From positions 26,662,001 through 26,726,000 of the forward strand of contig CM075987.1 in NCBI GenBank assembly GCA_038087875.1: a DNA stretch of 64,000 bases, written 5' to 3'. Below the pieces are notes generated by a model that was given only the letters and a program-made list of their open reading frames with translations, had not been told where the DNA came from and made no database searches. Shown piece after piece: positions 1-64,000 of this stretch (position 1 is its first letter; each line of letters starts with the position of its first letter). This DNA is from Malacoraja senta (taxonomy: Eukaryota). Position numbers and translations under genes: made by a program.

Positions 1-559
1 AACCCCCCCCCCCCACCACGGGTGGCCGGAGAGGTCGGCAGCAAAGATCCTCCGCTATAGGATCTTTGGTCGGGAGTCAGACGGGCGCGGTGCCCCCCAG
101 GCCCACAGCCAGCGCAGAGAAACAGCGCTAAACCCAGCTCAACTCTGCCTGTCCAACCAGGTGAGCCTATAGCCTTCCTGGACGCGGGAAATATGGCCAG
201 CGCGGAGAAGCAGCGCTGGTGTCCCGTCAGTCCAGGCAGGGCTGTAGTTAACCCGGTGAGACAGGCAGAGTTGAGCTGCATTTAGCGCTGGATTGAGCCT
301 CCGAAGCCTCGCGTGTGTGTGTGTGAGCGTGCGCATGCGCGCGCGGCCGACAAAAAATTGTGTCCCCCGTCCCCTCCATGTTTTGATAGCGAGTTCCGTT
401 CTTGATGAGAGGAAGAGATCGGGTAGATGCACAGAGTCCCTTGCCCAGAGAAGGGCAATCGAGGACCTCAGGTGCTGACTGTGTGTGGAGTTTGTACCTC
501 CTCCGATTGTATCGGGGAGCTCCGGTTTCCTCCCACATCCCATTGACATGCGGACATGT

Positions 560-625
560 ATTCCGGTTAGCACGCAACAAAAGCTTTTCACTGTACCTCG
601 GTACACGTGGCAATAAACTAAACTG
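560..625 (+). mobile_element. Short 3' tail fragment of a Rex1/Babar-type LINE
   Basis: ggttagcacgcaacaaaagcttttcactgtacctcggtacacgtggcaataaactaaact; the same tail in reverse is attached to Rex1-like coding remnants at 28325-28715. Confidence 0.7.
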
Positions 626-761
626 CAAACCGTAAACCATCACTGACGAACTTGTGAACTTAGGTTTGCTCTTCAATCTTTTGTCCCTCGTTTCAAAATA
701 GATCCTTTGGTTATTTAACGTTGTGGCCATTTGTCGTGCTCAAATTGGCGGTTGTATTCAA

Positions 762-850
762 GATATTTCAACAGCAAATATATATTTAAAATACTTAATT
801 GGCTGTAAAGTGCTTTGGGGGCATCGTAAGGTCACGGGAGGTGCAGCATT
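762..850 (+). mobile_element. Degraded DeuSINE-like (SacSINE1/AmnSINE-type) L2-derived 3' end
   Basis: tacttaattggctgtaaagtgctttggggg resembles the recalled DeuSINE tail tacttcattggctgtaaagcgctttggg. Confidence 0.4.
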
Positions 851-1104
851 AATGCTCCTCCTTCAGTTTATATTCTGCAATTAAACTGGCATTCATTTAA
901 CTCTCTTGCCAATTATGTAGTTTTACAGTTTACGACCCTGAAATAGGTCTGTGTAACGACAAAATTAAAAAAATGTGCTGCAGAGTTTAAAATGACATTA
1001 ATGCGGAGTGAGAAATGTTTTGTGAACTTTATTTGGGGGGGGGGGGAAGCTAAGGGTGGGGGGGGGGGGTACTGAACGAGGGTGGGTCGGTGTAAATTTG
1101 TACA

Positions 1105-1750
1105 TTGTACAAGACCGAGATGAGGAAAAACTTTTTCACACAGAGAGTGGTGAATCTCTGGAACTCTCTGCCACAGAGGGTAGTTGAGGCCAGTTCATTG
1201 GCTATATATTTTTTATTTTTTTATTTTTATTTTATTAGAAGTAAGTACAATTGTATACAATCATATTTTCATAATACCTTTTATGTACAGCTTCTTATTT
1301 TAAATTTTTTTTGAAATAAAGAAGAAAAAGAAAAAAGTTAGATAATGAAAAATAGAAAAATGTGAGATATATAGTGTGTGAAAAAGAAAAATAAAGAATG
1401 AAATAAGAAAGTTGAGACATAGAAAATAGAAGAGAGAGAATAAAAGAAAAGATGAGAAGAAAAGAAAATAGAAGGAGATCATTTATAATCTTGACCATCC
1501 GCAGTCACGGATTAGCTTTTACACCTGTTTTGCACCATACGTTTCCAAAAAGACGACAAACATTGGCTATATTTAAGAGGGAGTTAGATGTGGCCCTTGT
1601 GGCAAAGGGGATCAGGGGGTATGGAGAGAAGGCAGGTACGGGATACTGAGTTGGATGATCAGCCATGATCATATTGAATGGCGGTGCCGGCTCGAAGGGC
1701 CGAATGGCCTACTCCTGCACCTATTTTCTATGTATCTATGTATCTATGTA
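1105..1750 (+). mobile_element. CR1 LINE 3' end, interrupted by an L1 fragment
   Basis: Translates as MRKNFFTQRVVNLWNSLP...IFKRELDVALVAKGIRGYG; 3' UTR with (tatctatg)n tail. Confidence 0.9.
1208..1560 (-). mobile_element. L1-type 3' end inserted in CR1
   Basis: Reverse complement resembles the 3' end of the L1 at ~11300-11643 (tacttacttctaataaaataaaa); 12-bp TSD cattggctatat at 1196-1207 and 1561-1572. Confidence 0.85.
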
Positions 1751-2000
1751 CATTTCCTTTAACATCGTCTGCTTTGATCTGTCCTTTTCACACCTTACGT
1801 CCTCTTTATACCCTTCCATATCTCTGTTTTCCCTCTATAAGATCACCCCCTCATCCTCCTGCGCTCCAAGGAACAGAGTCCCAGCCTTCACCTAAACCCA
1901 TGTCCTCTGGTCCTCGATTCCCCTACTCTGGGCAAGTGGCTGCGTGCGTCTACTCGATCTATTCCTCTCATGATTTTGTACACCTGTATAACAACACCCT

Positions 2001-2052
2001 GGCCCCACAGCAGAAGCGTCCACGTCCACGTCGCGTGGCCTGGCTTCTGCTA
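2001..2052 (+). ncRNA. Degenerate HDV-like (CPEB3-like) ribozyme
   Basis: P2 AGCAGAA/UUCUGCU, P3 GCG/CGC, L3 UCCACGU (with CCACGU duplicated), P1 GGCCCC/GUGGCC(U), then GG able to form P1.1; P4 and J4/2 GAA missing. Confidence 0.65.
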
Positions 2053-2176
2053 CCACCATCATCTATTGCCACAAGTGATGGCTCCCACTGATTGTCGCCG
2101 GAGGCTTGCGTCCTTTTCAGGACGGACGATGACAGCGAGGTCAACATTTGTAACAGATGGACACGAAAAGAAGAAG
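2001..2176 (+). mobile_element. Short non-autonomous retroelement with HDV/CPEB3-like ribozyme head and (GAA)n tail (probable internally deleted Vingi/Ingi derivative)
   Basis: Interrupts CR1; TSD acaacaccct (1991-2000) / acatcaccct (2177-2186); ends acacgaaaagaagaag. Confidence 0.75.
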
Positions 2177-2684
2177 ACATCACCCTTTCAACCTCCTGCG
2201 CTCCAAGGAACAGAGTCCCAGCCTGCGCAACCTCTCCCTATAGCTCAGACCCTCGAGTCCTGGCATCTTAGATTATAAATTGTCACTGTGGCAAAATGAA
2301 AGAGAAAACTCTGCACTTGAGAACTTCTTTGTCATTATCAGCAAACAGTTCCTTATGACCTCCATGGCAGTAGATCAATCAATTTACAGAATATTCTGCA
2401 TGCTGTTTCAATCTCAGGCAAATAAGTGCTTTCAAACCATTTCCACACCAGTAAAAACCTACCAGATGACTTTGAGAAACATTATGCATTTGTTATCGTG
2501 ACATTATCTTACACCACTGTATTTAAATGACAGGGTGGCGCAGCGGTAGAGTTGCTGCCTCACAGCGCCAGAGACCCGGGTTCAATCCTGACTACGGGTG
2601 CCGTTCTTAAGACACTCAGTCTGAAGAAGTGTCTCGACGTGAAACATCACCCATTCCGTCTTTCCAGAGATGCTGTCTCTCTCC

Positions 2685-3070
2685 TCGAGGGACTGAGCTA
2701 TAGGGAGAGGTTGAGCAGGCTGGGACTCTATTCCTTGGAGCGCAGGAGGATGAGGGGTGATCTTATAGAGGTGTATAAAATCATGAGAGGAATAGGTCGG
2801 GTAGATGCACAGAGTCTCTTGCCCAGAGTAGATGAATCGAGGACCAGAGGACATAGGTTTAAGGTGAAGGGGAAAAGATTTAATCAGAATCTAAGGGGTA
2901 ACTTTTTCCACAAAGAGGGTGATGGGTGTATGGAATGAGCTGCCAGAGGAGGTAGTTGAGGCAGCGACTGTCCCAACGTTTAAGAAATAGTTAGACAGGT
3001 ACATGGATAGGACAGGTTTGGAGGGATATGGACCCAACGCAGGCAGGTGGGACTAGTGTAGCTGGGACAC
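2685..3070 (+). mobile_element. CR1 LINE 3' fragment
   Basis: LEGLSYRERLSRLGLYSLERRRMRGDLIEVYKIMRGIGRVDAQSLLPRV. Confidence 0.9.
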
Positions 3071-3477
3071 GTTCACAAGTTATAGGAGTAGAATTGGGCC
3101 ATTTGGCCCATCGAGTCTACTCCACCATTCAATCATGGCTGATCTCTGCCTCCTAATCCAATTTTCCCGCCTTCTCCCCATTACCCTTGACACCCGTTCT
3201 AATCAAGAATCTATCTATCTCTGCCTTAAAAACATCCACTGATTTGGCCTCCACAGCCCTCTGTGGCAATGGGTTCCACAGATTCACCACCCTCTAACTA
3301 AAGGTCTGGGCAAGTTGGCCAGTCTGGGCAAGTTGGGCCGAAGGGCCTGTTCCCACGCTGTATGACTCTATGTCTCCATTAAAGAGAACATCTCTTCTGA
3401 AGGTGATGTTAACCATTGTTCTGCTGAGATTTCTATCAGTAAACCTGCGACACGGACCTGCCAACTGCACATGACCA

Positions 3478-3757
3478 AAGGTAGACAAAAGTGCTGGAGA
3501 AACTCAGCGGGTGCAGCAGCATCTATGGAGCGAAGGAAATAGGCAACATTTCGGGACGAAACCCTTCCGGGTTTCGGCCCGAAACGTTGCCTATTTCCTT
3601 CTGGGTTTCGGCCCGAAACGTTGCCTATTTCCTTCTGGGTTTCGGCCCGAAAAACGTTGCCTATTTCCTTCGCTCCATAGATGCTGCTGCACCCGCTGAG
3701 TTTCTCCAGCACTTTTGTCTACCTTCGATTTTCCAGCATCTGCAGTTCCTTCTTATA
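3478..3757. mobile_element. Foldback (inverted pLTR) mini-element of Penelope-like origin
   Basis: ~80-bp arms aaggtagacaaaagtgctggag.../...ctccagcacttttgtctacctt; centre holds 3 tandem gggtttcggcccgaaacgttgcctatttcctt units; TSD aactgcacatgacca (3463-3477) / aactgcagatgacca (3758-3772). Confidence 0.8.
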
Positions 3758-4169
3758 AACTGCAGATGACCAGTTCTTTCCAGTGGCTGGATGAGTGCAG
3801 GATAAATGAAACAAGTGACCTTCAGGCCTGTCTGATAAACTCTCCCCTCTACATCTTAAATGATGGCAACTGCAAGAAAATCAACGCAAAGGGAAGCCTA
3901 ACAATGATTTTGTTTAAACTACCTTGTCAAATGTTGTGATCTTTTCAACACATTTTGAAACACCACAAAGGAAGACATGAAACAACCTATTAATAACAAA
4001 AAATATCAGAGAAATATTTATCTTTTATTGGCTTCTGAAAGGATCCGAGCATCCCCAGTAAAGTAAATTTATTGATCAACGGAGAACGCTCCCCACAAAT
4101 AACCACATGAGATTTTAATAGAAAACTAGACTGCAGCTAATCGAATTAGCATGGAAGCAGCTAATAAGA

Positions 4170-5012
4170 CACATAGAGACACAGTCATAGAGATACAGAG
4201 TCACAGAGTCACAGAGTCACAGAGACACAGAGACACAGAGACACAGAGTCACAGAGTCACAGAGACACAGAGACACAGAGTCACAGAGACACAGAGACAC
4301 AGAGTCACAGAGACACAGAGACACAGAGTCACAGAGACACAGAGGCACAGAGTCAGAGAGTCACAGAGACACAGGGACAAAGGGACACAGAGACACAGAG
4401 ACACAGAGTCACAGAGACACAGAGTCACAGAGTCACAGAGTCACAGTCACAGAGACACAGAGACAGAGAGACAGAGAGACACAGAGTCACAGAGACACAG
4501 AGTCACAGAGACACAGAGTCACAGAGACACAGAGTCACAGAGTCACAGTCACAGAGACACAGAGACACAGAGTCACAGAGACACAGAGTCACAGAGACAC
4601 AGAGACACAGAGACACAGAGACACAGAGACACAGAGACACAGTCACACAGAGTCACAGAGTCACAGAGTCACAGAGACACAGAGACACAGAGACACAGAG
4701 ACACAGAGACACAGTCACAGAGACACAGAGACACAGAGACATAGTCACAGAGACACAGAGACACAGAGACACAGAGACACAGAGACATAGAGTCACAGAG
4801 ACACAGAGACACAGAGACACAGAGACACAGAGACACAGAGACACAGAGACACAGAGACATAGAGTCACAGAGACACAGAGACACAGAGACACAGAGTCAC
4901 AGAGACACACAGACACAGAGTCACAGAGACACAGTCACAGAGACACAGAGACACAGAGACACAGAGACACAGAGACACAGTCAAAGAGACACAGAGACAC
5001 AGTCACAGAGAC
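4170..5012. repeat. Compound 8-bp microsatellite (ACACAGAG/TCACAGAG)n, ~840 bp
   Basis: Directly visible tandem array. Confidence 0.97.
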
Positions 5013-5629
5013 CCAGGTCTCTGGCGCTGTGAGGCAGCAACTCTACCGCGCCGCCCTAATGGTGACAAGTCTAAGAAAAAATAGCACAAATGGAAGCCTC
5101 ATTCTCCAACTGAAACCTCATAAATGCCAAGTTATTTTATGTTCTACAGGATTTCCTCAAGAATGGGTGGAATTTATTTAGCCAGAGGGTGGCAAATCTG
5201 TGGAATTTACAGCCACAGATGGTGGGGGAGGCCAAGCCATTGGGTATTTTTTAAGCAGAGAGATAGGTTCTTGATTAGTGAGGGCCAATGAAAGGTTACA
5301 GGGAAGAAGGCAGGAGAATGGGGTTGAGTGTGGAAAATAGATCAGCCGTGATCAAATGGTGGCACAGACTCAATGGGCCGAATGGCCTAATTCTGCTCCT
5401 ATGTATGTCTTATGAAGTATATTATTACACATTTATAAAGCACATTCATAAGTATTATTAAGCATAATTCTGTAAACTGAAAAGGCAAGGAACTGCAGAT
5501 GCTGGTTTACACTGAAGATAGACACAAAATGCTGGAGTAACTCAGCGGGACAGGCAGCTTCACTGGAGTGAAGGAATGGGTGATGTTTCGGATCGAGACC
5601 TTTCTTCAGACCATAAGTCTGACCATAAG

Positions 5630-6200
5630 TAAAAACAGGATGTAACGCTGAGTCTCTATAAGGCGCTGGTCAAGGCCGCATTTGGAATATTGTGAGCAAT
5701 TTTAGGCACCATATCTGAGGAAGGATGTGCTGGCTCTGGAGAGGGTCCAGAGGAGGTTTACGAGAATGATCCCAGGAATGAGTAGGTTAACATAGGATGA
5801 GCGTTTGTCGGCACTGGGCCTGTACTCGCTGGAGTTTAGAAGGATGAGGAGGGACCTCATTGAAAAGTACAGAACCGTGAAAGGCTTGGATAGAGTGGAT
5901 GTGGAGAGGATGTTTCCATCAGTGGGAGAGTCCAGGACCAGAGGTCACAGCCTCAGAATTAAAGGATGTTCTTTTAGGAGGGGGAAGTGCAGAAATTTCT
6001 TTCGGCAGAGGGTGGTGAATCTGTGGAATTCTTTGTCATAGAAAGCTGTGGAGGCCAAGTCAGTGAATATATTTAAAGGCAGAGATAGATAGATTCTTGA
6101 TTAGTACGGGTGTCAGGCGTTATGGGGAGAAGGCTGGAGAATGGTGTTAGGAGGGAACGATAGATCAGCGGAGTAGACTTGATGGGCCGAATGGCTTAAT
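5630..6200 (+). mobile_element. CR1 LINE 3' fragment
   Basis: [17 protein letters not shown] region then LGLYSLEFRRMRRDLIEKY...VVNLWNSL. Confidence 0.9.
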
Positions 6201-6969
6201 TTATTAACTTAAGTATTTTGGTATAATGTATTCCAATCTGTACCCTAAGCAAAACAATAGCTTTATAAATCAAAGACTAGAACCACCCCCTCCCCCCCCA
6301 CAAAGTCAAATGATAAAATAATTTTTAAAAATTCTGTAACAAATATTTGTAGATCAAGGTATTGAATGAAGTTACAATTGATTGTTTTTCAGTGGGATTC
6401 AGATGGGATTCAGAGATGAGTTAAGAGGATTAGTGTTTTATTGTTGCAAGGAGGTTTTGTTGGACATTGTCTGGATTAAAGAATCATTATAAAGTATTAT
6501 TTCAATAAACCTTTACAAAAAACTACAAACCTAATAATGGAGATAGAAGCTCAAAGATGAGTAAGTCATACATCACAGAAACAGGCCCTTCGGCCCACTA
6601 TGTCCGTAGAATCCTTTTCAACCATCAACACCAATCCTAATAGCCTGCATAAGAATTGCATAATTTTCTGCGTTGCCTAGTTAAATTCATAAATATGTTC
6701 AGAAGTGATAGGAGTGGAATTAGGCCATTTGGCCCATCAGGTCAAATTAGGCCATTTGGCCCATCATTCAATCATGGCTGATCTATCTTTTCCTCCTCAC
6801 CCCATTCTCCTCCCTTCTCCCCATAACCCGCACCAATCAAGAATCTATCTATCTCTGCCTTAAAAATATCCTTTGACTTGGCCTCCACAGCCTTCTGTGG
6901 CACAGCCATAAGTGTGTCTGAATTCCTCTTAAATACAGTAATTGTAGAACATAGAACATAGAAACATAG

Positions 6970-7142
6970 GTTTTTAAGAAGGAACTGCAGATGCTGGAAA
7001 ATCGAAGGTAGACAAAAGTGCTGGAGAAACTGAGCGGGTGCAGCAGCATCTATGGAGCGAAGGAAATAGGCAACATTGCCTATTTCCTTCGCTCCATAGA
7101 TGCTGCTGCACCCGCTCAGTTTCTCCAGCACTTTTGTCTACC
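6970..7142. mobile_element. Foldback pLTR mini-element
   Basis: Palindrome centred on ggcaacattgcc; TSD tagaaacatag at 6959-6969 and 7143-7153. Confidence 0.8.
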
Positions 7143-7844
7143 TAGAAACATAGATGCAGGAGTAGGCCATTTGGCCCTTCGAGCCAGCACTGTCATTCAA
7201 TATGATCATGGCTGATCATTTAAAATCAGTACCCCGTTCCTGCTTTCTCCCCATATCCTTTGATTCCGTTAACCCTGAGAGCTAAATCTAACTCTCTCTT
7301 GAAAACATCCAGTGACTTGGCCTCCACTGCCTGCTGTGGTATTCTAGCTGCCTCCTTTGCAGATACCAACCAGTCTCTTTGTAAAATACCCAACCCTTAA
7401 ATCCCCTTTCAAACTCCTTGCTCTCACCTGAAGGCTCAGCCCTCTCGATTTATATATTTTTTTAAATAGTAACAAATTAAAATATCTGAATTATCTTGTG
7501 GCACAACATTTATTTGAGGCGAAACTCACTGAGACGATTCCACCTGCTAAAGATTATCTGAGACACATCGAACTCCAAAATGTGGTTCTGGTGATCAAGT
7601 GAAGAAAACTAAATTGAAGTCCTTGAGCATGCCACTTAAACGACTCCACAATTAATCACAATCTCTCTCTCTCCCAGGGCATACTACAGAACTAAATTCC
7701 TCATATATAGCATTCTAATGCATAGAAAAAAAAATAGGGCCAAGTTCAAGTTCAAGTACATTTATTGTCACGCACCAATTGTCACGTTACCATACAGCCA
7801 TACGAATAAATAAAAAACACAATACACGATTAAATTTAACATCA

Positions 7845-10800
7845 TACATTAACATCATACATTATGCAACCCCACTAACTATGATAAATATTTACGCTCC
7901 AAATTTTGACAACCCCCAATTTTTAAATAAAATTATAGATATAATATCAGAGTTTAATTACCAAAATGTAATAATAGGGGGGGGACTTCAATTGTGTTTT
8001 AGATCCATATTTAGACAAATCAGCAAAGCAAAGGAGGGGTAATTCAAAATCTAAGACTAGTGAACTTCTAAATATATATATAAAAAATACTAATATAACA
8101 GATGTATGGAGAATTGCGAATCCAGTTGGAAGAGAATACCCGTTTTACTCATCGGTGCACAAAACTTATTCACGAATTGACTATTTTTTAGTGGATATGA
8201 AACTAATGCCTTATACGATTAATCCAACATACCATATCAGCAGTATTACCGATCACTCTCCGTTGACATTTTTAGTAAAATTCGAGGGAATGCCGGGTAA
8301 AAAATCTTTTTGGAGGTTTAATCCACATATTTTAAACGACTTACAATGTTATCAATATATAAAACAACAAATGAAACTTGTTTTTGAGATAAATGATACA
8401 CCAGGTATTTCGCCTTCTTTATTATGGGAAACTTTCAAGGCATTTATTAGAGGAATTATAATTTCATATCAAATTTTTCAAAATAAAAAGAATAAGACAG
8501 AACAAATGTTGCTAGAACAAGAAATTAGACAGTTAGAGTTAGATAATGCCAAAGATTCTACTACAGATAAACATAATAATATAATACTACTGAAATTTAA
8601 ACTTAATCAAATTTTATCGGCAAGAGTAATAAGATTATTCCAAATTACAAAACAGGAATATTTTGAATTTGGTGACAAACCACATAAGCTTTTTAGCTCG
8701 TCAATTGAAAAAACAAGAAAAGGAAAATACTATAACTAAAATTAAATCAGAGAAAGGTGAATTACTAATATTACCTAAAGATATTAACAATAGATTTGCT
8801 CAATTTTATCAAAATTTATATACATCTAAAACCAAAATAGAAGATAGTAAAATTATACATTTTTTAGATAACTGTAATCTTCCAAAACTAGATCTTTCGG
8901 AACAAGAGGAAATTGGAGCTCAGATCACACTTGAAGAAATAGGTGAAACAATAAAATAGTTGAAAAATGGCGACACCTGGACCAGGTGGTTTTAGTAATG
9001 AATTTTATAAAAAATTTCATGAGATAACGACTCCATATTTATTTAATTTATATACTCACGCTTTTAAAGAAAATAAACTACCTGAAACATTAGCAGAATC
9101 AACTATTACGCTTATTCCAAAAAAAGATAAAGATCTAGAGGACCCGGGCTCATATAGAGCTATATCACTTTTAAATACAGACCAGAAAATTTTAGCAAAG
9201 ACTTTAGCCAGAAGATTAAGTAAATATATTAGTAAACTGATAAACCCTGATCAAACGGGGTTTATACCCAAAAGACATTCATTTAATAATTTGAGACGCC
9301 TGTTTAATATAATGTACTCACATAAAACGGAGGAAGAAGATATATCAATTATTTCTCTGGACGCAGAGAAAGCATTTGATCAGGTAGAGTGGCAGTATTT
9401 AAATAAATTACTGCAAAAATTTAATATGGGAGAGAATTTTATTACCTGGGTAAAATTATTATATGATAAACCAATGGCAAGAATACTATCTAATAATATG
9501 TTATCTCCAAAATTTCAATTATTAAGGGGCAATAGGCAGGGATGTGCGTTATCTCCCCTGCTATTTGCCCTTATGATAGAGCCCTTGGCTGAAAGTATAA
9601 GAATTCATCCAAATATTCAGGGTTACAATACTAAGGACTCAAATAATAAAATTCCATTATATGCAGACGATATACTTCTATATATTACAAATTCACAAAC
9701 GAGTATACCAAATTTATTAAATTTCATAGAGGAATTCGGGTCCTTTTCTGGATATAGAATAAACTGGAATAAAAGTGAAATCATGACGTTAAAACCTCAA
9801 GAATCTATACACTTACTGAAATTCCCCTTTAAAATTGCAACAAAAAAATTTAAATATTTGGGTATTCAAATTACTAGAAAATATAAAGCTTTATTCAATG
9901 CTAATTTTATGCCTTTATTAAATACACTCAATACGTTGATTAAATTTTGGAAAACACTTCCTTTATCCTTAATAGGCAGAATAAATGCTATAAAAATTAT
10001 CTGTCTACCACAATTACTATACCTATTTCAATCTATACCATTATATATACCAAAATATATATTTTTTAAATTAGACTCTAATATTACTAATTTTATTTGG
10101 GATTATAGATCACACAGAATTAAAAACAAACACTTATGTAAACCAAAAGATGTCGGGGGACTTTCACTCCCGAATTTTTTGTATTACTATTGGGCAGTAC
10201 ATATTAAGAATATAATTTACTGGTTGGACAGTTCAACCCAACAGGCAGAATGGATAAGAATGGAGAAAGAGGATTGTTTTCCTTGTAATATAGGAACGAT
10301 CCTCTTCTCCCCGAAAAAACTGAACAACACAATATAAGAAGAACCCAATTATACACGATACAATAAGAATTTGGAAACAAATAAAATTATCTCTAAAATT
10401 AAGAAATTTATCATTGTTAATGCCAATAGCGAATAATCCTTTATTTAAACCATCTCTTATTGATAAAACATATAACCAATGGGAAAGATTGGGAATTAAA
10501 AGGATCGGTGATATGTATGAAATGGGAAATCTGTTATCATTCCAACAATTACAATTAAAATTTAAATTGAAAAATAATCAATATTTTAAATACCTTCAGA
10601 TATGTGATTTCATGAAGAAATACATACAAGGATATCAAAAAATAACTTTTAATTCACTGGAAGAAGTAATGAATATTAAGGCTGACACAGAAGTTAATAT
10701 CATATTTATATAATAGTATTTTAAATATAGACTTACCATCGACAGAGGTACTTAGAGAAGAGTGGGAACGGGAATTAATAATTAATGATAAAAATTACGA

Positions 10801-11643
10801 AGGATAAATGGGAAAGGTACTTGGTATATATACACAAATGTTCGATTAATGCAAGACATAATTTAATTCAATTTAAAATTTTACATAGATTATATTATTC
10901 AAAAACTAGATTGAATAAATTGTATCCAGATATATCCCCCCATTTGTGATAAATGTCTATCCCAAAATGCAACTATAACACACTCTTTCGTTTCCTGCAT
11001 AAAACCTTATAAATTTTGGAGTGATATTTTTGAAATATTTACAAAATTATTCAAGATAAGAATGGAACCTAATACTGAAACAATTATATTTGGAGTAATG
11101 GAAGATGGGAATAAATTGAACTCATCTCAAAATTTATTTTTTAATTATGGTTTAATAATAGCAAAAAAATTAATACTTAAATTCTGGAAAAATACACGTT
11201 TAAAATGTGGATTTCAAATATGTTGGACACCGCACATCTTGAAGAAATGCGATTCCTCCTAATAGATAAATCAGACCAATTCTTAACGAGTTGGTCTCCA
11301 TTTGTCATCTTTTTGGAATCATATGGTGCAACACAATTGTAGAAGCTAAGTGTTCTCGGACTGGGTGGTGGATGGTCAAGAATATAAATAATGATCTCCT
11401 TACTTTTCTTTTTTTATTCTCTACTCTCTTTTTTCTATTTTCTTTTCTTCAATTTTCTTCTTTCACTCTTTCTTTTCTTTTTCACATTTTTCTATCTTTT
11501 ATTATATACTTTCTTTTTCTTCTTTTTCTTTATTATAATAAAGAAGCTGTACATAAAATGTATTATGACAATATATATTAGGCACTTTGGTGCCAGATGA
11601 TTGTACTTACTTCTAATAAAATAAAAATATTTAAAAAAAAAAT
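7845..11643 (+). mobile_element. 5'-truncated L1 LINE with near-complete but frameshifted ORF2
   Basis: APE motifs INIYAPN, YSRIDYFL, TDHSP; RT motifs PGPGGF, YRAISLLN, LDAEKAFD, RQGCALSP, LYADD; CCHC knuckle ICDKCLSQNATITHSFVSC (~10945-11000); T-rich 3' UTR and poly(A); 12-bp TSD aatttaacatca at 7833-7844 and 11644-11655. Confidence 0.95.
8967..10337 (+). pseudogene. L1 ORF2 reverse transcriptase segment (largest open piece, 456 aa)
   Basis: ORF track translation with canonical non-LTR RT motifs; flanked by stops and frameshifts. Confidence 0.9.
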
Positions 11644-11792
11644 AATTTAACATCAGAGTCTTACAGAGTGGAATTAGGCCCTTCGTCCCAACTTGCCCAC
11701 ACAGGCCAACAAGCCACAATGGTATGAGGATTGAATGCTCCAATTCTAGGTAACCAACTAAACCCGCCACCATTGAACCCGCCACCATTGAA

Positions 11793-12005
11793 GGGCGGTC
11801 ATGGTGGCGCAGCGGTAGAGTTGCTGCCTCACAGCGCCAGAGACCCGGGTTCGATCCCGACTACGGGTGCCGTCTGTACGGAGTTTGTACCTTCTCCCCG
11901 TGACCGGCGTGTGTTTTCTCCGAGATATTCATTTTCCTCCCACACTCCAAAGATGTACAGGTTTGCAGGTTAATTGGCTTGGTAAATGTAAAAATTGTCC
12001 CTTGT
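11793..12005 (+). mobile_element. HE1/V-SINE tRNA-derived SINE
   Basis: A box tggcgcagcgg, B box ggttcgatccc, V-domain gtttgtac...ttcctcccacactccaaagac. Confidence 0.85.
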
Positions 12006-13319
12006 GTGGGTGTGCGGGTCGGCATATACCAGCAGCAACAAAAATAGAGTCCATTTAAGTGCAGTTCAGCACCAGTTCTACAAATGGTCACCTATTCCTT
12101 CTCTCCGGAGATGTTGCCTGACCACTGAGTTACTCCAGCTTCTTGTGACTATCTTCCTCAAATGGTTTCTTCAATTTCCATTTTCAAGGCAGTGGCTATC
12201 GGTATTTTTAAGAAATTACTTAAAAGCCAAAAAGAATTTGCATTTATATCGTTTTCTAAAGTGTATCGCGGCTGATAAATGTGACTTTAATCTCGCTAAA
12301 AGCACCAGCCAATTTACCACACATTGTGATCCCACAACTAGGAGATGATTGAGCCACCAGCTAATCTGTTTCTGGTGACATTGCTCCAGAAATATTATTG
12401 AGGATGCTGGAGCTTTTCTAATTATTTGCAAAGAAAAGCAACATGAACTTTGCATCCTCAGTGTGACATTAGTAAAACTCTGATGGCCTGCACTCCAATC
12501 TTTGTCGTTTACTTCAGTTTAGTCCAGAGATACAGCGTGGAAACAGGCCCTTCGGCCCACCAAGCCTGTGCCGACCAGCGATCAGCGCATATTAACACTA
12601 TCTAAAAACAATCTATCCCTCTGAAAATCTCCTGTCCATGTACCTTCCCCCAAAGGTAGTTAAAATGTTGTTATTTTACGTGGCTCAACTACTGTATATC
12701 CTCGTCTAAGAAATATTTATTCAGGTACATGGAGAGGACAGGTTTGGAGGGATATGGGCCAAACACAGGCAGGTGGGACTAATGTAGCTGGGACATGTTG
12801 GCCGGTGTGGACAAGTTGGGTCGAAGGGCCTGTTTCCACTGACTAAGATCACCCATTAGTCTGCTACACTTTGTGGAATATAGTCCTAGTCTGCCCAAAC
12901 TCTCCCAGTAGCTCAAACCCTTGAGTCCTGGCAACATCCTCATGAAGGGGTTGTCATATAGGACTTGTCCAAGGCTACAGTGGTATATTAGTCAGATGAA
13001 AAGCTGGGTAGAGCTTTGTCAGATGGAATTTATTCCTGAAGGTTTAGTTCAATATCTCAGTCTGAAGAAGGGGTCCTAGCTTGAAACAGTAGTTGTTCAT
13101 TCCCCCCCACATGCTGCCTGACTGGCTGAGTTCCCCATGAATTGGGCCAGGGCCCTTCTAGAGACTGAGGGAATAAACTACTAATACCACAGGATTAAAT
13201 TCTGAAGTTTCTTAAATCTCTGGATCTAATCCAGATTAGTACAATACAGTAAATGATAAGGCACCAAAGGCACTTGTTGGTGAGTGTGAGCTAACATCAG
13301 CATTGACCGAGCACATTGA

Positions 13320-13935
13320 GAACATAGAAACATAGAAAGTAGGTGCAGGAGTAGGCCATTCGGCCCTTCGAGCCAGCAACGCCATTCAATATGATGGCTG
13401 ATCATCCAGAATCAGTACCCCGTTCCTGCTTTCTTCCAATATCCCTGGATTCTGTTATCCCTAAGAGCTATATCTAACTCTCTTGAATACATCCAATGAA
13501 TTGGCCTCCACTGCCTTCTGTGGCAGAGAATTCCACAGATTCACAACTCTCTGGGTGAAAACGTTTTTCCTCATCTCAGTCCTAAATGTCCTACCCCTTA
13601 TTCTTAAACTGTGACACCTGGTTCTGGATTCCCCAACATGGGGAACATTTTTCCTGCATCTAGCCTGTCCGATCCCTTAAGAATTTTATATGTTTCTATA
13701 AGATCCCTTTTCATCGTAAATTCCAGTGAATACAAGCCCAGTCGACACATTCTTTCATCATATGTCAGTCCCGCCATCCTGGGACATTAACCTGGTGAAC
13801 CTACGCTGCACTGCCTCAATAGCAAGAATATCCTTCCTCAAATTAGGAGACCAAAACTGCACACAATATTCCAGGTGCGGTCTCACCAGGAACTGCAGTA
13901 GGATCTCCTTGCTCCTATACTCAATCTTCTCACTA
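13320..13935 (-). mobile_element. CR1 LINE 3' fragment
   Basis: Reverse strand gives [15 protein letters not shown]...VVNLWNSLP; (catagaaa)n tail. Confidence 0.9.
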
Positions 13936-14340
13936 TGAACTGCTAAGCTATCTTCATGTTATCAATTCCATCATTAAAAGCTGACTCAGTCCCACTATTC
14001 ATACACTGAACTCATTCTCTTCAATCAGACAGATTCCAAAGGAACCTCACCTATCTACCGCAGCAGGATAACTATGACCTTTCCGAGAAAAGACAAAATA
14101 TTTCTATATTATTCACGCATGGCCTCTGGGTGTTCCGTCAAAGAGTTGCATTGGTAGCAATCTTTTCTGCACTTCAAATAGAGCGGGAATGAGGCAGACG
14201 CATATGAGTTGCTGGAGACTAAATAAATCTTTTATGCAGCAGTTCTTATCCATCATTATAATCTGACAAACCAAATGTATTCCACAGGTTTTGCTCATCG
14301 GTTCGATTCGTTCCCACACCTGATGAACCAGATTGAGTTC

Positions 14341-14872
14341 ATAGATACATAGATACATAGAAAATAGGTGCAGGAGTAGGCCATTCGGCCCTTCGAGCCT
14401 GCACCGCCATTCAATATGATCATGGCTGATCATCCAACTCACTATCCCGTACCTGCCTTTTCTCCATACCCCCTGATCCCCTTAGCCACAAGGGCCACAT
14501 CTAACTCCCTCATAAATATAGCCAATGAACTGGCCTCAACTACCCTCTGTGGCAGAGAGTTCCAGAGATTCACCACTCTCTGTGTGAAAAAGTTTTTCCT
14601 CATCTCGGTCTTAAAGGATTTCCCCCTTATCCTTAAGCTGTGACCCCTTGTCTTGGACTTCCCCAACATCGGGAACAATCTTCCTGCATCTAGCCTGTCC
14701 AACCCCATAAGAATTTTGTACGTTTCTATAAGATCCCCTCTCAATCTCCTAAATTCTAGCGAGTATAAGCCAAGTCTATCCAGTCTTTCTTCATATGAAA
14801 GTCCTGACATCCCAGGAATCAGTCTGGTGAACCTTCTCTGCACTCCCTCTATGGCTATAATGTCCTTCCTCA
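14341..14872 (-). mobile_element. CR1 LINE 3' fragment
   Basis: ORF 14442-14873 [20 protein letters not shown]...GYGEKAGTG. Confidence 0.92.
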
Positions 14873-14950
14873 TTTCGCCTCATTTCTTTTGGATTATTAT
14901 CTTCACCACCTAGATGGTGCCCTGGTAGGTTAGATTATTCATGCTTTCAA

Positions 14951-15130
14951 GGGCGGCATGGTGGCGCAGCGACAGAGTTGCTGCCTCACAGCGCCTGGGT
15001 CCCGGGTTCGATCCCGACTACGGGAGCTGTCTGTACGGAGTTTGTACGTTCCCCCCCCGTGACCATGTGGGTTTTCTCCGGGTGCTCTGGTTTCCTCCCA
15101 CACTCCAAAGACGTGCAGGTTTGTCGGTTA
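14951..15130 (+). mobile_element. HE1/V-SINE (5' part)
   Basis: gggcggcatggtggcgcagcg...ggttcgatcccgactacggg. Confidence 0.85.
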
Positions 15131-15610
15131 AATGAGTAGGAAGGATCTGCAGGTGCTGGTTTACACCGAAGATAGACACAGAATGCAGGAGTAACTCAAC
15201 GGGACAGACAGCATCTGTGGACAGAAGGATTGGTGACGTTTCGGGTCGAGACCCTTCCTCAGACTTGGAAGGGTCTAACCAGAATGTTGGAGAATCTCTG
15301 GAGAGATTCTAACCAATATCTCTCCTCTGCCTCCCTAAAAACCTAATCCCATTTTCTAGATAAATTTTAATTCTCTTTTTTTAATATTTCCTCACAGCAA
15401 CCTCATTGAGAACGGATAGGTTTAGGTTTATTATTGTCACGTGTAACAAGGTGCAGCAAAAAGCTTCCTATTGCAGATGATACTGTACATATAATCAAGT
15501 CATGTACAATAGGCAGAATGAAAGGAAAAATATAGAGTATAGAATTCTGATGGACTCCTGAGTTTAGTTGGCGTTGGTAGTGTTCAATAGCCAGATGATT
15601 AGGTTATGGT

Positions 15611-15919
15611 AGTTTAGTTTAGAGATACAGCGCTGAAACAGGCCCTTCGGCCCACCGAGTCCTCTACGACCAGCAATCCCCGCACATTATCACAATCCTA
15701 CACACACTAGGGACAACGTACGTTTTTATACCAAGCCAATTAACCGACAAACCTGTACCTCTTTGGAGTGTGGCAGGAAACCAAAGATCACGGGAAAAAA
15801 CCCACGCAGGTCACGGGGGTAACGTACAAACTCCGTACAGACAGCACCCGTAGTCGAGATCGAACCCGGGTCTCTGGCGCTGTGAGTCAGCAACTTTACC
15901 GCTGCGCCACCGTGCCGCC
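15611..15919 (-). mobile_element. HE1/V-SINE, full length
   Basis: Reverse of tRNA head, V domain and (ctaaa)n tail. Confidence 0.88.
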
Positions 15920-16194
15920 AATTGTTGGGAAGAACTCTGTCCCTTTCCAGAATGCTGGTAGTTTATTTGTGAGTGATAAATAAAGGCCGTTGGTCACTCT
16001 TAAAGTTGTACGAGCAACATTTAAAACGTGCGTTTTGTCACATGTGTAAAGGCTCGCAACGGGTGTGACAGACAGGGAGAGGCATGTTTTCTCCGATTTT
16101 TAATATCAAGTCAAATGTCCTGTTAAAAGAGCAGAAAAATAGATCCTGACTTTCCAGCTCTTGAACCACTTCCCTTATCCAACAACTTAGATAC

Positions 16195-16420
16195 ACTTCA
16201 ACTCCCCTTCCCATTCCCACACTGACCTTTCTGTCCTGGGCCTCCTCCATTGTCAGAGTGAGGCCAGACGCAAATTGGAGGAACACAACCTCATATTTCG
16301 CTTGGGCAGCTTACAACCCAGTGGTATGAATTTGATTTCTCTAACTTCAAGTAACCCTTGCATCCCCTCTCTCTCCCCCCCCCCCCCCCCCCAACCCCAC
16401 CCTAGTCGTCATGCTAGTTT
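16195..16420 (+). mobile_element. Penelope-like element GIY-YIG C-terminal remnant
   Basis: SHSHTDLSVLGLLHCQSEARRKLEEHNLIFRLGSLQPSGMN. Confidence 0.8.
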
Positions 16421-16439
16421 CACTGTTTGTATCTTCTGC

Positions 16440-17015
16440 AGTTGTATAGGGCTCTGGTGAGACCACATCTGGAGTATTGTGTACAGTTTTGGTCTCCTAA
16501 TTTGAGGAAGGACATCCTTGTGATTGAGGCAGTTCACGAGATTGATCCCTGGGATGGCGGGACTGCCATATGAGGAAAGATTGAAAAGACTAGGCTTGTA
16601 TTCACTGGAGTTTAGAAAGATGAGGGGGAATCTTATAGAAACATATAAAATTATAAAAGGACTGGACAAACTAGATGCAGGAAAAATGTTCCCAATGTTG
16701 GGCGAGCCCAGAACCAGGGGCCACAGTCTTAGAATAAAGGGGAGGTCATTTAAGACTGAGGTGAGAAAAAACTTTTTCACCCAGAGAGTTGTGAATTTAT
16801 GGAATTCCCTGCCACAGAGGGCAGTGGAGGCCAAATCACTGGATGGATTTAAGAGAGAGTTAGATAGAGCTCTTGGGGCTAGTGGAGTCAAGGGATATGG
16901 GGAGAAGGCAGGCACGGGTTATTGATAGGGGACGATCAGCCATGATCACAATGAATGGTGGTGCTGGCTCGAAGGGCCGAATGGCCTCCTCCTGCACCTA
17001 TTTTCCATGTATCTA
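16440..17015 (+). mobile_element. CR1 LINE 3' fragment
   Basis: [18 protein letters not shown] 16524-16925. Confidence 0.92.
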
Positions 17016-17337
17016 TGATTCTGTATATCCGCTCATTATCACCTTCCCCGCAGCCAACAATGGACCATTGTGGGCTCCACCTTTACTTGATCATCGTTGC
17101 TGCCTTTGATTTGTCCTATAATTCAATTGTCCTATAATTCAATTGTTCACTGAACGAAACTCTCGTTACCCTCTCCACTCACTCCCAGTCTGAAGAAGGG
17201 TCTCGACCTATTCCTTTTCTCCAGAGATGCTGCCTGACCTGCTGAGCTTTTTATGTCCTATGTAGATGTAAATCTGGAATGAAATACATAGCCAGATCCT
17301 TGCTTGTACAGAGTCATTATACCATTGCAATGGAGAA

Positions 17338-18065
17338 AAGTCAAGTCAAGTCAAGTCAAGTGAGTTTATTGTCATGTGTCCCTGGTAGGACAATGAAATT
17401 CTTGCTTTGCTGCAGCACAACAGAACATAGTAGGCATTTACTACAAGGCATTCTATAAATATATACACAATGGTCAATATACTGATAAAGTGCAAATAAC
17501 AGTATTGGCTAGTAAAGTTCAGTGTTATGTCCGAGCCAGGTTTAATAGCCTGATGGCTGTGGGGAAGTAGCTATTCCTGAACCTGGTCGTTGCAGTCTTC
17601 AGGCTCCTGTACCTTCTACCTGAAGGTAGTAGGGAGATGAGTGTGTGGCCAGGATGGTGTGGGTCCTTGATGATGCTGCCAGCCTTTTTGAGGCAGCGAC
17701 TGTGGTAGATCCCCTCGATGGAAGGGAGGTCAGAGCCAATGATGGACTGGGCAGTGTTTACTACTTTTTGTAGTCTTTTCCTCTCCAGGGCACTCAAGTT
17801 GCCGAACCAAGCCACGATGCAACCGGTCAGCATGCTCTCTACTGTGCACCTGTAGAAGTTAGAGAGAGTCCTCCTTGACAAACCGACTCTCCGTAATCTT
17901 CTCAGGAAGTAGAGGCGCTGATGTGCTTTCTTAATAATGGCATCATTGTTCTCGGACCAGGAAAGATCTTCAGAGATGTGCACTCCCAGGAATTTGAAGC
18001 TCTTGACTCTTTCAACCATCCACCCGTTGATATAAACGGGACTGTGGGTCCCCATCCTACTCCTT
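17338..18065 (-). mobile_element. Rex1/Babar LINE 3' fragment
   Basis: ORF 17525-18055 VERVKSFKFLGVHISEDLSW...KKAHQRLYFLRRL...RFRNSYFPTAIRLLN; (gactt)n tail. Confidence 0.9.
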
Positions 18066-18194
18066 CCAACACATTGCTTCTCCCATTTATCTGCATTCCT
18101 AAAAGAGTGTCAAGTCAACACAGCCACATACAATGATCAAAGACAATCCGTCTTGAAATATCTGGAAGACACGTACAAAGTTTATAATTTCAGT

Positions 18195-18770
18195 TGATAG
18201 ACACAAAACGCTGGAGTAACCCAGCGGGTCAGAGGGCTTCTCAGGAATGAAGGAATAGGTGACGTTTCGGGTCGAGACCCTTCTTCAGACGGAGAGTCAG
18301 GGGAAAGGGAAACGAGAGACATAGAACAATGAATGAAAGAAATGCAAAAAGGTATTGATGATGAAGGAAACAGGGCACTGTTAGCTGTGGTAGACGAAAA
18401 TGCTGGAGAAACTCAGCGGGTGAGGCAGCATCTATGGAGCGAAGGAAATAGGCAACGTTTTGGGCCGAAACCCTTGGGTTAGGGTTAGGGTTTGGAAATA
18501 GGCAACGTTTTGGGCCGAAACCCTCGGGTTTCGGCCCGAAACGTCGCCTATTTCCTAATGCTCCATAGATGCTGCCTCACCCGCTGAGTTTCTCCAGCAT
18601 TTTCGTCTACCTTTGATTTTTCCAGCCTCTGCAGTTCCTTCTTAAACATTGTTAGGTGTGGGTTAGGTGAGAACGAGTTACAGACGATGAGACTCAACAA
18701 GACGACTTTGAAGGGACAGGGTCATACAACGACTTGGATGAGGGGAGGGACGGAGAGAGAGAGGGGATGA
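18195..18770 (-). mobile_element. Penelope-like pLTR with nested foldback mini-element (18391-18646)
   Basis: Hammerhead-like core on the minus strand at ~18258-18292; inner palindrome flanked by cactgttagctgtgg / cattgttaggtgtgg. Confidence 0.75.
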
Positions 18771-18874
18771 TTTCAGATTTTTGTCTAATTGTCTGTTTTG
18801 AGCATTCTTGGGAATATATAATACCCCCTGCGGTGATTTTGTTACATTTATCTGCGTTTCTTGCCAGCTTAAAG

Positions 18875-19295
18875 CAAAGATCTTTTCGCAAGCAAGATAG
18901 ATCACTCGACGAAAAAGACGTAGTACGGTCATGGGCAGATTCATGCGTAGTTTTCGGCCCCATTTCCGTAACCGGCTCCGTCTCCGCACCAAAGATCCCG
19001 TCATAGCGGAGCAAAGATACTAGTGCGGAGACGGAAGCCGGTTACGGAAACATCCTCGTAAAAATAAAAGTTATTTGGTAAAAATCTTCTCCTCATTTTC
19101 AGAATTATAATTTATTAACACAAACTGTTCCCCTGCAACGTTGGTTACACTGCGAGTCGGGTCGGGTCGGGTCGGGGTCGATCGGGTTACTGAAATGGAT
19201 GAAAAAAAGGCCCACGTTCCGCTCCGTTGCGTACTACACGTCAGCCCATTGCATTTAGAAGGAGTGGTCTATCTTGCTCCGCTATAGGATCTTTG
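18875..19295. mobile_element. Non-autonomous DNA transposon with CAAAG...CTTTG termini (P- or hAT-like)
   Basis: TIR caaagatc...gcaagatag / ctatcttgc...gatctttg; perfect 8-bp TSD gcttaaag at 18867-18874 and 19296-19303. Confidence 0.85.
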
Positions 19296-19301
19296 GCTTA
19301 A

Positions 19302-19619
19302 AGGGCCTGTCCCACTATACGAGGTAATTGAAGAGCTCTCCTGAGTTTAAAAAAAAAATCAAACTCGTGGTAAGTACGTAGAATGTACGTAGCGGGTACG
19401 TTGGAGCTCGGGACGTCTCTTAGCGGCTCGTAACGCTAACGGCAGGTACTCGGGAAACGCCGTAAGCTCGTGAAGACTCGTGAAGGTTTTTCAACATGTT
19501 GAAAAATGTCCACGAGAGCCCTGAGTACCGACGAGCAGCTATTACCATAATTCTCCGAGTTCGAATCAGGGGAAACTCTGGAGAACTCTTGAATTACCTC
19601 GTACAGTGGGACAGGCCCT
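19302..19619. mobile_element. PIF/Harbinger-like MITE
   Basis: TIR agggcctgtcccact / agtgggacaggccct extending ~45 bp; TAA at both ends. Confidence 0.88.
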
Positions 19620-20232
19620 TAAGAGTTGCAAGATGACAATTCGGGAAAACATCCTATTCTGGATTTTTTTTTTTTTTAAATGGGACGAAATCCAACTCTA
19701 TTGTAATGGGAGTAATGGCAACTGAAAAATACCAGAAATAGCAAATGATAAAACATCACACATCAAAGCTGCCAAAATGACAGTAACATCACATATGGTT
19801 ACTCTGATTAGTTTGGCAGGTAAGTACTCTTCAACAAAGCAACAATTCACGTGCCAGAGTGCGAAAACACTTTGTTTCATCCTCCCATCCAAATTCTATC
19901 TCCAAATTAAATCCTGCACTAAATGTGTCACTTAGGAACTTCAGAATGCAAATTGTTTCCCATCAGGCTTTCCCAATGATTTTTAGCTGTACCTGAATCT
20001 GGTGGATATGGATTCCCATTCCCTTTTCCCCGTGACCTGCGTGGGTTTTCCGGCTTCCACCCCCACTCCAAAGTAGAGTTGCTGCCTTACAGCACCAGAG
20101 ACCCGGGTTCGATCCTGGCTACGGGTGCTGTCTGTGCGGAGTTTGTACGTTCTACCCCGTGACCCGCGTGGGTTTTCTCCGAGATCCTCCCATTTTACCA
20201 AAGTCAATTATCCTATAAACCTGCACGTTTGG

Positions 20233-20525
20233 TTTAGTGTAGTTTAGAAATACAACGCGGGAACAGGCCCATCGGCCCACCTAGTCCGCACCGACCTGCA
20301 GTCCCCACACATTAACACTACCCGACACACACTAGGGATAATTTTACATGTATAAATGTATACAAAGCCAATTAACCTACAAACCTGTACGTCATTGGAG
20401 TGTGGGAGGCAACTGGAGCACCCGGGGAAAACCCACGGGGAGAACGTGCAAACTCCGTTCAGAGAGCACCGGTAGTCAGGATCGAACCCGGGTCTCTGGC
20501 GCTGTGAGGCAGCAACACTACCACG
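20233..20525 (-). mobile_element. HE1/V-SINE
   Basis: Reverse of consensus; a + strand copy lies at ~20073-20190. Confidence 0.85.
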
Positions 20526-21355
20526 AGGCAGCGCCACCGTTACTTGACCTTCTATCCAGGCAAAGCAGTGGCAACTTATATAAGAGGGGTTTAAAGAAGA
20601 GGAACTGATCCGTTTCAGATGTTGAAGGATTCCAACTCACCAACAAATGTAGTTTTTTTTTTAGATTATAAGGAGAAGAACCATAAAAGATTGATTTTGC
20701 TTCCAACTGCTCGTGCACCTCTGTTCATTCTTCCTGCATTTGAAGGGCAAAGATCTTCGACGCAACACCCAGAGGCCCTGATTGAAACATGTATAGAATT
20801 GCTTCAACTTTCCAGTAGTAGCTGTACACCTATCATGTTCAAGTTGGTCGGTGGGATTTCTTCCGAGCCTTTCTGATTGAAGACAATCATGCAGAGAATC
20901 ATGCAGTCACATAGAGTGATGCAGCGCGGAAACAGGCCCTTTGGCCCAACTTGCCCACACCGGCCAACATGCCCCATCTACACTAGTCCCACCTGCCTGC
21001 GTTTGGCCCATATCCCTCCAAACCCATCCTATCCATGTTCCTGTGTCCAAATATGTCTTAAACGTTGCAATGGTACCTGCCCCAACCATCTCCTCCAGCG
21101 GCTCGATTCATAAACTTAGTCTGATTCCACGCTGTGTATCTAAACTTGAAAGATACAAAGGATTCAATCTTGGTATTGTTTCTCAGTTTGAAGATTTTAC
21201 AACAAGTTCTAGTTCATTTCTAACCATGTCACGTGATTGGCTGACTAAATAAAGACATCGGCAGCGAGTTTTCTACTCCTTCATGACAATCAAAACTTCG
21301 TCAGAAGAGGCATGGTGGTGGCACGGTGGGAAGGGATGGGTGTCGGGTAGCGTTA

Positions 21356-21685
21356 AAGCCCTGTCCCACTGTACGAGTTCACTCAAAGAGTTCTCCCGAG
21401 TTTGCCCTGATTCGAACTCGGAGATTTACGGTAATGGCCGCTCGTCGGTACTCGGGGCTCTCGTGGACATTTTTCAACATGTTGAAAAACCGTCACGAGT
21501 CTTCCCGAGCTTACCTGCCGTTAGCGAGTCCTCCCGAGTACCTGCCGTTAGCGTTACGAGCCGCTAAGAGACGTCCCCGAGCTCCGACGTACCCGCTACG
21601 TTCATTCTCCGTGCTTACCACGAGTTTGATTGCTTTTTAAACACGGGAGAGCATTTGAATGAACTCGTACAGTGGGACAGTCCCA
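21356..21685. mobile_element. PIF/Harbinger-like MITE, same family as 19302-19619 in opposite orientation
   Basis: TIR ...cctgtcccactgtacgag / ctcgtacagtgggacag; TTA flanks; interior is the reverse complement of the 19302 copy. Confidence 0.88.
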
Positions 21686-22349
21686 TTACTATGCGGGGAT
21701 CGCTGGTCGGCGCAGACTCAGTGGGCCGAATGGCCTATTTCCATGCTATATCTCTAAATCTTTAAACTAAACTGAACGAAAATAACTTTAGACAAATAAA
21801 CTAACAATAATAGACAGAAAAGAACTGTTTAAACCGTAATTGCAAAAGCAGAGATGATTTGTTAAAAAATTAAGAGTATACTTTTGTCCTGACTCATGTT
21901 TTTTTTTATATCTGTGCAACTTTTAAATGGGGCTAAGTTTGCATAATTTACATATAAATGAGAGGATAATTGCTAGATTTATTCAGACTTTCTTGCACTA
22001 TTTAAAAGCTGTTAAACACGGCACCATGGTGAGGGAAATGTCCAATTTATCTGCGCTTGTGTTGAGCAAGTGAAAACACATTCATGATGATTATTTTTTT
22101 TTACCAAATGTCCGTAACTACTGTAGATGAAGATAGACACACAACGCTGGAGTAACTCAGCGGGACAGGCAGCATCTCTGGATGGAAGGAATGGGTGACG
22201 TTTCGGGTCGAGACCCTTCTCCGACGAGATTCCGTAAATACCTCATGTTTTTGGAGGCCCCTCACTAATGTGAATAGTGGATAGTTCAGGCAATATTATT
22301 TATGACAACCTTCAAGGTAACATTACATTATAAACACAAAGTTGAAGTT

Positions 22350-22625
22350 TGAAGTTTATTGTCACGTGTACCGAGGTACAGTGAAAAGCTTTTGTTGCGT
22401 GCTAACCAGTCAGCGGAAAGACAATACATGATTACAATCGAGCCGTCCACAGTGTACACATACTGGATAAAGAGAGTAATGTTGAGAGCAAGTTAAAGTA
22501 CAGTAAAGTCTGATTAAAGATAGTCCGAGGGTCTCCAAGGAGGTAGATGGTAGGTCAGGACCGCTCTCTAGGTGTTGGTAGGATGGTTCAGTTGCCTGAT
22601 AACAACTGAGATGCAACTGTCGCTG
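22350..22625 (-). mobile_element. Rex1-type LINE 3' tail
   Basis: tttattgtcacgtgtaccgaggtacagtgaaaagc...agttgcctgataaca. Confidence 0.75.
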
Positions 22626-23956
22626 AAATGGTGGTGGGTGCGTGGAACCTGTGTGGGTTTTCTCCAGGAGCTCCGGTTTCTTCCCACACTCCAAAGACGT
22701 CCAGGTTTGTAGGTTAGTTGACTTGGTATAAATGTAAATTGCCCCAAGTGTGTGTAAGATAGTATTAGCGTGCGGGGATCGCTGTTTGGTGAGGACTCGG
22801 TTGGGCCAAATTCAGCTTTGAGTCCCCCAACTGCAGGCTGATCTCTCGCCCATTCAAGGCATCCCTGGGCGAAGGTCTTCTGTTCGGTGTTGCAGTTTTC
22901 ATGCTTGCTTTACCGATTCCCTCTTCTTGAGAGACCGCTCTAGCTTAGCTTAGTTTAGAAGCTCAGTGGAAAAAGTCCTTTCCGCCCACTTGTGTCCGTC
23001 CCGACCAGCGATCCCCGCACATCAACACTATCCTACTCACACTGGGGACAATTTACAATGTTACTGAGGTTGATGGGGCAGCATAGCGGTAGAGTTGCTG
23101 CTTTACAGCGCCAGAGACCTGGGTGCGATCCTGACCACGGGTGTTGTCCGTACGGTGCTTGTACGTTCTCCGTGGGTTTTCTCCGAGAACTTTGATTCCT
23201 CCCAAAGGCGTTAGAATTAAATCATTTGCTTGCTGCAGTAAGTAAGAGTTTCACTGTTCTATGTAGCATTGGACATGTGACAATAAAACATTCTTGACTC
23301 GGACTTGACTCTTAATTGGATTGGTGTAAATGAAAATTGTCCCTAGTGTGTGTAGGGTAGTGTTGGTGTGCGGGGATCGCCGGTCAGCATGGGCTCGGTG
23401 GGCCGAAGGGCCTGTTTAAAATGCTGTATCACTAAAATAAACTACCCTAAACTACCCTAAACTTAGTAAACTGAACTAAATGCTGCTAAACTAAACTACA
23501 TCATCGTTGAATGAGAAAAATTCTCCCTAAAATAGCCCACGACTACTGCGGTGAAGCCACACATAAGAGGCTAACTGAGAGAGTTTATGAAGGTAGGTGA
23601 CGTGGGAGTGGAAATATCTCAGCAGGGCGTGAGGAGTCTAGTTAGAGCTTTGTGTTCAGGGGCAGAAAATAAGCCAGAAGGAAAATTAATCATCCTCGTG
23701 ATTGCTTAAAATGTTGACGAACTATAATCATCGCAGATGTCTTCTTTATTGCAGCCTTATATACTCTTTAAAACATTTAATTTGGTTTGCAGGGTTCCTC
23801 TCATCTGGGTGGATTCCTACATTTGCTTCTTTGCAAAAGGGACACAATGATGATTTTGTCACAAAAGAGTGATAAAGAAAAGCTGTCCGCTGCGATATAG
23901 AGCCATGCACAATATAGATGTAGGTATTGATGTCATGTTTAGTTTTTAGTTTCGAG

Positions 23957-24272
23957 ACACAGTGGCACAGCGGTAGAGTTGCTGCCTTACAGCGAATGCT
24001 GCACCGGAGACCCGGGTTCGATCCCGACAACGGGTGCTGTCTGTACGGAGTTTGTACGTTCTCCCCGTGACCCATGGGTTTTATCCGAGATCTTCGGTTT
24101 CCTCCCACACTCCGAAGACGTACATGTTTCTAGGTTAATTGGCTTGGTAAATGTTTTAAAAAATAGTCCCTAGTGGGTGTTGGATAGTGTTAATATGCGG
24201 GGATCGCTGGTCGGCGCAGACCCAGTGGGCCGAAGGGCCTGTTTCCATGCTGTATCTCTAAACTAAACTAAA
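23957..24272 (+). mobile_element. HE1/V-SINE, full length
   Basis: tRNA head, V domain, CR1-type tail ctaaactaaactaaac. Confidence 0.9.
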
Positions 24273-24284
24273 CAGATGCAGTTT

Positions 24285-24562
24285 GGAAAAAGGCCCTTCA
24301 GCCCACCGAGTCCGTGCCGACCAGCGATCACCCTGTACAGTAACACTATCCTACACACACTAGGGACAATTTACAAATTTATCAAAGCCAATTAACCTAC
24401 AAACCTGTACGTTTTTGGAGTATGGGAGGAAACCAGAGCAGCCGGAGAAAACCCACGCAGGTCACGGGGAGAAGGTACAAACTCCGTACAGACAGCGCCC
24501 GTAGTCAGGATGGAACCCGGGTCTCTGACGCTGTGAGGCAGCAACTCTACCGCTGCACCACC
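24285..24562 (-). mobile_element. HE1/V-SINE, tail-to-tail with the previous copy
   Basis: Reverse consensus. Confidence 0.9.
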
Positions 24563-25316
24563 AATGTGCTCTTTAAAATATAATTTGGTTTGCGGGGTTC
24601 CTCCCAGATGGGTGGCTTCTTACATTCGCCTCCTCGCAAAAGTGAGATAGTTATGCTTTTGTCACAAAAGAGGGATAAAGGAGGTTGTCCCGCTGTAATA
24701 TGTTGAAGTCTGAGGTCTGATGCACTGATTTTGTTGAATTCACCGGCTGGCTTAGTGCGTAAACCCTGAGTTGTCCATTTCAGAGAAGTCGGTTGGCACT
24801 GAAAAAAATCTACCTGTACATGGTCCATATTAGTTCACAACTCATTGGAGCAGAATTAGGCCATTCAGCCCATTGAGTCTACTCTGTTATTCAATCATGG
24901 CTGATCTGTCTTTCCCTCTCAACCCCATTCTCCTGCCTTCTCCCCGTAACACTCGACACCCGTACTAATCAAGAATCTATCTATCTCTGACAAAAATGCC
25001 CTATGTAATCAGGCAATTGAAAACATGTGAGATCAGTCCTGAGCTACTATCGACCTCATTGGAGAGCCTTGGACCATCGTTGATCGGACTTTACTGGCTT
25101 TATCTTGTACTAAACGTTATTCATCTGATTCCCTTTGTCCTGATTCTGTACACTGTGGACGGCTCGACTGGAATCATGTACAGTCTTTCCCTCAATTATC
25201 TGCACTACAATCTTTTTGCTCGTTAATGGATCTGATGGGCTTTACCCAATCAGCTTTCCTATCATCGAAACTTCCAGATTAGAAGTTTAGAATGCTACAG
25301 ATGGATGGTGTTCTGT

Positions 25317-25619
25317 GGGCGGCACGGTGGCGCAGCGGTAGAGTTGCTGCCTCACAGCGCCAGAGACCCGGGTTCGATCCTGACTAAGGGAGCTGCCTGT
25401 ACGGAGTTTGTACGTTCTCCCCGTGACCTGCGTGGGTTTTCTACGGGTGCTCCGGTTTCATCCCACACTCCAAAGACGTGCGGGTTTGTTGGTTAATTGG
25501 CTTGGGTAAAAATTGTAAATTAGCCCTCGTGTGTGTCGGATAGTGCTAGTATCGCTGGTCGGCGCGGACTGGGTGGGCCGAAGGGCCTGTTTCCTCGCTG
25601 TATCCCTAAACCAAACTAA
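25317..25619 (+). mobile_element. HE1/V-SINE, full length
   Basis: gggcggcacggtggcgcagcggtagag...ctaaaccaaactaa. Confidence 0.92.
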
Positions 25620-25882
25620 GCCGTCAATTAGTCATTAGTCTGACATTGGAACTGGACAAAATATTGAATACAGGAAAGAACATTAATGAGCCAAATGCTT
25701 TTTCACCCAATGGTGATGTAGTGGTTCCATGATCACCATTAATGATATTAGATTTTTAAATCAAGAGTTACTTAAATGTCTGGTTCATTTCCACAGTGTT
25801 GCTATGGTGATAGTCAAACTCCTGGATGCTTGGCTTGGTCCACAGAATTATTTTTATATTGACTTACGGGATCAGAGAAATA

Positions 25883-26340
25883 GTCATAGAGTGATTCAGT
25901 GTGGAAACAGGCCCTTCAGCCCAACTTGCCCACACCGGCCAACATGTCCCAGCTACACTAGTCCCACCTGCCCGCGTTTGCCCCATATCCCTCCAAACCG
26001 GTCCTATCCATGTACCTGTCTAACTGTTTCTTAAACAATGGGATTGTCCCAGCCTCAACTACCTCCTCTGGCAGCTCGTTCCATACACCCACCACCCTTA
26101 GTGTGAAAAAGTTACCCATCAAATTCATATTTTTACCCCTTCACTTTAAATCTATGTCCTCTGGTCCTCAATTCACCTACTCTGGGCGTCTATCCAAAGT
26201 ATCCCTCTCGTGATTTTATACACCTCCATATGATATCCCCTCATCCTCCTGCGCTCCAAGGAAACCTACTCAACCTCTCTCTATAGCTCAGACCCTCTAG
26301 TCCTGGCAACATCCTCGTAAAACATCTCTGCACCCTGTAC
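25883..26340 (-). mobile_element. CR1 LINE 3' fragment
   Basis: tcatagag tail, then reverse of the VVGVWNELP and YKIMRG regions. Confidence 0.85.
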
Positions 26341-27351
26341 ATCTGTACATCTTTGGAGTGTGGGAGGAATCCAGAGCACCTAGAGAAGACCCACGTGGTC
26401 ACTCCGTACAGAATAGAGACCCAGCCTACTCAACCTCTCCCTATAGCTCAGACTCTCCAAACCTGGCAACAGCCCTTGCCCGGAAGGAGACCTTATATTG
26501 ACCTTAAGAAGGCAGCAGTAAACATCAGAGTGTAGAAACAAGGAACTGCAGATGCCGGTTAAACAACAAAAAAACACTCAAAGTGCTGGAGTAATTCAGC
26601 GGGTCAGGCAGCATCTCTAGACAATGTGGGTAGGTGTCAAGTTGGGACCCTTCATCAGACAAGAGAAGTGTCCCGACCCAAAACCTCACCCATCCTTTTT
26701 CTCCAGAGATGCTGCCTGACCCGCTGAGTTTCAAGAGAGAGCTAGATAGGGCTCTTAAAAATAGCAGAGTCAGGGGATATGGGGAGAAGGCAGGAACGGG
26801 GTACTGATTGGGGATGATCAGCCATGATCACATTGAATGGCGGTGCTGGCTCGAAGGGCCGAATGGCCTACTCCTGCACCTATTGTCTATTGTCTATTGT
26901 TACTTCTAGTCCTCTCACCTCTTCCATTAGCGCTCCAAGTTCCAGCATTCCAGATACTTACCCTTCTATCTTTTGAACACGACAAACAGATTCCTCCTCC
27001 ATTATCATTCTGCTCTATTCCAGAGCACAAACACTTACTGTGTAGAATCATCAATATCACCTTGCTGCCATTTTTCATTCTTTTACCAATAACCTTCTTT
27101 CTTTATTCGGCTGATGGAATGTGCAGATGGAGTTTAATGCAGAGAAATGTGTGATGATGCACTTTGGCAGAAGGGTGTGGAAGCAGAGCCTTGGAGGGAT
27201 GTTTAGTTTAGTTTAAGAAGGAACTGCAGATGCTGGAACAATCGAAGGTAGATAAAAATGCTGGAGGAACTCAGCGGGTGAGGCAGCATCTCTGGAGCGA
27301 AGGAATGGGTGACGTTTCGGGTCGAGACCCTTCTTCAGTCCGCTTTCTTCA

Positions 27352-27642
27352 GTTTAGTTTAGTTAAGAGATACAGCGCAGAAACAGGCCCTTCGGCCCAC
27401 CGAGTCCATGCTGACCAGCAATCCCTGCACATTAACACCATCCTACACAATTTTACATTGATACCAAGCCAATTAACCTGTACGTGTTTGGAGTGTGGGA
27501 GGAAACTGAAGATCTCCGAGAAAACCCACCCAGGTCACGGGGAGAACGTACAAACTCCTTACAGACAGCACCGGTGGTCGGGATCGAACCCGGGTCTCTG
27601 TGGCGCTGTGAGGCAGCAGCTCTACCGCTGCGCCACCATGCC
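27352..27642 (-). mobile_element. HE1/V-SINE
   Basis: Reverse consensus. Confidence 0.85.
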
Positions 27643-27993
27643 GTACGTATAGAAGGATTATTGACCTTAGCAGGGCAGGTTGACAACACTGGGCTATTTC
27701 TAGAGAGGCCTGGAGATTAAAGGCACAGAAGTCATGCTGTTTTTTTTATTAAATACTGGTCTGGCCTCAGCTGGAGTTTTGTGTTCATTTCTAGATGCTG
27801 CGTTATAGGAAAGATGTGAAGGCGTATGCGAGAGTCCAGTAAAGGCCCGGGTCCCCATTGCCAACACTCTGTAACTTTTTGCACATTTTTACAACTTGCA
27901 GCAAATTTTCTTCTCAATATTCTTCCCACTAGTGAGCAGCCCACGGCGTAGGATCAGCAGTGGAATCTGAGGCAAGAGCACAAGAAAGAGACA

Positions 27994-28320
27994 GCACGGT
28001 GGCACAGAGGTGGAGTTGCTGCCACACAGCGCCAGGGACCCGGGTTCCTAAATAATAGAATGGATAAGAAAGGCAATGGCCCAGAGTGTAGGGGTGATGT
28101 CTGTACGGAGTTTGTCCGTTCTCCCCGTGACCGCGTGGGTTTTCTCCGGGTGCTCCAGTTTCCTCCAACACTCCAAAGACGTACAGGGTTGTAGGTTATT
28201 TGGCTTCGGTAAAGATTGTAAATTGTACCTACTGAGCAGCATCGTGCTCGTGTACGGGGTGATCGCTGGTCGGTGTGAACTCAGCGGGCCGAAGGTCCTG
28301 TTTCCGTGCTGTAACTCTAA
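27994..28320 (+). mobile_element. HE1/V-SINE with internal insertion
   Basis: Head and V domain separated by unrelated ~28048-28090 sequence. Confidence 0.8.
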
Positions 28321-28324
28321 CCTG

Positions 28325-28715
28325 GTTCAGTTTAGTTTATTGTCACGTGTACCGAGGTACAGTGAAAAGTTTTTTGTTGCGTGCTAACCAGTCAGCGGAA
28401 AGACAATACATGATTACAATCGAGCCATTCACAGTGTACAGATACATGATAAGGGAATAACGTTTAGTGCAAGGTAAAGCCAGCAAAGTCCGATCAAAGA
28501 TAGTCCGAGGGTCGCCAATGAGGTGGATAGTAGTTCAGGACTGCTCTCTGGTTGTGGTAGGTTGGATCAGTTGCCTGATAACAGCTGGGAAGAAACTGTC
28601 CCTGAATCTGGAGGTGTGTGTTTTCATACTTCTATATATTTTGCCCGATGGGAGAGGGGAGGGGAGGGAGTGGCCAGGGTGCGACTCGTCCTTGATTATG
28701 CTGCTGGCCTTGCCG
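28325..28715 (-). mobile_element. Rex1/Babar LINE 3' fragment
   Basis: KASSIIKDESHPGHSLPSPLPSGKIYRSMKTHTSRFRDSFFPAVIRQL. Confidence 0.88.
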
Positions 28716-29118
28716 AGGCCGGCGACTAAACTCAGAAGATCAGCTGACTGGCGCAAAACGTCACTTATCCATGTTCTCCGGAGATGCTGCCTGAGCCAGA
28801 GTTACTGCAGCACCCTGTTTCCAGGCTGTATCTCCAAACTAAACTAAGAAGCAGGTGTAAACAATATACCATTCAATATGATCGTGGATGATCTGTCTCG
28901 GACTTCGTCCCCTGCAGTGCAATACCACTAAACAGATCGATCCTATCCAAGATCGTTCCAAGACAATCGCTCTCCAGTATTGCAATATTCTCCTTAAATC
29001 AATAAGCCTGCTCTCCCTTCTTTCTTTACTTCTATTGAACGCCAGGAGCCCAAACAAAATGTAGAATGTGTTCATTGCCAGGTTTCTTTCGTTGTCACAA
29101 GATCATCATCCCATGTTC

Positions 29119-29785
29119 AGAGTCATAGAGTGATACAGCATGGAAACAGGCCCTTCAGCCCAACATAGCCACACCAGCCAATACGTCCCAGCTACAATTG
29201 TCTCACCTGTCTGCGATTGGTCCATATCCCTCCAAACCTGTCCAATCCATGTACCTGTCTAACCGTTTCTTAAACGTTGGGATAGTCCCAGACTCAACTA
29301 CCTCCTCTGGCAGCTTGTTCCATGCGACAGCCAAAAAACACTGGGATATTCCCAGCCTCAACTACCTCCTCTGGCAGCTTGTTCCATGCGACTACCAAAA
29401 AACGTTGGGATAGTCCCAGACTCAACTACCTCCTCTGGCAGCTTGTTCCATGCGACTGCCAAAAAACGTTGGGATATTCCCAACCTCAATTACCTCCTCT
29501 GGCAGCTTGTTCCATGCGACCGCTGAAAAAGTTACCCGTCAGATTCCTATTAAATCTTTTCCCCTTCACCTTAAACCTACGTCATCTGGTCCTCGATTCC
29601 CCTACTCTGGGCAAGAGACTCTGTGCGTCCACCCGATCTATTCCTCTCATGATTTTATACACTTCTATAAGTTCACCCCTCATCCTCCTGCACTCCAGGG
29701 AATAGAGTCCCAGTCTACTCAACCTCTCCCTATAGCTCATACCCTCTAGTCTAGGCAACATCCTTGTAAATCTTCTCTGTACCCT
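29119..29785 (-). mobile_element. CR1 LINE 3' fragment containing a 4x 64-bp tandem expansion
   Basis: VQRRFTRMLPRLEGMSYRERL; repeat units start ~29273, 29337, 29401, 29465. Confidence 0.9.
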
Positions 29786-30960
29786 GTACATCTTTGGAGT
29801 GTGGGAGGAAACTGGAGCACCCGGAGAAAACCCATGTGGTCACGGGGAGAACATCCAGACTCCGTACAGACGGCACCCGTCGTCAGTTTGGCACAATGGT
29901 GCAGAGGTAGAGCTACTGCCACTGGAGACCCGGGTTCGATCCCGACCAAGGGTGTTGTCAGTACGGAGTTTGTCCGTTCTCCCCGTGACCTGCGTGGGTT
30001 TTTTCTCCGGGTGCTCCAGTTTCCTCCTGCACTCCAAAGACGTACAGGTTTGTAGGTTAATCGACTTGGTAAAATTGTCCCTGGTGCGTGTAGGATAGCG
30101 TCAGTGTGCGGGGATCGCTGGTCGGCGCGGACTTGGTGGGACGAAGGGCCTGTTTCCGCGCTGTATCTCTAATCTAAATCTACTGTAAAGCTGACATTGT
30201 CAATGCAGCAAGGATCTATCAAAGTTCCGGCATTTCTGGAGGAATGCTCATAAAAAATAATATTTTTTTTAAATGGCATTTTCACACCATTTGCTGCCCC
30301 CACCAATTAAGACCTATGAAACTAGTGTAAAAAACCCCATTATCCTTCTCCCCAAGGTGCCATCTATGCAGCTTGTACCAGTGGTATGAGCATTATAATG
30401 AAGGTATTTTTTGTACCATTAATCCCAGAGTTGTAAACAATAGTATGGTTGAAGAGAGGCAATGGCTCATCTAAGAATGTTGTTACAATGGCAGAGAATA
30501 ACCATGATTCAGACAGTAATTATTTTATTGAAGCCTACCATGTATGCATATATTTAAGCTGTTTCCCCAGCTTGAATAGAGACAAGAAAATAGCAATAAC
30601 AATTCTACGCGTGTCACTGTTTCCTGGTTTTATTATATGTGCCGCTTCCAATTGAAGAAGACGAGGCTAAATGCCGAGTTGTTAACTTTACTCTGCAATG
30701 CTTTGTCGTTCCAATTGAAAATGCACAATGCCTTTGAAGGATATTTACCTCTAGTCATCTTCCAAGGCAGCTTACACCATGGATGTAACCGCAGTGAAAA
30801 CAGTACCATAACAAAAATGATTTACAAAGAAATAATTACTAGAGGCAAAGGATTCGTGTTGGATAGATCATAGAACATTGAGCATAGGACAGTACAGGAA
30901 CGGGCCCTTCGGCCCATAATGTTTGTGCCGAACATGATGCCGAATTAAAGTGATCTCATC

Positions 30961-31259
30961 AGCACGGTGGCGCAGCGGTAGAGTTGCTGCCTCACAGCGC
31001 CTGGGACCCGGGTTCGATCCCGACTACGGGCGCTGTCTGTACGGAGTTTGTCCGTTCTCCCCGTGACCCACGTGGGTTTTCTCCGGGTGCTCCGGTTTCC
31101 TCCCACACTCCAAAGACGTACAGGTTTGCAGGCTAATTGGCTTGGGTATAATTGTAAATTGTGTGTAGGATAGTGTTAGCGTGCGCGGATCGCTGGTCGG
31201 CACGGACTCGATGGGCCGAAGGGCCCGTTTCCACGTTGTGTCTCTAAACTAGACTAAAC
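30961..31259 (+). mobile_element. HE1/V-SINE, full length
   Basis: Consensus head, V domain and tail. Confidence 0.92.
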
Positions 31260-33865
31260 AAAAAATAATAATTTACAAATATATAGTAACAGAGGCAAAA
31301 GACACATGTTAGATAGAACATTGCACATGGGACAGTACAGGCTCGAAGGGCCAAATGGCCTCATCCTGCACCTATTTTCTATGTTTACAGCAAAGGAACT
31401 GGCCCTTCGGCTCACAATGCTTGTCCCGAACAAGATGCCAAGTTAAATTGATGACATCTGCCTGGTCCATATAGCCATGGTCTATATCCACTTCCATGGG
31501 CCCATCGAATAACCTCTTAAACACCATTGTCGTATCTGCCTCCACCATCACCAGGCCCCACCACTCTCTGTGTAAAAGTCTTGCCCCGCACATCTCCTTT
31601 AAACTTTCCCCCTCTCACCTTATAGACATACCCTCTAATGTTGGGGAGAAAGGTTCTGACCTCTCAATGTTATACACTTCTTTCAAGATAGAATCCAGAA
31701 CACCTTAAATTAAAGAAAAGGATGACATTTTCAATGATGCTGTCAAATATGTGCTTCAATGTCTCTTTGTACAGACTTAATCCACTTCAATTAAGGTCAA
31801 AATTAAATTCCAGACACTAGGTCTGGCAACAAATGTCCCAGTAGAAACAAGGAACTGCTAATGCTGGTTTATACCAAAGGTAGACACAAAGTGCTGAAGT
31901 AACTTAGTGGGTCAGGCAGCATCTCTGGAGAAAAAGGGTGGATGATGTCTGGGGCGGCACAGTGGTGCAGCGGTAGAGTTGCTGCCTCACAACGCCAGAG
32001 ACCCAAGTTCGATCCTGACCTCAGGAGCCGTCTGTACGGAGTTTGTACGCTCTTCCCGTGACCTCGTGGGTTTTCCCTGGGTGCTCCAGTTTCCTTCCAC
32101 ATTCCAAAGACGTGCAGGTTAAATGGCTTCTGTAAATTGCCCCAAAGGCATTGAACGAGTGTTACGGGTGTTCAATGGTCGTCGTGGACTCGATGGGCCG
32201 AAGGGCCGCCTCCACGCTGTGGAACGGAACCAAACCAAACCCCAAAGCAAACACCAGACTAAATCAAAAACACCAAACCAAAGACCAAACACCAAAGATC
32301 AAAGGCTAAAGAAACAACGACCAAACAACAAACCAAAATCTAAAAGTTAACACCAAAGGTGGGAAAAGATTAGGTCTCTGTGTTGTGAAGATGAGGAGCT
32401 AAGGCTGCAAAGCAAGAAGTAGAACCTCAGAGGTAATAGTCACTGGATTATTACCCGAGTGGCATGAAATTTGGCACAGGACAAATGAATGAATGAATGA
32501 ATGAATGAATAGTTTAACAAATTATTTTAACAAATAGTGTTAGAGAATAGAATGCGTGACTCAAGGTGGACACAAAATGCTGGAGCAACTCAGCGAGACA
32601 GGCAGCATCTCCGGAGAGAAGGAATGTGTGACGTTTTGGGTCGAGACCCTTCTCCAAGGGGTGGTTTGTGGGGGAATGGGCTTTGGGGGAGCCAACAGTT
32701 GCAGTGGGGGTAAAGAGAGCATGTCTTGCACAGGAATCCTACTGGGAGCAGTGTTCTAATGAGCAGTGTTCTAGGGAAATAGGAAGGATTTAAAAGTAAA
32801 TAGTGGAAGCAAGAGGGCACACTGTGGTAAATCAGAGCACAGGCAATGTTAATGAGCAAGGATGGGGAATGATGCACACATTAGCACAGGAAAGGGTAGA
32901 GTACAAATCTAAGAATAAATCTGTTAATAATGCTGGAATTCACAAAATTAATAAGAGGACAAATGTAAAGACTTTATCTTTTGCAGGCAGCATTCTAAAT
33001 ACAAGTGTTTAGAGTGTAAATAAAAATAAATAAATACAGATAAATACAAAATACCAGAGGGCATAGGTTTAAGGTGTAGGGGGAAAGATTTAATAGGAAT
33101 CCGAGGGGTAATTTTTATCATAGAAGGATGGTGTATGTAAGGAATGAGCTGCCGGAGGAGGTAGTCGAGGCAGGGACTATCGCAACGTTTAAGAAGCAAT
33201 TAGACAGGTACATAGATAGGACAGGGTTTAGAGGGATATGGGCTAAATGCAGGCAGATGGGACGGGTGTAGATGGGACATGTTGGCCGGTATGGGCAGCA
33301 GTCATCATATGATTGAATTTTATCTTCAAATTTTAACCGGAGCACGCAGAGAAAACCCCACGCAGGACATGGGGAGAACGGACAAACTCGGAGCAGTCTG
33401 CACCCGTAGTGGGGATCGAACCCTGGTCTCTGGCGCTGTAAGTGCTGTAAGGCAGCAACTCTACCGCTGCGCCACCGTGCGATTGTTTGAGCTGGTCAGA
33501 TCAGATTGAGACAAATAATTTTGTTTATCCTTTCTTTAACAGAACTAACTGTTCAGGTTCTTAATCCGTTGTAACTTGGTTTTACCAGCTCCTTTCTTGA
33601 AGCATGGAATTCAGCGAAGTAATTATTGGCAGCACATGACTAGACTTGACATACAATCAGTTCACTTCCATATAAAGGAAGCACGGTGCTTGTGGGCCGA
33701 TGTCACCCCAGTCTCTCTCAACAATAGCCCAGAGGCAGCACAAACAAGGTTTGAAAAAGGCTTCATAAACATCACAAGAGAATATCTAATAACCATGTCA
33801 TTTATACATGGGAATGTTCACTTGCAACCCAATTTTGGAAATTTAGAAAAGATGTCAAGATGGTT

Positions 33866-34177
33866 AAGTTTAGTTTAGTTTATTCTGTACAGATACAGCG
33901 CGGAAACAGGACATTCGGCCCACCGAGTACGTGCCGACCAGCGATCCCCGCGCGCTAACACTATCCTACACGCACACCGGGGACAAATTTACATTTATAC
34001 CAAGCCAATTAGCCTACAAACCTGTACGTCCTTGGAGTGTGGGAGGAAAGTAGAGATCCTGGAGAAAACCCACACAGGTCAAGGGGAGGACGTACAGACA
34101 AGCACCCGCAGTCAGGATCGAATCTGGGTCTCTGGCGCTGTAACAGCAGCTCTACCGCTGTGTCACCGTGCCGCCCC
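33866..34177 (-). mobile_element. HE1/V-SINE, full length
   Basis: Reverse consensus. Confidence 0.88.
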
Positions 34178-34927
34178 TAAATATGACATAACTAGATATG
34201 AACAAAATATTTGCACAGGTTTAGAGTCATAGAGTCATACATTCTCTCTGAAGTTGCCTTCCACTAGCAGAGAATTAACCAGAGAATTAACCAGAATTAA
34301 GAAGAGAATTAACCAGAATTATGAAGTTAACACTGAACCACTTTTTTTATCAAAGATTGAAGAAATGGAGGTGGGAGGATAATTCACAGGCAGGAGGAGA
34401 GAGGTATTTTTATTTTTTAATTTTCCCTTATCTTTCAACTTCTGATTCAATTTCACTTGGGGCAGTTTACAACCCGGCAGTATGAGTATTGACTTCTCTA
34501 AATACAAGTAACCCTTGCTTTCCCTCTCTCTCCATCCCTCCCCCACCCCTAGTTTCACTATCCTTCTGAATAATTGCACTGATTGCATGCCTTTTTGTCA
34601 ACTTAAGGAAACAGGCCATTGTTAGCTGTTTGTTGGGTGAAAATGAGAAGCTGGTGTGATTTGGGTGGGTGAGGGAGGGAATGCCGGGGTTACTTGAAGT
34701 TAGACAAATCAATATCATACCACTGCCCAAACGGCAATGGCCCATTTCCTTTATCATCGTTACTTTTTTGCATATGTTTCATTCATTTGTTCTTTATCCC
34801 TCTACATCTCCCGTTTCCCTTTCCTCTGACCCTCAGTCTGAAGAAGGGTCTCGAGCCAAAACATCACCCATTCCTTCTCTCCAGAAATGCTGCCTGTCCC
34901 GCTGAGTTATTCCAGCATTTTGTATCT

Positions 34928-35293
34928 CAAGTCAAGTCAAGTCACTTTTATTTCTATAGCACATTTAAAAAACAACTCTCGTTGACCAAAGAACTTTACA
35001 TTGGTGGAGGTACTAACGTTAAACAACAGTGGTTCATAGAGTAAGTACATACATAAATACATACATATAACCCTCGCTCAGAGGACGTCAAGAAAGGCTT
35101 GGGAGTAAAGATGAGTTTTAAGTCTCGACTTAAGAGTCGATGGAGGGGGCAGTTCTGATGGGAAGGGGGATGCTGTTCCACAGTCTAGGAGCTGCAACCG
35201 CAAAGGTGCGGTCGCCCCTGAGTTTATGGCTAGACCGCGGGATGTTCAGTAACCCCAGGTCGGCCGATCTGAGGGACCTGGAGGTGGTGTGGT
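34928..35293 (-). mobile_element. L2 LINE 3' fragment
   Basis: Reverse complement of the 35960-36316 copy; (gactt)n tail. Confidence 0.88.
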
Positions 35294-35614
35294 GGCTAGC
35301 TCTATCTTCTGATTCAGCTAGTATGGCATGTTAAAGGCTTTCTCCTCAAAAAAACCATCTATAACTACATTCTAATTCTATTTCCTATATTTTATGCTCT
35401 TATTTAACATGAATGCAGTTTGCTGAACTGTTAAGAGATTAGGATGCTCGTGAAAGTGGATTTTTGTTGATAATATTGTTTCAATAACACAAGAGGCAAA
35501 ACATTACATATTTTAGGTTGAAACTCTTTCAACAGAACCCTGATCTAATTGTTGAATTTTGTTTGCCCAAACCCTAATTCTGTAAAATCACTAGAGATGC
35601 TCTTGGAATTTAAC

Positions 35615-36316
35615 TGGGTAAAAGCTAGCTTCTTTCAGCTTCGGACGATAGCTAAAATAAAACAATTCCTCCAGTTTGATGACCTTGAAAAGATCATCCA
35701 CACATTCATCTCCTCCCGTCTAAATTACTGCAACTCCCTTTACACTGGCATCAGCCAATCTTCCCTGTCCCGCCTGCAACTGGACCAAAACGCTGCAGCG
35801 AGACTCCTGACGGGCACCCGAAAAAGGGACCACATCACCCCGATCCTGGCCTCTCTCCACAGGCTCCCTGTGCGGTTCCGTATAAACTTCAAGATCCTCC
35901 TCCATGTCTATAAAGCCCTCAATGGGCTTGCCCCCACCTACATAAAAAGTCTTCTCACCCACCACTCCACCTCCAGGCCCCTCAGATCGACCGACTTGGG
36001 GTTGCTGAATATCCCACGGTCTAGGCATAAGCTCCGGGGCGACCGCGCCTTTGCGGTTGCAGCCCCTAGACTGTGGAACAGCATCCCCCTTCCCATCAGA
36101 ACTGCCCCCTCCATCGACTCCTTTAAGTCAAGACTAAAGACTTATCTATACTCCCAAGCCTTTCCTGACGTCCTCTGAGTGAGGGCTACATGTATATATG
36201 TATGTAGTTTGTTTGTTTATACTATTCTTATAACAAATGTAAAGCACTTTGGCCAACGAGAGTTGTTTTTTAAATGTGCTATATAAATAAATGTGACTTG
36301 ACTTGACTTGACTTGG
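35615..36316 (+). mobile_element. L2 LINE 3' fragment
   Basis: KASFFQLRTIAKIK...SRLNYCNSL...QNAAARLL...GDRAFAVAAPRLWNSIP; tail gtaaagcactttgg...gtgctatataaataaa(tgact)n. Confidence 0.92.
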
Positions 36317-37194
36317 GAACTGCCAAACTGGGCAAATTTCAGAATCAAATCATCAGCTATAATTATTGCTTGCTGTTTTCTGGTGCCGTCTAGCACAGGG
36401 AAAAATAGAACATTGAAAGTCTTCACTGAAATTGGGGGCGGCACGGTGGCGGAGGGGTAGAGTTGCTGCCTCACAGCGGCGTTCGATCCCGACTACAGGT
36501 GCGGTTTGTATGGAGTTTGCACGTTCTCACTGTGAACTGCGTGGGTTTTCTCCGGGTGCTCCGGTTTCCTACCACACTCCAAAGACGTGCAGGTTTGCAG
36601 GTTAATCGGCTTCTGGAAATTGTGAATTGTCCCTCGTGTGTAGGGTTGTACCGGTGTAAGGGGGGGGACTAGTGTAGCTGGGACATGTTGGTCGGCGTGG
36701 ACATGGTGGGCCGAAGGGCCTGTTTCCACGCTGCATCTCAAAGATCATAAATAAGCAAGCTATTGTAAATAGATAAATTTCCTTCTTTCAGGCAGCTCTT
36801 CGTGGAGATTATTCCCGTTTCCCGTGGGATTTCACTCTGAGCTTTGGTCGTCATGTCCTGGGGCAATCTTCCTTGCTGAGCCTTTTAAAAACCCTGAGCT
36901 AAATACCGCAAATGGTCCCAGTGGAACAGAGAATTTAAATCCTCGGCAGAGATAGTCAATCAATGTCAGCCAAAGGCTTATGGTGCCAATTCACACATCC
37001 AAGAGCTCCTGAGAATGACAACATCCTCCTGATGAGACTGCAGTCTCACATGCGGAATGTGACAAAACCCTTAGGCAGAAATACTTATTTAGAATTTGAT
37101 CAACGCAAAAGATAAAACATGACATAATTAATTACAAAAACATTGACACGAGATTTTAAAAAAGCCAATCGCCGCTCCAGTGCCCCCTAAGCAG

Positions 37195-37555
37195 AAGATA
37201 GACAATAAAAGCTGGAGTAACTCAGCGGGTCAGGCAGCATCTCTGGAGAGAAGGAATGGGTGATGTTTCGGGTCAAGACCCTTCTTCAGACCGAGAGTCA
37301 GGGGGAGAGGGAAACGGGTGATATAGACGGTGATGTTGAGAGATAAAGAACAAATGAAAGATATGAAAAAGAAAAGTGACGATGAAACAGGAAACACGCC
37401 TGTGTTAGCTGCAGGCTAGGTGAAAATGAGTTGCAGACAATGAGACTCAACAAGACGACTTTGAAGCTGGTACGACTTGTGTGGGGGAGGGACAGAGAGA
37501 AGGGATACAAGGGGTACTTGAAGTTAGAAAAATCAATATTCATACCACCGGGTTG
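37195..37555 (-). mobile_element. Penelope-like 3' end/pLTR
   Basis: MNIDFSNFK C-terminus on the minus strand followed by a pLTR with hammerhead-like core (~37259-37293). Confidence 0.8.
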
Positions 37556-38747
37556 TAATACTTATTACTTTGATCGACACAAAAGATAAAACATGACATA
37601 ATTAATTATAAAAAACATTGTCAAGAGATAAAAGGCAATAGGTGACCCAGTGCTTTCTTCAAAGACGTTAGTTATTACGATGAACAATTCCTCACGGTGT
37701 TCTTCACGGTGAAATGAATGATGCACAACACGGATAATGGAATTAAATTGCCACAGAGTGATACAGCATGGAGACAGGCCCTTCAGCCCAACTTGCCCAC
37801 TCTGGCCAACATGTCCCAGCTACAAGGAAGACACTAAATGCTGGAGTAACTCAGCGGGTGAGGCAGCGTCACTGGAGGGGAAGAATCGGCGACGTTTCGG
37901 GTCAAGACACTTCCTCACACAGTTGATTTAAGCATGAGTTGCTGTGAGATTTAATGGGCATTATTGGCTATTACTTCCAACTTGCAGGTGGTGTACATTT
38001 GATTCGCAGTCTGATGAAGGGTTTCGGCCCGAAACGTTGATTATGTAAAGCACTTTGGCCAACGAGAGTTGTTTTTTAAATGTGCTATATAAATAAATGT
38101 GACTTGACTTGACTTGACTATTTCCTTCGCTCCATAGATGCTGCTGCACCCGCTGAGTTTCTCCAGCACTTTTGTCTACCTTCGATTTTCCAGCATCTGC
38201 AGTTCCTTCTTAAACACAGTGTCCATTTGATTCCATTGATAAAGCAAACAGCTTTTGAAAGGGCTCCAAACTTGTTGAAAATGAAAAGGTTAATCATGAT
38301 GTGCCAAACATGCGTTTAATGTACAATGAGGTCATAAAGCTTTGTTGAGTCACGGAACTATCAAAACATATCAGAAAAGTGACTTTATTGTGATGAAATA
38401 ATCCCTTTGAGTTCAAATATTCACAATCAGGACACATTCATACACTTTGAACCCGTTGATCAATAAATTTGAACACAATCTGTAATGAAACGACAATTTC
38501 ATTTCATCATCGGTGTTCAGTTCAGGCTTTAGAGGTACAGTGCGGGAAACAGGCCCTTCGGCCCACTGAGTCCGGGTTGACCAGTGATCCCCGCACATTA
38601 ACACCATCCTACACATACTAGGAACGATTTACAATTTTTTCCAAAGCCAATTAACCTACAAAAGTGCTTCTTTGGAGTGTGGGAGGAAACCGGAGCTCCC
38701 GGAGATAACCCACGCAGGTCACGGGGAACACATGCAAACTCAATACA

Positions 38748-38967
38748 GATGTTTAAGAAAGAACTGCAGATGCTGGAAAAATCGAAGGTAGACAAAAATG
38801 CTGGAGAAACTCAGCGGGTGAGGCAGCATCTATGGAGCGAAGGAATAGGTGACGTTTCGGGTCAAGACCCTTCTTCAGAGTGAAGAAGGGTCTCGAGCCG
38901 AAATGTCACCTATTCCTTCGCTTCATAGATGCTGCCTCACCCACTGAGTTTCTCCAGCATTTTTGTC
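38748..38967. mobile_element. Foldback pLTR mini-element inserted into a minus-strand HE1 SINE (38520-39055)
   Basis: Two hammerhead-like cores back to back around ~38880; flanks caaactcaataca / caaactccgtaca. Confidence 0.8.
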
Positions 38968-41832
38968 AAACTCCGTACAAGACAGCACCCGTGGGCCGGA
39001 TGGAACCCAGTTCCCTGGCGCTGTAAGGCAGCAACTCTACCGCTGCACCACCATTCAAAAATCATTGTAGCTTTGAATATCTGAACTGTTGGTGTCTCTG
39101 AAGATAATATGCTATTTTAAGTTATGACCTTAAGGAAATTGGGGAACATAGGGTTACTGTATGAGGTTGGCACTGAGATGGAAGGTCAACTGTGAATGGA
39201 GGAGTTGAAGAATTGCCCATCTCATCTTATGTTACAGAGTCATAGTAAAATAGAGACTTAGGGTCAAGGATCATGGAGTCAGGAGTCATGGGGTCATGGA
39301 ATCATGGGGTTATACAGCATGGAAACATGCCCTTCAGCCCAGCTAGCCCACCCAGACCAAGATGCCCCATCTACATTAGTCCCACCTGCCTGCATTTGGC
39401 TTATATCCCTCTGTACATTTCCATCCATGTACCTATCCAAATGCCTTAAAAATGCTGTTATAGTACCTACCTCTCAACCTTCTCTGGCAGCTCGTTCCAA
39501 ATATTCTACACTCTCTGTGTGGAAAAGTTGCCCCTAGGGTTTACTATTAAATCTTTCCAATCTCAGCTTGGATATTATGGACTGAAGGGCCTCATACCAT
39601 GCAGTATGACTCGACAACTCTTAGACCATAAGGTAGAGGAGCAGAATTTGGCCATTCTGCCCATCGAGTCTATTCCGCCATTCAATCATGGCCGATTTAT
39701 TTTTCCCTCTCGACCCCATTCGCCCCCCCAAAACCATTGACGCCCTTACTACTGAAGAACCTATCGATCTCCACTTGAAAAATACCCAATGACTTGGTCT
39801 CCACTGCCATCTGCGGCAATGGACTCCACAGATTCACCACCCTCTGGCTGAAGAAATGATGGAATGAGTTCTTTACATATGTCCTCCATTATCTTTTGAT
39901 TTTATGGGCAGATGGATTTGAAAAAGCTCAGAGAACAAGGTATTGAAATAACGCTGAAGAAAGTATTGGGGAGATTGTGAAGAGCATCTGAAGACCGACC
40001 TATATTGACAGAATGTGAAAGTAAATGACAGATTCAATTTACTACTGAGAATGTTGTGCTACTCACCAGTGTAAAGTCATAGCTTTTTTTGGAGAAGAAC
40101 AAGAACAAAACATCCATTGGAAAGATGCTGAACTGTGTAGAACAAAGGACAGACCTCAGGTAAAGCGAAAACGATTCTCAAACTGTGCAGGCATATGGAT
40201 AAGCCTATAAGTACCTTCTGGATTTAACAAATAGATTAAAGAATTGATAACAGATTTGTACTGTGAAAAGATAGACACAAAATGCTGAAGTAACTCAGCG
40301 GGTCAGGCAGCGTCTCTGGAGAAAATGGATCAATGATGTTTTGGGTTGGGACTTAAAGATAGCGGAGTCAGGGGATATGGGGAGAAGGCAGGAACGGGGT
40401 ACTAATTGGGGATGATCAGCCATGATCACATTGAATGGCAGTGCTGGCTAGAAGGGCCGAATGGCCTACTCTTGCACCTATTGTCTGTTGACTCGTCTTC
40501 AGAATTCCTTCTAAATCTTAAATCTATGTCCATGAGTATTAACATCTCTGCTCAAGGAAAACCTTTCTTACTGTTTAACCTTTTTTATGCCCCTCATTCC
40601 TTGGTATAATTCAGTCATCTCCTAGTCAGCTTCCAAGAGAAACAATCCCAGCCTATCCAGACCCTCCCATAACTGAATCACTTTCCCTACCAACCACCCA
40701 GTGGAAATTATTTGCATCCTCTCCATAGCAATCAAGTCCAAACCATTCTTTTATTTGGAAGATAGAAACATAGAAAATAGGTGCAGGCGTCGGCCATTCG
40801 GCCCTTCGAGCCAGCACAGCCATTCAATATGATCCTGGCTGATCATCCAGAATCAGTACCCCGTTCCTGCTTTCTCCCCATATCCCTTGATTCCGTTAGC
40901 CCTAAGAGCTATTCTGCGGGAAGGGTTAACTATTGATTTTTATCATGCAGAATTTTAGCATTTTGAGGACTAATTCACATTGACTCAGTGTGGCTTTTGA
41001 TTGCTCTGTTCATTCAGTAGCTCAGCTCTGATGTGATGATCAGAGCTTTATCTAACTAGATGGACACAAAGTGCCGGAGTAACTCAACAGGCCAGGCGTC
41101 ATCTCTGGGGAAAAGAAATTGGTGACGTTTTGGATCAGTATTTTGAGTCTGAAGAATGGTTTCGACCCGAAACATCACTTATCCATTTTCTCCAGACACA
41201 CTACCTGATACACTTCCTTGGTATAAACCAACATTGGCAGATTTTTTATTTTTTTATTACACTGTGATGTGAATAGTCAGGACACAGTTCAGGATGTCTC
41301 AGTTCGGCTCTGCACGTCTCTTCCATCAGCATAACCTTTCCATTGTGTTTATTGTCTTGTGTATGTATGTATGTATGTATGTATGTAGTCGATTATACAA
41401 CCATGCTGTTTTCAGTTTTCTGTTTCTTGAGAGTAACCGCAGGCCCACACATTTCTGCTGCAGTGCTAATGTTGCTGGCTCTCCCACTCACGACTACTCC
41501 ACTCCTGTGGCTGGTCACCTTGGTGTTCCTAGTAACGTGCCACATGCAACACTCACCTTGATCTGATCAATCAAGGCTTCAAAGGGAACCTTCACGGTTG
41601 TCAAAATAATCTTTCAGAACAGCTTACCGTGAACAAAGCTTTCTTGCAGCTGACAAGGCGGGTGCTTAGATATTCCACTGTCACGCTCTCCCGCCCATCA
41701 TTTGTCAACCTGACTTTGTTTTGCACCTTAAGGGGACTTCCAGGAAATCGGAAGCGTGGGAACAGGTCTTTCTGCCCAGCGATCGCCCGTACACATAGTT
41801 CTAACGCTGTTCAGTCCCGATACCCAACTCGT

Positions 41833-42122
41833 TTAAGAATAAGGGGTCGGCCATTTAGGACTGAGATGAGGAAAGACTTTCTCATCCAGAGAGTTGTGAA
41901 TCTGTGGAATTCTCTGCCACAGAAGGCAGTGGAGGCCAATTCACTGGATGTTTTCAAGAGAGAGTTAGATTTAGCTCTTAGGGCTAACGGAATCAAGGGG
42001 AGAAAGCAGGAAGGGGGTACTGATTTTGGATGATCAGCCATGATCATATTGATTGGCGGTGCTGGCTCGAAGGGCCGAGTGGCCTACTCCTGCACCTATT
42101 TTCCATGTTTCCATGTTTCTAT
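41833..42122 (+). mobile_element. CR1 LINE 3' end
   Basis: LRIRGRPFRTEMRKDFLIQRVVNLWNSLPQKAVEA. Confidence 0.88.
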
Positions 42123-42180
42123 GTACACTAGTTCTATCCTACACACTAGGGACAACGTAGAGGAAATGTATAGAAAAAGT

Positions 42181-42487
42181 CAGCATGGTGGCGCAGCGGT
42201 AGAGTTGCTGCTTTATAGCGCCACAGACCCAGGTTCGATCCTGACTATGGGTGCTGTCTGTACGGTGTTTGTACGTTCTCCCCGTGACCCGCGTGGGTTT
42301 TCTCCAAACTCTTCGGCTTCCTCCCACACTCCAAAGACGTGCAGGTTTGTACATTAATTGGCTTGGTGTAAATGGATAAGTGTCCTTAGTGTGTGCAGGA
42401 TAGTGTTAATGTGCGGGGATCGCTGGTCGAAGCGGACTCTGCAGGCTGAAGGGCCAGTTTCTGCTCTGTATCTCTAAACTAAACTAA
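42181..42487 (+). mobile_element. HE1/V-SINE, full length
   Basis: Consensus head, V domain and tail. Confidence 0.88.
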
Positions 42488-43077
42488 GTCTTGCAGCACA
42501 GAAACAGGCCTCTCTGCCCACGATGAGCATTGTAATTATCGACTGTATAGCCAATCTCGTTTATAACTGAAATGCTCCAATCCATATAACACCGTGGCAA
42601 ATTTACAATACAATACAATACCGTTTATTGTCATTTGAACCTCAAATGAAGTTCAAACGAAATTTGGTTTCTGCAGTCATACAACAATAAAAACCAAAAC
42701 ACAAAATTAACACAATTTACACAAACATCCATCACAGTGAATCTCCTCCTCACTGTAATGGAAGGCATTTCCTCTGCACTCACTCCAGCACAATCACATC
42801 CTTCCTATAGTGTGGTAACTGGAACACTGAAGGTACAAAGGTGGCCATACAGCCCCAGATAACTGGGTTCGATCCTGACTACGGGTGATGTCTGTACGGA
42901 GTTTGTATCTTCACCCTGGGACCGCGTGGGTTTTCTCCTGGTGCTCCTGACCGGAAACGTCCCCTATCCATGTTCCCCAGGGATTCTGCCTGACCCACTG
43001 AGTTGCTCCAGCATATTGCGTCTTTCCTTTTTAAACCAGCGCCTGCAGTTCCTTGTTTCTACATAAGCAGATAGTTG

Positions 43078-43748
43078 TTCTTCTTGCGAATGAAACCTAA
43101 ACCATAGGAATAGTTAGATCTCAAGCCGGGTGTCGAGCAGCCAGGTTGTTGTCTCTGTTGGCGTCAATGTCTGCCAGGCCCTGACACAGCTCCATTTGGT
43201 GGGTGGTAGAGCGGGCACCCAGAGATGACATGGTTGGCTGTCTGTTGTTCTGCTCCGCATTCACAGGCTGGGTTCTGGCGGAGGGAGCCCCCATCTCCAC
43301 ACGCTGGCATTGAAACGCCCAACTCCAGTACCAAGTCTGTTGAGCTTCACCCACGCTCCTCTGGGGAGGTCAGACCCTGGACAGCTTTTAACTGGTGAAT
43401 AGATGTAGCTGTGTAATGGAGATGAGGTTGCCTTCCACTCCTGTGACCACTTGGTGGCTATCCAGTGTGCTTTTGTCTCAGTGGATGGATGGATGCTAGG
43501 AGTTGTTTTCCATGTGAAGCAAAGGGGCGATGGGACTTCAGTCGGGGTGGCCTCTGCTCTCCGCTGATAGCCCGATGGAGGAGGTGATCTGGGTCCATGG
43601 CACGACGAGACAGTGCCAGAGTTGCTGCTTGCCTTCGGATCCCTGCAGGCGGAATGCCTACAAGTATAGGGAGCTGCTCGACTGGAGTAGGTTGAAGCTG
43701 CTTGACTGGAGATGGTTCACAAGGTGCTGCTCAGGCTAGATAGATAGT
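43078..43748 (-). mobile_element. Ingi/Vingi-like (I-group) LINE 3' fragment
   Basis: Minus-strand translation with frameshifts: QPTPVEQLPILVGIPPAGIRRQAATLALSRRAMDPDHLLH...RLKSHRPF...WVKLNRLGTGVGRF...WRWG...PACECGAEQQTANHVISGCP...WLLDTRLEI*; tail cattcgcaagaagaa; flanks agatagttgttctt / agatagtagttctt. Confidence 0.75.
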
Positions 43749-45056
43749 AGATAGTAGTTCTTTGAGGTTGGAAGTTGATGTACATCCGGTTTCCTCCCTC
43801 ATTCCCTCAGGTTTGTTGGTCAACCGTCTTCTGTTAACTGTCCCACGTGTGTAGGATGGAGCTAGTGTATGGCAATCGTTGGTCGGTGTGGACTCAGTGG
43901 GCACGCTGTATCTCTACACTAACCTGGACTAAACACAATCGAACTGCTCTCTGGGTGCAGACATTCTGGATTGTTTAACAAGTGTATTTTCTTTAAAGTT
44001 ATGAAAATATTCGTGTCGGTCAAACTGAAAAATGAAACTAGACAGTTCCACCATCCCCTTAAAGTGCAAGTGCATAAAAGTTGATTCGATTTTACTTAAA
44101 TCTTATGCAATTTCAATAATAAATGAAAAAAGATGACTTGGGTTTAAGGTGAGCGGGGAAAGATTTAATAGGAATCTGAAGGGCAACTTTTTCACACAAA
44201 GGGTGGTTGGTATTTGTCGCAAGCTGCCGTAGTAGGTACTTGAGGCAGGTACCATCACAAGGTACCATCACACTGTTTAAAACACATTTGGACAGGTTCA
44301 GGGAAAGGATAGGTTTAAAGGGATATGGGCTAAAGCAGGCAGGTGGGACTGGTGTCGATGGTCGACTGCTATAGGAATGCTGAGTTACATCAGTGGGACA
44401 GGCAGCATCTCTCGATAGAAGAATGGGTGACGTTTTGTAGAATAGACTCGAAACGTCACCATTCCTTCTATCCAGAGATGCTGCTGATCCCGCTGAGTTA
44501 CTCCAGCATTTTGTGTCCATCTTCGGTTTAAACCAGCATCTGCAGTTCCTTCCAACAACACTCTAGGATTGTAGAGATGACGGTGATAGAGATGGCCAAG
44601 GGCGAGGATAGGGATTTTTATGATCAATTGTGCTGGTGGACGATAGGTCAATGGACCATAAATGGGATCACGTGCCCAAGTTCCATCACAGGCAGATGAT
44701 ATCATTGTACAGCCAGATGAGATCAGTGTAACTAGGCATGATGTTTGGCACAAATATTGTGGGCTGAAGGGTTCATTCTGGGCTGTACTGTTCGATGTTC
44801 TAATAACAGTTAGATAGAGCTCTAAAGGCTGGTGGAATCAAGGGATATGGGGAGAAGGCAGGCACGGGTTATTGATTGGGGACGATCAGCCATGATCACA
44901 ATGAATGGCGGTGCTGGCTCGAAGGGCTGAATGGCCTCCTCCTGCACCTATTTTCTATGTTTCTATGTTTCTAACATTGCACTTCTCATAAACCTCATAC
45001 TCTTTGCCAATATCCAGTCCCTCAAATTAAGTCAGTGACAATTTGGAAGTGGAACA

Positions 45057-45662
45057 GCGATCGTTTCGCTGAACACCTTCGCTCAGTCCATCGTGGCCTA
45101 TATGATCTCCCGGTTGCCAAACACTCCCGGTTGCCCCCCCCCCCCTCCTCCTCCCATTCCCACACTGACCTTTCTGTCCTGGGCCTCCTCCACTGTCAGA
45201 GTGAGGCCCAGCGCAAATTCTAGGAACGGCACCTCATATTTCGCCTGGGCAGCTTACACCCCAGCGGTATGAATATTGATTTCCCAAACTTCAAATAACC
45301 CTTGCATCCCCCCTCTCTCTCCCCCACCCTCGCCATTGTACTAGTGTCGCTGTCATCCCTTTGAGTTTCATTGCCTGCATAACTCGTTTTCACCTAGCCC
45401 GCAGCTAACATTGGCCTGCTTCGTTTATCATTGTTACTTTTTTGCATACCTTTTTATTCATTTGCTCTACATCCCCGTCTATATTGCTCGTTTCACTCCC
45501 CCTCCCCCCCCCCCCCCCCCCCCGACTCTCGGTCTGAAGAAGGGTCTCGACCCGAAACGTCACCGATTCCTTCTCCCCAGAGATGCTGCCTGTCCCGCTG
45601 AGTTACGCCAGCTTTTTGTGCCTATCTTCGGTTTAAACCAGCATCTGCGTTTTCCTCCCTAA
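45057..45662 (+). mobile_element. Penelope-like element 3' part (GIY-YIG remnant + pLTR)
   Basis: DRFAEHLRSV...DLPVAKH...HTDLSVLGLLHCQSEAQRK...HLIFRLGSLHPSGMNIDF. Confidence 0.85.
45529..45566 (+). ncRNA. Minimal type I hammerhead ribozyme motif in Penelope pLTR
   Basis: Stem I UCGGU/ACCGA, core CUGAAGA + extra A, stem II GGGUC/GACCC, GAAA, palindromic ACGU stem III, GUC cleavage triplet. Confidence 0.65.
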
Positions 45663-46134
45663 ACAGAGAATTTCCACAATGGTTCAGGAAACCCAGATGA
45701 AAGTTCCGTGGGGTCTGCACAGCGGCATTTAACTCTGCTGCTTATTATTATTTTGGTTCTGTACTTGCCGTCTAGTGCAGAGCTGTGGGTGCTGCGAGGA
45801 TTTGGGCGATGTGATCAGAAGTCCAATGCCTGATGTGCCCGCGATTGAAGATTGTATGTGGAAGAGCGAGTGCTCGATGCCAGCGAAAGCAAGCCGTAAC
45901 TACCTACAGCCGGCAGAACCTGAACAACAGTTCCATGACCCCCTCATTTACTATGCAGCCGAGGTGTTGCAGAGAAATTGTCTCCCGGCTAATGGGACGA
46001 AGAAAACAGTGCATTAGCAGAAAAGTTGCAGAGAGAGGTGACTGCAGAGGTCGGCGGAAGGAACATCACACCAGACTCATGGATTCCATGCAAGAGTTTT
46101 AATAACCTTGTCAAACTCAGGGAAGGTAGACACA

Positions 46135-46319
46135 CATGGCTGCCCGAGCCGGCTGCCGGACGCTTTTCCGGGGTTACGTCCGCACCCGCGTGGTACTAGA
46201 AAGGCACTACTCGCTGTCCACGGGCAACCTTGTACGATGGTGGTGGGTTCGGTTTTATTTTATTGTGTTGTAAATACTATTTTAATATTTGAATAAATAT
46301 CCTTGTTTTAAAAAAAAAA
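46135..46319 (+). mobile_element. Tx1-type (L1 clade) LINE 3' end
   Basis: LFRGYVRTRVVLERHYSLSTGNL C-terminal motif, AATAAA and poly(A). Confidence 0.65.
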
Positions 46320-46610
46320 GTAGACATGGTCAAACATTCATCACATCCCAGCTTTCCACATCACTCCATTATCTCCGACTTCATGATTATACTTGCTTGA
46401 TTAGTACGGGTGTCAGGGGTTATGGGGAGAAGGCAGGAGAATTGGGGTTAGGAGGGAGAGATAGATCAGCCATGATCGAATGGCGGAGTAGACTTGATGG
46501 GCCGAATGACCCAATTCTGCTCCTATTCCTTATGACCTTAGCCCTTCAAACATGACCCATCTCAAATCTATCTTGGTTTAAACCAGCACCTGCAGTTCCT
46601 TCCTACAGGA

Positions 46611-47552
46611 AGGAGGAGCCATGTTGGGGAACGGCTGCTAACCAGCAGCCGTCTGTTTAATTCACTTTTTTTTAAATAGTTTTTAGTGTGTTTAGTGTGT
46701 CCAGAATGGGGTGAATGGGGTAATTTTATTCTTAGTCCCTACCTGGTCGGTGAGGCAGCTTTTTCTCCGGGCTGCCTCGTCGACCCGTCCTCGTGGCCTA
46801 CCAGCGGGCATGGAGCGCCGTTTCCTGACGGGGACCGCCCAGCACCTTCAGCTTCGGTGGCGGCACAGCGCTGGAGCGCTATCGGAGAGCGTAGCGGGCG
46901 ATGCCTTGCCTGGGTCGCCGCGCTGGATCGACACGCTGGAGCTCCGGTATGCGGTGACCGCCGAGATCAACACCTCCGGGCTGCGGGTCTGCGGAGCGAC
47001 CAGCTGCGGGCGGCGGCGCCGACTTTAACATCGGGATCCTCGTGGCTCCAAATCGGCGCGGCCCTGTCGGCTTCAGGTGCCATCGACTCCGCTGGGAAAC
47101 CGGCCGTTCCAGCCGCTGCGAGGACTCTCCCGACGGCCAGGAACATCGGGCCTCCGTAGAGGCAACTGTGGCGGCCTCGATGGGCCTGACTCTGGGGAGA
47201 ACTGGGTTGGGGACTGGACATTGTGCCTTCCCCCACAGTGGTAACCATTGTGGGGGGATGATTTTGTGTGTAGTGTTAAGTGTCTGTGTTAGTCTGTGTT
47301 AGTCTATGTCCAACATGGCGGTCGGAAGGGAGAGTGTACGCTGGCGCGGTTTGGCTGCCGCTGCTCTCCCTTCATGTTGTGTTTTCTGAATTTTGTTGTT
47401 GTCTTTTTTGGATCAAATTTCTGTTTTTAATTTATGTATTGGTCTTTATGACTTATTTTACTGATTATATGTTTATATGTTTCTTAAATTGTAAGGTGTC
47501 CTAGAGACCCCGGTATTAGGCGCCCTTAAAATAAAATCTATTATTATTATTA
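46611..47552 (+). mobile_element. GC-rich non-coding element with L2-like 3' tail
   Basis: Ends gtaaggtgtcc...aggcgcccttaaaataaaatc(tat)n; no credible protein similarity. Confidence 0.5.
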
Positions 47553-47633
47553 CACTCGACCTGTCTCAACATCGTTTGTTCTTTGTACCTTTTCATAGCA
47601 CTAGTTTCCCACTCCCCTGGGTCTCAGTCTGAA

Positions 47634-48235
47634 AGGTCTGTCTCACGAATCTGCGGTCATTGGCGGCGAAACGGGAAGAATCTGCTGCCATAGACCGCGC
47701 ACTCGTGAGAAAGAACAATTCCCGGGCCGTGCGACGGTGTTCCCAACACCGCGCGGTGCAAAAATAAAATCGACAATGTCGAAAACCAAATACTCACCGC
47801 ACAACCTCCACCAGTGATGCACGTGTGCGCACGGCCGCTCGCACGGGCCGCCGCCAGTGTGGGTCGAGCGCCGTGCGTCAAACCTCCTCTGCCACAGCCT
47901 CCGCCAGTGACGCACGTGCCGCCGCCAGTGAGGCACGTGTGCTGCGCGGCCGCAGGCACAGCCACCACTACAGCGCCGCGATCAGGATGGCCGCCGCCAC
48001 AGCCGCCGCTGGTGAGTCACGTGCGGGGGGCCGACGTCATCGCAGTCGGCCCGCCCTTTTTTTACTTACCGCAAGCACGTGGGACCCGCCATGTTTGAAT
48101 TAACTCGGCCCCCGCGCAGCATGCGCGCGGCGCTCCGGTGGATAGGCTCGACGCTCTCGCCGTTGCCGCGCGGTCCTCGCTACCGGCGACGCCGCGCTTC
48201 ACCGCCGATGACCGCAAACAGGTAAGACACGGCCT
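47634..48235. mobile_element. CpG-rich MITE with ~40-bp imperfect TIRs (Harbinger-like)
   Basis: aggtctgtctcacgaatctgcggtcattggcggcgaa vs ttcaccgccgatgaccgcaaacaggtaagacacggcct; splits ctgaa|agggtctcgac of a pLTR. Confidence 0.7.
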
Positions 48236-48501
48236 TTAGGGTCTCGACTTCCCTTTAGCCTGTATCTGTACACTGTGGAAGGCTAAATTGTAATCATGTA
48301 TTGTCTTTCCGCTGGCTGGTTGGCACGCAACAAAAAGCTTTTCACTTTACCTCTGTACACGTGACAATAAACTAAAGCAAACTAGACCCGAAACGTCATC
48401 TATTCCTTCTCTCCAGAGATGCTGCCTGTCCCGCTGAGTTACTCCAGCATTTTGTGTCTATCTTCAGTGACCTATTCCTTTTCCACAGAGATGCTGCCTA
48501 A

Positions 48502-48841
48502 TGGGCCTGTCCCACTTACGCAACTTTTTCGGCGACTTCTGGCACCCGTCATAGGTCGTTGCAGGTGGCCGAAAATGTTCAACATGTTGAAAATCCAGCG
48601 GCGATCAGGACAAGGTACGACTCTTTGGGTGACCGCTCACGACCGTACAGGCTTCACCCCACGACATGTCAACAGGGTATCGCCTGTATGGTCGTGAGTC
48701 GTCTCCTAGTCGTCCAAAGAGTCGTAGCGTCTTTCTGGTCACCGCTGGATTTTCAACATGTTGAACATTTTCGTCGACCTGCAACGACCTATGACGGGTG
48801 CCGGAAGTCGCCGAAAAAGTCGCGTACGTGGGACGGGCCCG
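48502..48841. mobile_element. Palindromic PIF/Harbinger-like MITE
   Basis: TIR tgggcctgtcccac / gtgggacgggcccg extending ~100 bp; TAA TSD at 48499-48501 and 48842-48844, inside a pLTR. Confidence 0.9.
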
Positions 48842-49289
48842 TAACCCGCTGAGTTACTCCAGCATTGTGTGCCCATTCTTTCCGATATTGGAGGAGTAGC
48901 TAGAACAATGTTTGGCGACAATGCTTCGAGAGATTTATTAACTGGAATAATGCGGACAGGTTTGGCGCTGGTATCTTTGTGGAGATAGAACCACCCGCTG
49001 ACACATCCAAGTATATGTTGTACCACATTTAGTCATGCAGACTTGATTTAAACCACGAGGATGTCAATGAAATATAATTCAGTGGTTGAGAAATAAAATC
49101 TATTGCACTTGCGTTTGATCTTAACAAATGGTGCCCACAAATTTCCTTTAATGTCTGTCCCACAGTCTACACTTTCTAACATCATTTGCTGTCAGTGTCC
49201 TTTTCAAAAGAGATTCAGAGCATCCTAGGCTTTAGTGTTGCAAGCTGGCAATACAGCAGACAACATTAATATTCACCTCAGCCAGCAAA

Positions 49290-49392
49290 GGTAGACAAAA
49301 GTGCTGGAGAAACTCAGCAGCATCTATGGAGCGAAGGAAAAAGGCAACGTTTCGGCCCAACGTTTTCCAGCATCTGCAGTTCTTTCTTAAAT
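49290..49392. mobile_element. Deleted foldback pLTR mini-element
   Basis: 15-bp TSD acctcagccagcaaa on both sides. Confidence 0.75.
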
Positions 49393-49489
49393 ACCTCAGC
49401 CAGCAAATCAGGAAGAAAAAACTGCTTTCCAATTGATTAGTTAACAACATCTAAAGTGGAACATATGCGTCTTGTTTGTAAAACGGTAA

Positions 49490-49789
49490 ACGGCCTGTTA
49501 ATGTTTTACCGAGTTACTCACGAATTCTCCCGCGTTTTCCCCTCGATTCAAACTCGGAGAATGTCCGTAGCGAGTCCATAGGAGACCGTAGATATATCGT
49601 AGCGGCTCGTAATGCCAGCCGTAAGTACTTGGGGCATCAGGTAAGTCGGGACGTTTTTTTCCAGCATGACAAAAAAGTCCACGAGTAAAAAGATAGTCGG
49701 GAGGAGTTCGTAGATCACAAAAATCGAGATCCTTTTTTTATAAGGTCCTTTCAACTCGGCAGAGGACTCGGGAAAGTGGGACAGGCCCT
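49490..49789. mobile_element. PIF/Harbinger-like MITE (left end damaged)
   Basis: Right TIR agtgggacaggccct followed by tta; interior related to the 19302/21356 family. Confidence 0.75.

Positions 49790-64000: not shown

What the first reader, a model, noticed from the sequence alone, without database searches (positions are those of the whole stretch)
2001..2052. Sequence nearly identical to the 5' half of the mammalian CPEB3 ribozyme, inside a mobile element
Seen: GGCCCCACAGCAGAAGCGUCCACGUCCACGUCGCGUGGCCUGGCUUCUGCUA begins exactly at the left TSD boundary. It has P2 AGCAGAA/UUCUGCU, P3 GCG/CGC, L3 UCCACGU and a GG positioned for a two-pair P1.1. Recalled: human CPEB3 ribozyme reads GGGGGCCACAGCAGAAGCGUUCACGUCGC...UUCUGCUG, so CCACAGCAGAAGCGU(C/U)CACGUC matches at 21 of 22 nt, including P2 bases that structure alone does not dictate. 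This copy looks dead (6-nt L3 duplication, P4 and GAA lost). Inference: the single-copy mammalian CPEB3 ribozyme may descend from a retroelement family related to this one, which would supply a concrete source lineage.
Basis: partly seen in the sequence, partly recalled or inferred. Interest (0 to 1): 0.85.

Follow-up and report, generated by a model that had tools for sequence, protein, structure and literature searches.

The report
CPEB3-type ribozyme heading a jumping element
The flagged bases are a broken copy of a short jumping element that starts with a self-cutting RNA very like the one in the mammalian CPEB3 gene, and whole families of such elements in this genome offer a candidate source for that so far mammal-only ribozyme.

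Summary
Observation confirmed. Window 2001-2176 is one decayed copy of a ~192-nt non-autonomous retroelement flanked by a 10-nt target-site duplication. At least 1,393 sites in the 1.94-Gb genome match its body motif.

The window copy is dead as a ribozyme (6-nt duplication in L3, P1 damaged, P4 and J4/2 lost) and scores only 19.1 bits on Rfam RF00622 (CPEB3 ribozyme, cut-off 35). Intact copies restore a complete HDV-like fold and reach 35-43 bits.

Five other element families in the genome carry the same ribozyme type at 37-64 bits. One is a ~3.1-kb single-ORF (endonuclease plus reverse transcriptase) RTE-like LINE that shares the window element's 3' end. Helices P1, P2 and P4 covary between families, and insertions begin exactly at the predicted cleavage site. 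A LINE only 51% identical in protein, on metagenome contigs, carries the same type (55.6 bits).

Descent of the mammalian CPEB3 ribozyme from this lineage is plausible (about 0.55) but unproven. Phage HDV-like ribozymes share the identical P3-L3 core, and some even P1, yet score only 20-25 bits, so part of the likeness is functional constraint. Self-cleavage was not assayed, the genome's taxon is undisclosed, and key papers were not readable.

The parts
1991..2000 (.). Left target-site duplication, ACAACACCCT
   Evidence: Matches 2177-2186 at 9 of 10 bases and abuts the first base of the element.
2001..2176 (+). One decayed copy (176 nt) of a ~192-nt non-autonomous retroelement ('family F')
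   Evidence: 40 of 40 scored genomic matches, from 1,869 first-look candidates. A 25-nt body motif occurs at 1,393 sites with up to 2 mismatches, against 0 for the reversed control. Sharp ends and target-site duplications are seen in sister copies.
2001..2051 (+). Remnant of the 5' CPEB3-type HDV-like ribozyme. P1 5' strand 2001-2006; J1/2 2007-2009; P2 5' 2010-2015; P3 5' 2016-2018; L3 with 6-nt duplication 2019-2031; P3 3' 2032-2034; damaged P1 3' strand 2035-2041; P1.1 GG 2042-2043; deletion scar at 2044 (P4 and J4/2 lost); P2 3' 2045-2051
   Evidence: RF00622 at 19.1 bits, below the cut-off of 35. Comparison with intact sister copies. The non-pseudoknot fold is only the P2/P3 hairpin.
2052..2159 (+). 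Body of the element, beginning ACCACC; 96-97% identical to many sister copies
   Evidence: No tRNA-like head or tRNA gene was found by ARAGORN in window 1-6000.
2160..2176 (+). 3' terminal motif GACACGAAAAGAAGAAG, shared with the 3' end of the RTE-like LINE (family A)
   Evidence: An 18-base exact match between the window element's end and the LINE 3' end in L061 (also L049 and L038; 16 bases in L062). Found at the ends of 9 of 10 LINE copies examined.
2177..2186 (.). Right target-site duplication, ACATCACCCT

Best explanation
Window 2001-2176 is a dead copy of a short non-autonomous non-LTR retroelement of the 'bipartite nonautonomous LINE' kind.

In intact copies the first 66 bases fold as an HDV-like nested double-pseudoknot self-cleaving ribozyme of the CPEB3 sequence type. 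The last 17-18 bases and the (GAA)n-like tail are those of a ~3.1-kb single-ORF (AP-endonuclease plus reverse transcriptase) RTE-like LINE of the same genome. That LINE carries the same ribozyme type about 35 nt upstream of its start codon.

Proposed cycle:
- The element has no promoter of its own and is transcribed as part of longer host or read-through transcripts (inferred).
- The ribozyme cuts immediately 5' of its own G1, so the element RNA starts with the ribozyme (inferred from the fold and from the insertion ends; cleavage not assayed).
- The LINE protein recognises the shared 3' end and copies the RNA into a new site by target-primed reverse transcription (inferred from the shared 3' end and the target-site duplications).

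The window copy has since lost the ribozyme.

This ribozyme lineage, spread over at least six element families here and one distant LINE elsewhere, is the closest sequence relative of the mammalian CPEB3 ribozyme seen so far. It is a candidate for the CPEB3 ribozyme's source. I rate common descent at about 0.55, separately from the confidence given below for the element itself.
For: FAMILY AND ENDS
- 40 of 40 scored matches from 1,869 candidates, and 1,393 sites for a body motif against 0 for the control.
- 26 of 30 loci have a canonical 5' end. In 20 of those 26, a target-site duplication of 9-14 nt (at most 1 mismatch) ends exactly at the base before G1. L007/L008 and L029/L030 are duplicate loci.
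- In contigs of runs from four coded organisms, the shared sequence stops at the element's two ends and unrelated sequence follows.

RIBOZYME
- 8 of 20 family copies reach 35.1-42.8 bits on RF00622.
- The genome-wide scan scored 59 candidates. 51 had E <= 1e-3 and 39 were over the cut-off, best 64.2 bits. None of the 14 control genomes gave a hit.
- 10 of 10 representatives of families A-E scored 37-64 bits.
- No other ribozyme family of Rfam appears at E <= 10.
- On 31 sequences, 87.1% of cells are paired against at most 53% with slid partners. Twelve pairs change on both sides (P1 3, P2 4, P3 1, P4 4). 0 of 500 shuffles reach the covariation score.
- The exact core 15-mer occurs 1,456 times against 3 for its reversed control.

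LINE PARTNER
- ORFs of 934 and 991 aa carry Exo_endo_phos and RVT_1 domains.
- Nine of the 10 examined copies have both ends; eight are about 3.1-3.2 kb and one (L068) is 3.8 kb. In 4 of the 9 an exact 10-11-nt duplication abuts G1, and in 2 more it lies within 2 nt.
- The 3' end is shared with the window element.

BEYOND THIS GENOME
- A LINE with 51% protein identity on metagenome contigs carries a 55.6-bit match upstream of its ORF. 35 of its first 37 ribozyme bases equal the RF00622 consensus.

LITERATURE
- The CPEB3 P1.1 (T1) has a U:U pair, and G:C or C:G there supports activity (PMC9901934, passages). Families A-E show U:U; family F and L077 show C:G.
Against: - No cleavage assay was done and there is no RNA evidence. 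No listed sequencing run is on record as RNA, and contigs cannot show RNA ends.
- A precise 5' end could also come from an internal promoter.
- P4 of the window's family is short and imperfect in most copies.
- Thermodynamic folding without pseudoknots gives no significant stability for intact copies (z -0.1 to -1.8).
- Assignment of the LINE to the RTE clade rests on architecture and on recalled clade features, not on a tree.
- The parent LINE that carries exactly the window family's P1 and P4 was not found.
- Against common descent with CPEB3: complete HDV-like ribozymes on IMG/VR viral contigs have the identical 16-nt P3-L3-P3' core. Several even have the window family's P1 (GGCCCC/GGGGCU), P1.1 GG and J4/2 CUAA, so such identities can arise or persist by constraint.
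- A second LINE family on the metagenome contigs (L080/L081, 49% identity) has no Rfam hit.
Confidence: 0.85

Rival explanations
1. Convergence. The elements do carry working HDV-like ribozymes, but their likeness to the CPEB3 ribozyme reflects the narrow sequence optimum of this fold (GC-rich P1 with G1.U, GCG/CGC P3, UYCACGU L3, C-N-R-A J4/2). It does not reflect descent of the mammalian ribozyme from such an element.
For: Viral-contig HDV-like ribozymes share the identical 16-nt core. Some also share P1, P1.1 and J4/2 with the window's family, although common descent with an animal retroelement is implausible (11 hits with 7 of 7 P1 pairs plus a P2 partner). The helices are short and of low complexity. 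A review states that only six nucleotides are invariant in the class, so structure-based searches find it everywhere (PMC8256844, passages).
Against: Those viral ribozymes reach only 20.4-24.6 bits on RF00622, against 44-64 bits for the best copies of retroelement families A-E and 55.6 for L077. The surplus comes from positions that this lineage itself shows are free to vary:
- P2 (GCAGAA/UUCUGC in family F and L077; one compensated change in family C).
- P1 (GGGGGCC/GGCCCCU in L077 and family C).
- J1/2.
- The GUC with a U:U P1.1.
- GCGAAU.
- In family C, a P4 reading CAGAUUCU...GAAUCUG like the model's.
Confidence: 0.4
2. The 5' module is not, or no longer, a ribozyme in vivo. It would serve as an internal promoter or protein-binding structure, and transcription initiation would set the precise 5' ends, as with the dual promoter/ribozyme Pr77 of L1Tc.
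For: Precise 5' ends are also typical of promoter-driven SINEs. A dual role is documented for L1Tc (abstract listing of PMC3383444). No RNA or cleavage data exist for this case.
Against: All four helices covary across families. That is expected for an RNA fold and not for a DNA promoter. The catalytic-core bases are kept, and the exact core occurs 1,456 times. There is no tRNA-like head. The LINE copies start at the same G1.
Confidence: 0.08
3. Chance: the window stretch merely resembles half of the CPEB3 ribozyme.
For: The window copy alone is not significant over 64 kb (0 gathering hits; E 0.016 only within 451 bases).
Against: Sister copies and five other families pass the curated threshold with E down to 1e-16.
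Confidence: 0.01

Closest known systems
Mammalian CPEB3 ribozyme (Rfam RF00622; Salehi-Ashtiani et al. 2006, cited from reviews, not read)
   Same: - Same fold.
- Scores over the family's curated cut-off: 35-43 bits for the window's family, up to 64.2 bits for family A, 55.6 for L077.
- Identical P3 and L3.
- Identical P2 in family F and L077, and identical P1 in L077 and family C.
- Families A-E keep GUC after P1 with the U:U P1.1 and GCGAAU in J4/2.
- Family C has a similar P4.
   Different: - Thousands of copies at the 5' ends of mobile elements, not a single copy in a CPEB3 intron.
- The window's family has a 6-bp P1 of different sequence, a C:G P1.1, J4/2 CUAA and an unrelated, weak P4.
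[quoted passage not shown]
- The taxon of this genome is undisclosed. The best RF00622 hit of 64 bits is a LINE copy and no stronger single-copy hit was seen, which suggests a non-mammal (inference).
[quoted passage not shown] 2011; Sanchez-Luque et al. 2011). Known to me from reviews read in passages (PMC6765202, PMC8256844, PMC7761336); the originals were not held
   Same: - The ribozyme is the first thing in the element.
- Cleavage 5' of G1 leaves it on the element RNA.
- The element depends on co-transcription.
- The ribozyme lies just upstream of the ORF in the LINE.
   Different: The sequence type is that of CPEB3. No drz or HDV family of Rfam matches. The host is a 1.94-Gb genome with vertebrate-like repeats rather than an insect or a trypanosome.
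Bipartite nonautonomous LINEs of the RTE, Ingi and R2 clades, R2 SIDEs, NARTc (Kojima 2018, PMC5786205, passages; Eickbush and Eickbush 2012, PMC3414825, abstract listing)
   Same: A short element that keeps a LINE-type 5' ribozyme end and a LINE 3' end and is mobilised in trans.
   Different: Only the last 17-18 nt match the LINE that was found. The ribozyme's P1 and P4 and the ~105-nt body have no identified LINE parent.
HDV-like ribozymes of phages, such as theta ribozymes (Kienbeck et al. 2024, PMC10879173, abstract listing only), and the IMG/VR examples found here
   Same: Identical P3-L3-P3' core. Some also share the window family's P1, P1.1 GG and J4/2 CUAA.
   Different: Unrelated P2 and P4. 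Only 20-25 bits on RF00622. They sit in phage genomes. No tRNA gene was found in the five loci scanned, each reaching up to 1.5 kb either side of the ribozyme (one is only 392 bases).
Conserved intronic hammerhead ribozymes of amniotes, discussed as domesticated retroelement ribozymes (de la Pena et al. 2020, PMC7761336, passages)
   Same: A precedent for a mobile-element ribozyme being kept by the host in an intron. The same review lists the CPEB3 ribozyme among conserved ribozymes likely preserved for new functions.
   Different: A different ribozyme class. For CPEB3, no concrete source lineage is named in the papers I could read.

Membership tests
HDV-like self-cleaving ribozyme (fold class) | P1 starting at the cleavage site, with a G1.U wobble | tested here: met
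   Family F has GGCCCC/GGGGCU and families A-D have 7-bp P1 helices, in each case with G1 opposite U. In family E the base opposite that U varies (U or A), so its register at the cleavage site is unclear. Three P1 pairs change on both sides between families. In the window copy the 3' strand is damaged.
HDV-like self-cleaving ribozyme (fold class) | Nested double pseudoknot: P1, P2, P3 (and P4) supported by covariation, plus a two-pair P1.1 | tested here: met
   87.1% of cells are paired against at most 53% with slid partners. P2 is 95.4% paired with 4 covarying pairs. P1.1 was read by eye: C-G plus U:U in families A-E, and two C-G pairs in family F and L077.
HDV-like self-cleaving ribozyme (fold class) | Catalytic C in J4/2 (the C-N-R-A pattern; pattern recalled, not from a call) | tested here: met
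   CGAA in families A, C and D; CUAA in B, F and L077; CCAA in E. Not met in the window copy, where this segment is deleted.
HDV-like self-cleaving ribozyme (fold class) | Self-cleavage 5' of G1 | not testable with these tools
   Indirect only. Insertions of the short element (20 of 26) and of the LINE (4 of 9 exactly, 2 more within 2 nt) begin at G1.
CPEB3 ribozyme family (Rfam RF00622) | Score at or above the curated gathering threshold (35 bits) | tested here: met
   Intact copies: 8 of 20 for family F, 10 of 10 representatives of families A-E, and 39 of 59 scored genome candidates. The window copy itself scores 19.1 bits, so it does not meet the threshold.
CPEB3 ribozyme family (Rfam RF00622) | Single copy in an intron of the CPEB3 gene, conserved in mammals | tested here: not met
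   There are thousands of dispersed copies at element 5' ends. Whether the CPEB3 orthologue of this genome holds a copy was not examined.
CPEB3 ribozyme family (Rfam RF00622) | P1.1 with a non-canonical U:U pair (PMC9901934, passages) | tested here: inconclusive
   Present in families A-E (L3 UUC, then GU after P1). Replaced by C:G in the window's family and in L077.
RTE-clade LINE and its bipartite non-autonomous derivative | About 3 kb, single ORF with AP-endonuclease then reverse transcriptase, short 3' UTR ending in a short repeat (clade features recalled) | tested here: met
   Elements mostly of 3.1-3.2 kb, with ORFs of 934-991 aa carrying Exo_endo_phos and RVT_1 and a tail of ...GAAAAGAAGAAG.
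RTE-clade LINE and its bipartite non-autonomous derivative | Phylogenetic placement of the reverse transcriptase inside the RTE clade | not tested
   No reference set was at hand. Homologues at 46-63% identity occur in insects, echinoderms, amphioxus, fishes and Anolis, and their names are uninformative.
RTE-clade LINE and its bipartite non-autonomous derivative | The short element shares both its 5' end type and its 3' end with the LINE, and has target-site duplications | tested here: met
   The 3' 17-18 nt are identical. Both have the same ribozyme type at the 5' end, though P1 and P4 differ. Target-site duplications are present.
Classical SINE (RNA polymerase III head) | A tRNA-, 5S- or 7SL-derived 5' head | tested here: not met
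   ARAGORN finds nothing in window 1-6000. Rfam finds only RF00622 at the 5' end.

The most novel reading that the evidence does not exclude
The mammalian CPEB3 ribozyme is the exapted 5' end of an RTE-type retrotransposon or of one of its short derivatives. It would belong to a ribozyme lineage that travels with these LINEs through distant animal hosts: six families in this genome and a LINE with 51% protein identity on metagenome contigs. These retroelement ribozymes would then be the missing outgroup for the 'mammal-only' ribozyme and would date and explain its appearance.
Probability: 0.55. Interest if true: 0.85.

Novelty: new member of a known kind. Interest (0 to 1): 0.72.

Why it matters
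The CPEB3 ribozyme is the best-studied self-cleaving ribozyme of mammals and has been linked to memory. [quoted passage not shown]

Retroelement families whose ribozymes pass the curated CPEB3 model would do three things:
- make the origin question directly testable;
- give natural sequence variants (compensated P1, P2 and P4; U:U versus C:G in P1.1; a form without P4) for structure-function work;
- extend ribozyme-headed RTE-type LINEs and their short derivatives to a large vertebrate-like genome at thousands of copies.

Tried and rejected
- Whole-window Rfam gathering scan: 0 hits. The window copy is too decayed.
- Thermodynamic folds without pseudoknots: not informative for a double pseudoknot.
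- Earlier notes of this scan: nothing on this genome or sequence. The hits by words concern unrelated phage, fungal and archaeal-virus cases.
- Protein atlas search with the LINE ORF: only generic reverse-transcriptase clusters; no taxon or clade.
- Pfam on 78 window ORFs: only transposon domains (RVT_1, ALKBH8_N) and three weak sub-threshold matches; no host gene that could place the genome.
- DNA search for more family C copies: only 4 matches. The family is old or rare.
- Exact-core scan of bacterial and archaeal genomes: 120 or more matches. By my fold check all but at most one are chance matches in GC-rich DNA.
- tRNA scan beside the viral-contig ribozymes: none.
- Sequencing runs: no RNA holder listed. 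Laid contigs show the element's boundaries in four coded organisms but cannot show RNA ends or expression.
- Literature: nine searches found no paper describing a CPEB3-type ribozyme outside mammals or naming its source element.
- Papers not held: Webb et al. 2009, Webb and Luptak 2011, Ruminski et al. 2011, Riccitelli and Luptak 2013. These are the papers most likely to bear on prior knowledge of RTE ribozymes, so 'not in print' is not established.
- Not attempted: locating the CPEB3 orthologue and scanning its introns. With about one candidate per 20 kb genome-wide (rough count), a hit there would not show orthology.

Full report
THE OBSERVATION

A permissive Rfam scan of 1850-2300 gives one ribozyme match: RF00622 (Mammalian CPEB3 ribozyme) at 1989-2051, 19.1 bits, E 0.016, against a gathering score of 35. 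In that alignment CCACAGCAGAAGCGU(C/U)CACG differs from the model consensus at one base. P2, P3 and L3 are in place. The model's 20-nt P4 block is missing, and L3 carries 7 inserted bases where the model has 1.

Alone this is not significant. The whole-window gathering scan found nothing.

THE ELEMENT

Window 2001-2176 matches many places in the window's own 1.94-Gb assembly. There were 1,869 first-look candidates, and all 40 that were scored matched. A 25-nt body motif occurs at 1,393 sites with up to 2 mismatches, against 0 for the reversed control.

Full-length copies are about 192 nt and start and end at the same bases as the window copy. Of 30 loci fetched, 26 have the canonical 5' end. 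In 20 of these 26, a 9-14-nt target-site duplication (at most 1 mismatch) ends exactly at the base before the first G. Two pairs of loci, L007/L008 and L029/L030, are duplicates of one insertion. The window copy has ACAACACCCT (1991-2000) and ACATCACCCT (2177-2186).

In contigs of public runs from four coded organisms, the shared sequence stops at the same two ends, and unrelated sequence follows. There is no tRNA-like head.

THE RIBOZYME IN INTACT COPIES

Sister copies read: GGCCCC AUA GCAGAA GCG UCCACGU CGC GGGGCU GG, then a short P4 region, then CUAA UUCUGCU, followed by ACCACC. This restores everything the window copy lacks:
- a 6-bp P1 with G1 opposite U;
- a two-pair P1.1 (the CC of L3 with the GG);
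- a short P4, imperfect in most copies, where one position reads T, C or G;
- a J4/2 with a C followed by UAA.

Eight of 20 scanned copies reach 35.1-42.8 bits on RF00622.

Relative to these copies, the window copy has a 6-nt duplication in L3. Its P1 3' strand reads GTGGCCT. It is 22 nt shorter where P4 and J4/2 lie.

A WHOLE LINEAGE OF SUCH RIBOZYMES

A search of the genome with RF00622 scored 59 candidates out of a rough 102,231. Of these, 51 have E <= 1e-3 and 39 pass the cut-off, the best at 64.2 bits. None of the 14 control genomes gave a hit.

The hits fall into five further element families, which I call A to E. All share:
- AGCGUUCACGUCGCG (P3-L3-P3'; UUCUCGU in family C);
- GU(C) after P1;
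- C-N-A-A in J4/2;
- in families B to E, as in F, ACCAC right after the ribozyme.

P1, P2 and P4 differ by compensated changes. Family E has no P4 at all.

On an alignment of 31 sequences, 87.1% of cells form pairs, against at most 53% when partners are slid. Twelve pairs change on both sides (P1 3, P2 4, P3 1, P4 4), and 0 of 500 shuffles reach the covariation score. The alignment contains decayed genomic copies, including the window copy, so unpaired cells are expected. The exact core 15-mer occurs 1,456 times, against 3 for its reversed control.

At E up to 10, no other ribozyme family of Rfam matches either the window copy or a family A copy.

THE AUTONOMOUS PARTNER

Family A is a LINE. 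The ribozyme is followed after about 35 nt by an ATG and a single ORF of 934-991 aa with AP-endonuclease and reverse-transcriptase domains. Nine of the 10 copies examined have both ends. Eight of them are about 3.1-3.2 kb and one (L068) is 3.8 kb, and all end in ...CAAAGACACGAAAAGAAGAAG. In 4 of the 9 an exact 10-11-nt target-site duplication abuts G1, and in 2 more it lies within 2 nt.

The last 17-18 bases equal the 3' end of the window element. This is the usual sign of a short element borrowing a LINE's machinery.

The architecture fits the RTE clade. The clade's features are recalled here, and no tree was made. Homologues of 46-63% identity occur in aphids, moths, crabs, sea urchins, amphioxus, fishes and Anolis. 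[quoted passage not shown] The window element is of that kind. I did not find the LINE that carries exactly its P1 and P4.

HOW IT MOST LIKELY WORKS

- Shown: the fold with covariation, the insertion ends at G1, the shared 3' end, the target-site duplications and the copy numbers.
- Inferred: transcription as part of longer transcripts; self-cleavage 5' of G1, which leaves the ribozyme on the element RNA; and target-primed reverse transcription by the LINE protein.
- No RNA evidence was obtainable. No listed run is on record as RNA.

BEYOND THIS GENOME

Among 15 metagenome loci that encode relatives of the LINE ORF, 7 reach the N-terminus, and these represent two element families.
- First family (ORF 51% identical): L077, L078 and L079 carry an RF00622 match of 55.6 bits about 150 nt upstream of the ORF match. 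Its first 37 bases equal the model consensus at 35 positions, including P1 GGGGGCC/GGCCCCU and P2 GCAGAA/UUCUGC, and it too is followed by ACCAC. L082 and L083 are the same family, truncated inside the ribozyme.
- Second family (L080/L081, 49% identical): no Rfam hit.

IS THE LIKENESS TO CPEB3 DESCENT OR CONSTRAINT?

A control argues for caution. The exact 16-nt core also occurs on IMG/VR viral contigs inside complete HDV-like folds. There are 11 hits with 7 of 7 P1 pairs and a P2 partner. Several have the same P1, P1.1 and J4/2 as the window's family, but unrelated P2 and P4. These score only 20.4-24.6 bits on RF00622, about the score of the dead window copy.

Even P1 identity can be convergent.

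The surplus of the retroelement families (to 35-43 bits in F, 44-64 for the best copies of A-E, 55.6 in L077) sits in positions that this lineage itself shows to be free:
- P2 sequences, which cluster around GCAGAA (identical in F and L077; one compensated change in C);
- P1, identical in L077 and C;
- J1/2;
- GUC with the unusual U:U pair of P1.1 in A-E. That pair is documented for CPEB3, where G:C or C:G also support activity (PMC9901934, passages);
- GCGAAU;
- a family C P4 that reads like the model's.

I put common descent at about 0.55 and convergence at about 0.4.

WHAT IS KNOWN

HDV-like ribozymes at the 5' ends of R2, RTE, Baggins and L1Tc elements, and short derivatives such as SIDEs and NARTc, are established. 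I read passages of PMC6765202, PMC8256844 and PMC7761336, and saw the abstract listings of PMC3414825 and PMC3383444. One review lists the CPEB3 ribozyme among conserved ribozymes likely kept for new functions after a discussion of transposon domestication, without naming a source (PMC7761336). [quoted passage not shown]

Nine full-text searches found no description of a CPEB3-type ribozyme in a non-mammalian retroelement. Four key papers were not held, and Rfam's own full-hit list could not be seen. Prior knowledge therefore cannot be excluded.

CAVEATS

- The genome's taxon is undisclosed.
- The flanking repeats look to me like those of cartilaginous fishes. That is recalled and not tested.
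- The absence of any RF00622 hit above the LINE copies suggests that there is no mammalian-type single-copy orthologue.
- Only 59 candidates were scored in that search.

VERDICT

The element is a new member of a known kind, a ribozyme-headed RTE-type short element. Its ribozyme lineage is the first concrete candidate source and outgroup for the mammalian CPEB3 ribozyme that I could find, which makes the origin question testable.

Noticed in passing
L287, L266, L239, L252, L288 (about 1475-1542); L275/L276 (two sites 827 bases apart on one contig); L232, L303, L289: IMG/VR viral contigs, some of 75-123 kb, carry complete HDV-like ribozyme folds with the identical P3-L3-P3' core. In five loci P1, the P1.1 GG and J4/2 CUAA are the same as in the window's element family. 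They score 20-25 bits on RF00622, and one (L289) scores 36.2 bits on HDV-F-prausnitzii (cut-off 44). No tRNA gene was found in the five loci scanned.
   Followed up: partly
L051, L053, L057-L060 (family E): A retroelement family whose CPEB3-type ribozyme has no P4 at all (about 53 nt, J4/2 CCAA) yet still passes the RF00622 cut-off (36-44 bits). It is followed by ACCACCAC and a GC/AAG-rich stretch. In several copies the base opposite the closing U of P1 varies, so the exact start is unclear.
   Followed up: partly
L042, L044, L046, L052, L055 (family C): An old, low-copy family: only 4 DNA matches, with copies about 86-88% alike. Its ribozyme has the mammalian-type P1 and a P4 reading CAGAUUCU...GAAUCUG. 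Copies share only about 40 nt after the ribozyme and then diverge. In L044 a possible target-site duplication lies about 300 nt downstream, after an A-rich tail.
   Followed up: partly
L080 and L081, upstream of the ORF match (about 100-500 and 1-320): A LINE family 49% identical in protein to family A has no CPEB3-type ribozyme upstream of its ORF and no Rfam hit. Its two copies share a conserved upstream block (GGGCCCCACC..., ...AAAAAATTCCGGAGGTAAAATAGCTCCCCATTCGAATCTCCGGGTGGGAGCTG) of unknown role.
   Followed up: no
window 1856-1890 and 2194-2226; also window 1680-1735 and 2531-2600: The element sits inside other repeats. A 33-nt direct repeat (CCTCCTGCGCTCCAAGGAACAGAGTCCCAGCCT) lies on both sides of it, with inverted copies a few hundred bases away. 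A tRNA-like looking stretch at 2531-2600 is not called by ARAGORN.
   Followed up: no
window 8964-10334 (+), 17528-18109 (-), 53014-53703 (-): Other transposon remains: an open 457-aa frame with RVT_1 (E 7e-40), and two frames with the ALKBH8_N Pfam domain. No host gene was seen among 78 frames of 100 aa or more.
   Followed up: no
L017 1523 (loose ends in all four runs): A sub-family of the short element differs from the reference copy from about 22 bases inside the 3' end onward. The loose-end consensus reads as an alternative ...GGACACGAAAGAAGAAG end.
   Followed up: no
L007/L008 and L029/L030: Two pairs of loci, about 60 kb and 55 kb apart on contig C1, are identical insertions with identical flanks. 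These are segmental duplications, or assembly duplicates, that contain the element.
   Followed up: no
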